64,000 nucleotides of DNA from a virus, in IMG/VR virus record IMGVR_UViG_3300045988_181536, positions 32,001-96,000 of that record. One strand, written 5' to 3'. Numbering within the stretch: position 1 is the first letter of the stretch; every line of letters starts with the position of its first letter. The notes under the pieces were generated by a model. It was not told the origin of the DNA. It searched no databases and worked only from the letters and a program-made list of their open reading frames with translations. Both the position numbers and the translations under genes were made by a program. Below are positions 1 through 64,000 of the stretch, in pieces.

Positions 1-1128
1 ACAATACGTATCTTTAAAGACGGTTCGATTGTGTTATATGATGCTTATGGCAGCGCAGTACACATGACTGCAGGCCATGTTAATATTAGCGCTGCACGTT
101 CAATTAATTTAACTGCTGCGGAAAATGTCAATATAACTGCCGGACGTGATGTTATTGTAAATGCCGGAAATAATATTGAATTGTCCGCTATGTTTAAGGG
201 TATTTTATTAAAGGCGAGAACTTGGCTTGAAATGTTATGTTCAAAAGGGGCGGTAGTTATCGAATCCGCCATGACCAAAGACCAAGAGCAGCAAGCGCAA
301 GATAGCGATGACGAAGAATATTTAAAGAGATTAAAAAATGCTAACGGTAATGGGATTATTTTGACAACATCACATGGCGGAAGTAGTAAAAAAGATGGTG
401 CTGGTATTAGTTTAAGGACTAATGGTACGTTATTTGAAGATGCATATTATTATGCTAATAGGTGTAAGTATGTTTTATTTGATTTGATGGCAGGCATAGG
501 ACAGTTTGTTATAGGTAATGCTTTAAGTGTAATAAATAGCACATTAAAGTTAAATGCGTTTAAAACTATGGCTAATGTATTTTATGCTAAGTCTATTTAT
601 ACACAACAACGTAAACCTGCAATTGTAATGGGTTCTGAACAAGAAACGCTGGTTAATTACGATCAAAACGATGCCAATTATCCAAGCGGCACGGGGTTTG
701 AAACCACAGGGGAGTCAGATACTGCAGATATAAACCAAATGAAAGAATACGTGTATTTCAATCCAACAAACGGTTGGTTTAGCACTTATAACGCTCAGTT
801 TGAGTACAGAGACACAATGTATTATAATACCCAAATTGATGATAAAAATGATAAGTTATTTGAGCCTTTGACCTATCAAAAAATTAATAATGACAGTTCA
901 AAAAATTATCAATCTTTCGATATGTCAGATCTTACTGATGATATTTCTGTTGCGACACGCAAGACCCCGTATCCTGGAAAGAATGTCAATGTAAATACTT
1001 ATTCCCCAAGCAATACAGATTTAAATAAACCTTGCGCAAATAAAGGAGAATCTCTATTGACAAATAACAATGAAATTGAGAAAACAAGCTATTCTTTAAA
1101 ACAATATAACCCTGAAAATTTTTTATAA
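1..1128 (+). CDS. hypothetical virion protein, 5' partial (reading frame open from window start)
   Basis: Frame is open from nt 1. Low-complexity Asn/Thr/Gly-rich beta-rich repeats (VNISAARSINLTAAENVNITAGRDVIVNAGNNIEL) typical of fibre or spike proteins. Sits in the structural block. Confidence 0.45.
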   Translation, partial: TIRIFKDGSIVLYDAYGSAVHMTAGHVNISAARSINLTAAENVNITAGRDVIVNAGNNIELSAMFKGILLKARTWLEMLCSKGAVVIESAMTKDQEQQAQDSDDEEYLKRLKNANGNGIILTTSHGGSSKKDGAGISLRTNGTLFEDAYYYANRCKYVLFDLMAGIGQFVIGNALSVINSTLKLNAFKTMANVFYAKSIYTQQRKPAIVMGSEQETLVNYDQNDANYPSGTGFETTGESDTADINQMKEYVYFNPTNGWFSTYNAQFEYRDTMYYNTQIDDKNDKLFEPLTYQKINNDSSKNYQSFDMSDLTDDISVATRKTPYPGKNVNVNTYSPSNTDLNKPCANKGESLLTNNNEIEKTSYSLKQYNPENFL

Positions 1129-1130
1129 AA

Positions 1131-1922
1131 ATGGAAAACAATAACGAAACAAATAAGACGGAAACTCCAACAATAACTGATGAGGATGTTATAAATTATA
1201 TCACTCAGCAAAAAGAAGCTTCTAACGAGAAATATAAAGTTACTGAAATTGATGAAAATACAAAGAGTATTCAGTTGGATAAAGAAGTTGCGAAAGACTT
1301 TATTGATACTGTAAAGTTTAATAAAGGTGATATAGCCGCAATCTTAAAAGATGAACAAGACGCGGAATCTCAGACTATTAACAGAGTGAAAGTTGAGCAG
1401 GATGCTGCATTTAATTTTAGTGCTTTGTATTCTGAAAAACTTAAGAAGCAATTAGATAAGGTTACTATAACTGATGCGGAAAAAGATAAGTATATAGCTT
1501 ACATTTTAAGTGAACAACCTATCTTTTTAGACGTAACTTATGCCAAGCTTAAAAATATTTCTTTTACATTTAGGTCGAAGTTTGTTTATGAGCAAGAATA
1601 TATCGCTAAATTTATAAAAGAAACGCTTTTATCAGAAAAAGGCAAATCTATGACTCCTGATGAGATGTGCATTTTTATTTTTAAAACTAATGTAGCAATA
1701 ATTTTACAGCAGGTAAATAATGTTGATTTTTTTAAGAAAAAACTTCCCATAAATTTAACAGATATAATATCTTATGGAGAATTTATTGATATAATTTCTG
1801 CCAGAATTGATCAATTAAGTAGGTTAGGTCAACAATTTTGGTCATTAATAGTAAATGCCGCTTGTGTTTTTGAGAAAAAGGAACAACTTCTAGCGGAATT
1901 TTTTGTTAATGAGGATTTTTAA
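1131..1922 (+). CDS. hypothetical protein
   Basis: 263-aa ORF tightly packed after the preceding gene. Followed by a hairpin plus T-run terminator. Confidence 0.5.
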   Translation: MENNNETNKTETPTITDEDVINYITQQKEASNEKYKVTEIDENTKSIQLDKEVAKDFIDTVKFNKGDIAAILKDEQDAESQTINRVKVEQDAAFNFSALYSEKLKKQLDKVTITDAEKDKYIAYILSEQPIFLDVTYAKLKNISFTFRSKFVYEQEYIAKFIKETLLSEKGKSMTPDEMCIFIFKTNVAIILQQVNNVDFFKKKLPINLTDIISYGEFIDIISARIDQLSRLGQQFWSLIVNAACVFEKKEQLLAEFFVNEDF

Positions 1923-1924
1923 AA

Positions 1925-1972
1925 ACCCCTAAATATCGAATTTGGCTTACGCTTTATTTAGGGGGTTATTTT
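1925..1972 (+). terminator. rho-independent terminator-like hairpin
   Basis: cccctaaat...atttaggggg inverted repeat followed by ttatttt. Confidence 0.45.
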
Positions 1973-2062
1973 AAACCGGAGACAATTTGTAGGCATTCAA
2001 ACGTCAGAGATGCAATAATTTTTAAAGCGCTTACAAGGCAATTTAACACTCAGTCTACTCAA

Positions 2063-2329
2063 GTGGGTATTGATATTGATGTACACCACTTGGTTAATAG
2101 TACAGGAGAGTTGCAAGCGAAGCAGAATTTGCTTAATATTAATAAAAAACTTGATACATTATTTAATTTGAAAACACATAATACTGAAGCATTAAAACAA
2201 AATAAGCGTATAGATGCAGTGGCTAAACGTTTAGGATTGACGGGCATTGCAGAAATCGATGAAATGCTTAAACTATACGATGCTTTAGATAAAGCAGGCC
2301 TTGTAAAAATGAGAAAACCAACAGATTAA
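2063..2329 (+). CDS. hypothetical small protein
   Basis: 88-aa ORF. Stop abuts the start of the next gene. Confidence 0.4.
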   Translation: MGIDIDVHHLVNSTGELQAKQNLLNINKKLDTLFNLKTHNTEALKQNKRIDAVAKRLGLTGIAEIDEMLKLYDALDKAGLVKMRKPTD

Positions 2330-2330
2330 A

Positions 2331-4298
2331 ATGCCTACCTCTTCTTCAGATAATTCTAGCACATCTGCTACATCGGCTTTGGAAAGCTTTGATTTTGATG
2401 GGTTAGTGCGTAATATATTTGGTCTTGTTTCCAACTATTTTAGCGATCCCTCTATTACCACGGGCATTAGTCAAGTAGCTTCCGATGCCATACGTAATGC
2501 GATTAATGGTGCAGTTTCCGACAATTCATCAAGAGGTATGCCTGGGATGTTGGGAAGAATATCAGGGTTATCAAATTCACCAACGTTATCTTCAATTGGC
2601 AATTTAATGTCTATGAATCCGTTTCTTGCAAGATTAACTGGATCTTCAGATGTACGTATTGCACAGGAAGTAGCGGGGGCAATAGGCAGGCGTAATTTCG
2701 GGATGCTTAACTCTCCCATGAGGGAAGTAAATGCCTTAATAGCCGGTGCTAATATACAGGACTTTTGGCAAGGATTTGCAGATAGCAATTCTCCTTTTAA
2801 AAAAGGTATGAATCAATCACATGCGTTTTTGGCGGCCAATTGGCTAAACCAATCCGGCGCCATTGGACAAGCGCAAATTACGGATGCTAAAGGCATGGGC
2901 GGCGAGTCGGAAAAGCTTATGTCGTCTGCCATGGAAATGTTGTCCATAGGAAAAAATATTTTAGGCATGGGAGACGATGTTTATGCTATTTTAAATCAAG
3001 TGTCAGTATTAGGTGGTGGTAAAGGAAAACAATTTGAAGAGGCTGCATCTCGTTTTAAAGATTATATTTCTCAATTAGTTGCAGAAGGATTAGACATGGC
3101 TGAAATTCAATCAGCTATAACTCATGCTAATGGTCAAATCCAAACAATGATGGCTGCAGGTTATGATGCAACAACAGCTGCCGCATATGCACGTCAATCT
3201 ACAGCAGCTGCTTTCTCTGTGGCTAAAGAAATGCAAGGAAAGGGCAAAGAATATAATGCTGGGGCTGAAGCAAATAAAACCAATGCACAAATGGCCGCAG
3301 TAGACGCTCAGTCCGAAGGTATTTCGTTAAATGCTCAAGCTGTGACTTTAAATATGATGAAGTCAAGGGGCTTGATAACTGAAGAGCAATCACAGCGTTT
3401 GAGCGAGCTAATGGCAAGCGGAAACCTTACAGATGATAATTTAAAATCAATTTTAGGTGCCAATTACGCCAAATTTAATCAATTTTATCAAGGTGTTGTT
3501 AAGCACGGTTCACAAGATCCTGCAAAGTTGGCAAGTATGGCGGATAAAGGCTTTTTTGGGGCCGCTGCAAGAGAAGCTAAAGGGGCTATGGTACTATCCC
3601 AAATGGATGAATCTGTGCGTTATTTTGCAGGAGACTTTGGGGAGAAAAATAGACAAGAGATATTGGATGCTTATGAAAGAATTAAATCAGGCAATTATAG
3701 TGAAGCAGACTTAGATTTAATGGAAGCGTCTATGCCTGGAGTTGGCAATAACATTGCAGCATGGGCGCGTCTTAGAACTCAGCAGAAACAAGGGCGTGAA
3801 CGTACGGAAGCTTTAATGAATGCAGTTGGGGCTAAAAAGATTTCTAAAATTGATATTTTATCTTCGGATGATTTTAAAAAGATGCAAGATGCCGTAAAAA
3901 AGCTTAACGGTGGTGAAGGTCAAATTATGACCATGGAGAATTATGATGAAGCTTTGGCAAATACCGGCATGACGCAAGAAAAATTGGATAAGTTATTTGA
4001 ATCAAAAGCTTTAAAAGATAAAGACTATGTAAAGATTACAGGCGAAGATAACAAAGACTATTATATGGATAGGTATGGCAATGCTTGGTCTGTAGATGAA
4101 GAAACAAAAAAGAAATTAGATGAAGAAAAGAATAAGAAAGAGGAAAACCCCATAGTTGCAGTTTTGCAAGAAATAGTGAATCTTATGAAGACTATTTATG
4201 ACGAATTTAAAGGACCAGACTCTCAGCAATCGGAAAATAATTTAGAAGCTAGAAAGAAAGAAGAAGCTGCAGGTAAAAAACCACCTGAACAAAATTAA
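2331..4298 (+). CDS. Ala/Gln/Gly-rich virion protein, possibly tape-measure-like or an internal virion protein
   Basis: 655 aa, low complexity with coiled-coil-like stretches (AAGYDATTAAAYARQSTAAAF..., long Q/A/K segments) and an acidic/basic Lys-Glu tail. Composition resembles tape-measure proteins. No catalytic motif recognised. Confidence 0.3.
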   Translation: MPTSSSDNSSTSATSALESFDFDGLVRNIFGLVSNYFSDPSITTGISQVASDAIRNAINGAVSDNSSRGMPGMLGRISGLSNSPTLSSIGNLMSMNPFLARLTGSSDVRIAQEVAGAIGRRNFGMLNSPMREVNALIAGANIQDFWQGFADSNSPFKKGMNQSHAFLAANWLNQSGAIGQAQITDAKGMGGESEKLMSSAMEMLSIGKNILGMGDDVYAILNQVSVLGGGKGKQFEEAASRFKDYISQLVAEGLDMAEIQSAITHANGQIQTMMAAGYDATTAAAYARQSTAAAFSVAKEMQGKGKEYNAGAEANKTNAQMAAVDAQSEGISLNAQAVTLNMMKSRGLITEEQSQRLSELMASGNLTDDNLKSILGANYAKFNQFYQGVVKHGSQDPAKLASMADKGFFGAAAREAKGAMVLSQMDESVRYFAGDFGEKNRQEILDAYERIKSGNYSEADLDLMEASMPGVGNNIAAWARLRTQQKQGRERTEALMNAVGAKKISKIDILSSDDFKKMQDAVKKLNGGEGQIMTMENYDEALANTGMTQEKLDKLFESKALKDKDYVKITGEDNKDYYMDRYGNAWSVDEETKKKLDEEKNKKEENPIVAVLQEIVNLMKTIYDEFKGPDSQQSENNLEARKKEEAAGKKPPEQN

Positions 4299-4306
4299 GT
4301 ATACTT

Positions 4307-4747
4307 ATGGCAACGAGTTTTTTTGGCACTAAAGGATGCTACTATTTAATATATAAAGCTGGAGGAAGCCCCTATTATCAGCTTAATCCTTCTATTTCAG
4401 GGCGAGGATTTTTTATTACCAGAGCTACAACAAACGGCTCTGATAATATTGCATTAAATTTATGTTTTAATGATATTCGCGTGGCATCTGCTACAGGTAA
4501 ATCATTTGGAAGAACTATAGTAGAGGGGATAGCTTTGTTGGGGCCTGTGACTTCACCCGCTTCTTCTGAATCTAGGATTCAAAATTATTATAACACAAAT
4601 CGATTTTCTCAAAGTGGTAAACCGATAACGTTATCGACTATAGGAGGCGGAACACATAAATTTTTATTGCAGAATTATGCTATTCAAGGTGTAGACGATA
4701 AATTTAATATTTTAAGTTTTAGCTTAGATGGTATTAGCCTGGATTAG
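4307..4747 (+). CDS. hypothetical structural protein
   Basis: 146-aa ORF in the structural operon. Confidence 0.4.
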   Translation: MATSFFGTKGCYYLIYKAGGSPYYQLNPSISGRGFFITRATTNGSDNIALNLCFNDIRVASATGKSFGRTIVEGIALLGPVTSPASSESRIQNYYNTNRFSQSGKPITLSTIGGGTHKFLLQNYAIQGVDDKFNILSFSLDGISLD

Positions 4748-4752
4748 TTATT

Positions 4753-5196
4753 ATGATTAACGTATTTTTTCACAATATTTCTACAAATGAATTTATGGAT
4801 GATGGAGTTGTTTTAAATAACTCCAAATTGCCTGCAGAAGGTACTGATCTAAGGATTATTTTTGATGGATTGGATTTAAATAATGATTTTTATAATCGGT
4901 TATACATTGCATACATAAATGCATTTCCTTGGATAGAAGAAAAATTGGATCCCTTAAATTGGCAAAATAAAACTTATATTCCATCTTTATTGTCCTTTCC
5001 TTCAAACGGCACTATTAATAATAGCTATAAAACACCCAAACAGATTTTGGATAGTTTAAATTCTAAATCTTTGCATAAGGTTTTATCTGATGTAGGTTAT
5101 TATTCCGATTATATTGCAGCTGATACTTATGAAGAAAAATTATGCTGGCTGCTTTTATCGGTTGCGATGCAAACTAAATTTTATACATCTGATTAG
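4753..5196 (+). CDS. hypothetical structural protein
   Basis: 147-aa ORF, tight spacing. Confidence 0.4.
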   Translation: MINVFFHNISTNEFMDDGVVLNNSKLPAEGTDLRIIFDGLDLNNDFYNRLYIAYINAFPWIEEKLDPLNWQNKTYIPSLLSFPSNGTINNSYKTPKQILDSLNSKSLHKVLSDVGYYSDYIAADTYEEKLCWLLLSVAMQTKFYTSD

Positions 5197-5198
5197 TT

Positions 5199-6647
5199 AT
5201 GGCAGACATTCTTCGTAAGCCTACTGTTACCGTAAATGGATATAAATGCGTATCCGCTCAGGTATCTTGTATGTTAAATCGCCCTATTATAGTAAATGCT
5301 ACAGTATGCTCAGGCGACACAGATGGTGGTATTCTTACTACAGATGACATAATGAATTTAGCCAAAGAGATGCAGGCTAAAATCTTTGAAGATCCATCTG
5401 AAGGAGATTTGCAACTAAGTATGTCTGATGGCGAAAGCGGTACTTTAAATTATAACAGGTTAATTATTACGTCTTGTGATGTTGTGGCGGCGACCTCTGG
5501 TGGTTTAATGGCAACTATTACAGCTACAAGTCCAGATATTTTGGCAGATTTGGTAGATCCTTCTGTTTATATGAAGTATGTGGATACAGCGAATGTTATG
5601 TTTAAAACTGCTAGCGATTATAAAGGCTCAAAAGCCCAAGATCATTTTTGGGTATATCAGTTGCAAGATAAAGGCGGAAATAATTTGTCTGTTGCCAATA
5701 AATTATTAAAACTTTTAGAAAACGCCAAAGATAAATATAGATTTAGGGAAGATGGACTGACTGAGGGAACGAAAGCTGCAGTTAATTCACAAAAGGCTAT
5801 TAACAATTCCTTTTTTAAATACGTTCGGCAATTTTTACGGGAAAGCGACGACACCACTCGTGTATTAAACGGTAAGGCAGAAATTAACGACACGGTTAAT
5901 CGGGCAATTTATAATACATTGGCGCATAACATGTTTGAAATTGGGGGTGGTGTATTCTCCAAACTATTAAATTATATTACTTCAGAATTTTTACTTTGGT
6001 ATATTCCCAACCATAAAACTGGAGAAATAGGAATTTTAAAAAATTGGGATTATGAAGGTAACGACATGCAAACCATTTCGGTTCCAATTTCCACCGCAAA
6101 ATTAGCCATAGGACGAGCTTTAGGCAATGATTTGCCTCCAACTTTAGTTGTTGCAGAATCTCCATTGGTATTTACACAACATGAAATTGCGGAAAACTAT
6201 TCCGCATGGATTTCAGGTAGTTATCCGGAAAAAGCGGAAACTAAACTAGGTAAAGTATATAATATTCAAGCGCCACGTTGGTTTTCGGTTGGCCAAGATG
6301 TAAGTCCGAATAAACCTGCAAATAAATTAAATGTCGGAAGAAATCCCAGTCAAACAATTGAAACGGCGGATAAGGCACAAAAACAAATAAGTAAAAATGC
6401 TAAATCAAGCAATCAAGCTTTAACTTATTTAGCCAAACAATCATTTTTTAAATATAAATTTGGTACTTCTGTTGCCGGTATAACTTGCCCATTTCAATCA
6501 AATATTGACGCAAATATCGGCGATTTTGTTCAGGTTAATGCTGAAGGTGGGGGTAAAATCTTACAAGGCATTTTGTCTACTGTAACCCATAACCTTTCTA
6601 CAGGATCTCTTAGCACAGAGTTAGGTTTTACTCGCGTAGAGATTTAG
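5199..6647 (+). CDS. hypothetical virion protein
   Basis: 482-aa ORF with a 2-nt gap from the previous gene. Confidence 0.45.
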   Translation: MADILRKPTVTVNGYKCVSAQVSCMLNRPIIVNATVCSGDTDGGILTTDDIMNLAKEMQAKIFEDPSEGDLQLSMSDGESGTLNYNRLIITSCDVVAATSGGLMATITATSPDILADLVDPSVYMKYVDTANVMFKTASDYKGSKAQDHFWVYQLQDKGGNNLSVANKLLKLLENAKDKYRFREDGLTEGTKAAVNSQKAINNSFFKYVRQFLRESDDTTRVLNGKAEINDTVNRAIYNTLAHNMFEIGGGVFSKLLNYITSEFLLWYIPNHKTGEIGILKNWDYEGNDMQTISVPISTAKLAIGRALGNDLPPTLVVAESPLVFTQHEIAENYSAWISGSYPEKAETKLGKVYNIQAPRWFSVGQDVSPNKPANKLNVGRNPSQTIETADKAQKQISKNAKSSNQALTYLAKQSFFKYKFGTSVAGITCPFQSNIDANIGDFVQVNAEGGGKILQGILSTVTHNLSTGSLSTELGFTRVEI

Positions 6648-6703
6648 TATTGACATTATCTGTAGGCTGGGTTTGGCTGAATGCTGTTTAATCATTAAAG
6701 TAA

Positions 6704-9112
6704 ATGGCAAGAAGTTTTAACGTAAATCCAGACGGCAATTTAAATAATTCGGATTTAAATTTAAAATCCGAAAATAATAAGCTATTAAAAGGTTTAACGC
6801 CTTTAGCCGGAAGAACGGAAGCGTTAGAAGCTTGCGAAGCGGAAACGCCTACTCCTGCTACATGCATTTATCCAAGGTCTAAAGTTAAAAAAATTATCGA
6901 GGATTTCCGTAAATTACACAAAAACAATTTGTGTAATCCGACCCCGTATGATCCGTGCATATTAGATGATACAGGTCTTGTTGTGCCTGATGCTACGCCT
7001 GAAATAAATATTATCAAAGACGAGATTTATCCGGCTCAAAATTATGAAGTAAGATTAAATTGCGCAGATGTTTATGAGGAATACAGCAACTTATCTGAAA
7101 ATAACGCATACTATACCTTCATAAATAATCCTGATGCGGAAGTTGTTATACCTGAGGGCACATATATACGTACTCTTAGAAATGCTACTGAAGCTCAAAA
7201 AAAGCAGGTTAGACTTGAATTAACTAATTTAGCCAAGACGCAAGCGATATCGCAATTAACCTGTGGTCTATCTAATAAGGAATATACATTAAAGTGTCCC
7301 ACGGAACAACAAGCAGATGGCACAGAAACAGACGTAACGGCGCTAATTGTCAATACAAGAGCTTCCACCGTCATTCAGGATGATATTGTTGTTGATTTTA
7401 ATACTGAAGATGTTGGGGTAAATGCTACAGACGGAAGTATTGTTTTAGTCTCAAATAATTTTGCAAATTATGATACATCATTAAGATCCCAATTATTCTC
7501 CAGGGCGATAAGCGGCCTTTCATGCACTTACGGTAACGAACAGTATACCGTGGTATGCGGAGAAATGCCTGCAAATGTAAACGTGGATAATTTGGTGCAA
7601 AATGTCGATGACGAAATGCAGACCGTGGAGATTGGCAGTTTTATAAAAAATCTTTCCGCGTTTTATAGCCAATTTTATGTTTCTGATACTCGCGCTTGGG
7701 ATTTAGACAATTACGGTAGCACAGATAGTATTAATGAAAAATTAAAAGAATTGGTTGCTGAATTAATTGAGGAGGTTAATTCTCAAGCAGTTGCCATATT
7801 AACAAGTTCTTCCACATGTAATTATGGAAATATAGGGTTAGATATCACATGCCCTACAGGATATAATGCAATGGTAGCTGATGATATTAATTCTACCATT
7901 GATGAAAATATATTTGTTGTATCCGAACCTACCTCGGATATGAATTTAACATCGACAGTCGGTTCCGGTTCACATGCTTATAACTTAAACTTTGATTTAA
8001 CCGATAGCAATGCAACTTTAATTTATAATTCGATTTCCGGACAGGTTGAAAATAGAAAAGATTCTTATACATCCTATAACTGCGGTATTTATAACAACAC
8101 GGTAACGGTTTATTGCGATCGCGCTACAGCAGAAGCTGCTTCGGATAATGCAGGGGATGCAATTATATTTCGCACCACAGATGCAGTTACGGATGAGACG
8201 ACATTTTTTAGGTTTTATATAACAAATCATGCTAATAGTTTATTAGTTGCAAAGGCCGTAAATACAAATGTGCCTACGAAAGATTTAAAATTAGCAATGA
8301 GTGTATCAGATTATTTATCTGATACGGGCCTTACAAATCGGCAAACATACTATCCCGATGGCATTTATCTATGGGAGCATGACTATCCAAGCGATCAAAA
8401 AGTTGGGAATGATCCCACAGTCACAGTTAATAATGATCCATGGCAATGCTATCCTATGGGAGTGGCAAATTATCCCACAGGAGGTACGGGTACAAATGCT
8501 TATGCCTTGTCCGCATGTTCCCATAATGCCGATAGTCCAATATCGTCCAAATATACATTTACTACGACAACCGAAGGCAATTGTGAAATTAATTCCCTTG
8601 TATCCGAAGGCTATCCGTTTACAAACGTGACGGATCCTGAAGCATTGTATCAGCCAATTGAGATAAGACTCGCAGACGAAGGTATGGGAATAACATCTTT
8701 TTCCATTCTTGCTAAATCGTTTATCGAATTATATCAAAACAATGTGGATGACGGCACGCCTTATTCACCGCAAGAACTTCAAGCTATGGTAAATGAACGC
8801 GCGGTAGAACAGGCACGTTCAGGTGTTAGTTGTTTATATGGCAATATATTAATTCATGAGGAAGATTGTTCAATTAAGATAGGATCCTGCACGCCGTTTG
8901 AGAATAATATCCCACCGCCTCAAATTCCGGCAAATACTTATTTTGCAGATACACCTACAAATGCGGATAGACAAGCTGTGACCGCTCATAACGCTATGGC
9001 GTTTTGCTTATGTGCAGACTGGATAGGCGGGGGAGGTTCGTCGCTTTCAATTAATTTAGATGGTTCGTGTAGTGATAATTGCACGGAACAATATTGTGTA
9101 TTTTCTGTATAA
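6704..9112 (+). CDS. Cys-rich large virion protein
   Basis: 802 aa. Many spaced Cys (TCGLSNKEYTLKCP, SCTYGNEQYTVVCGE, CNYGNIGLDITCP) suggest repeated disulfide or metal-bound modules. Function unknown. Confidence 0.45.
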   Translation: MARSFNVNPDGNLNNSDLNLKSENNKLLKGLTPLAGRTEALEACEAETPTPATCIYPRSKVKKIIEDFRKLHKNNLCNPTPYDPCILDDTGLVVPDATPEINIIKDEIYPAQNYEVRLNCADVYEEYSNLSENNAYYTFINNPDAEVVIPEGTYIRTLRNATEAQKKQVRLELTNLAKTQAISQLTCGLSNKEYTLKCPTEQQADGTETDVTALIVNTRASTVIQDDIVVDFNTEDVGVNATDGSIVLVSNNFANYDTSLRSQLFSRAISGLSCTYGNEQYTVVCGEMPANVNVDNLVQNVDDEMQTVEIGSFIKNLSAFYSQFYVSDTRAWDLDNYGSTDSINEKLKELVAELIEEVNSQAVAILTSSSTCNYGNIGLDITCPTGYNAMVADDINSTIDENIFVVSEPTSDMNLTSTVGSGSHAYNLNFDLTDSNATLIYNSISGQVENRKDSYTSYNCGIYNNTVTVYCDRATAEAASDNAGDAIIFRTTDAVTDETTFFRFYITNHANSLLVAKAVNTNVPTKDLKLAMSVSDYLSDTGLTNRQTYYPDGIYLWEHDYPSDQKVGNDPTVTVNNDPWQCYPMGVANYPTGGTGTNAYALSACSHNADSPISSKYTFTTTTEGNCEINSLVSEGYPFTNVTDPEALYQPIEIRLADEGMGITSFSILAKSFIELYQNNVDDGTPYSPQELQAMVNERAVEQARSGVSCLYGNILIHEEDCSIKIGSCTPFENNIPPPQIPANTYFADTPTNADRQAVTAHNAMAFCLCADWIGGGGSSLSINLDGSCSDNCTEQYCVFSV

Positions 9113-9118
9113 TAAATT

Positions 9119-12064
9119 ATGGCTTGCCTTACTTGGTCAGAATATTGCAACAAATTTGCGGATTCGGGAATTTTTGATCCGGAAAATTATGCGCCGGCAA
9201 GTAGTGGTGAACCCTCGAATGTGTATTTAAAAGACTCTCCTGCATATCTTGGATATAAAAATGAGTTAGCTCCTATTCAATTAGATCAAAATGATGTGAT
9301 ATACATGGCACGGGATATTGTTAGCGGAGATTTTTTTCTTGGCTTGCCGGATGATTTAATTAACGGAAATAAAGGAGGAAATTACGCTCAATATTTAGAA
9401 AATATGTTAAGGCTGTGCAAGCCTATAACAATAACTTCTGATGTATCCGGTTGCAAATGTTTCACCATGACAGCTGTGCCTGCGCCATCAATAACTCCAA
9501 TAACTTTTACGGATTATTTTTATACAAAAGAACAAGTGTTTAGCAATATACCTAATATCGGCATATTATTATATTATAACGGCAGAGAATATGATACCTA
9601 TGTAGATATATTGGCTAAGTCTCCAACCGGAGACGACTACACATGGCATGATCGCATAACTATGGTTTCACAAAGCGATTTGTCTAATATTCCAAATAAT
9701 TATTATGACATTTTGCCTAATTATTGGCTTAGGATGTTTTCATTTGATTCGGAAATTGATAGGCTTATACCTGAAGATAACACACGAAGATTAAATAGCA
9801 ATATAGTACGAGCACCTATAAATGCCAATATGGTAAAAGCTCGCATGATGGGAGACGGTTTAAACTTCAATTTACAATTTGAAACAACTGGAATAAATGC
9901 GCAATATGGCGCAGCATCTCCCATGATGAATGCGGCTTTGGCCAATTTCTCTGAATCCTTTGATGCAGGGCAACAAAGAATGGCAGCGGCATTTAAGAAT
10001 TTAGAGTCGGTAACAAACAATTTTAAATCTGCACAAGGAGATCCTTGTTCAAATGATTTATTTATGGTTGCAAGACACGTTGAACCAGATGAGGATCAGG
10101 CTGTTAGATTTATCTGCGGAGTTTCTGCATTCCGGGGGCCGTTAACTATTTCCTTTGGTCCGTCACGTGCAGATTTAACTATGGTCAAGAACACCTTTGA
10201 CTGGATATATAGCACATTAAAAGCTGATTGTAATGGATCAAGTGATTTAAATATTTTAACTTTAACGGATCCCACCGATATGTGTTACTTTTATCAAGAC
10301 AGTGATACAGTACCATGTTGTCAGGAAGTCGATATGTATATGTCTCCTTCAGGAAGCACCACAGGCTGGAATGATAGTGAACTTTGGTCTGCATACAGCA
10401 AGTTTGATATTGAAGGATGGACGCCTCCTGCCGATTGGGATTATGATGGTTTAGTAGTATTTCGAAAGTCTTATGTGCATCGAGTTTTAAGTTCAGATAT
10501 ACTACTCCGTAGATTAGTTGTCAGTGACAATTTATTTTCTGCAATTGAGGAATGTTTTCAAAATTTAGTTAATGATTATTGCGAAGGAGAAAAACCTTCT
10601 CCTGGAGGGGGAGGGGAAGAAGAGCAATGTCCTACAAGAGATTATTCTTATGTTTGGTCAGGATGTAATGTAAATATTAATGATCCAATAACATTTGTAA
10701 ATTCAGAATATGGTGCTCTGGCGAAGATACCCGCTGCAGCGCAAGCTTTAATTAATTGTCAAAGTTTACCGGAATCTGTAAGCACCTGTAGTGGATTATC
10801 GGAAATAGAAGAATATCAAGGTTTAATTATTGCTCGTGATTTAACCTCATACAATATTGAAGCAACTTGCAATTGTCCTGAAGGACAATCTTGTGATTGC
10901 GGCATGCAGGGATCAGCTTATACTTTGGATGAATGTTGTTATGAGGGTGGTGTAACGGGTGGGCAGACTTGGGATCCAGATACAGGTACCTGTGTGTCTG
11001 GGGGAGGAGTTCCATGGAATGAGTATACTCCTTGCGACGTTATGCAATACTCGCAATCTCCATACTGCCAAATAAATGTTACAACAGAACATATTTATGA
11101 TGTAGTTAAACAATTTTATCAAGAAAATTATCCGCCTCATCCAAGTAAATGTCTTTATTCCACTATTGCTTCAGGAGGATCATTTGGAGCAAGTTATGAA
11201 ATACCATTTTTAAATTATAGATGGGATGAGGAGTTAAATAATTATTTATACTCAACAAGTTCTACGGATTACGGTGATATAGAATTTGATCCAAATAAAG
11301 ATCCGACCCAAAATCCCAACGATGATGGATCTGGAAATGGTGGTGAATCTCATCCTCAAAAAGGCGGTGGTGGCGGAGGATCTGGTGGATCGGATTATCC
11401 ACGAACACCAGGAGTATATCATCGATCAGCCTTGATGGGAACATCCTACGAGCAAGAACCCCCTGGTCCAGATGGTACTCCTGGCAGATTGATTAAAGTT
11501 ACTAAGCAAGTAGGTTGGAAATCTTGGAATAAATGCGCACAACTTGGTTGGGCACGATGGTCATTTGGGAGTAATATTACAAATCCCCCAGAGATGAGCG
11601 TGGCATATTGCGACCACATAAATGGGCAAGATTCTTATCAACCTGGTCGTGATTACGCATGGGATCCAGGCTTAAGTTTTAGAAGTAAACCTATTTTATG
11701 TTGTTTACCTCCAGGGGGTTCAGCAGTTTGTGGCCCTGGAGAAACTTATCAATTACACTTAACCCAAGATCCAAATAATCCTTACAACGAAGTTGATACA
11801 AGCACTTGGCAATTGTCGGGTTCTTTTCAACTTTCATCTGATTTAACTTATGCCTACATTCATGGCAGTGCTGTTTTGGGCATACCTTCTCTCCATGGTA
11901 CGGTTACTTATCAAGACACATCGGGCGGGTATTTTATGGCACCGGATGGTAGCGGTATGGTTTCTGTAGACGTAAGGGATTGTCAAAATGGAACATGTGG
12001 CTCGGTATCTTGTGTAATTAATGTTCAGCCAAGTTATAATCTACGAAATGTGTATCCTACTTAA
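9119..12064 (+). CDS. Cys/Gly-rich large virion protein
   Basis: 981 aa. Contains a poly-Gly linker (KGGGGGGSGGSDYPRTPG), a collagen-like PPGPDGTPG stretch and Cys clusters (CNCPEGQSCDCGMQG). Confidence 0.45.
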   Translation: MACLTWSEYCNKFADSGIFDPENYAPASSGEPSNVYLKDSPAYLGYKNELAPIQLDQNDVIYMARDIVSGDFFLGLPDDLINGNKGGNYAQYLENMLRLCKPITITSDVSGCKCFTMTAVPAPSITPITFTDYFYTKEQVFSNIPNIGILLYYNGREYDTYVDILAKSPTGDDYTWHDRITMVSQSDLSNIPNNYYDILPNYWLRMFSFDSEIDRLIPEDNTRRLNSNIVRAPINANMVKARMMGDGLNFNLQFETTGINAQYGAASPMMNAALANFSESFDAGQQRMAAAFKNLESVTNNFKSAQGDPCSNDLFMVARHVEPDEDQAVRFICGVSAFRGPLTISFGPSRADLTMVKNTFDWIYSTLKADCNGSSDLNILTLTDPTDMCYFYQDSDTVPCCQEVDMYMSPSGSTTGWNDSELWSAYSKFDIEGWTPPADWDYDGLVVFRKSYVHRVLSSDILLRRLVVSDNLFSAIEECFQNLVNDYCEGEKPSPGGGGEEEQCPTRDYSYVWSGCNVNINDPITFVNSEYGALAKIPAAAQALINCQSLPESVSTCSGLSEIEEYQGLIIARDLTSYNIEATCNCPEGQSCDCGMQGSAYTLDECCYEGGVTGGQTWDPDTGTCVSGGGVPWNEYTPCDVMQYSQSPYCQINVTTEHIYDVVKQFYQENYPPHPSKCLYSTIASGGSFGASYEIPFLNYRWDEELNNYLYSTSSTDYGDIEFDPNKDPTQNPNDDGSGNGGESHPQKGGGGGGSGGSDYPRTPGVYHRSALMGTSYEQEPPGPDGTPGRLIKVTKQVGWKSWNKCAQLGWARWSFGSNITNPPEMSVAYCDHINGQDSYQPGRDYAWDPGLSFRSKPILCCLPPGGSAVCGPGETYQLHLTQDPNNPYNEVDTSTWQLSGSFQLSSDLTYAYIHGSAVLGIPSLHGTVTYQDTSGGYFMAPDGSGMVSVDVRDCQNGTCGSVSCVINVQPSYNLRNVYPT

Positions 12065-12078
12065 CTATTTAGATAGAT

Positions 12079-12882
12079 ATGAATAATGCGACAACATTTT
12101 TAGAGACTCATTCACCGTTAAATTTTTTAGCGTATACTAAACCTATTGGAATTGAGGATAGCGTGTTTTACTTAAACCCTCAATTATCTTTTTATGATGC
12201 AAGTTTGATTTTAAGTAATTTAGTATTTCGTGATCCTAATTTTTTAAAATTAGAAGAGATAATAGAAAGAATTTTACCTGATATAAAAATTAAGTCTTTA
12301 GTATTTAATTTTCAAAAAGATAAAACAAACGAACTTTCTTATTTATTCTTTTTAAATCATATATTTTTTGGAGATAATTTAGGCTTTCCGTTATGTCCTC
12401 AACCTGTTGTACAACAGATTCAATCAGTTTATGAATCTTTAATTGATTCTTTAAAAATAGCTACGGTAACCAAGCGCATGTGTTTGTTGTCTTTGAATTT
12501 TAACTTAGGTAAAAAAGATCAAATCTTAGATTATTATTATACTCAAGCTAAAGATATTTGCAAAAGTTATTGGAGTTTAAATGAGGAGAAAACAATTGAA
12601 TCTATTTCATTAGAGCAATTAGCTAAACATTATGTTGCTATTTTAGCTGATAAGATATTTTATAACCCAATATATCGAAATATTTTATCCGGCATAGCAA
12701 TAGTAAATGGAGAAGCAGCAGAGGTATCTCAGACTTTTCAATATCCAGCCTTAATGACGTTATTTAATTGGATGTCTAAATTATCTCGCAGAGGTATGCA
12801 AAAATTATTGCAAGACATGGACAATAAATATCATTTAGAAGTAAAGGATGAAAATGCAGATAAAATTATATTTAAACAATAA
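12079..12882 (+). CDS. hypothetical protein
   Basis: 267-aa ORF. Confidence 0.4.
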   Translation: MNNATTFLETHSPLNFLAYTKPIGIEDSVFYLNPQLSFYDASLILSNLVFRDPNFLKLEEIIERILPDIKIKSLVFNFQKDKTNELSYLFFLNHIFFGDNLGFPLCPQPVVQQIQSVYESLIDSLKIATVTKRMCLLSLNFNLGKKDQILDYYYTQAKDICKSYWSLNEEKTIESISLEQLAKHYVAILADKIFYNPIYRNILSGIAIVNGEAAEVSQTFQYPALMTLFNWMSKLSRRGMQKLLQDMDNKYHLEVKDENADKIIFKQ

Positions 12883-13519
12883 AGAAATTTCTGATAATTT
12901 AGTTGTAACATTCTTCGATGTTAAGTCAGATACTTTAAAAATTAATTTAAAAAAGGAAATTTCCAGTTTATTAGAAAATAAAACAGAAAGTTTGTTTAAA
13001 TTTATAACACCTGAGCAAGTTGAGTTTTCTAAAGTTTGGAATTTGGATATTCGTAAGTTTTTACCGATATCTTTAGCGGAAAGCTTAGAAAAAGTTTTAA
13101 ATGTCATTATTAATAACGATGAAAGTTCAATAGATAAATCTTTAGAAACTTTACTAACACAATTTAAAAAATTTATTTCCGCAGAAGATATATTGCGCCT
13201 TAAATCCATTTTTGTTAATAAACCTGAATTGTTAAAGACAGAATTAAGACAAAAGTTTTTAAGAAATTTAGTAGATAATGATTTGCGTTTAAAAAATTAT
13301 ATTTCTGCATTGTTGACAGATTTTTTAAATTTTAGATCAATTAAAACTGCAGAAGATTTGGTAAGACTCCATTCAAAGCCTATCAAAGATCTTGCTATAT
13401 TAATGTTGGAAGAGAAAGACGAAATGAAAAATCGCAAAGGATGTACAAGTTGCATGCTTAATACGATTACGAAAAAATATATGACGCTTTTAATTGAACT
13501 AAAAACCTACGCAAATTAA
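12848..13519 (+). CDS. hypothetical Lys-rich protein
   Basis: 223-aa ORF. Overlaps the previous gene end, so the start is uncertain. Confidence 0.35.
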   Translation: MKMQIKLYLNNKEISDNLVVTFFDVKSDTLKINLKKEISSLLENKTESLFKFITPEQVEFSKVWNLDIRKFLPISLAESLEKVLNVIINNDESSIDKSLETLLTQFKKFISAEDILRLKSIFVNKPELLKTELRQKFLRNLVDNDLRLKNYISALLTDFLNFRSIKTAEDLVRLHSKPIKDLAILMLEEKDEMKNRKGCTSCMLNTITKKYMTLLIELKTYAN

Positions 13520-13533
13520 GAAAGGAAAATATA

Positions 13534-13995
13534 ATGGAATTATTTGTTTTATTTATTTTAACATGGTTAATTGCCACATCATTACTTTTTACTTGGTTTA
13601 AAAGCAGTATGCCTTCGTTGGTTTTTGCTTTTTTAAAAAAATTGGGATGGAAAAGAAAAGATCCAAATTTCTGGAAAACACCCTCAGATGAATACATGTC
13701 CCCAAACAGTGAAGCAAGATCTCCACTTACATGGTCTCGCATGGACTGGGAAGGTTCAGATAAAGGCTACGAAGGATGGGCACAGACACGTTTAGGAAAT
13801 TTTTTTGGGGAACTATTAACATGTAGATATTGTTTATGTTATCATGTAGTTTTTTGGACTAATCTTTTGGTATTTATTTTTACTGGAATGATAATAACAT
13901 CTTGGAATTGGATGCTGATATTTATTTTTGCGCAACCCATCCTAGTTCATGTAATATTTAATATAGTGGAGTTTTTGGAGGGTAAACATGACTAA
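13534..13995 (+). CDS. small membrane protein
   Basis: Preceded by gaaaggaaaatataATG. Two strongly hydrophobic predicted TM segments (LFVLFILTWLIATSLLF; LVFIFTGMIITSWNWMLIFIFA). Confidence 0.45.
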   Translation: MELFVLFILTWLIATSLLFTWFKSSMPSLVFAFLKKLGWKRKDPNFWKTPSDEYMSPNSEARSPLTWSRMDWEGSDKGYEGWAQTRLGNFFGELLTCRYCLCYHVVFWTNLLVFIFTGMIITSWNWMLIFIFAQPILVHVIFNIVEFLEGKHD

Positions 13996-14764
13996 AAGTT
14001 TGGAATTATGTGTACAATTATTGTCTACAAAAGAGCAAATACCTTTTAAAGCTGTATTTGCTAACAATAAAATTATTATTCTCGTAGATGACACGGCTTT
14101 AAATATAGCTAAAGTTGCTGAAGTCGAAATGCCCAAAGGTACACAGATGCCTTCTGTTGTTTTGCCGGATGTAAAAAATAACATGGACACATCTGATGCA
14201 GTTGCCAGTACATATTCGGTTATAGCAGAGTTTCCTCCAATGCTTATAGCTCATTTGGATAAAACAATATTTAGTCTTCTATCTGATGCAGAAACTTTAT
14301 CCTGGGAACAACTAAGTGCAAAATATCCTAAACCTATTGCGGATATATTAAGCAAACGTTCGGAAAAATTACAAAAAGCCATTGAGCAATGGAAACAACA
14401 ACATCCAAATCAAAATGAATGTCCTTCTTGTATCTCAGGATCAATTAATAGGCGTTTGATTCTACAACTGTTGCCTTTTTATTACAAAAACGACTTTACG
14501 ATTATAATAGAACTAATTGATATTTTACTTAACTATGTAAATAAAGGCATAACCAAAAAAGATGTATATCAAAGCATAAAATTATCTGTAAAACATTCTT
14601 CGGATATTGCTATAAATATATTAGATAATTATCTAACAGAAATAAACAATCTAAAGTCCGGATGTACTTCTTGCGCTAAAAATGCTGTAAAGCGAAAATA
14701 TAATAATATTATTGTTGCGCAATTAAAAGAAATTTTAAAAAATCCTTCTTATGTCGAAACTTAG
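13988..14764 (+). CDS. hypothetical protein
   Basis: 258-aa ORF, 8-nt overlap with the previous gene. Confidence 0.4.
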   Translation: MTKSLELCVQLLSTKEQIPFKAVFANNKIIILVDDTALNIAKVAEVEMPKGTQMPSVVLPDVKNNMDTSDAVASTYSVIAEFPPMLIAHLDKTIFSLLSDAETLSWEQLSAKYPKPIADILSKRSEKLQKAIEQWKQQHPNQNECPSCISGSINRRLILQLLPFYYKNDFTIIIELIDILLNYVNKGITKKDVYQSIKLSVKHSSDIAINILDNYLTEINNLKSGCTSCAKNAVKRKYNNIIVAQLKEILKNPSYVET

Positions 14765-14987
14765 TCAAAAATATCAACCTAAATTTGCGTTTGATGCATC
14801 TAAAGGCGCCTTTGTGCCAACAGAAGTTAAAGCTGCAATATCTACTATTGCCGAACATTCTTTATTTGCAAAACCTAAAACATTAATGGATAAGCCTAAA
14901 ACTGCGGCTGCATTTAAATCAAAATGGGCAAAATCTACAAAACATAGCACTTGGGGAGGAAGCAGCCGCAGATGTTGTGGCAAATAG
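14751..14987 (+). CDS. small basic protein
   Basis: 78 aa, Lys/Ala-rich with a C-terminal CC motif. Confidence 0.3.
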   Translation: MSKLSQKYQPKFAFDASKGAFVPTEVKAAISTIAEHSLFAKPKTLMDKPKTAAAFKSKWAKSTKHSTWGGSSRRCCGK

Positions 14988-15045
14988 TTCTTTAAAAGGC
15001 TTGCTTTTTGCTTAAATTTTTGCTTGGGTTTTAGTTAAAAGTTCA

Positions 15046-15987
15046 ATGCCTAAAGACACTTCATATTTTGAAACAGCAGGAACCCGTCCGGTATGGGATC
15101 CTGATTTTTCGTCTTCGGAAACAGCCAGATACAATGATTATGATCAAGACAATGTAAAGGTTATTAACGAAGATCTAAATGACGATATGGAACTTTTATC
15201 CGAGATGGATAAAAATCCGGATTCGTTCATAAACGATAATCAAAAATTAACGTATGAAGAGGCTTATAGGAACTATCGTCAAAATCCAAATGTATCTAAT
15301 TTAAATAAAGTTATACATAGTTTGGGAGATACGATAAATTATTCTTTGGCTTCAAACAACGCCAGCGGGGATCCTTTGTTGGAGGCTAAGGCTAAACTAA
15401 TTACTGCAAAAGCAGTTAAGGAATTTGACCCTGGGTATAAAGTCAGTTTGCCCACCTATGTCTCTTCACAACTTCGCAAGATGACCCGCCTTGCCAGAGA
15501 TTTAAGAAATCCAATTAAGATTCCGGAAAGATATATCTATGAATCGCAAAATCTGCAACAAGCGGAAAAGGACTTTATTGAAGAGCATGGAAGAGAACCG
15601 GATTTAACGGAACTTTCTGATGAGACCGGAATGTCTATTAAAAAAATTTTAGATATTCGCAAGAAATCTTTAAAACAAGTAAGTGAGCAGCAGGGTTTTA
15701 CCAATGTTAATAATGAGGATGACTCAGCGTCATCCATTGACGAAACAGCTGTTGCAGGACCGGATTTCTTGGAAGAGGCGCAAACTTACGTATATTATGG
15801 ATTGGATCATCGCCAAAAAAAGGTTTTTGAACACTTAACGGGTTTTGGCGGTGCAAAGGTTTTATCTCCTGCACAAATTTCCCAGAAATATAAGGTATCA
15901 TTGCCTACGATATCCCGCATGGCAAAAAGATTTGCAAAAGAAATAAGTGAAAACTACGACGCATTAGAAAGTGTATACGCCTCATGA
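15046..15987 (+). CDS. phage-encoded RNA polymerase sigma factor (sigma-70 family)
   Basis: Region 2-like KAVKEFDPGYKVSLPTYVSSQLRKMTRLARDLRNPIKIPE parallels FDxxYxVxFSTYA...IR...VKVS of SigF/SigG-type sigmas. Region 3-like EHGREPDLTELSDETGMS. C-terminal HTH LSPAQISQKYKVSLPTISRMAKRFAKEI resembles region 4. Confidence 0.75.
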   Translation: MPKDTSYFETAGTRPVWDPDFSSSETARYNDYDQDNVKVINEDLNDDMELLSEMDKNPDSFINDNQKLTYEEAYRNYRQNPNVSNLNKVIHSLGDTINYSLASNNASGDPLLEAKAKLITAKAVKEFDPGYKVSLPTYVSSQLRKMTRLARDLRNPIKIPERYIYESQNLQQAEKDFIEEHGREPDLTELSDETGMSIKKILDIRKKSLKQVSEQQGFTNVNNEDDSASSIDETAVAGPDFLEEAQTYVYYGLDHRQKKVFEHLTGFGGAKVLSPAQISQKYKVSLPTISRMAKRFAKEISENYDALESVYAS

Positions 15988-16310
15988 AAATAGACGATTT
16001 TGCAAAAGCAACAATTGAAAACGTTTTAGATTTTATACAGGGAAAACCTTATAAATCTTTAAGCGAAATTGTTTCCGGAGATAATGACATTACATCTGCA
16101 GTAATGTTATTGCGAGCGGAGGCTGAAGGACTGGAAACATCTAAAGATCCTATTGAATATCAATTTGCTTTTGCATTAAAGCGAGATACCGTAAGCAGAT
16201 ATGCTTCTCGCAAACTTTTGTATAAAGCCGGATTGGACAAGAAGTTATATAATGCCAATTTAATGCAGGCTACATCGTTAATCAATAAAAAAATGAATGG
16301 AACTAATTAA
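15984..16310 (+). CDS. hypothetical protein
   Basis: 108 aa. Overlaps the stop of the sigma gene (ATGA). Confidence 0.4.
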   Translation: MKIDDFAKATIENVLDFIQGKPYKSLSEIVSGDNDITSAVMLLRAEAEGLETSKDPIEYQFAFALKRDTVSRYASRKLLYKAGLDKKLYNANLMQATSLINKKMNGTN

Positions 16311-16315
16311 TAATA

Positions 16316-16879
16316 ATGAGTGCTATACAACAATTTAAATATCTTTGCGATGTTCCAAACCCTGCAGAATCAAGCTCCCCTGTATTTAATGGGGGAGTTA
16401 AATTAAATTTTGCCAGTGCGGTTAAGCCTAATATAACCGAAGATATCACTTTTGATTTTGATAATTTGGTTTATGGTAAAGACGCTACCATCCAAGATGC
16501 GATGGTTAATATAGGAACACGGCAAGGGAGCAATCCGTTGAACGAAGATGAAGGTACAACCTTGCAAGAAGATACTTTGAATTATGCGTTAGTTAGCTCA
16601 AATTATTTAACGCATACTTGCAATTTTGCAGGATCGGATACGAAGTTTTTTGAAAATCAATCCATAGGTTCCCTGAATAATATATTAGCCGATTACTTTA
16701 ATTCCCAACAAACAACAGTGCAATCTACGGTTGAAGCAAATACGACTTATGTAAATTCTATCACGGACTTAGTAGTAACACCGTATAAATTTACCTATGA
16801 TAAAGCTATATTAACGTTGCAGTTTACGTTTGACGACCAAACCATAATCGGTGAAATTGAATTAAACGCAGAATTTTAA
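16316..16879 (+). CDS. hypothetical structural protein
   Basis: 187-aa ORF. Confidence 0.4.
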   Translation: MSAIQQFKYLCDVPNPAESSSPVFNGGVKLNFASAVKPNITEDITFDFDNLVYGKDATIQDAMVNIGTRQGSNPLNEDEGTTLQEDTLNYALVSSNYLTHTCNFAGSDTKFFENQSIGSLNNILADYFNSQQTTVQSTVEANTTYVNSITDLVVTPYKFTYDKAILTLQFTFDDQTIIGEIELNAEF

Positions 16880-16882
16880 AAA

Positions 16883-18859
16883 ATGAATTTAACAGATTAC
16901 ATATCTTCCAATACCCCAGTAGATGCTACTAAACTTCGTGAATGCGAAGATAGAATGCGTATCTTGTTAATACGCGAATTTCCGGATACCGGATTTTCGC
17001 CAAACTCCGTAGTGGGGAAATTTTTAATTGAGCGCTTTGGCAAAATTGTAGCGCAAATTGAAACGGCCTTGGAATGTGTATTGTCGGATATGGATTTATT
17101 AAATGTTATCAATGGATCTGTATGTGACTGTGATTTTGTTACGGAATTTTTACGAGGTTTGGGTGTTGACAGTTTGGTTAACGCCAACACCACCGGCACC
17201 GCACGACTATCTTTTATAAACAATGGTCCTGAGAATACCGGCACAAATCCTTATGTTATGGATAAGGGTGAGTTGCTGCAATTTAATGATAATTATATCT
17301 TTAATTATGTAACTCCTAAAAATGCCAGTATTAAAATTTATCCTTATGGTTATACCGGAGCAGTTGATACCGACAGCAATTATTTCTTTTTATCGGTATC
17401 AAATGTAGCAAACGTAGGAGAATCGGATAACAATTTTCAACCGAATTTATACTTTGTAGACATTCCGATTGTCGGTCCATCAAATGCGGAAGTTAATGCA
17501 GGTGATGAAGCGGGGATTAATGAACATTTATCTTTCTTTGATGAAGTTGAATCGGTTGTTGCTGCATATGATATTGCGCCTTATGAATCTCCTACGAATC
17601 TTGCCGAGTTAATAGCTATATTTCAAAAAATTCAACCTTCGGCTAATTTTGCTACGCGCAATAATGTAGTGTCTTTTGTTGAGCAAAAATATCCAGGAAT
17701 TGCAGGAGTGTCTCCTACAAAAGTAGGGGATATCGAAATGGTTCGTACGGATAATAATCCGTTTTATGCATATTCCCCCGCTATTGACATTTGGGTTAAG
17801 GGAGATACTACGCTTCCAACTTGCTCGGAATATTTTAAATGCTACGTGTCAACGGATGAAAACGGCGTTAATACTTTTTACGGCACAACGAAACCTAGCG
17901 ATTTAAATCCCGCAGGGGATGCCAGCAACTTGCCCACAACAGCGCAAAAAACATTTATAAGATTAAATCACTATCCCATTGCTAGCGTTAATTTAAATAT
18001 TGCGGGCGAAGATGACGATGCGTTTTCAACTTCTACGACCATTGATACTTCCACGCTAAGCGTCAAGTTAAATCAGTGTACCGCACGTAAAAGTTATACA
18101 ACCTATCCTGCTACGGTTGAATGGGTTGTTGGAAGTGGTACTACTGACAGAGAAACAGTGCATGACTATGTACCGTATCAATTTTATAATTTTTCGGATA
18201 AATATTTTACCATGGCATTTAATTTTGCAGGGTGGAAAACAGGCACTTCAGGTGTTCAAACCTATTTTAATTTTCCTGCATCATTTATAAATGCAGATTT
18301 AAGCGATTATATAACAACTGAAACCGATCCTGAAACATCCACATCTAATAGCTATATTTGGATGCGCTACGACTATCAGTATGATCCGGTAATGGAATCA
18401 TTGGATTCTTTTGTCAAAAGCCCTGCTTGCGATCCTGCAATTTCAACTGAAGTTAAGGCTTGTTACTATTATTATATTACGGATTTTACGGTCAATTACT
18501 CTAAAGAAACAAATAAATTCTTTGATAGGCAAGCAGCTATTGAACGTATTTATGACTTAATGAATAGCTTAATATATCCATTAAGTTATTCAGATGCATA
18601 TATTTCTGACATAATGGTGTCTATGGGAGCATCAGGAGTGCAAAGCATAACGCCCACTGCAACACTCATGTTGGGATGCAGTAAGGATTATTTTGATTCT
18701 TCGGGGAATAAAATTGACGGAGATACAACCACTCAAGCTGTGACAACCTTTGATCCTGCAAATATAGATTTTCGTTTAAAACTTTATGGAGCAGGGCCCA
18801 GAACAATTTCAATGATTCTGCCAAGAGAGAATATTAACCTTGTTGAAAAACTTGTTTAA
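16883..18859 (+). CDS. large virion protein (capsid or portal class not assignable)
   Basis: 658-aa ORF in the late operon. Confidence 0.45.
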   Translation: MNLTDYISSNTPVDATKLRECEDRMRILLIREFPDTGFSPNSVVGKFLIERFGKIVAQIETALECVLSDMDLLNVINGSVCDCDFVTEFLRGLGVDSLVNANTTGTARLSFINNGPENTGTNPYVMDKGELLQFNDNYIFNYVTPKNASIKIYPYGYTGAVDTDSNYFFLSVSNVANVGESDNNFQPNLYFVDIPIVGPSNAEVNAGDEAGINEHLSFFDEVESVVAAYDIAPYESPTNLAELIAIFQKIQPSANFATRNNVVSFVEQKYPGIAGVSPTKVGDIEMVRTDNNPFYAYSPAIDIWVKGDTTLPTCSEYFKCYVSTDENGVNTFYGTTKPSDLNPAGDASNLPTTAQKTFIRLNHYPIASVNLNIAGEDDDAFSTSTTIDTSTLSVKLNQCTARKSYTTYPATVEWVVGSGTTDRETVHDYVPYQFYNFSDKYFTMAFNFAGWKTGTSGVQTYFNFPASFINADLSDYITTETDPETSTSNSYIWMRYDYQYDPVMESLDSFVKSPACDPAISTEVKACYYYYITDFTVNYSKETNKFFDRQAAIERIYDLMNSLIYPLSYSDAYISDIMVSMGASGVQSITPTATLMLGCSKDYFDSSGNKIDGDTTTQAVTTFDPANIDFRLKLYGAGPRTISMILPRENINLVEKLV

Positions 18860-20685
18860 TGGACGGAGACAATACAACACAAGCATACTTTGCAAGAAAT
18901 TCCGCAGTTAATACTGATATAAACTTTGCGGAATGCGGTAGTTTTTGGCATCAGCTGTTAAAAGGCAAAACAAGGCAAGCGGCCAAAACAATGTCGAAAA
19001 TGCCTATGTTGTCATCCGCATTTACAGATGTAAACAACAGTTGGGCTAATATTTATAATGATGATAAAAATTTATATCTGACGAATAGGGAATATTTCTT
19101 TAAGTTGTCAGATGTAAAATTTTTAATCTGTGACAATGCTGACTCGGTTGATTTAAATACTGCTTTAAATGCAGAAACTTCTAAAGTATATAACTTTAAT
19201 GTAGATTCATTAACTCTTTATTTAAGCGAATCTACGCAATTTTCTGATAATCAATCTATTGTATTATTAATTCCTTTTGATTCCAGCGACGATGAGTCCG
19301 AATTAAAAGATTTGGAATTATTCAGCATTCAATCCTGGGATCAGACTGAAAATACAAGCAATACAACGTTTCTAAATGTTTTTTATGCTGGAGTGCATTT
19401 TCGCCAATCTGAAAAATATGTCGGATTTTTATTGCCATTATCTGCGGGTTTAACGCTATCGGACTTTACCGACACCTCTAAAACTAAATCTGAAAGAGCA
19501 AATCTGCTTTGGGATTTCTTTTTAACGCATTTTAAATATGACGGGATTAATGGCAGTTTTATTTATAATGCTAAAGTTAGAGGGCAAAACAAATATCGCA
19601 AATCTATTTATAATGCGATAATTGGTTTAAGCAATATACCTATAGGCATTGAAGCTCTGCAGGCTAGCAATTATGTAAAAGGTTCCGACCAAAGCGTAGT
19701 AAACTTTGGAAAAACATTAAATGCCATGTTTGGAGGAACTGCGGTAGATTTTCAATGCGACTTAACTGCAGAAAATATTGCAAATGCTTATTATTTAGGG
19801 AATGGATTTTATGCTTATAAGCTTGTTAACAAAGTAGTGGGTGTGCCACCCTTTGCCGCAGAAGATTTGGTGATGCGCACATCTCAAAATCCTAATTCTT
19901 TAAACACTGTTTATTTTAAAATTTCCGTAAATGAAGATGCGCAAAATCCGCAAATTGAGTTTTTACAAGCTGAAGTTTTAAAGCGTACGCAACAATATAC
20001 GATAATTACAAAAGGCAAAACCAATATTTCACAAGATACTACCTTATATCCTGGAGATTATCTTGTTAATCCTATTAATGTATACTACAATAACGGTAAA
20101 GATTATTGGTGGGATCCTTCGCGTACAAATAATACTCCGGGAGCTTGTTGGACAACGGAAAACATTGAAGGAAATCCTTACTCAATAGGATTGCCTTTTG
20201 ATACACTTAGTTCTTCTTGGAAAATATTATGGGATAGAAATCGATATACTATTGATTACAAGGCTACGGGTTATGTAACTTATAATGATAGGAAAATATT
20301 AACCGATACACTAGAAAATTATAATTACTTTTATATAGACGGCGCATCTACATTTAATTCCAGCAGGTTTATAACATATGCTTTAGCCTTACGCTACGGA
20401 GTTAACTGGAAAGATGGAAAATTGAAGTATCTATTAAATGACTATACTTCGACGACTCAACTTGATTGGTTTTTTAAATATATTATTTCTAATGCGGTAA
20501 TTATAGAAATAAATATTGAGGTTTTAAAATCATTATATGATAATATATCTAAAATTTTAAATGCCATTCAACAAGCTGGAGTTTCATTATGCCCTATTGG
20601 TATGATTCCGATATTTAAAATAAATAAAGGAAATAAAGGAAATTATCAATGGGTTGATCCCAGATGGTATACACCTGATAGCTAA
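18859..20685 (+). CDS. large virion protein
   Basis: 608-aa ORF. ATGG overlap with the previous gene. Confidence 0.45.
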   Translation: MDGDNTTQAYFARNSAVNTDINFAECGSFWHQLLKGKTRQAAKTMSKMPMLSSAFTDVNNSWANIYNDDKNLYLTNREYFFKLSDVKFLICDNADSVDLNTALNAETSKVYNFNVDSLTLYLSESTQFSDNQSIVLLIPFDSSDDESELKDLELFSIQSWDQTENTSNTTFLNVFYAGVHFRQSEKYVGFLLPLSAGLTLSDFTDTSKTKSERANLLWDFFLTHFKYDGINGSFIYNAKVRGQNKYRKSIYNAIIGLSNIPIGIEALQASNYVKGSDQSVVNFGKTLNAMFGGTAVDFQCDLTAENIANAYYLGNGFYAYKLVNKVVGVPPFAAEDLVMRTSQNPNSLNTVYFKISVNEDAQNPQIEFLQAEVLKRTQQYTIITKGKTNISQDTTLYPGDYLVNPINVYYNNGKDYWWDPSRTNNTPGACWTTENIEGNPYSIGLPFDTLSSSWKILWDRNRYTIDYKATGYVTYNDRKILTDTLENYNYFYIDGASTFNSSRFITYALALRYGVNWKDGKLKYLLNDYTSTTQLDWFFKYIISNAVIIEINIEVLKSLYDNISKILNAIQQAGVSLCPIGMIPIFKINKGNKGNYQWVDPRWYTPDS

Positions 20686-20688
20686 AAA

Positions 20689-21135
20689 ATGAGCGCCCCA
20701 TCAAATAATACCAGTGTTACGTTAACCAAGTCTGATACGACCAAGACCGACTTGTCTTGGATTGCCAATATAAGCGGTTTTCCTGTAAAAGTAACTGCTA
20801 CTGGAACAGGAATGCTTGAAGGAGGTTATGTATTTGTCAAACAATTGACGGGAACAGGTTTAGATCCTAACCAAGGCGATATGTTTAATAGAATTGCATC
20901 CGTGCCTGATATAACGGATTTGCCTACTATTGAAACTATAGAAAGTATGAATGAATCCGATATTCAAGGATTAATTACGCCGTTTTATAGGGATAACACA
21001 ATAGAACTATTTTTTGAAACTCCGGAACTTGCAGAAAGAGGTTGGCAAATAATTAAATCCGATACACAATTATTGGTAGATAATTTAAAATTAATAGATG
21101 TTATTCAACCCTCTGAAACTATAACCATTTCTTGA
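20689..21135 (+). CDS. hypothetical structural protein
   Basis: 148-aa ORF. Confidence 0.4.
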   Translation: MSAPSNNTSVTLTKSDTTKTDLSWIANISGFPVKVTATGTGMLEGGYVFVKQLTGTGLDPNQGDMFNRIASVPDITDLPTIETIESMNESDIQGLITPFYRDNTIELFFETPELAERGWQIIKSDTQLLVDNLKLIDVIQPSETITIS

Positions 21136-21138
21136 CGT

Positions 21139-21858
21139 ATGAGTAGCGGCAGTGACGAAATTTGTTATGTAACAGCATTACCTGGCATTATGGATCCTTC
21201 TACATCCGAGGTTGGATCATCGTCTAAAAATTCTGCCAATAAGGAGTACACAGATCCTAACGGGGATTTAAATATTTTCATAGACGGTCCTTATAATGCA
21301 GCTGAAACGGATTTTGACAGTTTGCGATTTAAGGTTTTTATATCCAAAGAAGATGCCAGAAACAAATGTGTTGTTTTAGATAAAACTTCAGCGGCGGCAT
21401 CGAGTGACGACGAGTCAATTGATCCTACGGAAGTAATTATTTATTACGAAACGGATGACAGTAATGCTGATTACGAAAATTTATATTTAAGAATCAAACA
21501 TCAACAATTAATGTTGGCACGCGGCACATATGTAGTTCGTGTATTTAAAAAAGTTCTGGAAGATGCTAATGAGGAAGATGATACCACGGATGGTTATGAA
21601 CAAATCCGTGTGTTTACCTTAACTGTAAGGTCAAATCCCATTCAAGGAAACTGTGTTAACAACAAATATTTATCTACTGCGTTTCAAGGAGGCAATTTAA
21701 TCAATCGGGGCGACGGGTGGAATGACTATAATAAATCTTGCGGTTGCGGCAGCATTTCTGTTGCAAAACAATTAATGGCTTTAGGTTATTGTAAAATAAG
21801 CCAAGAATTGGATGAAATAAATGGCGAGCAACCTAACGATCAGGAGACCAATCCTTAA
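21139..21858 (+). CDS. hypothetical protein
   Basis: 239-aa ORF. Confidence 0.4.
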   Translation: MSSGSDEICYVTALPGIMDPSTSEVGSSSKNSANKEYTDPNGDLNIFIDGPYNAAETDFDSLRFKVFISKEDARNKCVVLDKTSAAASSDDESIDPTEVIIYYETDDSNADYENLYLRIKHQQLMLARGTYVVRVFKKVLEDANEEDDTTDGYEQIRVFTLTVRSNPIQGNCVNNKYLSTAFQGGNLINRGDGWNDYNKSCGCGSISVAKQLMALGYCKISQELDEINGEQPNDQETNP

Positions 21859-23498
21859 TGTCCGAATGTTTAACTCCAACAAATTGTAAAGCAAAGTCTT
21901 TAGTAACAAAATGCGGTAGCGTATCTGAAAAGTTTGCATATCTGATGCAGACTAAAGATTTAATGCGTAAAATGTTAATTTCCAAAGGTCAAGATGTGCC
22001 TAAGGACTTGCCTTTTCGCGATTATATAGAAAAGATTGCTGCTTTAGTTCCTACCACGGATGTCGTTACTTCTATAATTGATTATAAAGGCGACACCCAT
22101 AAAGGCGATGTAACTGTAGATAAAAACTTTATTAATTTATCTAATGTAGACAATACTGCCGATATTGATAAACCGATTTCGACGGCAACGCAGGAAGCTT
22201 TAGATTTAAAGCAAAATATTACTGACGATAGTCTGGAGACTGAGGCTAAAACAATTGTCGGCGCTATTAACGAATTAGACGGTGAAGTTGCAACTAACAC
22301 TGCAAACATAGGAACACTGCAAACCACTGTCGGTAATGCAGAATCCGGTCTCGTAAAAGACGTTGCTGATAACACTAAGGCAATTGGAACCTTACAAACC
22401 TCACTTGCAGGCAAGCAAGATGCCATGATATCGGTTAACATTCAAGGCGAAGCTAAAACGACAATCCCTGATGCTTTAACTTCCTTAGATACAGCTCTTA
22501 CCGCAGTTAAAACAACTGCTGATGGCGCCGCTAAGGTTGATGCGTCCAATATCGTACCGGCTACGTGGAAAGGCGTTTTAGGTTATCAGTCAGCCAGTGA
22601 TGTAAGCGCAGCTGTCATTGCGGGTGTTACAACCAATACCTATGATGACAATCTGGATACCACGGCCAAGACAATTGTCGGTGCCATTAATGAAATCAAT
22701 ACCAGTAATTCTGGAAAACAAGACAGCAGCATTTCTATAGAGGGTATAACTGCTGACACTGTTGAAGGTGCTTTGACTGAACTTGATACGGATATATCTG
22801 CGTTGCAAAATAAGACGCAGAATATAAGTCAAGCTTCATCCGGATCTACTCAGTTTACTGGAACAGTCCAAGCTGATACGTTTTCGGGCACCACGATTAG
22901 TGGACAAACGATCACAGCAGGTACCCAGTTAACTGTTAATGGCTCAGTAACGGGTTCTGCCATTCAGACCACACTAAGCGCTTCTTCGACGGATCAACAG
23001 CTGCCTTCTGCGAAAGCTGTATACGACGGCTTGGCTGCAAAGCAAGATGCACTGACATACTATGAAGAAAGTACAGCTAGCGGTGGTTCCGTAACCGTAG
23101 GCGCTACCACACAAGCTGAAACTCCTCCGAGTGCTGTAACAGTAGCTAATGCTAATATAAGCGTACAGCTAACCACCTCAACGTTAGATACAATTAACAC
23201 AAATGGTGGCATAGTAAATCGTGAAACTGCTTTTAAATCGACGAGTCAAACAGGGTCGATTACCATACCATCAAATGTTAGTAGCTTGGCCGGATACAAA
23301 GTCGTATTTGACACCATAGCGTCAGAGGGTGGCGCCAAGTCCCGTACGGTCTTTGAATATGATGCAACTAATAACGTTTGGTATCGTGAAGTAATATTTG
23401 GAACAGGCACTTCAATTACTTCGATGAGTGGTGGCACTGTAAACTATGATTTAGGTGTTGCTGTTAGCAGCGCTAATATTGTGGTTTCCATGCTTTAA
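21858..23498 (+). CDS. tail fibre protein
   Basis: Ala/Thr/Gly-rich beta-rich fibre composition. Two internal copies of the module (E/D)T(E/T)AKTIVGAINE(L/I), a module also present three times in the next gene. Hairpin terminator downstream. Confidence 0.55.
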   Translation: MSECLTPTNCKAKSLVTKCGSVSEKFAYLMQTKDLMRKMLISKGQDVPKDLPFRDYIEKIAALVPTTDVVTSIIDYKGDTHKGDVTVDKNFINLSNVDNTADIDKPISTATQEALDLKQNITDDSLETEAKTIVGAINELDGEVATNTANIGTLQTTVGNAESGLVKDVADNTKAIGTLQTSLAGKQDAMISVNIQGEAKTTIPDALTSLDTALTAVKTTADGAAKVDASNIVPATWKGVLGYQSASDVSAAVIAGVTTNTYDDNLDTTAKTIVGAINEINTSNSGKQDSSISIEGITADTVEGALTELDTDISALQNKTQNISQASSGSTQFTGTVQADTFSGTTISGQTITAGTQLTVNGSVTGSAIQTTLSASSTDQQLPSAKAVYDGLAAKQDALTYYEESTASGGSVTVGATTQAETPPSAVTVANANISVQLTTSTLDTINTNGGIVNRETAFKSTSQTGSITIPSNVSSLAGYKVVFDTIASEGGAKSRTVFEYDATNNVWYREVIFGTGTSITSMSGGTVNYDLGVAVSSANIVVSML

Positions 23499-23520
23499 AC
23501 GTAAATCATATTATTTCTTA

Positions 23521-23553
23521 CAACTCCGAGAGGTTTCTCTCGGAGTTTTTTGT
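23521..23553 (+). terminator. rho-independent terminator
   Basis: aactccgagaggtttctctcggagtt followed by ttttttg. Confidence 0.6.
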
Positions 23554-23605
23554 TGCATTCTGATTACGCCTATGGCAAGCTAAACATAAATTCCATTAAA
23601 ACTAA

Positions 23606-26600
23606 ATGAGTACTCCTGTTACCACTTACGATAAACGACCTGTAATTGTTTCTCCCACTGCTCCAACATCTTTGGAACAATTAAGATATTTATGGTTAGA
23701 TATTTCTGAAACGACTCCTGTATTAAGATACTATAATAGTACCGGAATATGGGAAGCTATAAATGGTATCGATACCAGTAGTTTCTTAACAACCAATGGC
23801 GTTCAAACAATTACCGGAGCTAAGACCTTTAATACAGGAACCATTACAGTAGCGGATATTACTGTAAACGATGTTACTATAGAAGGTATCGATACCATTA
23901 AACTTACAGATGACGATACACATGTTCCGACATCTAAATTAGTAGAAGATACCTTGGTTAGTGCTATTTCCGGTTTAGAAACTTCTATTGATGGAAAATT
24001 AGCAACAAAAGCAAATACTGCTGACGTAGTATTAAAGACTGATATATCCACATCTATCCCAAGCGCAGGTGCAGTTGACACTAAGGTTGCTTCAGAAAAA
24101 GCTGTTGCAGATAGCTTAACAGCAAAGCAGAATACTCTTAAGTATTATTCTGAAGGAACTAATACTGTAACAATTGAGACACCAATTTACCCAAATACTA
24201 ATGTGTCCATCAAAGCCGGTGCTACTGGTTTAGAAATGGGGCATGGTTCCTCGGGTACCTCAACAACAGTGAAGCTTGGTGTTTTCAGCGCGGACACAGT
24301 ATCCCAGGGACTCACTGTCGCAGGGGGAGACGTAGATATTGTAGGTGACTTCCATATAAATGGATCTAGCCCCGACGTTACTACAATTGTTGATAGCATA
24401 AACATGGAAGGTGGTGGGGAAAATGCATTACCTACTGCAAACGCCGTGCGTGTTGCTGTTAACCAAATAAAGACCGACTTAGGATCAGCATTAACCTATA
24501 AGGGCAGTGTTGATACCTATGATCAACTCCCAGAAGAAGCTGCAGTAGGTGACACATGGAATGTTGCACAAGCATATCAAACATACCCCGCAGGTACAAA
24601 CTATGCGTGGACTGGCACCGCTTGGGACGCACTTGGTGGCTCGGTAGACCTCAGTGGATATCAAACAAAGTCAGATGATACACTTGCCACTTCTGCTAAA
24701 ACTGTGGTGGGTGCTATCAATGAAGTTAATACTACATTATCAAACAAACAAAATAAATTACTTTATTATTCTGAAACACCAGGAGATGCTCCTTCTGCTA
24801 CTATTTCTGTAACGAATATTAATCTTAGAGGTAGTGTTGCTGAAGGTTATAGTACAACCGCTTCAGGTCTATATTCTCATGCTGAAGGAAGTGGGACTGA
24901 AGCATCTGGAAATTATTCGCACTCTGAAGGATATAATACAAAAGCGAGTGCTAATTTTCAACATGTTTTAGGATTTTATAATATTGAAGATACTAATATT
25001 ACGCCATATATACCTGAAACAGCAAATCCTGTAGATACTAAAGGAATATATGCAACTATCATAGGTAATGGTCATTCAATTGATGAAAGAAGTAATGCTC
25101 AAACTGTATCTTGGACAGGTATTACTTGGTCTCAAACAGACGTAAGAGCTGGGGGAACCGATCAGGATTCAGCTACACATTCTTTAGCAGCTAAACAAAA
25201 TGCTACAGATAATTCACTTGAAACTACAGACAAAACTATTGTAGGAGCTATCAATGAATTAAAAACAGACAAACAGAACACATTAAAATATTATAGTGAG
25301 TCAGACTCTTCCACAGATCCATCCAGTAATAATGCGCAGGTTTCCATATCGGTAGGTTCTGATTATGAAGGAACTTTGAACTTAGGATCAGACTCTAGTA
25401 ATGGGATTCAAACTATTAATATTGGAGGTAGCGCAAACACTCGAAATATAAATATCGGTACAAAAGTTTGTGGAGAGAATAATACCGTTACAATTGGAAA
25501 TACCTCGGATGGTGTGTCCCTTACTATTAATGCACAGAGATCTCTTACATTAAATACTTCAGAAAACAGTGACCTACAGGGAACTGGAATTGCTAGAGAA
25601 GTAGCAGAAGCACCTACTAACAGAAAGCTTACCACAGAAAAAGCGGTTGCCTATAACACAAGCTTTAAAAAGGAAATAAATAAAATATATTTTAATAGTG
25701 GTAAGATTAATAATGACGTATTTCAACTTCCAAAGTTTCCTTTTACTATATGTGTAACGTGCAAGGTAGATAGTTGGTATTTTGATGTGTCAGAGAATGG
25801 ACAGCCTCTATTTCAGTTTGGAAATGGTTATAGAGTGACTACTTCCCCATGGGGGGGATTATATTTCCGTGATAATACTGATAGCCCTAAGGTTGCACTT
25901 GCTATCAGTGGAAGTACCACGGGAAACGAAACATACTTGTCAGAATATTTTGCGAGTTTAGGTAATATCGACGATTTTCTTGGAAAAAAACATACTATAG
26001 TTGCCATTGCAAGAGATCCAGGTGATAATCCCACGCGTCCGAATTGGAATATCTATTTAGACGGAGTAGAGGTTACAACTATCGCAGGTGCATCCAATAA
26101 GTTTAACGAAAACGCCACACCTCTTAATGTTCCTACACATTTTGTGGTAAATACAAGCAATCTAAACTTCTGGAATCAGCCAGCTTCAGACAATCCCCTT
26201 GAAATTTATGATATTAGTCTTTTTGATTTTGATTTGTCTGAAGAAGGAAGTGCATATAGTGTTTTAGATTACGCAAATGGCAAACTTATACCGCCAGAGT
26301 TATATGTAGAAGACATAACGTCTACATCTAATAAGCTTTGGTTTAAAGTTGATCCACAAATTTATGAATTTGGTGGAAAAAGAATATTAAAAGATCTTTC
26401 ACTGCATGGATTCGACTGCTATGTGTCCACAGCAGATAACACTGTGGCTACAGATGCAGATGCATCATATGACACTTTAATGAGTAAGGTGGATGACCAT
26501 CTTCTACCAAGCTGGATAGATAAAAAGGCTTCGCCTCAGCTTTATCTAGAACGCGGGGTTCTAAGTGTGCCAGAACTTGCCAATTATCCATTTAAATGGC

Positions 26601-28372
26601 CATTAACCTTAGCAATAGAATATGAGTTAGAATCTCTCACCGTAGGAAATGCTACAAATCAAAATTGTGTTTTCTTTAACTACTGGGATATTGAATGGAG
26701 TGACCCTGCACAACTCAAAGGATTTCGTTTAGAACTGATAGATAATGGAAGGCTATATTTATATTTAGGACATCCAAATGAGATAATATCTACAGAGCAA
26801 TTTGTAGCGTATACAACCAACGGAGGTAAAGGCATACCTACTGGAAAGCATACGATTGTGGTATGCATAGGTGGAGAAGTTGTAAATGGAGGCCCAGAGT
26901 ATCTTAAGATGTATCTAGATGGAAATGAACTAGATACTACTGTGGTAACGAAAACATTAAGTGGAAATAATCTTGCAGGAACAAGACCCCTGAGCATATG
27001 CAGTACTTGGAACTACTCTAATCCATCAACAACAGGAGGCGTATTAGTACCAATTAACATAGCAAGACCTTATATTTTTAACTTTAGAATAGATGACAAC
27101 TATACTCCATACACTCTTGAGGATTATGTTAAAGGTGTATGCTTGCCCGCAGAGATAACTCTCGGAAATCCAAATTTTACGTTTGGATCTATTTATGGTA
27201 ATGGTTGGTCAACAACAGACAACGGAACAAAAATAACTGTAACAAGTGCAAATACAACTTGGCCTGCTTTGTTTGCTAATGTGATTCCAAGGGGTTACTG
27301 CTGGAAATCCATATTAGACGTGAATCTAACATTTTCTGGAAACGCGGTGTTTGAAATATACACCCAATGCAAAAAAACTTACATTGAAGTTTATAATTAT
27401 TCCACCGGGGTAACAACCTTGTTTAGCTCCACAGGAAGAGAAGGAGGATGGGGCGGAGGAAATCCCTTTGGATTAAGCAGCTCTGGTCATTATAAAATAA
27501 CAATTTATGGTCACTATTCTACTGGTAAAAATACTGCAAATTTTGCAATAGGTCCTTTATCAAGTGGCACAATAACACGCACTGAAGTTAATCTGCAGTA
27601 CACAATTTTAGCCCCAGAGTCTTATACCATAACGGAGTATGACCAAGTAGATATAGCTTCACCATCTACATATAGTAATATGCAGATACGCTCAGTTGCA
27701 AGCAAGGTTTCAACTTCGATAAGCGGCGATGAAATAAAAATTACTGTAAATGAAGATTTGTCAGGTAATGCTTTGGCAATTTACTTCCCTGGATATGCGG
27801 AAATCGGAACCGAAAGATCATTATCCAGTGTCATAACCAGTCTAAGTGATTCTATTAAATCTATATATATTAGAGCTGCTCAAAATCAAAACTCAGATTT
27901 TGGTAGCCCATCTATGGTATTAACCTCTGACGTTCCGCAAAGAAGTATGACATTTTCTGAAGCAACTTCCATTAGCGGTATAGGGGTTACAATTTTATAT
28001 AACGGGTCAAATATATCTTCTGGTACTGTATTTACAATTAAAGGGCTACAAGTATCTGCAGACACACGTAAGATTATACCGGATTCTTCTGGAAATAATT
28101 ATACGGTGCTTGCTGTTGAATCTGGAAATATTAGTGGCACCAATGAGTATTGGACTGGTATAGTACGGGGTACTTCTGACAATGCACTATCTGTAACTGA
28201 GACTGCATTAAAAAAGAAACCACTAACATCTTTACAATTTAATGTGTATGGTACGGACAAAAAAATAATACCAGGAAAATATATGCGCTTAATATTTTCA
28301 CAAGATAGCAATGGCAATGTAACTCCAACATATATTTCTGAAGAAGAATGGAATGACGTTTATGACGTATAG
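23606..28372 (+). CDS. large tail fibre / receptor-binding protein with lectin-like C-terminal domains
   Basis: 1588 aa. N-terminal fibre region carries TSAKTVVGAINEV and TTDKTIVGAINEL modules. Tail-fibre repeats SHAEGSGTEASGNYSHSEGYNTKAS. Two C-terminal LamG/pentraxin-like jelly-roll segments (KHTIVAIARDPGDNPTRPNWNIYLDGVEV; KHTIVVCIGGEVVNGGPEYLKMYLDGNEL). Confidence 0.6.
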   Translation: MSTPVTTYDKRPVIVSPTAPTSLEQLRYLWLDISETTPVLRYYNSTGIWEAINGIDTSSFLTTNGVQTITGAKTFNTGTITVADITVNDVTIEGIDTIKLTDDDTHVPTSKLVEDTLVSAISGLETSIDGKLATKANTADVVLKTDISTSIPSAGAVDTKVASEKAVADSLTAKQNTLKYYSEGTNTVTIETPIYPNTNVSIKAGATGLEMGHGSSGTSTTVKLGVFSADTVSQGLTVAGGDVDIVGDFHINGSSPDVTTIVDSINMEGGGENALPTANAVRVAVNQIKTDLGSALTYKGSVDTYDQLPEEAAVGDTWNVAQAYQTYPAGTNYAWTGTAWDALGGSVDLSGYQTKSDDTLATSAKTVVGAINEVNTTLSNKQNKLLYYSETPGDAPSATISVTNINLRGSVAEGYSTTASGLYSHAEGSGTEASGNYSHSEGYNTKASANFQHVLGFYNIEDTNITPYIPETANPVDTKGIYATIIGNGHSIDERSNAQTVSWTGITWSQTDVRAGGTDQDSATHSLAAKQNATDNSLETTDKTIVGAINELKTDKQNTLKYYSESDSSTDPSSNNAQVSISVGSDYEGTLNLGSDSSNGIQTINIGGSANTRNINIGTKVCGENNTVTIGNTSDGVSLTINAQRSLTLNTSENSDLQGTGIAREVAEAPTNRKLTTEKAVAYNTSFKKEINKIYFNSGKINNDVFQLPKFPFTICVTCKVDSWYFDVSENGQPLFQFGNGYRVTTSPWGGLYFRDNTDSPKVALAISGSTTGNETYLSEYFASLGNIDDFLGKKHTIVAIARDPGDNPTRPNWNIYLDGVEVTTIAGASNKFNENATPLNVPTHFVVNTSNLNFWNQPASDNPLEIYDISLFDFDLSEEGSAYSVLDYANGKLIPPELYVEDITSTSNKLWFKVDPQIYEFGGKRILKDLSLHGFDCYVSTADNTVATDADASYDTLMSKVDDHLLPSWIDKKASPQLYLERGVLSVPELANYPFKWPLTLAIEYELESLTVGNATNQNCVFFNYWDIEWSDPAQLKGFRLELIDNGRLYLYLGHPNEIISTEQFVAYTTNGGKGIPTGKHTIVVCIGGEVVNGGPEYLKMYLDGNELDTTVVTKTLSGNNLAGTRPLSICSTWNYSNPSTTGGVLVPINIARPYIFNFRIDDNYTPYTLEDYVKGVCLPAEITLGNPNFTFGSIYGNGWSTTDNGTKITVTSANTTWPALFANVIPRGYCWKSILDVNLTFSGNAVFEIYTQCKKTYIEVYNYSTGVTTLFSSTGREGGWGGGNPFGLSSSGHYKITIYGHYSTGKNTANFAIGPLSSGTITRTEVNLQYTILAPESYTITEYDQVDIASPSTYSNMQIRSVASKVSTSISGDEIKITVNEDLSGNALAIYFPGYAEIGTERSLSSVITSLSDSIKSIYIRAAQNQNSDFGSPSMVLTSDVPQRSMTFSEATSISGIGVTILYNGSNISSGTVFTIKGLQVSADTRKIIPDSSGNNYTVLAVESGNISGTNEYWTGIVRGTSDNALSVTETALKKKPLTSLQFNVYGTDKKIIPGKYMRLIFSQDSNGNVTPTYISEEEWNDVYDV

Positions 28373-28379
28373 ATAAAAC

Positions 28380-28402
28380 AAGCCCACGCTTTAAAGCGTG
28401 GG
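28380..28402 (+). terminator. hairpin terminator
   Basis: gcccacgctttaaagcgtgggc, perfect 9-bp stem. Weak T tract. Confidence 0.4.
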
Positions 28403-28426
28403 CAAATTTGAAATAAATAAAAAGAA

Positions 28427-31400
28427 ATGAGAATAAAAACTATTGAGAATATAATTGATAGCGTTGATCCTTATTTTATCTTAAAGGATCTGGGATTTTC
28501 CATTGGTCAGAAGCCCGCAAAACAAATTATTGATTATACACTGCGTAATTGCTCGGCTAATAATTATGGCGATACCGGAGCTGAAGAAGCGGATTTAATT
28601 TTAAAAGAATCTACATTAGAAGATTTGCCGGTTGATTCAGCTGATGCTATGGAGGCATATTACGCAAAGATCAACGGCAATTTATTACGCGTGTTGCCAT
28701 TTGGGTATTTGAATATAGACACATTATTTCAATTATCTAATACGCAAGAATTTTTGCCATTGGAAAAACTGGAAGATAAGATGTTTGTCGCAGGCACTTC
28801 CATAGACATGCTGGCGTATTATATGCGGGGGGACTATACAAAAGCCTTTAAAATCTTTTTTAAATATTATGGCGTGCAACTTAAAAGCAAACTTTTGCAT
28901 GAGCCAGCATACGTAGAAAAAGCATTAAAGCATATCCTTATTAAACGCAGAAACGTTTTAAATATAATTGTAGCATCTTTATTCGCCCAACCATCCGAAT
29001 TGTCTCATCAATTTGTTGAAACAAAAAAATGGATGCATCGCGGCAATATCCGAAGCATCAAAGGCATAGGTTTTCCGATAGATTCAGTGCATTTGTTTTA
29101 TATGCTGAAATTTATTGCCGACAATAACGTGCTGTCTTATGCGCCGGAAATTATTTCTTTGGATCAGCAAGATTTAAAAGTTAAAGAAGACAATAGCAGT
29201 TTTGCGTCTTTTATAAATGGCAAGCTGTTTAAAGAAAGCAACGAATGGATCGTTGTGCCTTATTTTGCGGACTATCACATCATTAATAGTTTAAAATTTA
29301 TTAATCCCAGAAATAACAGCTGTTATCAGGTTTATTTAAACAACTATAAAAATTCTTTTGCAGGCATTTATGCTTTAGATCCGCATATTGATTTTAACAA
29401 TACCAAAGTACGCGTATTAGAAAATGTATATGAAGCTATCGTGTTGCATAATTATGCCAAGGAATGCTTGGAATTAGAAGCAAACAACCAGTGTTATATC
29501 GCTGTAGATTTAAATACAAATGAACCGAATAATCTTCGTTCAAATCTAAGCGCATTTAGAAAACTGATATTTTTAAATGATTATAACAGCAGTTTGCAAA
29601 CAATCAAATCTTTGCATGACTCTTTATTGTTAAAAGACAGCACTGATGCAGATTTGTATATCTGCGATTATCACGGGTATAAAGAAGACAATTATTTATA
29701 TACCTATAACGCTTTTGTTGAAAACAAATATAAAACCTTAATTATTAATGCAGCAAGAACCACGGCTACGGGTGTTTCGTCGGAACTGCAATATTTGATG
29801 AATATTTTTGACGTTAATCAGCTGCCATTTAAACGCCGACTATTTGAATGGATAAAAGAAAATAATTATACAACTGTGTTGCAAAAACTTAACGCCATGT
29901 CCAGGGAGATGGTAGAGTTTAACAATTTTGTTATTTGGGAAACATCGGACGGATATATTGTCGAACCTAAAGACGACCCTTCCAATACCCAAATTCTTTC
30001 TAACTTTATTATAAAAGTTGATCAAAATATTATCTTTAAGGATTCAGAGGAGATAATACATAAAGGTCGTTTAATTATGGGCGGCGATCAAGAATACGCT
30101 ATTGCCTTTAGCAAAAAAGATTTATTAAAAAAATCAGCCATCGAAGATCTGGCTTTAAAGGCTTATACAAGATTTACCGTAACAAACTTAATTGAAGACG
30201 ATGAAAATATTAAGTTAAATTTGCCAACTTTATTTGAAGGAAGCGACAGTCCTTTTTATAAAAATTTAATCAGCGTTATCAGGCATAATATCAATAAAGC
30301 GCCCTGTAAATATGGAACGCTTTCTCTTGGATGGGATCGAGCAAATGGCGTGTATACTGCATTAGCATGGCAGGCGACTGCATTAAAGTTTAACTTAAAA
30401 AGCCAAAATGTGTTTTCGTTTTTATCCAGCCAAAGTAATGACACTGTAGAATGCATGAGCAAGGATTTAAAACTATGTTTTTCGTCCGACGTGCCCGTGC
30501 GCATGAGCTATAAAAAATACGCAAAGTTCTTAAATTCGGGGGTTAGGGATATCATAAGTTATATCATATCCGTATTTTATAGGCAATTTTTAGGATATAA
30601 TACAAAACCTTTATACGTTTATGACTCTGTAAACGCACGCAATTTAATTAAGTTTATATTTTTAGCATTAGGCCAGATTGCGCCATTTAATGTGCCGACA
30701 AACGACAGATTTATTAAATCTAAAAAATTGTTTAATGGATTAAACGAATATCCCGTTTATTTGCGTTGTAAAAATATGGCGCTTTTATCTGAAACATATC
30801 CCGAGTATCCTTATGTAATATTTGTTACACAAGATAATGTAACTGAGGATAATGAAAAGGAAATTTATAACGTTAATTACGGCTTAACCGCGCAAGCGTA
30901 TAAACAAGTAACTAAATTTGCATTGGATTCGTTAAGCAGATTTTTTAAATGGATGTTTAGCGTTAATGTTGAAGAATTTGCTTTAGATGATCAGATTGCC
31001 AGCAATGGATTACAGCTGATTGAAGAGGGCAATTTAATTTTTAATTATCTGTGGTGGGATAACGTTTTGGTTGCTTGTCAGTCGGAGATTAATCCTACGG
31101 CGGCATTAAGGGATTTATTAATGTCCATGACGCTTAGGCAGGTAATGGGACATTTATCTTATTATCCAAAAGGCGCCAATGGCAATGGGCAATATGTATT
31201 TAGAAAGGCTATGTTGCCGGAGGGATTAACAGCGAAAGCCCATACCCTTGTATATAATTGTCGTAAACATAAACTGGGGGCATATATTAAGCAACAAAGT
31301 AATGAATCATGGTGTAGCGTTTATTACGCTATGAATAAAGAATTTGTCGAAGATGTTCTGCAAGATGTAATGACCAAAGACGGTTATCCTATCAGACCCG

Positions 31401-31513
31401 AAGAATTAAAAATATTTGTGGAATCGGGAGTGGTATTGCAACTTACCGAATGGAAAAAGCCCGCACGTGTTGTTGATCGTGAAGTATTTGAGTCTGCGCA
31501 ACGAACAAGTTGA
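28427..31513 (+). CDS. large hypothetical protein
   Basis: 1028-aa ORF with a strong SD-like sequence upstream. No recognisable motif. Confidence 0.45.
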   Translation: MRIKTIENIIDSVDPYFILKDLGFSIGQKPAKQIIDYTLRNCSANNYGDTGAEEADLILKESTLEDLPVDSADAMEAYYAKINGNLLRVLPFGYLNIDTLFQLSNTQEFLPLEKLEDKMFVAGTSIDMLAYYMRGDYTKAFKIFFKYYGVQLKSKLLHEPAYVEKALKHILIKRRNVLNIIVASLFAQPSELSHQFVETKKWMHRGNIRSIKGIGFPIDSVHLFYMLKFIADNNVLSYAPEIISLDQQDLKVKEDNSSFASFINGKLFKESNEWIVVPYFADYHIINSLKFINPRNNSCYQVYLNNYKNSFAGIYALDPHIDFNNTKVRVLENVYEAIVLHNYAKECLELEANNQCYIAVDLNTNEPNNLRSNLSAFRKLIFLNDYNSSLQTIKSLHDSLLLKDSTDADLYICDYHGYKEDNYLYTYNAFVENKYKTLIINAARTTATGVSSELQYLMNIFDVNQLPFKRRLFEWIKENNYTTVLQKLNAMSREMVEFNNFVIWETSDGYIVEPKDDPSNTQILSNFIIKVDQNIIFKDSEEIIHKGRLIMGGDQEYAIAFSKKDLLKKSAIEDLALKAYTRFTVTNLIEDDENIKLNLPTLFEGSDSPFYKNLISVIRHNINKAPCKYGTLSLGWDRANGVYTALAWQATALKFNLKSQNVFSFLSSQSNDTVECMSKDLKLCFSSDVPVRMSYKKYAKFLNSGVRDIISYIISVFYRQFLGYNTKPLYVYDSVNARNLIKFIFLALGQIAPFNVPTNDRFIKSKKLFNGLNEYPVYLRCKNMALLSETYPEYPYVIFVTQDNVTEDNEKEIYNVNYGLTAQAYKQVTKFALDSLSRFFKWMFSVNVEEFALDDQIASNGLQLIEEGNLIFNYLWWDNVLVACQSEINPTAALRDLLMSMTLRQVMGHLSYYPKGANGNGQYVFRKAMLPEGLTAKAHTLVYNCRKHKLGAYIKQQSNESWCSVYYAMNKEFVEDVLQDVMTKDGYPIRPEELKIFVESGVVLQLTEWKKPARVVDREVFESAQRTS

Positions 31514-31541
31514 AAAACTTTAAATAATTATGGTATATATA
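31510..31541 (+). promoter_or_regulatory. promoter TTGAAA-N-GGTATATATA
   Basis: -35-like ttgaaa and ggtatatata about 85 nt upstream of the 31625 ATG. The same architecture recurs at 32424 and 32784. Confidence 0.45.
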
Positions 31542-31624
31542 CCTAGAAAGGACATGTTAACTTTGACATACACTTTAAATAAACTGTTTAAAGTGGGAAA
31601 TACGTAAAGTTAGCATAAAAAATT

Positions 31625-32353
31625 ATGAACAATTGGAAAAAATATATTATAGAGTTTATTGCAGTAGTTATGGTTATTATAACTACTGGTTTTATCTCCT
31701 TGCATGTTAGAGAGTGGATAGCAAAATCTAAAACAAATACATCTCGGCTATTCAATTCTAAAAAATTCCTTGAGGAGCTGCCTCTTCATTATGACAATAA
31801 GCTACCCGCTGAGACAATTATATGCGACGATGAAATCTCGTTAACTCGCAGGGACAAACGAGCTATTTTGTTTGATGCTTTGTCGGATTATGTTGCAGCC
31901 AAAACATCTTATATGTTGTCCAACTGGCACAGCGATAATAAGACCATTGTCGTTAACTCTAGCCTTAAAGAAATTGCTGTGGAGCTGATGCGCAAAGATG
32001 TCATCGGCGATATGCCTAGCGTTTCTAAAGCGTTGGAGGATTCCGGCAATATGGCTTCTAAATTAATTGAAGAACAGAAGCAACTGCAACTGCAGAACAA
32101 AAACTATGTTACCGCAGAGGATATAATTATGTATTCGGAGTATTACAAAGAGCTATCTGAAAAATGTAAGTTGTTTGAAAATGCCGGATATAAGAAAGCC
32201 TTTTTAGCGGACGCTATAGGATATGGAATGCTAAAAGGTATAAGAACTGTAGCTGATAACATTGTTTGTTCAGAGGGATCAAAAATTGCCGTTAGAGTTT
32301 ATGACGCTACTGCATATTTAAATGAACAAATGCTAAAGTACTTGAATTTCTAA
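31625..32353 (+). CDS. membrane-anchored protein (N-terminal TM)
   Basis: N-terminal hydrophobic helix YIIEFIAVVMVIITTGFISL. Confidence 0.4.
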   Translation: MNNWKKYIIEFIAVVMVIITTGFISLHVREWIAKSKTNTSRLFNSKKFLEELPLHYDNKLPAETIICDDEISLTRRDKRAILFDALSDYVAAKTSYMLSNWHSDNKTIVVNSSLKEIAVELMRKDVIGDMPSVSKALEDSGNMASKLIEEQKQLQLQNKNYVTAEDIIMYSEYYKELSEKCKLFENAGYKKAFLADAIGYGMLKGIRTVADNIVCSEGSKIAVRVYDATAYLNEQMLKYLNF

Positions 32354-32375
32354 TATTTTAGTAGTTGTTTAATAA

Positions 32376-32409
32376 CTGCGACTTCCTTATATGAAGTCGC
32401 AGTTATTTT
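32376..32409 (+). terminator. rho-independent terminator
   Basis: aactgcgacttccttatatgaagtcgcagtt followed by attttttt. Confidence 0.65.
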
Positions 32410-32423
32410 TTTAATTATTACTA

Positions 32424-32455
32424 TTGAAAAAATTTAAATTTTTGCGGTATATATA
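32424..32455 (+). promoter_or_regulatory. promoter TTGAAA-N18-TATATATA
   Basis: ttgaaa at 32424-32429, 18-nt spacer, then ggtatatataat containing an overlapping TATAAT. Confidence 0.5.
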
Positions 32456-32540
32456 ATTGTGTAAGCTTTGAAGATAAATTCAGAGGATCGCGCGATGCTC
32501 TTTTTTTTTAATTTTTAATTTAACCATAGCTAAAAAAAAA

Positions 32541-32780
32541 ATGAAATATTTTAAATACTTGTTTTTATTAATATGTCCACTATTCCTTAGTAATGCCAAT
32601 GCGCAAGAATCTGTAATTATTAACGGACATACGCATATTGCCGTAACAGTCTTTGTCAACGGACAACCTAAAAAGATTTGGACGCATGATCCAAATGCTT
32701 GCGCAAAATGCACGCTGGATAAATTAAAAGAAACGAATCGGCAAATATTAAATCACTGGTATGGCGCTAAAAAGCCTTAG
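32541..32780 (+). CDS. small secreted protein (signal peptide)
   Basis: N-terminus MKYFKYLFLLICPLFLSNANAQE is a typical Sec signal. 79 aa. Confidence 0.4.
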   Translation: MKYFKYLFLLICPLFLSNANAQESVIINGHTHIAVTVFVNGQPKKIWTHDPNACAKCTLDKLKETNRQILNHWYGAKKP

Positions 32781-32783
32781 CAT

Positions 32784-32815
32784 GTGAAAAAATACCTTTA
32801 TTTGAGGTATATATA
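32784..32815 (+). promoter_or_regulatory. promoter GTGAAA-N17-GGTATATATA
   Basis: Third copy of the ggtatatata motif, upstream of the 32909 ATG. Confidence 0.4.
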
Positions 32816-32908
32816 TTTAGAAAAGTATTATTAACTTTAAGATGTGAAATATTATTCGATATTTCGCATTTTTTTTACTAATAACAAAAAAAAAAGAAAA
32901 GACCAAAA

Positions 32909-33427
32909 ATGGAAATAACTATAAATATCAATGGTAATTCTGAATATGAACTTTATAACGAGTTCATGGATAAATTACTTAAACTTCGCAAAAGTAATAA
33001 GACTGCAAAGACAACTGAGAAAAGATTTTTTTCTAAGCGCAGTCTTAGGGAACAATTTAAAACTATTCCGCCCTTCTGCATTAAAACTGCGGAATCGGTA
33101 TTTCCTGCAGAATATAAAGATATAGCAAAAGATTCCAAAAAACTTTGGCCTTTTGTTAACAATCTCAGAACTGCAAGATTTATCAAAACCTGTGGTTATA
33201 CAAAACCGAAAGGTTCAACGAGACTTTATGTCTCTTATTGCGGAGTGGACTATGATCCCGATAAAGCGTTTACAGTGGAAGCAGACGGCACAGTGTCTGT
33301 TGATCCACAGTTGCTTAATTGGAATCCATTCTCGCTTGGCGGAGATCTCGGTACGATAAAACCGGGGCACAATCTTATTATAGCAACCTCGGGTGTAATT
33401 GTTTCAAAGGAATTTGCCAATGAATAA
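32909..33427 (+). CDS. hypothetical protein
   Basis: 172-aa ORF. Confidence 0.4.
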   Translation: MEITININGNSEYELYNEFMDKLLKLRKSNKTAKTTEKRFFSKRSLREQFKTIPPFCIKTAESVFPAEYKDIAKDSKKLWPFVNNLRTARFIKTCGYTKPKGSTRLYVSYCGVDYDPDKAFTVEADGTVSVDPQLLNWNPFSLGGDLGTIKPGHNLIIATSGVIVSKEFANE

Positions 33428-33716
33428 CCGCAATACTTGGACTACGGCCAAGTTTCAAAAACGCTTAAAAGAATTTATGCGGGATAATCCGGATTTAACC
33501 GAATCTGAGGCCTGCAGTATTCTTGGAAAGCGTGGCGCTGAAAACCGTAAAAAATCACAACTATCACGTTGTGAAAAACAAAAGTCAGCGTCAGTGAATA
33601 TCCAAAATTTTACTGTAAATTTCTACTTGACGGAAGGTGATGGATATCACATAAAGGGAAAAATTAAAAACAAAAAATCCACTGGCAATAATGCGCAGCT
33701 GGAATTTGATTTCTAA
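33420..33716 (+). CDS. hypothetical basic protein
   Basis: Start moved to the ATGA overlap with the upstream stop (MNNRNTW...). Lys/Arg-rich. Confidence 0.35.
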   Translation: MNNRNTWTTAKFQKRLKEFMRDNPDLTESEACSILGKRGAENRKKSQLSRCEKQKSASVNIQNFTVNFYLTEGDGYHIKGKIKNKKSTGNNAQLEFDF

Positions 33717-33732
33717 TTTTTCCTTGCAATAT

Positions 33733-33803
33733 AGTCGCATGGTGTAATGGTAGCACAGATGATTTTGGTTCATTTAGTCTAGGTTCAAACCCTAGTGCGA
33801 CTA
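33733..33803 (+). tRNA. tRNA-Gln (anticodon TTG)
   Basis: Acceptor AGTCGCA/TGCGACT (7 bp). D-arm GTGT-AATGGTA-GCAC. Anticodon stem GATGA/TCATT with loop TTTTGGT. T-arm CTAGG-TTCAAAC-CCTAG. 71 nt, no encoded CCA. Confidence 0.8.
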
Positions 33804-33819
33804 TTGTTCTTTTTCAAAC

Positions 33820-34184
33820 GTCCTGGTGGCGAAACAGGTATACGCAGCAGACTTGACAATAATACAAAGGGTCGCCTACGAGAAATCGCTAGGTAAGCAT
33901 TCCGCGAATTGCTGGAACAGCCTTAGAGTCTCACAAACTACAACGTGGTTGGAAACGACGAGCGTGAAGGTTATAAAATTGTGGGAATTGGCCAATCAGC
34001 AGCCAAGGTCCGTTTAGGACAAGGTTCAGAGACTATGTACGGAACATCTAAACGATTTTATAAATCGCATGATGAAGATATAGTCCAATCAGAACATATT
34101 ATTATGGTTTGAGAAATCAAACAATCTGATGTAAAATCTGCTATCCGAAGGGATATGAGGGTTCGAGTCCCTCCCAGGACACCA
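33820..34184 (+). tRNA. tRNA-Leu (anticodon TAA) interrupted by a group I intron (exons 33820-33853 and 34132-34184, CCA encoded)
   Basis: Acceptor GTCCTGG/CCAGGAC. Discriminator A73 is the Leu identity element. D-arm GCG-AAACAGGTATA-CGC. Anticodon stem GCAGA/TCTGC split by the intron. Long variable arm ATCCGAAGGGAT. T-arm GAGGG-TTCGAGT-CCCTC. Spliced loop CTTAAAA gives anticodon UAA. Confidence 0.75.
33854..34131 (+). ncRNA. group I self-splicing intron in the tRNA-Leu(UAA) anticodon loop
   Basis: Core elements P AATTGCTGGAA (33907-33917), Q AATCAGCAGCC (33995-34005), R GTTCAGAGACTA (34024-34035), S AAGATATAGTCC (34075-34086). IGS GGGTC (33869-33873) can pair with exon GACU to give the U.G pair at the 5' splice site. 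Intron ends in G (omega-G, 34131). 278 nt, no ORF of consequence. Confidence 0.75.
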
Positions 34185-34214
34185 ATTTTAACTTAAAACA
34201 AAAGGAGTATAATT

Positions 34215-34277
34215 ATGGACTTCTCAACCGCTGCGTTGTTAATATTGTTCTTAGCTACATATAATATGATAGGCTAA
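34215..34277 (+). CDS. possible hydrophobic micropeptide (20 aa)
   Basis: aaaggagtataattATG, then MDFSTAALLILFLATYNMIG, followed by a strong hairpin terminator. Confidence 0.2.
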   Translation: MDFSTAALLILFLATYNMIG

Positions 34278-34300
34278 CGGCAAGATTAAATATCTTCATT

Positions 34301-34335
34301 TACAGTCTTCCTGCAGTAAGCACAGGAAGACTGTA
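34301..34335 (+). terminator. rho-independent terminator
   Basis: acagtcttcctgcagtaagcacaggaagactgt then aaatttt. 12-bp perfect stem. Confidence 0.55.
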
Positions 34336-34390
34336 AATTTTAATAATTAAAAAAAAGGAAATTTTTATTTCCTGATAGGAAGTTGCTAAT

Positions 34391-34726
34391 ATGAATGGAT
34401 TAAGCATAATATTGTTAGTACTTGTAATCGCCGGTATATGCACTTGGGGTATGGCCGGCATTTTTATTGTCCTAGGTTTGGCATGGTTAATTGCCTTTAC
34501 CATGGACAATATAAACAACCGCGTTGATGCAACAGCAAAAGCGCGTGAAGAAGAAGCCAGGCTGAAAGCTGAGGCTGAATATACTGTGAAAAAAGCATTT
34601 TATGATATGCGTGTTTCACAGTATAAAAAAGAGACTGCGAAACTGTTAAAAGAACAGATCGCAAAGGAGATTGCCAAGGAAGCCGACATAAATATGCCGG
34701 AGTTCTCGGAAGACTTTCCTCGTTAA
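34391..34726 (+). CDS. membrane protein with Lys/Glu-rich cytoplasmic tail
   Basis: Two N-terminal TM helices, then a charged coiled tail (KAREEEARLKAEAEYTVKK). Holin-like topology is possible but unproven. Confidence 0.4.
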   Translation: MNGLSIILLVLVIAGICTWGMAGIFIVLGLAWLIAFTMDNINNRVDATAKAREEEARLKAEAEYTVKKAFYDMRVSQYKKETAKLLKEQIAKEIAKEADINMPEFSEDFPR

Positions 34727-34869
34727 TTTATTAACTCAATTTCTTTGGAAGGGATGGGTTAATAAAGAGTGGTTTTGGTCCCTTTCTTCCACTCACCATC
34801 CCTTCCTTCCCTTTTGGCTAAACTGGCCAAATACAACAAACAATAACAATAAAACCTAGGTAAAATCAT

Positions 34870-35394
34870 ATGGCTAAAGTATCACGTACTAAAAACTTCA
34901 TCAACTTCGTCACGGTCGCTATACGCGATCAGATGGGAAACCTCTGGATTGTCGGAAGCAACCTTCCGGATAACCATGTTCTTCAAGTAAACGAAAAACA
35001 GACCACCTCAATCCGCAAGCTGTTTATGCAGGCGGAATTAATACAATCGAGAATGCCTAAAACGGCAAACTCGGGTCTTTTCGTATTCTGCCATCACGCC
35101 TCTACAAAGGCGCCGGAGTTCTCGAAGACACTCGTCTTCCAGAAATCCAAATTGGTAGAACTTTGGCAGGGAGGTTTCCCGCAGGCTAAATCGCTTCGCA
35201 TGGCTAACAAAGTCATCGAACAATTTAAACTGCAAGGCATAACGAAGTGGCACACGTCAGACGCTATACAGTGTTTCGACGATCAAAAAGTCTTCCAGGA
35301 ATTGGGATTTAGCTCCCTGGAAGATGACGAAGAAAAAGAAGCTAAAGCCGAGTCAAATCCCGAACCCAACGACCCCGCTGAAGCTACTGCATAA
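34870..35394 (+). CDS. hypothetical protein with acidic C-terminus
   Basis: 174 aa, ends DDEEKEAKAESNPEPNDPAEATA. Bidirectional terminator downstream. Confidence 0.45.
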   Translation: MAKVSRTKNFINFVTVAIRDQMGNLWIVGSNLPDNHVLQVNEKQTTSIRKLFMQAELIQSRMPKTANSGLFVFCHHASTKAPEFSKTLVFQKSKLVELWQGGFPQAKSLRMANKVIEQFKLQGITKWHTSDAIQCFDDQKVFQELGFSSLEDDEEKEAKAESNPEPNDPAEATA

Positions 35395-35430
35395 TTGATC
35401 TTCGGATCCTATAACTAACAAGGATCGGGT

Positions 35431-35456
35431 GTGTTATGCACCCGATCCTTATTATT
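35431..35456. terminator. bidirectional terminator between convergent genes
   Basis: ggatcgggtgtgttatgcacccgatcc flanked by T/A runs on both sides. Confidence 0.6.
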
Positions 35457-35479
35457 TTTTTAGCTATGGGTATATAGCA

Positions 35480-35731
35480 TTATTTTCCAAATAGTTGGAT
35501 ACACTCCCTCCATACTGCGGCAACCTTGCGGCTATATTCGCGTTTTTCGGTTTCACGTACTTTCTCCGGCAAATCCGAAGTCTTGGTTTTGGCAAAATCT
35601 TTAGTTTGCTTTTTTGTTAATTTATCCGCAACTTCTTTAGCTTTGCCGCTTAATTCATCTTCTTTATGTTGCTTTTTGGCACCATAAATCATTCCAAAAA
35701 ATCTTTGTTGTGCTTTTGATTTTGCAGGCAT
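35480..35731 (-). CDS. small basic conserved phage/bacterial protein (KAQQRFFGM-type)
   Basis: 83 aa, MPAKSKAQQRFFGMIYGAKK... followed by Lys-rich segments. Resembles a widespread small uncharacterised family. Assignment from memory only. Confidence 0.4.
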   Translation of the reverse strand: MPAKSKAQQRFFGMIYGAKKQHKEDELSGKAKEVADKLTKKQTKDFAKTKTSDLPEKVRETEKREYSRKVAAVWRECIQLFGK

Positions 35732-35875
35732 AACTTCTTAAAAAAATCAGATTTTATTGTCGCGTCATTTTTAAAAATCGTCAACGGAAAAATTAGCTTA
35801 AAAAAAATAGTTGCCAAATTTCAATCATCTACAATACATTATCTCACACTAACCTAAAACTAAAAAAAACAAACT

Positions 35876-36451
35876 ATGATAAATACTGACAGTATCACAT
35901 GGTACGTGGGCTGCGTGCTTGCTGGCGTTATGGCCGCGCTTGTAGGCTGCTCACTTATAAAAGACGGTGAAACCGTAAACTGGGACAAGGTTGATACAAT
36001 CTCGTCTCTTGTACAAACAACCGCGCAGGTTTCTACCTACGCCGTATGCGTTAAAAATCCGGATCTCTCTCCCGTGTTTAAGGCGATCGGCGAAGGGCTG
36101 GTGCTAATATCAGCATCCCCCGATTCCGAGCAAATGAAACCGGAACAGATTCAGGATTATATCAAAGACCTGCTGTCTGAAAAAGAATGGGGCAGCCTTG
36201 CCGGTCAGGTAAACGGTGTTATGGATACGCTTCTGGGTATCTATGGCAATTTCATAGAAGCTAACCAGGATAAGTTTACCGACGAAGCAAAAGTTTTTGC
36301 CCGTGTGCTAAACTCGATGGGCAAGGGTCTAATATCAGGCAGTGTAGTAGACGTGGCAAGCAGCGCCAAAGCTACAGCGGATCTGGAAAAACAGAAGTCT
36401 GAGCTGATAAATAAGCTAAAGGATATGGATCTCTCCGTATCCGAGGACTAA
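35876..36451 (+). CDS. membrane-anchored hypothetical protein
   Basis: N-terminal TM (WYVGCVLAGVMAALVGCSLI). Terminator follows. Confidence 0.45.
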   Translation: MINTDSITWYVGCVLAGVMAALVGCSLIKDGETVNWDKVDTISSLVQTTAQVSTYAVCVKNPDLSPVFKAIGEGLVLISASPDSEQMKPEQIQDYIKDLLSEKEWGSLAGQVNGVMDTLLGIYGNFIEANQDKFTDEAKVFARVLNSMGKGLISGSVVDVASSAKATADLEKQKSELINKLKDMDLSVSED

Positions 36452-36460
36452 TCTATAGTT

Positions 36461-36488
36461 AACTTGACAAGACGGCGTTGCAAAATAC
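36461..36488 (+). terminator. rho-independent terminator
   Basis: aagacggcgttgcaaaatacgccgtctt followed by tttt. Confidence 0.6.
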
Positions 36489-36524
36489 GCCGTCTTTTTT
36501 AAACTTTAAAAAGAAAGACGAAGC

Positions 36525-36746
36525 ATGAAAAAACAAATCAACACAAAAGGTAAACGATTAAAGAAACGTGTAGTCAAAAAATTAACTGTAGATTTTTCCA
36601 ATAGGTATAATAATATTATGGATGTGGATTTTTTAATTTGCGCAAGCGCCAAATTGCCACAGGATATTTTAGAATCTAAACTCGATGGCACTATTAGTCC
36701 GATAGGCTTTGGGTGTTATAGAAAACAAAGAATTGATTATTATTAA
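36525..36746 (+). CDS. small basic protein
   Basis: 73 aa, Lys/Arg-rich N-terminus. Weak call. Confidence 0.25.
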   Translation: MKKQINTKGKRLKKRVVKKLTVDFSNRYNNIMDVDFLICASAKLPQDILESKLDGTISPIGFGCYRKQRIDYY

Positions 36747-36770
36747 TTTAAACTAAAAACAAGGAACTAT

Positions 36771-37271
36771 ATGATCGCTGCATCTTACTTCTCTGATACA
36801 ACTTTTGCCGTTATTTTTATCACAGGCGTTATACTGCTAGTATCTTATTGTGCTGTTAAATATGCCGGATTTAATACTGCAACTCAAGGTGATGAGTTGA
36901 TTGAAGACCGTAACCATACACATCCAACTGCCGAGAAACATCCGGTAATTATTGTAAAAAGAATAACTTATACAAAATTTGTCGATCGAAAGTTTAAATT
37001 GGCTTTGTCTACAAAGCATTATAAAAAATTTGCGCAATTTAAACATAAATTAGTTTTGCATATACCCACGGACACAATGGCTGACGCAGAAAAGGAAGTT
37101 GAAATGTTTGACCATTTTCTAAAAACTTTTCCGCATGATAAAAAACGGCTATTTGGTGCGAGATTTAGTGCTGGAAACGGCGATGTAATTGTGGCGGTTG
37201 GCATGGCATCATTAAAAGATAAACAGGAATTTTTAGCAGCCTTAAGAGAACAAAACGTAATCATTCTTTAA
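36771..37271 (+). CDS. membrane-anchored hypothetical protein
   Basis: N-terminal TM FAVIFITGVILLVSYCAV. 166 aa. Confidence 0.4.
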   Translation: MIAASYFSDTTFAVIFITGVILLVSYCAVKYAGFNTATQGDELIEDRNHTHPTAEKHPVIIVKRITYTKFVDRKFKLALSTKHYKKFAQFKHKLVLHIPTDTMADAEKEVEMFDHFLKTFPHDKKRLFGARFSAGNGDVIVAVGMASLKDKQEFLAALREQNVIIL

Positions 37272-37272
37272 C

Positions 37273-37962
37273 ATGCAGACTAAAAAACTTATTGTTGTTG
37301 AAGCTTGCGACGGGTGTGGAAAAACCACACTCGTTAATAATTTATGCAAACTGTTTGAAAAACGAGACGGCTTTAAACCCGTTTGTGTAAAAGAGCCTTG
37401 GGAAGGTTCGGAAATAGGCACGTTTATTCGTTCTTGGATTAAGCATGTAGATTTTTCAACCAGTGAACTAAAAAAGGAACAAGCATTATTGCTGTTCTCT
37501 GCAGCCCGACTGGAAATGTTGGAGCAATTTTTATTAAAAGAATTAGTTCGTAAAGACGATAACGATTCGCCAATCATCCTTTGCGACAGATTTGTTTTGT
37601 CTACTTGCGTTTATCAAAATCTTAAGTCAGAAGCTCCTTTGTGCTTGCCAAGGTTAACGCAAGCGATTTTAAGCACGATAGCAGATTTGCTTAAAGTTGA
37701 TTGTACGTTGTATTTGGATTTAGACGCCGAAGTCATTGTTGACAGGCTAAATAAACGCAAAGAAAAGTCCGATGTAATGGATCAAAAGGACGTAACATGG
37801 TTTAATCAATTAAGCGGAACTTACAGTCATCAAATACAAATACTTCAGCATGATTATCCCACGCTGCTTGGCATGCTGCATTATCTTGATGCAAGCAAAT
37901 ATGCCGAAGTTGTTGCGGAGGATGCTTATGCATTTTTGAAAAGACATATCCTTAAAAACTAA
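37273..37962 (+). CDS. tmk: thymidylate (dTMP) kinase
   Basis: P-loop VVEACDGCGKTT matches the TMK ExxDGxGKTT signature. LCDRFVLSTCVYQ matches the TMK DRY/xSxxAYQ motif. Start overlaps the upstream stop. Confidence 0.7.
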   Translation: MQTKKLIVVEACDGCGKTTLVNNLCKLFEKRDGFKPVCVKEPWEGSEIGTFIRSWIKHVDFSTSELKKEQALLLFSAARLEMLEQFLLKELVRKDDNDSPIILCDRFVLSTCVYQNLKSEAPLCLPRLTQAILSTIADLLKVDCTLYLDLDAEVIVDRLNKRKEKSDVMDQKDVTWFNQLSGTYSHQIQILQHDYPTLLGMLHYLDASKYAEVVAEDAYAFLKRHILKN

Positions 37963-37963
37963 T

Positions 37964-38659
37964 ATGCAATTTTCGCCTAAATTTTACACGAACATATTTC
38001 AACATACAATTACCATTCCAATTCCTCCGGTGCATAACAGCACGGAGAAATTTTTTATCGATTTAACTTTTACCGAATGGCAGCTTAGCGAATGGTTTAA
38101 AAATAGCTGGCATGCGACTTGGGAAAACTTAAAATCAATGTTTATTCCCGGATATAAGTTTTGCATGAATTATATCGGTATTAAGTTTACCGTTTATGAA
38201 GAAGTCTTAGACGAGCATGGGTTTCGGCAAAACAAGTTAAAATTTGAAACCAATAAAGTATTTGAAAAAGATAACCCCGAAGCGGTGTTAAACGCCATGA
38301 CAACCCTATTCGGGCCCTTGTTTTATTGCGTAAATGCTGCATCTGACCAGTGTCAAACAATATCAAAATGGGGCATATCCTTTGCAAATCAGAAAACCGA
38401 TCAACAAAATTCGGAAGAACACGTAGCTAAAAAGTCTGATTTTAGTTATGTTATGGCAATCTATACGGATCCTGAGCATCATGAAATCAGTTGGGTAATC
38501 AGCCGCACGCATAAAAATATTTATTTTGCGTTTAGATTTAGTTCAGTAGCAGATTTAAAGTCTGTTTGCAGGGAAATCGAAAACGCTTTTGCGGATTTTT
38601 TCAACAATTATTATCCGAGTTTGCGTGTGTATAAGCCGATAATTGCGCCAATTGCATGA
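37964..38659 (+). CDS. hypothetical protein
   Basis: 231-aa ORF. Confidence 0.4.
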   Translation: MQFSPKFYTNIFQHTITIPIPPVHNSTEKFFIDLTFTEWQLSEWFKNSWHATWENLKSMFIPGYKFCMNYIGIKFTVYEEVLDEHGFRQNKLKFETNKVFEKDNPEAVLNAMTTLFGPLFYCVNAASDQCQTISKWGISFANQKTDQQNSEEHVAKKSDFSYVMAIYTDPEHHEISWVISRTHKNIYFAFRFSSVADLKSVCREIENAFADFFNNYYPSLRVYKPIIAPIA

Positions 38660-38796
38660 AACCGATATTAAGATCGCTGATTAACCAAGCCATCCGTGCA
38701 AAATCTATTTTACAGACGGGTCGAGCATTTCATGCCACCATCGCTTTAAAAGGAAGCAAAGTAATAGCTATCGGATGTCAACTACTCACCAGATGA
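38656..38796 (+). pseudogene. N-terminal fragment of a CDA-fold (dCMP/TadA-like) deaminase truncated by IS insertion
   Basis: MKPILRSLINQAIRAKSILQTGRAFHATIALKGSKVIAIGC resembles the deaminase N-terminal strand/helix. Reading frame runs into the IS end at about 38776 and terminates. Confidence 0.35.
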
Positions 38797-40136
38797 ACTA
38801 GTGAGCTTGATTTATATGTTTAAATCAATTTTAGACACTTCATTGCTTATGCTTGTTAAATCCTTAGTAGGCTTATCAAGTCTTATTTCAGCTCCATGTC
38901 TGTAATCATCCGTTGCAGATGATAGGATTGTTAATCCTCTTGTTAAAATATTTTTAGCAGCATTAACATCTCTGTCTAAAACTGTTCCGCATTGGGGACA
39001 TACCCAAAATCTATCTTTTAAAGTTAGGCTTTGATTAATATATCCGCAATTATGACAAGTTTTTGACGAAGGGTAAAAATGGTCTATTTTAATTATCTTC
39101 TTACCTTTCCATGCTGCTTTATATTCTAATTTTTGTATCATGCTATTCCAAGAGACATCTGCAATAGCATAAGCCAATTTATGATTTTGCATCATATTTT
39201 TAACAGCTAATGTCTCTAAACAAATTACATCATATTTGTTTAACAACAAGGTACTTAGTTTATGTTGCATATCTTCACGAGAATTGGTTATCTTTTCATG
39301 AAGTTTTGCTATTTTAATTCTAAGTTTTTCTTTTCTATTAGAACCTTTTTGTTTTTTGGAAAAGTGTTTTTGAAGCTTGGATAGTTTTGATTGATATTTC
39401 TTTTGAAATTTTAAGTTGGGATATCGTTTACCATCAGATGTTATAGCAAAATCTTTAATTCCCAAATCTATGCCCACTGCTTTTGTTAAATCTGCAGCAT
39501 CAGGAATACATACGTTTTGTTCTGTTAAAATAGAAACATAATATTTGCCTGACGGTTTTTTAGAAATTGTCGCACTACAAATTTTACCTTTTAAAGGTCT
39601 ATGATTAACAAACTTTATACCGTTCTTAAATTTGGGAATATATATTTTATCATTTTTAATAGCTACATTCTGTGGAACATTAAAAGAATTGTTTCCGTCT
39701 TTACGTTTAAACTTGGGAAATTTAGACTTTTTACTAAAGAATTTTCCAAAAGCCGTTTCTAAATTTTTTAATGATTGTTGAAGGCTTTGGGAATTAACAT
39801 CTTTTAACCACACATATTCCTTTTGCTTTTTAAGTGTAGTTAGAGCTTGTGAGCAATTATTGTAATTTAAAGTCTTTTTATTTTTAAGGTAAAATTCCTG
39901 TTTCTCTTTAAGAAAGTAATTATATACAAATCGGCAATGCCCAAAATGCAATGATAATAGTTCTTTGTCTTCAGGTGAGGGGTAAAGCCTATATTTATAG
40001 GATTTGTATATTGTTTTATTCATTATTTAAGTTAAACTAAAAACTACTTAGAATCAAATAGCAACAAAAAAAAATAAGAATCTATAATAACTTAAACAAA
40101 ACCCCACCATTCATCTTACCAGACAAGCTGGTAAGT
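38776..40136 (-). mobile_element. IS200/IS605-family insertion element carrying tnpB only (IS1341-like)
   Basis: TnpB ORF flanked by subterminal hairpins: ctcaccagatgaactagtgag (38783-38803) at the 3' end and cttaccagacaagctggtaag (40115-40135) at the 5' end. No tnpA. Flanking sequence on both sides encodes pieces of one deaminase-like gene. Confidence 0.6.
38812..40023 (-). CDS. tnpB: TnpB (OrfB) RNA-guided endonuclease / IS605-family transposase accessory protein
   Basis: N-terminal OrfB_IS605 HTH (YKYRLYPSPEDKELLSLHFGHCRFVYNY), RuvC-like core, C-terminal zinc ribbon CHNCGYINQSLTLKDRFWVCPQCGTVLDRDVNAAKNI. Confidence 0.8.
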   Translation of the reverse strand: MNKTIYKSYKYRLYPSPEDKELLSLHFGHCRFVYNYFLKEKQEFYLKNKKTLNYNNCSQALTTLKKQKEYVWLKDVNSQSLQQSLKNLETAFGKFFSKKSKFPKFKRKDGNNSFNVPQNVAIKNDKIYIPKFKNGIKFVNHRPLKGKICSATISKKPSGKYYVSILTEQNVCIPDAADLTKAVGIDLGIKDFAITSDGKRYPNLKFQKKYQSKLSKLQKHFSKKQKGSNRKEKLRIKIAKLHEKITNSREDMQHKLSTLLLNKYDVICLETLAVKNMMQNHKLAYAIADVSWNSMIQKLEYKAAWKGKKIIKIDHFYPSSKTCHNCGYINQSLTLKDRFWVCPQCGTVLDRDVNAAKNILTRGLTILSSATDDYRHGAEIRLDKPTKDLTSISNEVSKIDLNI

Positions 40137-40139
40137 TTT

Positions 40140-40319
40140 CTGGTGGAAATTAATAAAATTACGATTGTTAACCTAAGAATTGATAACAATAACCAAGTAG
40201 CAAACGCAAAACCTTGTGTAAACTGTCAACGAGTTTTAAAACAATTTAATTTTAAACATATTTTTTATACCAATGAGCAAGGGCAATTTGAAGAGTTTAA
40301 GATTGCGGTCGAAGATTAA
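40140..40319 (+). pseudogene. C-terminal fragment of the CDA-fold deaminase
   Basis: ...ANAKPCVNCQRVLKQFNFKHIFYTNEQG... contains the PCxxC zinc-binding motif of cytidine/dCMP/tRNA-adenosine deaminases. In frame from the IS boundary to a stop at 40319. Confidence 0.4.
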
Positions 40320-40411
40320 AGCGCCGCCGACTAAAGTACACAAAGACAAAAAGAAAGTGCAGCAATTAAGTCGCAAGAATTGGAAAAATATAATTTCAAA
40401 CGGATAATGAT

Positions 40412-40714
40412 ATGATTCAAGAAATTAAACAATTTTTCTCTACCAGAAAATTAAAGAAAGAAGCCAAGGATATTGGCATGTCTTTATCGTTTAAGCCAAG
40501 CGAATGCGGATATTATACGAATAAAGTGAGAAATCACTATTCCAACACGGGCAATGTTAATGATCCAAAAGTTACCATGCTCAGGGAAAAGCTTAGAACC
40601 GTAGTGAAAAAACAATTTGATCCTGATATGCAAGGAGATTGGGATGTTTTGGTATACCCAAAATTTAGTTTAGATAAGAAATATATAGGCTTTGAAATTC
40701 GACTAAAATTTTAA
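40412..40714 (+). CDS. hypothetical protein
   Basis: 100-aa ORF. Confidence 0.4.
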   Translation: MIQEIKQFFSTRKLKKEAKDIGMSLSFKPSECGYYTNKVRNHYSNTGNVNDPKVTMLREKLRTVVKKQFDPDMQGDWDVLVYPKFSLDKKYIGFEIRLKF

Positions 40715-40718
40715 ATTT

Positions 40719-41015
40719 ATGCTGCTAAAACTCAGGTCTAAAAACAGGAAATCACGTATAGTTTCTAAGCAAAAGCAAAAAGCAGCCAATATTAGAGAAG
40801 ATTGGCTTTGTGGATTGGAACCTCTGGAAGTTGGAAAAATCAGCAACCATAAGCTGATAACGTTAGAATTTATGGCCCGAAAAGTGTCAGGTATAGGAAA
40901 CAACAGTAAATATTGGCGCCTTTATTCAGAAGGTGATTATGAAGCAGAAATTAGAGTAGCTGCATATTTTGCAGCAATGGAAAAATCTATTCTTAAACAA
41001 TTAAACCTAATTTAA
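40719..41015 (+). CDS. hypothetical basic protein
   Basis: 98 aa with a Lys/Arg-rich N-terminus. Confidence 0.4.
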   Translation: MLLKLRSKNRKSRIVSKQKQKAANIREDWLCGLEPLEVGKISNHKLITLEFMARKVSGIGNNSKYWRLYSEGDYEAEIRVAAYFAAMEKSILKQLNLI

Positions 41016-41018
41016 AAC

Positions 41019-41267
41019 ATGGAAACCAACAAAAAACTATTTGAAAATATAAAATATGCCGCGCAGCTTTTGGCATTTTGCTGCGTGTTGTTACTGTTGC
41101 TGTTAGTTATGACGCCTTTAATAGGTCTGATAGGCGTTATGATTCTGGCATATGCGGTTTATCAGCGGGGTGTAAAGCAAACTGTTAAAGACTTAAAGAA
41201 AGGTTTTTCGCGGACCTTTAACCGCGATGAATCTGAAAAAGCAAACTCTGACACTATAGACGTTTGA
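41019..41267 (+). CDS. small membrane protein
   Basis: Two TM helices (LAFCCVLLLLLLVMTPLIGLIGVMILAYAV). Confidence 0.4.
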   Translation: METNKKLFENIKYAAQLLAFCCVLLLLLLVMTPLIGLIGVMILAYAVYQRGVKQTVKDLKKGFSRTFNRDESEKANSDTIDV

Positions 41268-41513
41268 CCTTCGTTGCTATATTGTTGATATGTTTTATAC
41301 TCTTTGCTGCCATATACTTCTATAAGATGCACACTATAAATATTAACGCGCATAATTTTCTGCAGCAAAAAAGAAATTATTTCTTTTATAGGTATATTAC
41401 ATCCGGCAATAAAAACGAAAAGCAAAATACTGATTTTTAAGGAAACAATTAACAAGGAAGCTCCGCAATTCCTCCGGATAAATAAACTATCCGGTATCTT
41501 TGCGGAAATATTT

Positions 41514-42449
41514 ATGGATTTTGAATATTTTAAAGAATCGAAAAACGGCGTTACTGTTACGGTCACCGATGATCCGTGCCCAGTGGATCCCCGTGAGGTA
41601 TGGGCATACGATTTTTATGCCGATTTAGTAGACGCGAAGACTCAGTTTCCCGTGTTTTTTATAGCGGCATGGCACCGTAGGTATGAGCTTAGTTATCGCT
41701 TACCATTTCAATTGAAAAACATGGATGATTTCAATGAGTTCATGCATACCGAGTTGAATAATCCAAAAAGTCATTGGAAATTTTTACCTCTGTATATGTA
41801 TGAACATGGAGGCATTGCTCTTTCATTAAATTCTTTTAATGACACTTTCGATAGTGGTCAGCTTGGTTTTATTGTTTATAATGATGATCCTGACAATTAT
41901 GAAAAAGGCGGGCCTATTTTAAATGAAAATGAGGTAAAAATAATTGTAGATGAATGGTTTAAGTATGAACAAAACGGTGCGTATTGGTATACTATTACAG
42001 ACGATGTAGACGGTGAAATACTTAGTCAAAATGCAGGTTATTATGATTTGAAGCAATGTAAAGAGGACGCTATTGAGGATTGGAATAATGTCGTAGATTC
42101 AATGCCCTCCGTGGCGGATCGAATCCCATATACATTTATTACGCAATTTGTTGATATTACGGACCCATGTACCACTATTTTAGGTAAAATGCGACGTGTT
42201 ACATCGACAATACCGGAATTTGCACAAGTTATTTATAAGGAATTAATAAGTGATGCTCATTTTGCAGCTGCGCATCATATAAAGCCGGAAGAATATCCTC
42301 AGGCTCGCATAACCGAAGCTCTGCGCAAGCTGATACAGGAGAAAAGTGAAAGCGGGTCGATAAAGATCACGGATATGCACTCGGATAATGTGAGTATTGT
42401 CCTAAATCTGTTTATTGTAGGAGAATCCGTAGCTAAAAAAATAGATTGA
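41514..42449 (+). CDS. hypothetical protein
   Basis: 311-aa ORF. Confidence 0.45.
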   Translation: MDFEYFKESKNGVTVTVTDDPCPVDPREVWAYDFYADLVDAKTQFPVFFIAAWHRRYELSYRLPFQLKNMDDFNEFMHTELNNPKSHWKFLPLYMYEHGGIALSLNSFNDTFDSGQLGFIVYNDDPDNYEKGGPILNENEVKIIVDEWFKYEQNGAYWYTITDDVDGEILSQNAGYYDLKQCKEDAIEDWNNVVDSMPSVADRIPYTFITQFVDITDPCTTILGKMRRVTSTIPEFAQVIYKELISDAHFAAAHHIKPEEYPQARITEALRKLIQEKSESGSIKITDMHSDNVSIVLNLFIVGESVAKKID

Positions 42450-42504
42450 CGCGGACAATACAAAATGGTCTGATATTTAGTAGATAATTTAACATTACGC
42501 ACTT

Positions 42505-43608
42505 ATGGATCAAAATTCAGATAGTAACTTTGCCGCTTTAGAAGTTTTAAAGAAATCTAATGCTTTGCCCGAATATTTAAAGGAATATGCTCCTGAACAA
42601 GAAGCATTTACCAAAATGGCTTCGACCTTATATGCAGACAGAGAGTTTAGAGAATATCCGATTGATAATAAAGAAAATACTTTTTTATCGTCTTTACACT
42701 TCTTTACTAAAGGCGATCGTCAAAATAAAGCGCTCGAATCTACACTTAAACAAGCCTCTGAGTTTCATGGGATTGCGGACGATGTAAAACAAGCGTTAAA
42801 AGTTTTGATCAATTATACTGAAGGAGGCGTTCGTAAGTATGCAAGCGAATCCTTGGAAGAACCGGCTACGGCATTTGCGTATATGACCAAATGCGCCGGA
42901 TTCTTTCCAATAGACACACCCGCAAACATAGAAAGTTCCAGTAACGCATTGGCTGAAGCAAAATGGAAACTGCCTGCGAATATCTATGTACATGCAGCAC
43001 GAAATATCGTTTCAGCGTATGACAAGTTAAACGTCGAAGAAAAGAAATATGCGCATGTAAATGACACAGTAGCTAAAGACGGCAAGCTTTGGGTCATTGA
43101 TGGAGAAAAAATGGTTGAGCTACTGTCTAATAGGCTTGAAAAAACAGCTAATCAAAAATATCAACTTATTAAAGATTATATTCAGGCGGATGCTTTAAAT
43201 GAGCAAGATTGCTTAATGGAATGTCAGGATTTAATTTATAATGTTGATAGAGAAACAGACAGATTAGATAAACAGTATTATAAGGAAGCGGCATTAAAAT
43301 CCATTGGAGAAGAATGGGTTGCCAATCCATATACAGATGTAAATTCGGAATTAAGTATGGATGAAGCCGTAGATTTTTGTAAGCATAATGTAAAGATTGC
43401 GCATGCTTTTGTTCCTGTAGATGAAGTTAAAAGGCTAAAGGAGCGCATTATAGCTTATACGAACAATAAAACCGCTTCGCAGAATTTCTTTGACATTATA
43501 GAATCGGATGAAAAAGATGCTATCAAACTTTCGGAACAAATTGCCAATAATGAGAGTATCACTGAAGATTACCTAAATAATGTCTTACATGTGATTTCTA
43601 AATCTTAA
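42505..43608 (+). CDS. hypothetical protein
   Basis: 367-aa ORF. Confidence 0.45.
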   Translation: MDQNSDSNFAALEVLKKSNALPEYLKEYAPEQEAFTKMASTLYADREFREYPIDNKENTFLSSLHFFTKGDRQNKALESTLKQASEFHGIADDVKQALKVLINYTEGGVRKYASESLEEPATAFAYMTKCAGFFPIDTPANIESSSNALAEAKWKLPANIYVHAARNIVSAYDKLNVEEKKYAHVNDTVAKDGKLWVIDGEKMVELLSNRLEKTANQKYQLIKDYIQADALNEQDCLMECQDLIYNVDRETDRLDKQYYKEAALKSIGEEWVANPYTDVNSELSMDEAVDFCKHNVKIAHAFVPVDEVKRLKERIIAYTNNKTASQNFFDIIESDEKDAIKLSEQIANNESITEDYLNNVLHVISKS

Positions 43609-43610
43609 AC

Positions 43611-44228
43611 ATGTCCAATTCCAACGAAACAAACAACAAAAAACCAAAGCTTCAATTAGAAGCGGTATATAAAGCGTTAGAGGATCCTAATACTTTTGCT
43701 ACGGTATTATTGACCATATGTCTAATTCAATACGGCGAAGAAACATTTAAGGTGGATCCTTTAGTATTATTTGCATGGTTGGAGGAAGATTTTGGCCTGG
43801 AATTAAATGAAGATAACCAAAATAAGTTAAATGCCATAATAACAGCATTAACTACGGATTATTTTTATAATGATTTGCAGACTTTTAAAGCCATCTGTAA
43901 AACGCTTACAAGTGGAGATCCTGGAATTGTAGAAACTGATTTGGATGCTGATGAAGTAACGGTGCCGGAAATTCTTTGGGGTATTTATGAAGTAAGTTTG
44001 TGTAATGACGACGAAGTAGTAAATACGTATAAATTTAATAGCGTAATTAAAAGTTTTATTAACGTCGTTTTAAAAAATGAACCCATGGATCAAACTTTAG
44101 AGTTGAATCCTGAAGAATTAAATATCATAAAACATAATTGTAACGAAATAAAACTGCAATTAATGAATTTGGGAATTAAAAATCTTCCTAAATTTCCAGA
44201 AATTGAAGTTAACACCGATAACGAGTAG
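43611..44228 (+). CDS. acidic hypothetical protein
   Basis: 205 aa, Asp/Glu-rich. Confidence 0.4.
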   Translation: MSNSNETNNKKPKLQLEAVYKALEDPNTFATVLLTICLIQYGEETFKVDPLVLFAWLEEDFGLELNEDNQNKLNAIITALTTDYFYNDLQTFKAICKTLTSGDPGIVETDLDADEVTVPEILWGIYEVSLCNDDEVVNTYKFNSVIKSFINVVLKNEPMDQTLELNPEELNIIKHNCNEIKLQLMNLGIKNLPKFPEIEVNTDNE

Positions 44229-44296
44229 TAGCGCAATCTGGTTAGTGCACCTGCTTTGGGAGCAGGGGGTTGGGGGTTCAAATCCCTCCTACTCGA
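44222..44296 (+). tRNA. tRNA-Pro (anticodon TGG)
   Basis: Acceptor CGAGTAG/CTACTCG. D-arm GCGC-AATCTGGTTA-GTGC. Anticodon stem CCTGC/GCAGG with loop TTTGGGA. T-arm GGGGG-TTCAAAT-CCCTC. Discriminator A. 75 nt. Confidence 0.75.
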
Positions 44297-44397
44297 TTAT
44301 TTTAAACCAGCTATTTTGAATTTTTCATGACTGCGGCAGCCAGTCCCTTAAGCTGCTCCCGCAGTTTTCGGTTTTCTCTGCGGGTTAACCCTTTAAC

Positions 44398-44470
44398 GCC
44401 AGCTTAGCTCAATTGGTAGAGCAATGGCTCCATAAACCATAGGTTGTCGGTTCAAGTCCGGCAGCTGGCA
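44398..44470 (+). tRNA. tRNA-Met or tRNA-Ile2 (anticodon CAT), elongator type
   Basis: Acceptor GCCAGCT/AGCTGGC (G1:C72). D-arm GCTC-AATTGGTA-GAGC. Anticodon stem ATGGC/ACCAT with a 31:39 C-A mismatch, loop TCCATAA. Position 33 is C rather than U, which is unusual. T-arm GTCGG-TTCAAGT-CCGGC. Confidence 0.6.
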
Positions 44471-44506
44471 CCGTTTTCTGTATTATAAACTAGCAAATAT
44501 CTATCT

Positions 44507-44722
44507 ATGAAAAAGGAAGACAAAGAAACAACATTTGTTGTAAGATTCTCACTCGAGCAATCAATTATACAATATGGTCAAATAGAGATTCAAGCTTCCA
44601 CAGCTCAGGAGGCTATTGATAAGGTTAATAAAATGGAAGAAGATGGAGAGTTGGATGACTTTTATGGCAGTCCTGATTACCTCACGGGAGATTTTTCTAT
44701 AGACAACGTAGAAAAACTTTAA
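44507..44722 (+). CDS. small acidic protein
   Basis: 71 aa. Confidence 0.35.
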   Translation: MKKEDKETTFVVRFSLEQSIIQYGQIEIQASTAQEAIDKVNKMEEDGELDDFYGSPDYLTGDFSIDNVEKL

Positions 44723-44731
44723 GCGATAAAA

Positions 44732-45043
44732 ATGAATAAACTACCAGCAGAAGACATAACCTATTTGGCGTGCATCTGGGAAAAACTACACGCCGACAGG
44801 GATATAGTCTTATCTCAAAGATACGTGGAAATAACGGTATTGCGAGTATTTAAAGCAAGCAACGGGCAGTGCTATTACAAAATCGAAATTAGGAATCCCA
44901 AAGGTTTCACGGAACATTGGGTGCCTGAAGAAATTTTTTCTAAATACACGCTGACCAATGAAAACCAATTTAAGAAAATTGAAATCATTGATGAGCTGCC
45001 CTCGCCTAAACCGAAGCAACGGTTGTATTTCGATTCCGAATAA
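44732..45043 (+). CDS. hypothetical protein
   Basis: 103 aa. Converges on the terminase gene. Confidence 0.4.
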   Translation: MNKLPAEDITYLACIWEKLHADRDIVLSQRYVEITVLRVFKASNGQCYYKIEIRNPKGFTEHWVPEEIFSKYTLTNENQFKKIEIIDELPSPKPKQRLYFDSE

Positions 45044-46931
45044 TATTTCGCATATCCCTGCCGTATTTGAAATAGTTTCGGAAAAGCTCCATGCCTACTT
45101 CGTCTTCAAATAAAGACTCACCTAATATAAGCTTTGCCAGTATAGTGGCATAGTTTACCGCATGTAACATGTCATCTGTTTTGGTTCCTGGTTTTGTATA
45201 TAAAAATCCCGTTACACCTTGCTGAGTTTCCCAGGGTACACGAGTTAAAACCAAGAAATCTTTTAAATATTCCATCGAATGTTCCCACCTAGGTGCACGT
45301 ATACGGCTGTTTTTTATGTCCATAAATAAGGTCGTAATGCTGTCAGTGCGGTGCAAGGAATACAAATTAAACATTTCGGACTTTTTCGGTATGGAGAGAA
45401 ATGTGCCTGTAGGTTTATATTTGAACATTATAACCTTTAAAGGATCCATAAGTTTTTTAATTTCATTTGCGTATACAGCGCCTCCACCATAGTCATTTGC
45501 TAAAGCATAACCTCCGAATTTATGATGATCATTAGCAATGCAATGGGTTATGTCATCATAATCCATGCCTGCATATTTCTTCATGTGAATAATATCAAAT
45601 TTTTTATCCGGAGTAACACCAATAATACAGTGTGCAGTATATGAAGCTTTGGAGCGTGATGCAGGATTATAATCAGATCCACCCCAGTCACAGCCGGAAA
45701 CTTTAAAAATATATTTAGGAGGTACGGCAGAAATTGCTTGTTTTTGCACGTCGTGTATGTCGCCTAAAATGCATATATTCTGCAAATCTCTGGTTGTTAA
45801 TTCTTTGGTTCCGGATTCCGTGGCTTCGCCCAGATACTCTTCCAAGAAAGATTTTTTATCTGAAGATTGGGAAGCTTTATAGATATCCAAATATATGGAT
45901 TGTTTTTCAGTATTTGCAGGAACGATAATCTGCGGAATATGGAATCCCCATAGTCCATACTTTAACATTTCCGGCGCTTCGAAATCCCAACAACCATCAC
46001 GGACATTTAAGACACGTCCGCATTTTAAACAACATAATCCCTTGGGTTGAATCATATCTAAAACATTATGATTTAAGTCGGGATAATTGTCAAAGTGGCA
46101 AGCAGGACATGTCATGCGCCAAAGCCCCCTCGAAGATTCTAACCAACGTTGTTCTAAGGGAGTATCAACTGATTTAGATGTGCCGCCATATACTACTGAT
46201 CTAAATTCGGAACGAGACTGGGTGGACTTAATAACACGCTCTAATGTATCATCAAAATCTTGATATTCGTCAAAATTTATCCAATCGAAAGTAGGTGAAC
46301 GCATTTTCGACGCATCGGAAAGAACATAATACATTCTATGCAAAGACATACGCGCTTTGCCGTGATCGTATTCTTTATAATAAAGATTTGTTTTAAACTT
46401 TGGATTGCGTTTATTGGGTTGAAATCTATAAGCCTGCTCAATTTCTTTGGATTTATATCCCAATGTTCTTAACTGATCCATTCGGGGCACAATCGTCGCA
46501 ATTCTTAAACCGGGAATAATACGACAATATAAATCGGCAGCCAACAGCATATTAGTGGTATTATGGCTTAAAATACCATTAGTAAAATAAGTATGAGAAG
46601 TGTCATTTTTTAATGTCACGTCATACATGGGAACTGCAGGACTATTTTGTTTATCTACAGAGATGATCTTGGAAATACCCTCTTTCGTTATCACCGATTC
46701 ATCCAGAGAATCCTTAGCATGAATCATTTGTCCATCCTTGGAAATAATCCCGTGTGTATCTGCGCAATTTAATGTCTTGTTGTTGGCCGTCTTAATTTGC
46801 CAGACATCAAAAGGTATCGTTTTATGAATAATATCAATATCTTCCCAGCCGTTCGACGTTTCTATCTGCCAATCTTCAATGGCATAACTTTCGGTAAATT
46901 TGGGATTTAAGGATTCAACTTTCTTGGACAT
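45006..46931 (-). CDS. terL: terminase large subunit, C-terminal portion (post-P-loop ATPase plus nuclease) preceded by an intein C-terminal (Hint) fragment
   Basis: ATG at 46931; the track start at 47045 is TTG followed by hydrophobic junk. Intein block B NCADTHGIISKDGQMIHAKDSL, block F/G MYDVTLKNDTSHTYFTNGILSHN|T. The extein starts exactly where T4 gp17 resumes after GK of SRQLGKTT (TNMLLAADLYCRII ~ TVVAIFLAHFVCF). Walker B WINFDEYQDF. Motif III YGGTSKS. Nuclease motifs VSGCDWGGSDY...HCIIGV and TKTDDMLHAVNYA. Confidence 0.7.
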   Translation of the reverse strand: MSKKVESLNPKFTESYAIEDWQIETSNGWEDIDIIHKTIPFDVWQIKTANNKTLNCADTHGIISKDGQMIHAKDSLDESVITKEGISKIISVDKQNSPAVPMYDVTLKNDTSHTYFTNGILSHNTTNMLLAADLYCRIIPGLRIATIVPRMDQLRTLGYKSKEIEQAYRFQPNKRNPKFKTNLYYKEYDHGKARMSLHRMYYVLSDASKMRSPTFDWINFDEYQDFDDTLERVIKSTQSRSEFRSVVYGGTSKSVDTPLEQRWLESSRGLWRMTCPACHFDNYPDLNHNVLDMIQPKGLCCLKCGRVLNVRDGCWDFEAPEMLKYGLWGFHIPQIIVPANTEKQSIYLDIYKASQSSDKKSFLEEYLGEATESGTKELTTRDLQNICILGDIHDVQKQAISAVPPKYIFKVSGCDWGGSDYNPASRSKASYTAHCIIGVTPDKKFDIIHMKKYAGMDYDDITHCIANDHHKFGGYALANDYGGGAVYANEIKKLMDPLKVIMFKYKPTGTFLSIPKKSEMFNLYSLHRTDSITTLFMDIKNSRIRAPRWEHSMEYLKDFLVLTRVPWETQQGVTGFLYTKPGTKTDDMLHAVNYATILAKLILGESLFEDEVGMELFRNYFKYGRDMRNIIRNRNTTVASV

Positions 46932-47004
46932 TTGTGAGTAATACAATATTAAGACTATATTATACGCAAGAAAAATTTCAAACTTAAAAATAGAAAGGAA
47001 AATT

Positions 47005-47787
47005 ATGCCAAATTGGGCGAATACAAATATAATCTTTTTCAGCAACGATGAAAAACAATTACAAGAATTATATAGCGTGATTTTTTATCGTGCGCCTAAT
47101 GCTTATGTGGAGGATATAAAACCGCTTTTAAATTCTAATTCTATAGGGAGCGGGTGGCTTGGTGCAATTCTTTACGAGTTAAAAGAAATTACTTTAGAAC
47201 AAATCGATAAGGACAATATTCCCGCAGATTTGCATTGCAGGGGTTGGGTGGAATTTGGTATTGACAGTGAACTTGTTCCAGAAAGAATCCCTAATCCTTA
47301 TTTGCAAAAGGATAAGCCAAGTTGGAGATTTGAAATTTTTACATATGATGCTTGGGAACCCAACATGAAAATGTGGGATTATATTATCAAAAAGCATTTT
47401 CCTGATGTGAAATTTGTTTATCGTAGCGAAGAAGGCGGTAATGGATTTTATGTAAATTCTGACTACCTACGTTTCTATTTTGACGAAGAATATATAGTTG
47501 ATTTAACCATCGATTTCGATAATTGTTCAGAATCAATCAAGAATATTTTTAAACCCGATGGTTCAACAGGAACCTGTGATTATTGTGAATATTTTGAATA
47601 TTATAATTTTCACGATTTTTGCAATTTCTTGAAGAGAAATTTTCGAGATGTTGGAGAAATCACAACCAAAGAAGATGCAGAGAAAGAAATCAAAAGAATA
47701 ACTGATGCTTTTGCAGCAGAGGATAATTCTGATTCTTGGTGCTACATTAACACATTTGACACTCCTGAAATTAGGTATGGACTCTGA
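47005..47787 (+). CDS. MPNW-start hypothetical protein (paralog 1)
   Basis: 260 aa. Preceded by the 34-bp leader ttaaaaatagaaaggaaaattatgccaaattggg, identical to the one at 48265. Confidence 0.45.
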   Translation: MPNWANTNIIFFSNDEKQLQELYSVIFYRAPNAYVEDIKPLLNSNSIGSGWLGAILYELKEITLEQIDKDNIPADLHCRGWVEFGIDSELVPERIPNPYLQKDKPSWRFEIFTYDAWEPNMKMWDYIIKKHFPDVKFVYRSEEGGNGFYVNSDYLRFYFDEEYIVDLTIDFDNCSESIKNIFKPDGSTGTCDYCEYFEYYNFHDFCNFLKRNFRDVGEITTKEDAEKEIKRITDAFAAEDNSDSWCYINTFDTPEIRYGL

Positions 47788-48268
47788 AAAAATAAACAAC
47801 GAAGAAATTATTAGTAAAGAACAATGGTTTGGTACTACCATAGATCCGAACCAAATAAATGATTATGCAATTTTTTATAAAGGCAAGTGGATATCTCTGG
47901 AAAACAAAGAACACTCAGAGAGATTCGAAGCTTTACGTGAAACTGCAGTTTATTATCCGGATATTTACAAATATAAATACAGAGGAGATTTAAAGTTTTT
48001 ATTTACGACTTACACATACCCCGACTTGGATAAGGATACTTTAGTATCCGAACAATGTCTAAGGCGAGGTGTTGCAGGGTATTATGAAGCAAAGGAACAA
48101 ACAATTTATTTTGTTCCTGGATATAGAACGTATGAAGAACAAGATCTGCATACGTATGTTCCGGGACCTAAAATACTTACCTTCAAATGCGATAGAATTA
48201 TAGATGGCTATTTAGCTGTAAAAATGATTAATGAAGATTGGGTAGAAAATTCGCAAGACGTTTTTTAA
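47777..48268 (+). CDS. hypothetical protein
   Basis: Start moved to the ATGGACTCTGA overlap with the upstream stop (MDSEKINNEEI...). Confidence 0.4.
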   Translation: MDSEKINNEEIISKEQWFGTTIDPNQINDYAIFYKGKWISLENKEHSERFEALRETAVYYPDIYKYKYRGDLKFLFTTYTYPDLDKDTLVSEQCLRRGVAGYYEAKEQTIYFVPGYRTYEEQDLHTYVPGPKILTFKCDRIIDGYLAVKMINEDWVENSQDVF

Positions 48269-48285
48269 AAATAGAAAGGAAAATT

Positions 48286-49074
48286 ATGCCAAATTGGGTA
48301 CGTAATCAAATTATTTTTAAAACTAAAGAAGATTTAAATAAAGCGCTTGAACTTTGTGGAATTGACACAAATCTGCAGAAAAAGGAGCATAAAATGGATT
48401 TTGGAGTGTTGGTTCCCATGCCAAAAATACTCGATCATCAATCCATTTATTACAACTCGACGCTCTATCCTCCGTTGCTTATAAATCCCGACTGGAATAG
48501 TGCCGTTGAAAAGTTTTGCGAAAGTGGATCTATCAATAAAGATTCAGACGAAGTAATCCCTGCGTTTATAGAATATTTAAAGAAGAGTGACAGCCCGTGT
48601 AAGGCAGAATCATTTACGGATTCACAACAGCAAGAAATTATTGAAGCTGTTTGCAAAAAGTTATGTGATGGATATAAAGATTGGTACGATTGGTCTATTG
48701 CCAAATGGGGATGCAAGTGGAATGCCAATTTGGTTGCAGTAACCGATTATTCAATAGTCTTCGACACTCCTTGGAGTTGCCCCGAACCTTGGATACGCGC
48801 GTTTGCAAGCGCTGATCCAAACTTAGACTTTTACGTCGCATGGGCGGATGAAGATATTTTTGGAGGTTTTTCGGGAATATTACAACGCCTGGAAGTAAAT
48901 GAACTTCCGGAAGATGCATCTGTAAACATTGATTTTGATAGCGACCTTATGGGGTCAATGTTTAGCGACGCCTTGTGGGATGGCTGGAACCAAATGTCTC
49001 CCAGCTTTGAAGGATGGTGGACAGGAGCTTTTCCGGAGGATTCAGACTTTTCTTGGCAAAAATGGGAATACTAA
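48286..49074 (+). CDS. MPNW-start hypothetical protein (paralog 2)
   Basis: Start placed at the second Met (MPNWVRNQIIF) behind the repeated agaaaggaaaatt leader. Confidence 0.45.
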   Translation: MPNWVRNQIIFKTKEDLNKALELCGIDTNLQKKEHKMDFGVLVPMPKILDHQSIYYNSTLYPPLLINPDWNSAVEKFCESGSINKDSDEVIPAFIEYLKKSDSPCKAESFTDSQQQEIIEAVCKKLCDGYKDWYDWSIAKWGCKWNANLVAVTDYSIVFDTPWSCPEPWIRAFASADPNLDFYVAWADEDIFGGFSGILQRLEVNELPEDASVNIDFDSDLMGSMFSDALWDGWNQMSPSFEGWWTGAFPEDSDFSWQKWEY

Positions 49075-49131
49075 ATTTAACTGTATTAGACAATATAAAA
49101 AATTATAAACAATAATAGAAAGGACCCTTAT

Positions 49132-50007
49132 ATGAAAAACAATAAAAACTATATAGTTCTTAGAGTAGAAGACAATCGCGTAATTAATTACGGGTTTGAC
49201 TACACGGATTATTTGCCACAGGGTAACAAGCCTGGAAAGTGGACTCCCAAGATTCCGGCTGCAAAAATCGAAGACTCACACTATAAAGTTTCTACCAACT
49301 GGATTTTTGCCTTATACGGTGAAATAATCGAGGAAGCGAGAATATTCGAAGTAGAAGTTAAGGGTAAAACTCGCATTGAACATGTTGCTGGAACCTCGCC
49401 TGAAATATTGTGTCAAACGATAAGGCTGGTCAAAGAAATTACTAAAACCTGTAAACGCAGGATAAAGTATTATGAAGACCGTGCTTTAGATAACCTACCC
49501 CCGCGTCCCAATTACAATATTGGATACCAAAATAGTCAGGGACCAAATGTGGGAAATCTTAACACCGGAACACGCAATAAAGGAGATTGCAATACCGGTC
49601 ACGGTAATATCGGAAATTATAATACCGGGGGTGCTAACGTGGGGCACGGAAACAGTGGATCATATAACATCGGCATCGAAAATACGGGAGACGGGAACAG
49701 AGGTAACTACAACACTGGTTTCTTTAATATAGGGGACCGTAACTGTGGTTGCTTCAATACCATATCTCCTAAATGTTATTTCTTTAATAAAGAAACAGAC
49801 GTAGATCCTCGTCGTATTCCTTGGCCTCTTTGGATTCTGAGGGTAAAATATCCTGAAAAGGAGATGTTTAAACTCGCATTCGATAGGGCTACAGTTAACG
49901 ACGTGCGTCTAACACTTGAGTTGCCAAACTTTGACTATCAAATCTTTGAGGAGATAACCGGCATATCCAAGGCAGATTTCAACAGAAAGCTGCGGAACAA
50001 CAAATAG
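49132..50007 (+). CDS. protein with tandem NTG-x2-N-x-G-x2 decapeptide repeats
   Basis: Central region NTGTRNKGDC NTGHGNIGNY NTGGANVGHG NSGSYNIGIE NTGDGNRGNY NTGFFNIGDR NCGCFNT, seven 10-residue repeats. SD agaaaggacccttatATG. Confidence 0.5.
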   Translation: MKNNKNYIVLRVEDNRVINYGFDYTDYLPQGNKPGKWTPKIPAAKIEDSHYKVSTNWIFALYGEIIEEARIFEVEVKGKTRIEHVAGTSPEILCQTIRLVKEITKTCKRRIKYYEDRALDNLPPRPNYNIGYQNSQGPNVGNLNTGTRNKGDCNTGHGNIGNYNTGGANVGHGNSGSYNIGIENTGDGNRGNYNTGFFNIGDRNCGCFNTISPKCYFFNKETDVDPRRIPWPLWILRVKYPEKEMFKLAFDRATVNDVRLTLELPNFDYQIFEEITGISKADFNRKLRNNK

Positions 50008-50027
50008 TATAAAAGAAAGGACAATGT

Positions 50028-50459
50028 ATGTCACAATGGACACATGTAGCTGGAGTAATTAGGATCGACGCCCTAAGGGACGGCGACGAAAGAGATATAC
50101 AGCAAGAGGAAGCTTTAAAGGGATTATTTCGTACTTGGTCTTATGGAGATCGTAATTCTAAAAGATCCAAGTGCAATGTTCCCTCTGGATCCGAGGGTTC
50201 TCTTCATGTAAAGATTGTCCCTGGGGAGGAACATTCCTTAGCTGCATATGCTGTATTGCTATGGGGAGACTTGCGAGATTTTGGGGACGCTGAAGATATT
50301 AAAAATCTGAAAAAGTGGTGGAAAAATTTAATCGACAAATTTGAACGCCCTGATCTTGCACCTCCTGAAATTAAAAATTGTTACCTCATGGGAATTAGGC
50401 AAGCTTGCCTAAAAATCGAAGTAGAGGGTACAGCTAAACCTATTATTTTAGGTAAATAA
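50028..50459 (+). CDS. hypothetical protein
   Basis: 143 aa. SD aaagaaaggacaatgtATG. Confidence 0.45.
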   Translation: MSQWTHVAGVIRIDALRDGDERDIQQEEALKGLFRTWSYGDRNSKRSKCNVPSGSEGSLHVKIVPGEEHSLAAYAVLLWGDLRDFGDAEDIKNLKKWWKNLIDKFERPDLAPPEIKNCYLMGIRQACLKIEVEGTAKPIILGK

Positions 50460-50491
50460 TGCTGGAACCCTTGTGTGTCTAATAACACTTA

Positions 50492-50612
50492 CATACCCAG
50501 TTGTTAAGTATATCTTAAGAACTGGGTGTAAAATAATGATATATAGCAACATAGAAAGTTCTGACCTATGAAGTTGATATGTCAACTACGCACCAAATGA
50601 ACTGGTGAGTTT
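50492..50612. mobile_element. IS605-family-like solo end / miniature palindromic element
   Basis: tgtcaactacgcaccaaatgaactggtgagttttctg closely matches the tnpB-element end tgtcaactactcaccagatgaactagtgag. The gttttctg tail matches ggtaagttttctgg at the other IS end. An additional hairpin catacccagtt...aactgggtgta lies just upstream. Confidence 0.4.
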
Positions 50613-50644
50613 TCTGAATTAAACAATATAAAAAGTTTGAACCT

Positions 50645-51004
50645 ATGGAGAAAGATAAAAACTACAGGCATAAGGATGTTACACCTTCCCAAAAGCAATA
50701 CATACGAGTTGGAGAGCTTCCTCCAGATGGAAAATCAAAAATTCGTTGTCGTGCCGATAATAGTATAATCGGAGAAGAGGAAGGGGTATCGGTCTTTGAA
50801 TATATCGAAGGACGAGGAATAGTAGTTCCTAATAATCAACAAGCACGCGATGATTTTTTAATACTTATGAACAGTATTGATAAACCTCAATATATCGTAA
50901 TAGGCGAGGAGATTGGGGTAGGAAGTGATGGGGAACCACTTTTAAGAGATGTCAAAATTATAAAAGTATTAAAAGAAGCAAACCAAAATTATCAAAATAG
51001 CTAA
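50645..51004 (+). CDS. hypothetical protein
   Basis: 119 aa. Confidence 0.4.
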   Translation: MEKDKNYRHKDVTPSQKQYIRVGELPPDGKSKIRCRADNSIIGEEEGVSVFEYIEGRGIVVPNNQQARDDFLILMNSIDKPQYIVIGEEIGVGSDGEPLLRDVKIIKVLKEANQNYQNS

Positions 51005-51083
51005 GTTTCTTTCATTTGAAAATGCAACCTAAGTTAAATTATTAACAAACAATAACTTCTTACTTTATTAGAAAAATGCACAC

Positions 51084-51572
51084 ATGAAAGACAGACCAAT
51101 ATTATTTTCATCCCCTATGGTAAGGGCGATTTTAGATGGCAAGAAAACGATGACGAGACGTATCTACAAGACGTGCTTTGATTCTTGGCAAGTCGGAGAC
51201 AGACTATGGGTTAAGGAGACATATCTCATTGCCCAAGATGATTCCATCAATACAAAAATTATATATGCAGCCACAGACCCTAACCTAATGGGGATAGGAT
51301 TTAATTATTCTGTGAAATGCTCAAGCAAGACACAGCTTCCAATATGGAAGCCATCAATCTTTATGCCTCGCAAGTATTCTCGTATTATGCTTGAAATTAC
51401 GGATATTAAACGCGAGCTGTTGCGAGATATATCGGAAGATGATGCCAAGCGGGAAGGCTTTGAAAATAGGCAGGAATTTATAGATTACTTTGAAGAAATT
51501 AACCCTGTGCTAAAGGAGCAAAATCCCGAGGTAGTAGCAATTGGATTTAAAGTTTTGGAGGTGAAGAGATGA
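51084..51572 (+). CDS. ASCH-domain protein (PUA-like fold)
   Basis: PMVRAILDGKKTMTRR near the N-terminus matches the ASCH signature (xMVxAILxGxKTxTRR). Confidence 0.5.
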   Translation: MKDRPILFSSPMVRAILDGKKTMTRRIYKTCFDSWQVGDRLWVKETYLIAQDDSINTKIIYAATDPNLMGIGFNYSVKCSSKTQLPIWKPSIFMPRKYSRIMLEITDIKRELLRDISEDDAKREGFENRQEFIDYFEEINPVLKEQNPEVVAIGFKVLEVKR

Positions 51573-51769
51573 GTTATAAAGATAAAACCTTCTGCCCAAA
51601 GGCAGACAAAAACAATTCTAAATGTATTCAATGTGATCGATTTTTCGATGAGAATGAATACAATAAATTCTGCATAAAGGCGGGATTTGAAATACCAGTT
51701 GCTTGGTTTTTGGAACCGCCTTGTGAAAAAGAAAATAAAAAAAGGAAAAAGGATAAAGATGAAAGATAA
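51569..51769 (+). CDS. small Cys-rich protein
   Basis: 66 aa with CPKAD...CIQCD...C...C. Possible zinc ribbon. Confidence 0.3.
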   Translation: MSYKDKTFCPKADKNNSKCIQCDRFFDENEYNKFCIKAGFEIPVAWFLEPPCEKENKKRKKDKDER

Positions 51770-52106
51770 AAACGGTATCGAAATTAAGTGTAAGAACTGT
51801 GCGAACTATGGAACGTATCTCTTCATGCCTTGCTTGCTTTGTTTACGAAAAAATGCAGGATTTAAGCCGACAGTAGAATCTTACGAAGCCCACATTGCGG
51901 AGTTGCAAAAGGAGCTGAATATCGTCCAAGAGTCCGAACACGCGGAAGCGCAAGAGGCGGATAGGCTTCGCGGGGAAGTCAAAGAGCTGAAGGCACACAA
52001 TGAGGTGCTTCAAAAGAGAGTGCAGGAGTTTTCAATGGAGCTTCTCGAATATAATATGAAGGAGAACAGGGACGTTTTGGAACGCCTTAAAGAGTGGAAA
52101 GAATGA
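51759..52106 (+). CDS. Cys-cluster plus coiled-coil protein
   Basis: Start moved to aaaggataaagATG (MKDKNGIEIKCKNCANYG...). C-terminal heptad coiled coil ending MELLEYNMKENRDVLERLKEWKE, a module repeated at 54622. Confidence 0.4.
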   Translation: MKDKNGIEIKCKNCANYGTYLFMPCLLCLRKNAGFKPTVESYEAHIAELQKELNIVQESEHAEAQEADRLRGEVKELKAHNEVLQKRVQEFSMELLEYNMKENRDVLERLKEWKE

Positions 52107-52163
52107 ATTATTAAGTAATACTTAACAGCTGAAGTAAGTTAATAAAAATAATATATTTAAAAA

Positions 52164-52394
52164 TTGAAATCAGTGAAACTAAGTCAACAGAAACTACTCC
52201 ATTATATGCAGGAAAAGCCTAAGAGGGACTTTTTTACTGACAAAATTATTGAAATTGTAGAGCCAAAAAATGCAGAAGATTTCATTATAGTAGGACAACT
52301 TCTGAAGTGTATTAAAACAACTCGTTATAGCGTTGGTTCCGGAAAGATTGAGGCAATCACAAACGACAAAATCAAAAGAAAGGATAAACAATGA
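52164..52394 (+). CDS. hypothetical small protein
   Basis: 76 aa. Confidence 0.3.
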   Translation: MKSVKLSQQKLLHYMQEKPKRDFFTDKIIEIVEPKNAEDFIIVGQLLKCIKTTRYSVGSGKIEAITNDKIKRKDKQ

Positions 52395-53080
52395 AAGAAA
52401 AAAGAATAGATTCCCACAAGCTAGACAAAATTTTACATCAGCATAGCCTTTGGTTGTCAGAGAAAGGCCGAAGAGGTAAACGTGCTTATTTGGCTCATTC
52501 AGATCTTAGTGGGTTGGATTTAAGCGGTGCTAATTTACAATACGCACATTTATACGGTGCAAATCTAAATGATACAAATCTTAGTAAAGCATTTCTTGAT
52601 AAAGCGGATCTAACTTTTGCAAACTTAAAGAAGGCCTTTCTTTATCATACTAATTTATCATGGTCCAATCTCCAAGGTGCAAACCTTGAAGATGCGACAT
52701 TAAGTGACGCAATTCTTTATGCTGCAAATTTGTGTGACGCGAAACTTCAGTGCGCAGACTTAAGAGACGCAGATCTTCGTTTTGCAAATTTAAACCACGC
52801 GAACCTATATCATGCACAGCTGGAAGATGCTCTTCTTAAAGGTGCAGACCTGAGTGAGGCTAAGACTGATGATAGAATACTTTGTCTTGATCGAATTGGT
52901 TCCTCCAAGCGGCGAACAACTTACAACATCACAAAAGATATTGTATGGTGTGGTTGCTTTACGGGAACCTTTAAAGAATGGATATCACGAATCCGTGAAA
53001 CTTATCCTGATAAGAATAGTATTTGTAGAAAGGAATACGAAGCAGCGATAGCTTATTTTAGAGCTATCGCGAAAGACTAA
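52391..53080 (+). CDS. pentapeptide-repeat protein (Qnr/MfpA-like fold)
   Basis: About 25 consecutive A(D/N)LxX pentapeptides (DLSGLDLSGANLQYAHLYGANLNDTNLSKAFLDKADLTFANLKKAFLYHTNLSWSNLQGANLEDATLSDAILYAANL...). C-terminal ~70-aa non-repeat domain. Confidence 0.8.
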   Translation: MKEKRIDSHKLDKILHQHSLWLSEKGRRGKRAYLAHSDLSGLDLSGANLQYAHLYGANLNDTNLSKAFLDKADLTFANLKKAFLYHTNLSWSNLQGANLEDATLSDAILYAANLCDAKLQCADLRDADLRFANLNHANLYHAQLEDALLKGADLSEAKTDDRILCLDRIGSSKRRTTYNITKDIVWCGCFTGTFKEWISRIRETYPDKNSICRKEYEAAIAYFRAIAKD

Positions 53081-53107
53081 CCAGCCAACTTCCAACTTTG
53101 TATAATT

Positions 53108-53656
53108 ATGAAAATACAAATTCGACAAAATATTTTTGAGACTAACAGTTCATCTTCCCATTCTATCACAATAACTGAAAAGAATGGGGAATTTTCTGAA
53201 CAATTTAAATCACGGTTTTTGTATGAATGGAATCCCGGTGTTATTCCCCACAGAACAGATTATTGTAAAGGTGCGGATAGGTTAGATTATTTTAAATACA
53301 AACCGAAAAGTTATTATTGCGAATCCAATGAAACGTATCACTTATATGGTGGTCAATTTGGCTTGGATTGGTTTTGTTGCGACACGTTTGACGCAAAAGT
53401 TGAATACCTATACACTTGGATGCATTCGGTATCTACAACATTCTATAAAGATAACCTATTTGACTGTATAGCAAAACATTATAACATTTCTGTGGAAAAT
53501 ATTGAAGAGGAAACAATCGATCCCAATTCAATATGGGTAGATCATGCTAGTGCTACCTGGGATTTACTGAAGGGCTACTACAGTGGGGATGATCGTATTT
53601 CTTATATTCTTGAAAATCCAAATGTGTTAATATTAGGAGGCAACGATGATGGGTAA
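53108..53656 (+). CDS. hypothetical protein
   Basis: 182 aa. Confidence 0.4.
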   Translation: MKIQIRQNIFETNSSSSHSITITEKNGEFSEQFKSRFLYEWNPGVIPHRTDYCKGADRLDYFKYKPKSYYCESNETYHLYGGQFGLDWFCCDTFDAKVEYLYTWMHSVSTTFYKDNLFDCIAKHYNISVENIEEETIDPNSIWVDHASATWDLLKGYYSGDDRISYILENPNVLILGGNDDG

Positions 53657-53709
53657 AAAGCTTAAACAAATAATCAAGAACACTTTAACAATATTCTTAA
53701 AACCGCCTT

Positions 53710-54156
53710 GTGAAGAAGAAAGGACTAACAATGAGAAATAGCATAGATGTTTCGCAATTAGAACATCTTCGAGACGGAATATATCGCGCATTTGAAGGAG
53801 AGATATACGGCTATCCCGTTTGCATTATCACCACAAAAAGTCTACCTGAATTTGATATGGGAGACTACTATTGTGGCTATGTAGGAGTCCCGCCTTCTCA
53901 TCCACTGTATCAAATAGGCTATATGGATAATATTATGGCGCAAGTAGATAACGATGCTGAAGTTAATGGCGGGCTTACATATAGCAGAATGGCAGACAGT
54001 TGGAGGACTACGAAAGACGAGTTTAAAGACTATTGGTTCTTCGGCTTCGATTGTGCACATTATTGGAACGAGGAGCATCCCTGCTCTTTTGAAGATGTTA
54101 AAGCCGATTGCGAAGGTTTGGCTTTGGCTTTAAAGAATTATAGAAAAGACCAATAA
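53710..54156 (+). CDS. hypothetical protein
   Basis: 148 aa. Confidence 0.4.
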   Translation: MKKKGLTMRNSIDVSQLEHLRDGIYRAFEGEIYGYPVCIITTKSLPEFDMGDYYCGYVGVPPSHPLYQIGYMDNIMAQVDNDAEVNGGLTYSRMADSWRTTKDEFKDYWFFGFDCAHYWNEEHPCSFEDVKADCEGLALALKNYRKDQ

Positions 54157-54209
54157 AGTTGCACTTTTTAGTTAAAAATTATAATAAAAAATTATAAAAA
54201 GGAATAACA

Positions 54210-54677
54210 ATGGAAGAAATCGGAGAAAATAAAATTAGGGTAACGGTGGATGTAGACGTTGATAAAATACGTTCCGATTTGATAAGAAATCTATCTGAAC
54301 AGTGGAATGAGGAAACACCAGAGTCAGAAGAAGAGATATATAATCGTGCAATAAAAAGTGCTAAATACTTCATCGATACAGAAGTCAAGAAAGCCATAGT
54401 TGAGGAGGCGAAGAAACAATTTTTTGAGAATCCAGAACTAAAAGAGTATCTTGCTACTTCCATAAAAAACAGGATAAAAGAAACCTTCTTTACGGAGTTT
54501 CTTACAGGATTGATGCCCTATCAACTGGAGAAGATGATAGAAAAGGGGTATCATAATCGCATTGGTGAGATATCACCAATAAATATTGTTTTTAGCGAAG
54601 AGGAGAGTGGAGGAGTTTTCAATGGAGCTTCTCGACCGCACGATGAAAGAGAACAAGGACGTTTTGGAACGGCTTAA
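54210..54677 (+). CDS. acidic coiled-coil protein
   Basis: 155 aa. The 3' end overlaps a shifted-frame copy of the MELL...VLERLK module. Confidence 0.4.
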   Translation: MEEIGENKIRVTVDVDVDKIRSDLIRNLSEQWNEETPESEEEIYNRAIKSAKYFIDTEVKKAIVEEAKKQFFENPELKEYLATSIKNRIKETFFTEFLTGLMPYQLEKMIEKGYHNRIGEISPINIVFSEEESGGVFNGASRPHDEREQGRFGTA

Positions 54678-54705
54678 ACAGGCAGAAAGCGAGAAAGAAT
54701 AGCCA

Positions 54706-55017
54706 ATGAAAACAAAACGCTGCCCATTCTGTGGAAGTAATGGTATATATACCAAACATTTGCCTATTGGTCTATATTGCGTAGCTTGTACAAAATGCGG
54801 AGCATCTTCAGGACCATTCCTTAACGAGGATGACGCAGAAGAAGCTTGGAACAAAAGGCAAGAGCAATTTAGTCTTAGCGATATGGAACTCCTAAGAGAT
54901 ATCGTTGAAGCTGAGTTAAAATCTGTTAAACGAGACAGTGAATATAGATGTTCATTACTAAGATTGTCTATTAAATGCATGGATGTTTTAAACGATTTAA
55001 ATGAAGGAGAATACTAA
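54706..55017 (+). CDS. Lar-family restriction alleviation protein
   Basis: KRCPFCGSNGIYTKHLPIGLYCVACTKCGASSGPF...DAEEAWNKRQE matches the Lar family pattern CPFCG...Y...C..CGA...EA..RWNKR (cf. E. coli Rac Lar KPCPFCG...YRAKCNGCESRTGYGGSEKEALERWNKR). Confidence 0.7.
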   Translation: MKTKRCPFCGSNGIYTKHLPIGLYCVACTKCGASSGPFLNEDDAEEAWNKRQEQFSLSDMELLRDIVEAELKSVKRDSEYRCSLLRLSIKCMDVLNDLNEGEY

Positions 55018-55408
55018 AATGAGCGTATACATATATAAAACCCAAAATAATCAAAAAGATGAGATAGTCCTCGAAGAACATGAAGAAATTATTGACTTCA
55101 TAGATTCGTGGTTTAGAAACCAAGTGTGCGCGGTAAGTGACCGTGACGCAGAACAAGTAAAAAACCATTTATTCTCTTCGAAGCTTTTGGACAAGCTAGA
55201 AAACGATTGCTGGGATGCTATGGGACAAAAGGAGTACGCAATAGTCATCTGGAATACACCTGCTTGGTTTATCCAAAATGAAGAGGATCTCTGCGGTTAC
55301 TATAACACTATGCTAAGAATAATCTTTGCTATAAAAAAATTGAGAAAAGCATATGGGAGTGACTGGGAGCACGCAAAGTTTATATTCGAAAGCGACGTTA
55401 CGAAATGA
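55001..55408 (+). CDS. hypothetical protein
   Basis: 135 aa. Confidence 0.4.
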   Translation: MKENTKMSVYIYKTQNNQKDEIVLEEHEEIIDFIDSWFRNQVCAVSDRDAEQVKNHLFSSKLLDKLENDCWDAMGQKEYAIVIWNTPAWFIQNEEDLCGYYNTMLRIIFAIKKLRKAYGSDWEHAKFIFESDVTK

Positions 55409-55953
55409 AACCCATACTAGATGTCTGTTGTGGCGGACGCATGTGGTGGTTTGATAAAAACGATGAACGTGCGGTGTTTATGGATAAGCGCACCTACGAG
55501 GGAACGTTATGTGATGGCAGACACTTTGAGGTAAAGCCAGATATCTTGGGAGATTTTACAAATATTCCATTTCCAGATGAAAGTTTTCACCTTGTAGTAT
55601 TTGACCCGCCACACTTGGAAAAGCTTGGAGAAACATCCTGGCTTTGTATTAAATATGGTAAGCTTCCAAGCGATTGGAAGGACAAACTAACAAAGGCATT
55701 TGAGGAATGCTTTCGGGTGCTAAAGCCTTTTGGAACATTAGTGTTTAAGTGGAACGAAGAGCAAATAAAGCTCAGTGAAATCTTAAAGCTTACTACAGCA
55801 AAACCTGTAGTTTTGCCTAAAAGATTTGAAAACCGTTATATCGTGGAAATCGATGGGGGCAATGGTTGGGCGTGTTTTATGTGTGCCCGTCCGATTGGGC
55901 GTCGGATAGAACCGCAAATCGACGGAGATATATATACTTGGGAGGAGAAATAA
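55405..55953 (+). CDS. small amino-methyltransferase (DPPH motif) fused to the paralog-family C-terminal module
   Basis: Motif I-like LDVCCGGRMWWF. Motif IV FHLVVFDPPHL, the (D/N)PP(Y/F/H) signature of N6-adenine / N4-cytosine / m2G methyltransferases. The last ~50 aa (GNGWACFMCARPIGRRIEPQIDGDIYTWEEK) are homologous to the C-termini of genes 55956, 61891, 62463 and 63117. Confidence 0.55.
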   Translation: MKPILDVCCGGRMWWFDKNDERAVFMDKRTYEGTLCDGRHFEVKPDILGDFTNIPFPDESFHLVVFDPPHLEKLGETSWLCIKYGKLPSDWKDKLTKAFEECFRVLKPFGTLVFKWNEEQIKLSEILKLTTAKPVVLPKRFENRYIVEIDGGNGWACFMCARPIGRRIEPQIDGDIYTWEEK

Positions 55954-55955
55954 AT

Positions 55956-56453
55956 ATGAATAAAAAACTAAAAATCCAATTCTGGAAAGCCGAGAAAGCT
56001 TTAGCAATGCAAATACTGGAACAGGAGGGTTTGCCGAAACGTAAAAACGAGGGAAACGTCCGCGTTTGGGACTACATTGCGCTCTTCAAAGAAGCTATAG
56101 TTTTAGGCGGAATAAATGAGTTCGATTTACATATTCCACACATTATATTCGACACCAACGCCGAGCGCGATGCCTATTTGGATAAAGTCATCAACGCAAT
56201 CACCGAGGAACTTTTCTCGGGCGAAGGCGAACTTAAAGTCGGGGAGATGTGCGAGGTTAGTGATGATGGTGTATCTTGGCACAAATATAGACTCTTAGCT
56301 ATATTGCCCGACCGTTATGAAATGAGATTCATTATAGAGAATGGAACACTGAGTTGGTGCACTTGCACATACGCTCGCCCTATTGTCAAGCGCATTGAGC
56401 CTACGCTCGATAAGCGTGGGAATGTCTTCACTTATACCTGGGAGGAAAAATAA
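55956..56453 (+). CDS. MQILEQEG/YTWEEK paralog family member 1
   Basis: Start at the GGAGGAGaaataaatATG site. KALAMQILEQEG...LLAILPDRYEMRF...CTYARPIVKRIEPTLDKRGNVFTYTWEEK. Confidence 0.5.
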   Translation: MNKKLKIQFWKAEKALAMQILEQEGLPKRKNEGNVRVWDYIALFKEAIVLGGINEFDLHIPHIIFDTNAERDAYLDKVINAITEELFSGEGELKVGEMCEVSDDGVSWHKYRLLAILPDRYEMRFIIENGTLSWCTCTYARPIVKRIEPTLDKRGNVFTYTWEEK

Positions 56454-56551
56454 GAAACTCCATAGCGGGTGTCGTAAGGTTACGGATAATCCTAATAATC
56501 AACAAAACAAAAATGCTTGAACTTTAAATTAAGATTTGCTGGCATTGAAAT

Positions 56552-57043
56552 ATGTCAACAAATCTTATGCCTAAAACAACTACTTTGCCTGCCGCGACTT
56601 CTGATTCAAACGGGGGATTTTTTGATATTGAAAAGTTGATTCGTACTGACGCTTTTTTCTTTGATAAGGTGGAAAAAGCCGTAAAGCATTTGATGAAAAT
56701 GCACGAGCAGCTAAAAGCTAACTATAGCGACCAAAATTTAAAATTATATAGGGAAGCTTTCTTTGACTATTTAAAGTTAACTCATTTTAGCATATCACCG
56801 CTATTGGGATATTATTATCCTAAGTATCCTTTAGGAACACCCCTGTCTTTAAAAGACTTTCCGTTTGCACATATATTTTATAATTTAAATATAGGTCCAT
56901 CATGTTCTACAGTATTTAGAGGAAGCCGACAGATTTCCAAATGCTGCACAGGGGATACCATATGCAGATTTAAAAATAAAAAAACAGGACAAGTAGTTAC
57001 TATGTCGCTGGAAGATTTCTTTAAAGAACAAAAAACAATTTAA
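56552..57043 (+). CDS. hypothetical protein
   Basis: 163 aa. Confidence 0.4.
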   Translation: MSTNLMPKTTTLPAATSDSNGGFFDIEKLIRTDAFFFDKVEKAVKHLMKMHEQLKANYSDQNLKLYREAFFDYLKLTHFSISPLLGYYYPKYPLGTPLSLKDFPFAHIFYNLNIGPSCSTVFRGSRQISKCCTGDTICRFKNKKTGQVVTMSLEDFFKEQKTI

Positions 57044-57053
57044 AAATTTCACA

Positions 57054-59246
57054 ATGCGAACTTTATTTCTTTTGAGAGGAGCCCCAGGAAGCGGCAAATC
57101 CACTTGGGTGAACCGCAATAACTTGGAACCTTATACTTTATGCGCTGATCAAATTCGCACGCTTATTCAATGTCCCGTGCTAAATCTCAACGGAACATTT
57201 TCCATATCGCAGAAAAATGACAAAGAAGTGTGGGAGTATTTGTTTCATTTATTGGAAACTCGAATGGCTCGTGGCGAAATGTTAATAATTGACGCCACGC
57301 ATTATAAGAAAGAATTGCTTAATAAGTATAAAAAACTTGTTAAAAATTATCGTTATAGAGTTTACGTGGTTGATTTTGTTTCAGGCATATCCATGGAAGA
57401 ATGCATGCGTAGAAATCAAAATCGCACGGGTTACAAGATTGTGCCTGACCATGTAATCCAAAAAATGTATTCGGTGTTTAATTCCGAATCTAAGCAAATT
57501 AGAAATGCTTTTACGACTATTTCTCCGGAAGATGCTGTTAAGCTTATCCAAAATACAAATGACCAAGTAAAAGATTTTAATTCTTGGGAAAAAATTTATA
57601 TTTTTGGGGACATCCATGGCTGTTTTGAACCAATAAAAAGTTTTTTTGAAAAATATCCTTATGATGAAAAAGCCTTTTATATCTTTTTAGGCGACTACTT
57701 AGATAGGGGTTTGCAAAATAAGGAAGTATTGGAATGGGCTATAGAATTTGCCGAACATCCAAATTGTTTATTTTTGGAAGGAAACCATGAGAGATGGTTA
57801 AAGCTTTACGCCTCTAAAGATTCCGAGGATCAAAACTTAATAGCTTCTCGTGTGTTCTTAAAAAATACCATACCTCAAATTAAGGATATTGATCCCGTTA
57901 AAATTCGATCTTTTTGCTACAAACTTGCGCAAATGGCACTATTTTCTTATGGTAAACATACGACATGGTTTTGTTGTCATGGAGGGATGCCTGTATTGCC
58001 AAGTCTGCCAATTGCGGCCATAGAAATGATTCATGGTACGGGCAAATATGAAGACATAGATGAAGTGCATAAAGAATTTGAGCGTAGATACGGCAACTTA
58101 AATATCTATCAAGTTCATGGGCATAGAAATGTATACAAAGATGTCTTTAACGCTGACAAAAGTGTTTTTAATTTAAATTCTGCAGTCGAATACGGAGAAG
58201 ATTTGCGTATTTTAAAACTTGCGTTGCAAGAGGACGGATCGGTTACCAAAGAGCTTATAGAAGAACCAAATCCAGTGCATCTCACAGAATCAAACAAGGT
58301 GCGCAGGTTGTATGATAATGAAATAAACAACGACATTATTAAACAACTCTGTGATAATCCGAGTATTATTAAAATTCAATTGGATGACGGAATTATATCT
58401 TATAAATATGATTCAAAATTGTTTTTCTCAAAACAATGGACAGATCTAAATGTTATCGCCAGGGGATTTTTCTGTCGTAAAGATAAAATCATTTGTCGCA
58501 GTTATAATAAATTCTTTAATTATCAGGAACGGATAGAAACATCCCCAAAAGAACTTTGCAAAACATTGCAATTTCCTGTGAGCAAATTTCAGAAAGAAAA
58601 CGGATTCTTGGGATTGGTAAGTTGGGATGCCGAAATGGATAAGGCGTTTATTGCATCTAAATCAACCAATCAAGGCGAATACGCTCAAATGGTTCGTGAT
58701 CGATTTTATGCTTATGACTCATGGAATGAAATGTTAAATTACGCCAAAGAACATAACGTTACATTAATTTTTGAAGTCATAGAGCCGGAAAAAGATCCGC
58801 ATATTATCGAGTATGCACAACCGCATTTAGTGCTGCTGGATATTGTCGAAAACACAATGGAAGGAAAATTGCTTGAATATGATAAACTTAAAGAACTTGC
58901 CAATTCTTGGAACATCCCTTGTAAAATCTTGGAGCATGTTTACAATAACTGGGAAGAGCTTTGGGAAGATCTAAAGCAATTAGAGCATGAAAAAGATTTA
59001 AAGATCGAAGGCTTTGTTTTTCGAGACATCAATAATTATCAGTTTAAGTTTAAAACAAACTATTATAAACGTTGGAAATCGTTTCGCAGCTTAAAAGACA
59101 AATATGCGCGTTCAAAAGATCAAATGAGACAAGTATTTGTTGATAAAGAAGAAACGGATTTTTTCCTTTGGTTGAATACCCAACCTAAAGAATATGTCAG
59201 CAAAACTGATATTATTACTTTGAGACAAAAATTCTTATCTAATTAG
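57054..59246 (+). CDS. Pnkp-like trifunctional polynucleotide kinase / 2',3'-phosphatase (metallophosphoesterase) / RNA ligase-like adenylyltransferase
   Basis: N-terminal P-loop LLRGAPGSGKST. Central calcineurin-like motifs IYIFGDIHGC, FLGDYLDRG, LEGNHE, CHGGMP, VHGHRN. C-terminal nucleotidyltransferase motif I KENGFLG (KxNG) with downstream EGFVFRD and KFKTNYYKRWK motifs. Hairpin terminator after the stop. Confidence 0.7.
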   Translation: MRTLFLLRGAPGSGKSTWVNRNNLEPYTLCADQIRTLIQCPVLNLNGTFSISQKNDKEVWEYLFHLLETRMARGEMLIIDATHYKKELLNKYKKLVKNYRYRVYVVDFVSGISMEECMRRNQNRTGYKIVPDHVIQKMYSVFNSESKQIRNAFTTISPEDAVKLIQNTNDQVKDFNSWEKIYIFGDIHGCFEPIKSFFEKYPYDEKAFYIFLGDYLDRGLQNKEVLEWAIEFAEHPNCLFLEGNHERWLKLYASKDSEDQNLIASRVFLKNTIPQIKDIDPVKIRSFCYKLAQMALFSYGKHTTWFCCHGGMPVLPSLPIAAIEMIHGTGKYEDIDEVHKEFERRYGNLNIYQVHGHRNVYKDVFNADKSVFNLNSAVEYGEDLRILKLALQEDGSVTKELIEEPNPVHLTESNKVRRLYDNEINNDIIKQLCDNPSIIKIQLDDGIISYKYDSKLFFSKQWTDLNVIARGFFCRKDKIICRSYNKFFNYQERIETSPKELCKTLQFPVSKFQKENGFLGLVSWDAEMDKAFIASKSTNQGEYAQMVRDRFYAYDSWNEMLNYAKEHNVTLIFEVIEPEKDPHIIEYAQPHLVLLDIVENTMEGKLLEYDKLKELANSWNIPCKILEHVYNNWEELWEDLKQLEHEKDLKIEGFVFRDINNYQFKFKTNYYKRWKSFRSLKDKYARSKDQMRQVFVDKEETDFFLWLNTQPKEYVSKTDIITLRQKFLSN

Positions 59247-59256
59247 AAAACTTTAA

Positions 59257-59293
59257 CTATGCTCGCTTTTACATTTAAAGCGAGCATAGTTTT
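59257..59293 (+). terminator. rho-independent terminator
   Basis: aactatgctcgctttacatttaaagcgagcatagtt followed by tttc. 15-bp stem. Confidence 0.6.
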
Positions 59294-59322
59294 TCAATCC
59301 CCTATTATCAAAGGCATAAATA

Positions 59323-59640
59323 ATGTATACAATTCCAACACTGATAATTCTTAGCATAATTTATTTTGTTTATATTCACAAACAAAAATCCAAAGGTGTA
59401 ATTTCATACTACGAAGCTGACCACAAAGAGATAACTTGTGTACTCGTTTGCACGATGATTTTCTTCATAATGGTGATAGGAAGATTAGCGTACATTAGAT
59501 TTCATAGTGTTTATCACCCATGTGAGGGATGCAGATTTCAATCATTTGTCAACATTTATTATAATGCAGACGGTAAACGTATAGAAGAAAAAGACATTGT
59601 ATTTAAAAAATGCGTAAATTTGCCATTTTATAAATTTTAA
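59323..59640 (+). CDS. small membrane protein
   Basis: Two hydrophobic helices (IPTLIILSIIYFVYI; VLVCTMIFFIMVIGRLAYI). Confidence 0.4.
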   Translation: MYTIPTLIILSIIYFVYIHKQKSKGVISYYEADHKEITCVLVCTMIFFIMVIGRLAYIRFHSVYHPCEGCRFQSFVNIYYNADGKRIEEKDIVFKKCVNLPFYKF

Positions 59641-59652
59641 AAAATTTTATCC

Positions 59653-60024
59653 ATGACACGAACATCAAAATTAGCGGAAACAAAACAAAAACTTAAAGAA
59701 GCATTAGAAGGCTATATCAAAGCTAAAGAGCAAGTTGCTAAAGCTTCACAATTTAATTTTTCCCAAGAAGAACGATTTGAACAGATCCGAAACTTTAAAT
59801 CAAAATTTCGATGTCAATCCACATTTAAGTCAAACAGCCAAGAATTGGAAGATTATAGAGACGAATTTTCCAGCCTATCTGCATTATTTGCTGTGAGATT
59901 TGTTCGAGAGAAATCCTCGGAAGATGTGCAAGTTGAATTATATATGGAAGATGACGGACTTTACTCAAAAATTGCAGATTTTAATGTATGTTGGCTCCCA
60001 GATTTAATTAAATGCCTAAGCTAA
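59653..60024 (+). CDS. hypothetical protein
   Basis: 123 aa. Confidence 0.4.
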   Translation: MTRTSKLAETKQKLKEALEGYIKAKEQVAKASQFNFSQEERFEQIRNFKSKFRCQSTFKSNSQELEDYRDEFSSLSALFAVRFVREKSSEDVQVELYMEDDGLYSKIADFNVCWLPDLIKCLS

Positions 60025-60055
60025 GCGAAAAAATTTTTAAAGGAGAGATACAAAA

Positions 60056-60415
60056 ATGCCATTCTATGTTTTTCTAAATGATGCACTTACATTAATTTTA
60101 GTGCCTTATATTAAGGCATTACTTGGGATAAATTCTGAAGATGACCTCAACATAGAAATCGATACGGAACCTACACATCCTTATTACAGTGTTATAACGG
60201 TTAAAACATCAATTATGCCTGAAAATATACAAGAAATAAGATATATAGGTCGGATAACAGGAGCGATTGTAGAAAAAGAAACTAATAATGTTTTCGTATA
60301 TACTGGTTTTGATTTAAAGAAAGATGTTTCAGAAATAAACTATTGTTTCAAATTAAACAATATGCCAAATATTCGCGGTAATCCATTAACCATAAAATTT
60401 TTAAAAGATGAATAA
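60056..60415 (+). CDS. hypothetical protein
   Basis: 119 aa. SD aaaggagagatacaaaaATG. Confidence 0.4.
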   Translation: MPFYVFLNDALTLILVPYIKALLGINSEDDLNIEIDTEPTHPYYSVITVKTSIMPENIQEIRYIGRITGAIVEKETNNVFVYTGFDLKKDVSEINYCFKLNNMPNIRGNPLTIKFLKDE

Positions 60416-60644
60416 TAAAATAGATTGGAGATATATTAGAACACAACTCGCCAATAGCCTTAGTAACGAAAAAATTTGGAGCTTGGCGTGCGCAATTTCT
60501 TCCGAACCGAATGTACACGCAGAAAATTGCCAAAAATTAGAGCAAGCAATTGCCGACATAGATAGTGGTAGTTACGAGGATTTTGTACAAAAATTTCCGG
60601 AATATTTAGGGCTTGACCCTGCGACTGTGGTGAGTCATAGTTAA
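60408..60644 (+). CDS. hypothetical small protein
   Basis: 78 aa. Confidence 0.35.
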   Translation: MNNKIDWRYIRTQLANSLSNEKIWSLACAISSEPNVHAENCQKLEQAIADIDSGSYEDFVQKFPEYLGLDPATVVSHS

Positions 60645-60821
60645 ATTTCAAAATGGCTACCAGAAAACAAAACATGTCCAGCACGTATTTTTTGGAAAAC
60701 GCAAAAGTTATTTCCAAGGAAACTAATCCAAATATCTACTCCCGTGCCAGGCTAAGAGATATCTATCGCAAATACGATACTGCTAAATATCGTAGAGGTA
60801 GCCCTACAATTAAAGCAAAAG

Positions 60822-61433
60822 ATGCCTGAAGAACAGAAAGTTACTGTTAAATCCAAAGATTTAATTTTGGATATCCATTTGAATTTAAAAACTGCCAATA
60901 ATAAAAAGGTAGTTGCTGTGGAGCATAATATTCCGCTTACGGCAATATTAGAACCTATGTTTATAAAAGACGGCGCCAAAAAGATTGAGCAAATAGTAAA
61001 TATGCTAGGCGTTGAAGTTTTTAATACTATGGTTCGGGATTTCTTCCTTAATAAAGTTGAAGACATGCATAAAACGCAAAACTTTATTGAGCATAAGACA
61101 TTGATTGATACTATTCAAGATAACCAGTCTATAATTGAAATCAACAATGCTGATGGTTCTAAGGAACAAAAAGTTCTTGTAAAACCCGTGATTAGCGAAG
61201 AAACCAATCTTATTGTCGAGTTGGAAGAAACTGCAAATGAAGTACCTGATGAGTATCAATTAAATGACGGAGAAGAAAATTTGATTCCGGACATTGAAAT
61301 GACGGAACAACAGTTAACAGAAGTAAAACCGCCGGAATCAAAACCAAAACCGCCTAACGTTGTAACTAATGCGGCGTTAGGCGGAATAGTTGACAATAGT
61401 AGTAGACCATTGCCAAAAGTTCGACTTTCTTAA
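60822..61433 (+). CDS. hypothetical acidic protein
   Basis: 203 aa. Confidence 0.4.
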   Translation: MPEEQKVTVKSKDLILDIHLNLKTANNKKVVAVEHNIPLTAILEPMFIKDGAKKIEQIVNMLGVEVFNTMVRDFFLNKVEDMHKTQNFIEHKTLIDTIQDNQSIIEINNADGSKEQKVLVKPVISEETNLIVELEETANEVPDEYQLNDGEENLIPDIEMTEQQLTEVKPPESKPKPPNVVTNAALGGIVDNSSRPLPKVRLS

Positions 61434-61492
61434 ACATTAAAACAATTTAACCCAAACTCCGACAAACCGTCGGAGTTTAATTTTTTACCAAC

Positions 61493-61789
61493 ATGCCTAT
61501 ACTAACCAGCCAATTGCCAACTTTGTATAAAAACGACTATTGCGTATTAAAGGGACAATTTTTTCGTCCAAATGAAGCGTTTCCTTCTAATACCATGCAA
61601 ACGGCTTTAATTGTAAAAATTATAGATCCATCCAATATAAAAATGTTTGAAGGCAGAAAATACGTGAAATGTGCACCTTTGGAAACATCAAACGGTTTTT
61701 ACTATGCTTCAGTCAAAGACTTAACCAGGATATCTAAAAGACAACAAAATTGTCTTGATGAATATTTTTATAATATAGGGGACGATTAA
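61493..61789 (+). CDS. hypothetical protein
   Basis: 98 aa. Confidence 0.4.
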   Translation: MPILTSQLPTLYKNDYCVLKGQFFRPNEAFPSNTMQTALIVKIIDPSNIKMFEGRKYVKCAPLETSNGFYYASVKDLTRISKRQQNCLDEYFYNIGDD

Positions 61790-61890
61790 AATAAATTCAA
61801 ATGTTCCGTATGCCGTTTTTGCTTCAAAAGACAAAGCCGATTTAGTTATTAAATTGTTAAATTATTAAACACAAAGAAACCCTGACAACT

Positions 61891-62454
61891 ATGCTCTCTA
61901 AACCCCAAAAACGATTAGAACTTAAGATTGCATGTTTTAAGGATACTGTGCTTGCAATGCAAATTCTTAGGCACGCAAACATACGTGAAAGTTCTAAACA
62001 TCTAAAAGTTACCAAAATTCCAGGACTTGCAACACCTGATGTACAGCTTGTCCATAACATAAATGAATTAGAAATCGACGAAAACGATTATAGTTATAAT
62101 CCCGTTTTTAATCTACATTTAATAAAGTTTACTAGCACTTTACACCGTAGAAACTACATAGATAATTTTATCTTTTGGTTAAGCAAAGAACAATTCAGTT
62201 TGAATGAACCTGGGAAATTAGAAGTCGGCAAACCTTGCTTGGTTCGGTATGAAGGTAAGCCTTACTGGGTAAAGGAGATTCTTCTTGCTATGCTGCCTGA
62301 AAGTAAATGTGACCGTTTTATTACGTGTGATCGTTTGGATTCATGGCGTTGGGAATCCTGGAGTGAGGACCACATTATGCCAATAAATTGCATTGATCCA
62401 AAAATATATCCGGGTAATAGATACGTTTGGGAGATGGACTTAAAAACTGAATAA
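61891..62454 (+). CDS. MQILEQEG/YTWEEK paralog family member 2 (divergent)
   Basis: VLAMQILRHAN...KEILLAMLPESKCDRF... Confidence 0.45.
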   Translation: MLSKPQKRLELKIACFKDTVLAMQILRHANIRESSKHLKVTKIPGLATPDVQLVHNINELEIDENDYSYNPVFNLHLIKFTSTLHRRNYIDNFIFWLSKEQFSLNEPGKLEVGKPCLVRYEGKPYWVKEILLAMLPESKCDRFITCDRLDSWRWESWSEDHIMPINCIDPKIYPGNRYVWEMDLKTE

Positions 62455-62462
62455 TATCAACT

Positions 62463-62957
62463 ATGCAGAAGAAATTACATTTGAAACTGATAAAACTTAA
62501 ACGGGCCCTTGTAATGCAGGTATTAGAGCAAGAGGGAGAGTTTGAACCCTCGGAGCATGTTGACACAGTTCTAACCCCCGGATTAAGTTGTGATAGGATT
62601 TATCTTAGAGGAAGTCGTCAAGATCGTGATTTGGAACCAAATATAATGACTTTTGATACTGATGTTCAACGTGATGTATACCTAGACAAAGTTATCAATT
62701 GGATCACTAATGAACAGTTTAAACTGGAATCAAAAGAGCTCCAAGTAGGTGAAATATGCGAAACCAAATATTCCTTTTCAGACGTATGGGAACAACACAG
62801 ATTGTTAGCCATACTACCTAAGAAATGTTTTAATAGGTACATAACGACCTATAATAATTCTCAAGGTTGGTTAGCTTGGGAGCAAGCAAGACCTTTGGTC
62901 AGATACATTAAACCAAAAATTAGTAATAATATATACAAGTGGGAGATGTCTTTTTAA
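62463..62957 (+). CDS. MQILEQEG/YTWEEK paralog family member 3
   Basis: RALVMQVLEQEGEFEPSEH...HRLLAILPKKCFNRY...ARPLVRYIKPKISNNIYKWEMSF. Confidence 0.5.
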   Translation: MQKKLHLKLIKLKRALVMQVLEQEGEFEPSEHVDTVLTPGLSCDRIYLRGSRQDRDLEPNIMTFDTDVQRDVYLDKVINWITNEQFKLESKELQVGEICETKYSFSDVWEQHRLLAILPKKCFNRYITTYNNSQGWLAWEQARPLVRYIKPKISNNIYKWEMSF

Positions 62958-63142
62958 TGGAAGCTTGGGAAATCGTAAGAGATTTAATGTCGCTAAACGA
63001 TAAGCACTTAGACTCAACTATTGAGACATACGAGTCGCTAAGAGAAAATAATCCTAGGTGCGATGCTATTTATCGCGCGGCTTTAAAAATAAAAGAACAA
63101 AGAGAAGAAGATAAATATGAGCAAAAAACTACTAAAAATTAG
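62939..63142 (+). CDS. hypothetical small protein
   Basis: 67 aa. Overlaps both neighbours. Confidence 0.25.
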   Translation: MGDVFLMEAWEIVRDLMSLNDKHLDSTIETYESLRENNPRCDAIYRAALKIKEQREEDKYEQKTTKN

Positions 63143-63635
63143 ATTTGTCCTTTTTGATTGCGCGCTTGCGATGCAAATTTTAGAGCAAGAAGGAGATTTT
63201 GAAGACTCCGAACACATTAAAATATCCGATAGACCTTGGTTATATAATAATGAGATTCATCTAAGAGGGGATGACTCTGACGGAAATAAAAGAGTTGTAA
63301 TACAAGAATTTGATAACAATCAAGATCGAAACAAACATCTTGCACAAATTTTAGTATGGATACGTAATGAACAATTTGCCAATAGATTTATTAAAAATCT
63401 TGCAATCGGAAAATGTTGCGAAGTACGCAACAAAGATTCCGATAAATGGGAAGTTGGAGAATTATTGGCAATTTTGCCTGAAAATTATAAGAAACGTTAT
63501 GTTGTATCAGATCCTAAGCCCGTATTGAGTGACGATGAACCTACATGGCAAGTTTGGGAGGAAGCTCGTCCTATAGAACGCGGCTTTACATTTACACAAG
63601 AAACCGAAGACACCTATGTTTGGGAACTTTCTTAA
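63117..63635 (+). CDS. MQILEQEG/YTWEEK paralog family member 4
   Basis: CALAMQILEQEGDFEDSEH...GELLAILPENYKKRY...ARPIERGFTFTQETEDTYVWELS. Confidence 0.5.
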   Translation: MSKKLLKIRFVLFDCALAMQILEQEGDFEDSEHIKISDRPWLYNNEIHLRGDDSDGNKRVVIQEFDNNQDRNKHLAQILVWIRNEQFANRFIKNLAIGKCCEVRNKDSDKWEVGELLAILPENYKKRYVVSDPKPVLSDDEPTWQVWEEARPIERGFTFTQETEDTYVWELS

Positions 63636-63649
63636 AAAGCTGACAAATT

Positions 63650-64000
63650 TATGAACCTAATTTTAACTTCCGATTGGCATCTTGGATTACAACAATATGG
63701 AGATCCAAGACGTGAAAACGACGTTTATAATGCGGCAAAATTTATTATCGATTTTGCTATAAATTCCAAATATCCAATTTTATTGGCAGGGGATATTTTA
63801 GATAGTTGTAATCCCGTTGAAAAGGCTGTAAGCGAACTGAAGGATTTGCATTTAAAGTTAGTTGAAGCTAATATACCTGCATTTTATATAAATGGGAATC
63901 ACGATAATACTTCTGAACATTGGCTTAATGTGGTTAGCAGACCATCCGATAAGGGAGGGTTTATAGAGCTAAAACCAAATCAATCTGTTACAATTAATAA
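63650..64000 (+). CDS. SbcD/Mre11-like DNA repair nuclease (calcineurin-like phosphoesterase), 3' partial
   Basis: MNLILTSDWHLGLQQYGDPRR...ILLAGDILDS...YINGNHDN matches SbcD motifs I-III (DxH, GDxxD, GNH(D/E)). Runs off the window end. Confidence 0.65.

Follow-up and report, generated by a model that had tools for sequence, protein, structure and literature searches.

The gene and its surroundings

We analysed a window of 64,000 nucleotides (positions 32,001 to 96,000 of IMG/VR record IMGVR_UViG_3300045988_181536) from a divergent phage of ~173 kb, which is known only from IMG/VR UViGs. An uninterrupted open reading frame on its + strand, running from ATG to TAG at 57054..59246, encodes a protein of 730 aa. 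A profile search with PHROG 8238 covers this protein end to end (E=1.8e-185), and Pfam AAA_33, Metallophos and RNA_lig_T4_1 all match within the one chain. The initial annotation had read three activities from motifs in this frame; every listed motif is present where it was placed, and the profile searches that it called for score far above the Pfam cutoffs for all three segments. The AF2 model of the protein has a mean pLDDT of 92.7, with aa 414-420 as its sole low-confidence stretch (pLDDT <50). The locus contains the following features:

57054..59246, + strand: whole gene, 730-aa trifunctional kinase, phosphoesterase and ligase (ORF listing, PHROG 8238, AF2 model)
57054..57548 (aa 1-165), + strand: N-terminal P-loop polynucleotide 5'-OH kinase domain (P-loop, D32, R35, R124)
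57579..58283 (aa 176-410), + strand: central binuclear metallophosphoesterase for 2',3'-phosphate end-healing (GDIHG, GDYLDRG, GNHE, HGG, GH)
58284..58340 (aa 411-429), + strand: flexible interdomain linker (AF2 pLDDT)
58341..59057 (aa 430-668), + strand: ligase adenylyltransferase domain with Rnl1/Trl1-type N-subdomain (Pfam RNA_lig_T4_1, Trl1-LIG profile alignment)
59058..59243 (aa 669-730), + strand: Trl1-like helical C-domain of the ligase (K675, R678, C-terminal motif IITLRQKFL)
59255..59291, no strand assigned: hairpin with a 15-bp perfect stem, 9 nt past the stop codon and followed by TTTT on the + strand (consensus scan and direct reading)

By its consensus match alone, the hairpin is a probable transcription terminator closing the unit. 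The gene is located outside the structural module, in an accessory block together with genes for a Lar anti-restriction protein, a pentapeptide-repeat protein and a DNA methyltransferase. The window also contains genes for three tRNAs (Gln, Pro, Met) at 33.7-44.5 kb, in line with the earlier remark that the phage carries its own tRNAs. No Hen1, which the initial annotation had also failed to see nearby, and no other RNA-repair family was found in a scan of 64 other window ORFs, and the same result came from a separate scan of the ORFs between 52.4 and 57.0 kb and at 59.3 kb. Tpt1, Thg1, Macro, 2H, RtcB and Rnl2 were sought among the window ORFs and not found, nor did the window contain an RNA methyltransferase, the sole nearby methyltransferase being of the DNA type. 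This upstream 182-aa methyltransferase was considered as a mini-Hen1 and ruled out, as it is a DNA methyltransferase (phrog_954, 1.2e-68). A megablast search with positions 55000-61000 returned no close DNA relatives among deposited phages.

A probable healing cassette of the Pnkp type

The kinase segment (aa 4-142) matches Pfam AAA_33 far above cutoff (E=3.4e-18). Its P-loop, GAPGSGKST, is found at aa 9-17 (nt 57078-57104), and is followed by the putative general base D32, by R35 within CADQIR and by the lid arginine R124. The phosphoesterase segment (aa 180-363) likewise matches Pfam Metallophos far above cutoff (E=5e-15), with GDIHG at aa 185-189, GDYLDRG at aa 213-219, GNHE at aa 243-246, HGG at aa 309-311 and (H)GH(R) at aa 355-358. 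The nearest relative of both modules is Pnkp from Clostridium thermocellum (CthPnkp), which shares the N-terminal P-loop 5'-OH kinase and the central lambda-phosphatase-like binuclear metallophosphoesterase. In wild-type CthPnkp, the 2',3'-cyclic phosphate is first opened to a 2'-phosphomonoester, and His-189 is needed for the monoesterase activity that removes this 2'-phosphate and steers repair to a T4-type route (PMC1920235). The corresponding His188 is kept in 280 of 281 relatives of the phage enzyme.

The initial annotation had assigned the architecture of bacterial Pnkp to the whole chain. That assignment holds for the kinase and phosphatase modules and for the domain order, which is identical, but not for the ligase, which belongs to a Trl1/Rnl6-like clade rather than to the Rnl4 type found in CthPnkp. 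The Pnkp equivalog model NCBIfam TIGR04075 gives a partial match (72.9 bits, E=1.7e-20) that falls tenfold short of its 750-bit cutoff and aligns only aa 4-251 with model positions 10-267 of 851. CthPnkp is also longer (~870 aa) and works in a system with a Hen1 partner and a 2'-O-methylation step, both of which the phage enzyme is without. Hen1 is missing not only from the window but also from the top recurrent neighbour families listed for 160 related loci. It is thus very improbable that the protein represents a bacterial Pnkp orthologue that has lost or become separated from Hen1, despite the shared domain order, the CthPnkp-like healing modules and the partial equivalog match.

Other known repair systems differ in their healing components or in how these are assembled. 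T4 phage repairs tRNAs cut by PrrC with two proteins, Pnkp and Rnl1, in place of a single chain, and the T4 Pnkp phosphatase is a DxDxT acylphosphatase, not a metallophosphoesterase. The baculovirus AcNPV Pnk/Rnl protein combines kinase, phosphatase and ligase in one viral polypeptide; there, the ligase is N-terminal and the phosphatase is of the T4-type DxDxT class. In Pnkp1-Rnl-Hen1, kinase, phosphatase and ligase activities reside in one complex (PMC4411300), whose healer, unlike that of the phage enzyme, resembles T4 Pnkp and whose ligase is of the Pnkp type, with Hen1 as a further component.

A ligase module related to fungal Trl1

The segment aa 469-671 corresponds to Pfam RNA_lig_T4_1 (PF09511; E=9.9e-35, far above cutoff), which bears out the C-terminal ligase homology. 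Motif I, KENGFLG, spans aa 514-520, with K514-E-N516-G encoded by nt 58593-58604. Motif III (E574), motif IV (E652-G) and motif V (K665/K667) are present as well, and K514, E574, E652, K665 and K667 are invariant, as are R470, K486 and F487 of an Rnl1-type N-subdomain that contains the equivalents of T4 Rnl1 R54/K75/F76. The Rnl1-like adenylyltransferase domain is followed by the distinctive all-helical C-domain of the Rnl6 clade.

A family profile of the ligase domain aligns with Trl1-LIG over the full length, C-domain included (E=1.6e-25), and with T4 Rnl1 over the NTase core only (~1e-11; hhalign probability 97.4% over 213 columns). The family profile was required for this comparison, as a phmmer search of the PDB with a single ligase-domain sequence gave only marginal Trl1 matches (E ~0.05). 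Because homology to T4 Rnl1 ends at motif V, the C-domain that confers tRNA specificity there (aa 255-374) is missing from the phage enzyme. Both sequence profile and fold place the ligase module nearest to the LIG domain of the fungal tRNA ligase Trl1 (Rnl6 clade), which is its best match over the whole length, including the helical C-domain that defines the clade. It is an ATP-dependent ligase of the Rnl1/Trl1 superfamily (PF09511) and not of the Hen1-activated Rnl4 type, so that a missing Hen1 is to be expected and poses no puzzle.

The profile alignment with Trl1-LIG pairs K514 with K148, N516 with N150, E574 with E218, H583 with H227 and K665/K667 with K323/K325. In the C-domain, R678 corresponds to Trl1 R337 and K675 to R334, a conservative replacement of arginine by lysine. 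Both ligases thus share a KxNG motif I with its asparagine, a histidine nine residues past the motif III glutamate and a basic-x-x-Arg signature past motif V, and in Trl1 these elements, which are N150, H227, R334 and R337 in CthTrl1, together form the 2'-phosphate pocket. Each of N516, H583 (nt 58800-58802), K675 (nt 59076-59078) and R678 (nt 59085-59087) is invariant in 281/281 relatives, and none has a counterpart in T4 Rnl1, as judged by alignment with the verified T4 sequence. The C-domain of the phage enzyme is smaller than that of Trl1 (~60 aa and four helices versus ~80 aa and five helices).

Outside the ligase, the two enzymes diverge. Both are trifunctional heal-and-seal proteins, but the LIG-KIN-CPD order of Trl1 is reversed to kinase, phosphoesterase, ligase in the phage protein, and 3' healing is carried out by a 2H cyclic phosphodiesterase in Trl1 and assigned to a metallophosphoesterase here. 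The Trl1 kinase is GTP-specific and contains a G-loop, unlike that of the phage enzyme, and Pfam tRNA_lig_kinase and tRNA_lig_CPD have no match in the 730-aa protein. Trl1 is eukaryal, whereas the family of the phage enzyme is viral and bacterial.

The enzyme family and a possible route of RNA repair

The protein has more than 2,400 homologues, one of them 97% identical. We compared 281 relatives, which represent at least 29 lineages with identities down to ~36%, and found the start methionine and all catalytic residues to be invariant, His188 with its single exception apart. The fusion is no rarity: the three-domain arrangement is encoded by at least 113 deposited phage genomes, Twort and K-like phages among them. 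PHROG 8238, annotated as "RNA ligase", extends over Twort/K-like and SPbeta-like phages, many gut phages and bacterial MAGs, and thus includes therapeutically relevant Staphylococcus phages (Twort, K-like). The literature searched contained no biochemistry for any family member, and the kinase-phosphoesterase-ligase architecture may already be catalogued in the RNA-repair census of Burroughs & Aravind 2016.

To survey the genomic context of the family, we clustered 3,091 neighbour ORFs within a 10-kb flank at 160 related loci. An obligate two-gene system was rejected because no neighbour family recurs in more than 5 of the 29 lineages, and the only methyltransferases among the neighbours listed are DNA methylases. 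Some neighbours do belong to RNA repair. RlaP nucleotidyltransferases are found near the enzyme gene in four lineages, Thg1-like genes adjoin it in three and also lie beside P0118, and Tpt1 adjoins it in 1 of the 29 lineages. In this bacterial lineage (L163-type), all four members have an operon in which WYL/WCX regulators, Tpt1/KptA (PF01885, 2.5e-43) and a Thg1-like gene precede the enzyme.

The function that makes most sense for the 730-aa protein is RNA heal-and-seal. Roles apart from RNA damage are improbable; these would include DNA end-processing or ligation, a Ser/Thr phosphatase with moonlighting domains, processing of the phage's own RNA, or virion assembly, much as T4 gp63/Rnl1 acts in tail-fibre attachment. 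Some relatives are indeed deposited as 'serine/threonine protein phosphatase' or 'RNA ligase and tail fiber protein attachment catalyst', and DNA 5'-OH ends are also substrates of CthPnk-type kinases (PMC1920235). Arguing against such roles, conservation is strict for all three active sites, which are united in one chain, Thg1-like, RlaP and Tpt1 genes are recurrent neighbours, the gene sits among anti-restriction functions and not with structural genes, and each domain has its nearest characterised relatives among enzymes of RNA repair or splicing. Counter-defence against PrrC/RloC-type nucleases, as put forward initially, is a reasonable inference from context.

We consider it likely that the protein is a self-contained, Hen1-independent heal-and-seal chimera, in which a Pnkp-type healing cassette (a 5'-OH kinase and a Mn-type binuclear 2',3'-phosphoesterase) is joined to a Trl1-type (Rnl6-like), ATP-dependent ligase. 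From homology we infer the following steps. [quoted passage not shown] The kinase, using P-loop residue K15 and D32 as general base, would phosphorylate the 5'-OH, and the phosphoesterase would open the cyclic phosphate, with 3'-OH,2'-PO4 as the first product if CthPnkp is a guide. ATP would then adenylylate K514, AMP would be passed to the 5'-PO4, and attack by the 3'-OH would seal the break. In this way, tRNAs or other RNAs cut by host abortive-infection or toxin ribonucleases may be restored during infection. Probable counter-defence of this kind, directed against tRNA-cleaving abortive-infection systems, would be relevant to the prediction of phage host range.

Three heal-and-seal paradigms are recognised, namely T4 Pnkp with Rnl1, bacterial Pnkp/Hen1 and eukaryal Trl1 with Tpt1. 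This large and biochemically uncharacterised family merges two of them by uniting healing of the Pnkp type with sealing of the Trl1 type in a single polypeptide, and its joining module hints at a yeast-like repair route never demonstrated in phages or bacteria. In Trl1, mutagenesis has established that a His-Arg-Arg triad and the C-domain enforce 2'-PO4-dependent sealing (PMC11404444, PMC12440814). However, the triad is an imperfect predictor of 2'-PO4 dependence, because plant Trl1 lacks both arginines and nonetheless requires the 2'-PO4, and CtTrl1-LIG prefers it without an absolute requirement (PMC12440814). There is close to an even chance that the invariant pocket of N516, H583, K675 and R678 binds a terminal 2'-PO4 in the manner of Trl1, which we rate somewhat above other specific options. 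Sealing would then be of the yeast type, and the junction 2'-PO4 could subsequently be removed by Tpt1/KptA, supplied by the host or from the operon, or by the enzyme's own monoesterase.

A T4-type outcome with a clean junction is plausible, if somewhat less likely. Here, the phosphate would be removed entirely to yield 2'-OH,3'-OH ends, the ligase would seal 3'-OH/5'-PO4 ends like T4 Rnl1 and Tpt1 would not be needed; the His-Lys-Arg pocket would bind another RNA phosphate or position the 3' nucleotide. Retention of His188 fits this outcome, as does the behaviour of wild-type CthPnkp, which supplies T4 Rnl1 but not yeast ligase (PMC1920235). It is also compatible with the mere preference of CtTrl1-LIG for 2'-PO4, with the lack of KptA in most enzyme-bearing phages and with the harm that a tRNA would suffer from a 2'-PO4 remaining in its anticodon loop (PMC6097658). 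On the other hand, T4 Rnl1 handles diol ends without the pocket residues, whose invariance in this family equals that of the catalytic lysine, and the entire Trl1 C-domain, essential for 2'-PO4-dependent sealing, is conserved. The Tpt1 operon, although confined to one lineage, also speaks for a 2'-PO4 step, while the single Tpt1-adjoining lineage among 29, the separation of KptA from the enzyme in most phages, the retained histidine and the lysine at the first basic pocket position speak against it.

Among deposited phages, KptA is represented by 98 records, none of them from the Staphylococcus, Lactobacillus, Fusobacterium and Brochothrix phages that make up most deposited family members. At the genus level, phages with KptA are distinct from those with the enzyme, Bacillus (3 versus 5 records) being a possible exception. 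A general coupling of phage Tpt1 to the enzyme was rejected because a reciprocal, KptA-centred scan of IMG/VR found the fused enzyme in 0 of 80 viral KptA loci.

Should the pocket read a 2'-phosphate, this would be the first prokaryotic or viral pathway to make internal RNA 2'-PO4 marks, and would provide a reason why bacteria keep Tpt1/KptA, a question stated as open by the Shuman laboratory (PMC6097658). We tentatively propose, as a fair possibility short of an even chance, that the family is the missing prokaryotic 'yeast-type' RNA ligase, using its invariant Asn/His/Lys/Arg pocket to seal a 2'-PO4,3'-5' junction that would be the natural substrate of bacterial Tpt1/KptA, as in the operon with Tpt1 and a Thg1-like gene. 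The Pnkp-type phosphoesterase would in this case stop at, or hand over, the 3'-OH,2'-PO4 intermediate, and the enzyme's own monoesterase would remove the junction phosphate wherever phages and hosts lack Tpt1. The Trl1 ligase module would then have a viral or bacterial evolutionary connection. If the pocket does not read a 2'-phosphate, the protein would still represent a compact single-protein RNA repair tool.

A candidate cluster in Runella slithyformis comprises Tpt1, MTase-HIT, an ATP-dependent ligase and HD-Pnk; its ligase self-adenylylates and does not seal ordinary 3'-OH/5'-PO4 ends, which has led to the hypothesis that bacteria possess an uncharacterised pathway making 2'-PO4 junctions (PMC6097658). 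This cluster is analogous to the L163-type operon of Tpt1, Thg1-like gene and enzyme. The Runella healer is a separate polypeptide with an HD phosphoesterase, whereas healing and sealing modules are fused in the phage enzyme.

Domain composition and affinity of the ligase module

The initial annotation had described a 730-aa polypeptide with kinase, phosphatase and ligase motifs. We found an intact ORF in which every quoted motif is in place, and the Pfam search that had been proposed returned AAA_33, Metallophos and PF09511, all scoring far over the gathering thresholds.

Gene, domains and motifs of the repair enzyme
57054..59246, + strand: ORF, 730 aa, ATG start, TAG stop, intact
aa 4-142: AAA_33 (Pfam, E=3.4e-18)
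aa 9-17: GAPGSGKST
aa 180-363: Metallophos (Pfam, E=5e-15)
aa 185-189: GDIHG
aa 213-219: GDYLDRG
aa 243-246: GNHE
aa 309-311: HGG
aa 355-358: HGHR
aa 469-671: RNA_lig_T4_1/PF09511 (Pfam, E=9.9e-35)
aa 514-520: KENGFLG

The gene starts 10 nt past the end of the preceding ORF, with no recognizable Shine-Dalgarno sequence ahead of its start codon (window 57030-57056; ttaaaaatttcacaATG). Its host may initiate translation without an SD sequence, or translation may be coupled to that of the upstream ORF. A 15-bp hairpin with a T-run lies 9 nt 3' of the stop codon. Comparison of sequence and structure shows the active sites of all three modules to be intact, and the nearest characterized homologue of each acts in RNA end-healing or end-sealing; functional statements here are all based on homology, and structural comparisons on a predicted model.

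We compared the ligase module with known RNA ligases. TIGR04075, the NCBIfam equivalog of bacterial Pnkp, scores 72.9 bits on the repair enzyme against a cutoff of 750 bits, and its alignment is limited to residues 4-251, the kinase and the beginning of the phosphatase. On the predicted model, Foldseek ranks the ligase domain of fungal tRNA ligase Trl1 (Trl1-LIG) at E=2e-16 and T4 Rnl1 at ~3e-12, and returns no Pnkp-type ligase within the top 50 matches. The bacterial Pnkp architecture originally proposed therefore holds for the healing cassette but not for the sealing module. A ligase profile covering aa 425-730, made from 15 family members, was run against all PDB sequences; it matches C. 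glabrata Trl1-LIG at E=1.6e-25 and C. thermophilum Trl1-LIG at ~2e-18. Both alignments extend across the Trl1-specific C-domain up to the last helix (IITLRQKFL = IIKLRN(E/D)FL); T4 Rnl1 is matched at ~1e-11, over the adenylyltransferase (NTase) core only. The ligase module is thus Trl1-like (Rnl6-like) rather than T4-Rnl1-like or Pnkp-like.

Judged from its sequence, the enzyme would work like T4 Pnkp plus Rnl1 and like Trl1, and it is a member of neither. The functional equivalence to T4 Pnk plus Rnl1 first suggested is retained as a likeness in action, but not as membership, as the T4 Rnl1 C-domain is missing. Compared with full Trl1, the domain order is reversed, and a metallophosphoesterase is found where Trl1 has a 2H CPD. 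The enzyme also falls outside the Pnkp/Hen1 family, as it scores below the Pnkp equivalog cutoff and has neither an Rnl4 ligase nor Hen1.

The candidate 2'-phosphate pocket and the 3' end to be sealed

Profile alignment with CthTrl1-LIG relates the following residues.

Repair-enzyme residues and their CthTrl1-LIG equivalents
K514 = K148: adenylylated lysine
N516 = N150: motif I; 2'-PO4 pocket
E574 = E218: motif III
H583 = H227: 2'-PO4 pocket
E652 = E300: motif IV
K665, K667 = K323, K325: motif V
K675 = R334: 2'-PO4 pocket
R678 = R337: 2'-PO4 pocket

In Trl1, N150, H227, R334 and R337 bind a sulfate standing in for the terminal 2'-PO4 and have been reported to occur in the Trl1 clade alone (PMC6379707), and mutagenesis has shown that 2'-PO4-dependent sealing is enforced by a His-Arg-Arg triad and the C-domain (PMC11404444, PMC12440814). 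N516, H583, K675 and R678 are invariant in 281/281 family members (at least 29 lineages, identity down to ~36%), a strictness equal to that of K514 and the metal ligands. In a direct profile comparison, T4 Rnl1 (sequence 100% identical to deposited rnlA) has an Asp in motif I (KEDG) and a gap at the His position, with no homology to our ligase past K675. By C-domain and pocket, the ligase module belongs to the Rnl6 clade as structurally defined.

It is probable, from these sequence relationships, that the enzyme heals and seals RNA. The kinase would convert 5'-OH to 5'-PO4, the Mn-type phosphoesterase would open the 2',3'-cyclic phosphate, and K514 would become adenylylated before the ligase seals the break. 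Wild-type Clostridium thermocellum Pnkp makes a 2'-phosphomonoester first and then removes it, and its H189D mutation alone yields a pure cyclic phosphodiesterase that feeds yeast ligase (PMC1920235). In the repair enzyme, His188 is kept in 280/281 relatives, which argues for complete dephosphorylation and so favours a T4-like route to a clean junction. Within the heal-and-seal explanation, we regard this route as somewhat the less likely. The 2'-PO4 pocket and the C-domain known from Trl1 are conserved in full and without exception in the ligase, and one lineage has the enzyme in an operon with Tpt1, both of which argue for a 2'-PO4 route. That the ligase recognizes a 2'-PO4 is our tentative reading, held at slightly less than even confidence.

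The Tpt1 linkage comes from a single bacterial lineage. Its four members (L125, L143, L163 and L166; chromosomal, Phascolarctobacterium-type MAG contigs) all have a tight operon in the order WYL/WCX regulators, Tpt1/KptA (PF01885, E=2.5e-43; gap to the repair enzyme 33 nt in L125), Thg1-like, repair enzyme. In L163 (914-6986; likewise in L125, L143 and L166), WYL-domain, WCX-domain, Tpt1/KptA, Thg1-like and trifunctional proteins are followed by a UvrA-like ABC ATPase. As a whole, the operon resembles a complete tRNA repair cassette under regulation. The distribution of KptA among phages runs counter to this linkage: 98 deposited phages have KptA, none of them a Staphylococcus, Lactobacillus, Fusobacterium or Brochothrix phage, and the fused enzyme is present at 0/80 KptA-bearing viral loci. 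The family matters because the Shuman laboratory asked whether an unknown bacterial repair pathway installs internal 2'-PO4 for removal by Tpt1, and remarked that a Runella ligase linked to Tpt1 does not work on ordinary ends (PMC6097658); it is a concrete, easily testable candidate for such a pathway.

Distribution and variation of the family

Over its full length the repair enzyme belongs to PHROG 8238, which bears the annotation 'RNA ligase'; the family is thus already catalogued under a generic name, and our gene is one more member. Its architecture and Trl1 affinity appear to be uncharacterized: we found in the literature no characterization of the family and no Rnl6-type ligase in phages or bacteria, and an earlier comparative-genomics census may already list the architecture. 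By tblastn, 113 deposited phage genomes carry the full-length fusion, with identity never above 37%. They include Staphylococcus Twort (TwortDSMZ_026, 'RNA ligase Rlg', close to the left terminal repeat) and K-like phages, other Herelleviridae, SPbeta-like Bacillus phages, Fusobacterium Fnu1, and Brochothrix, Lactobacillus and Alicyclobacillus phages. A large protein database holds >2,400 homologues at E<=1e-10, IMG/VR at least 483 matching stretches, and GTDB species genomes 320 matches, chiefly gut Firmicutes MAGs. When the ligase module by itself served as query in an exhaustive search, 495 representatives of 50%-identity clusters reached E<=1e-30, among them fused forms of ~720-770 aa and stand-alone ligases of ~300-330 aa. 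The phage itself matches IMG/VR UViGs of ~173 kb with a 97-98% identical repair protein, and no deposited phage is closely related to it at the DNA level.

Four homologues (P0070, P0104, P0090, P0081) carry an intein of ~330 aa directly after the Glu of GNHE (E246 equivalent, window nt 57789-57791), supported by a LAGLIDADG_3 match in P0070 and an intein-splicing Pfam annotation in P0104. Because inteins usually insert into essential active-site motifs, this independently supports a functionally important phosphoesterase. Lineage-specific insertions of 55-140 aa past residue 257, just downstream of GNHE in the phosphoesterase, occur in eight other homologues (P0091, P0093, P0103 and P0108, 911-918 aa; P0006, P0009, P0014 and P0042, ~790 aa), the longer four having an additional ~40-aa insertion past residue 547, in the ligase.

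Genomic surroundings

We clustered 3,091 ORFs located ≤8 kb from the gene at 160 loci, which a 60% identity threshold groups into 29 lineages. None of the neighbours is present in more than 5 of the 29, so the repair enzyme is essentially self-contained. Recurrent neighbours include many DNA methylases, an HD phosphohydrolase (5 lineages), the RNA-repair nucleotidyltransferase RlaP (4) and a directly adjoining Thg1-like 3'-5' polymerase (3). The homologue P0118 is also adjoined by a Thg1-like gene, then by cas5d, csd1 (cas8c) and cas7 (L003 8494-13468 / L004 5483-10457), an apparent phage-borne type I-C Cas module; other P0118-bearing contigs are recorded at up to 421 kb. At 43 loci in 3 lineages (L149 17927-18427 and 42 others, mostly ~130-kb IMG/VR phages), the repair gene is preceded at a distance of 1-3.7 kb by a gene for an endoribonuclease toxin of the PemK/MazF family. 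MazF cleavage leaves 2',3'-cyclic-PO4 and 5'-OH ends, which the enzyme should repair, a conjectural functional pairing. In several phages the fused enzyme is accompanied, at a distance of a few kb, by a metallophosphoesterase encoded on its own (Twort L007 7733-8440, 'Stp'; L002 452-1312; L005 1486-2361; L001 8165-9304), which could provide a further end-processing activity or be a protein phosphatase with no connection to repair.

In the window, we found no RNA-repair family besides the repair gene, in line with the earlier remark that no Hen1-like partner is nearby; the tRNAs noted then are tRNA-Gln, tRNA-Pro and tRNA-Met genes. The genes just upstream of it have the appearance of an accessory or anti-defence block.

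Upstream block, window 52391-55953
52391-53080: pentapeptide-repeat protein
54706-55017: Lar restriction-alleviation protein
55405-55953: DNA methyltransferase (phrog_954)

The DNA methyltransferase and the overlapping ORF 55866-56453 end in a similar ~30-aa C-terminal module ('...ARPIGRRIEPQIDGDIYTWEEK' vs '...ARPIVKRIEPTLDKRGNVFTYTWEEK'), perhaps a small domain common to both, perhaps the scar of a duplication or recombination. Nine large ORFs (482-1,588 aa; 2331-31513, + strand), presumably the virion or structural module, are without a PHROG match at E<=1e-5, and the only one recognized is a large terminase subunit (45006-47045, - strand); the phage diverges strongly from anything described. 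One ORF, likely the 403-aa ORF at 38812-40023 (- strand), matches IS605 OrfB/TnpB (HTH_OrfB_IS605, OrfB_IS605, Cas12f1-like TNB domain), and a similar TnpB-type gene sits elsewhere in the close relative L001 (5880-6992), which suggests a mobile insertion.
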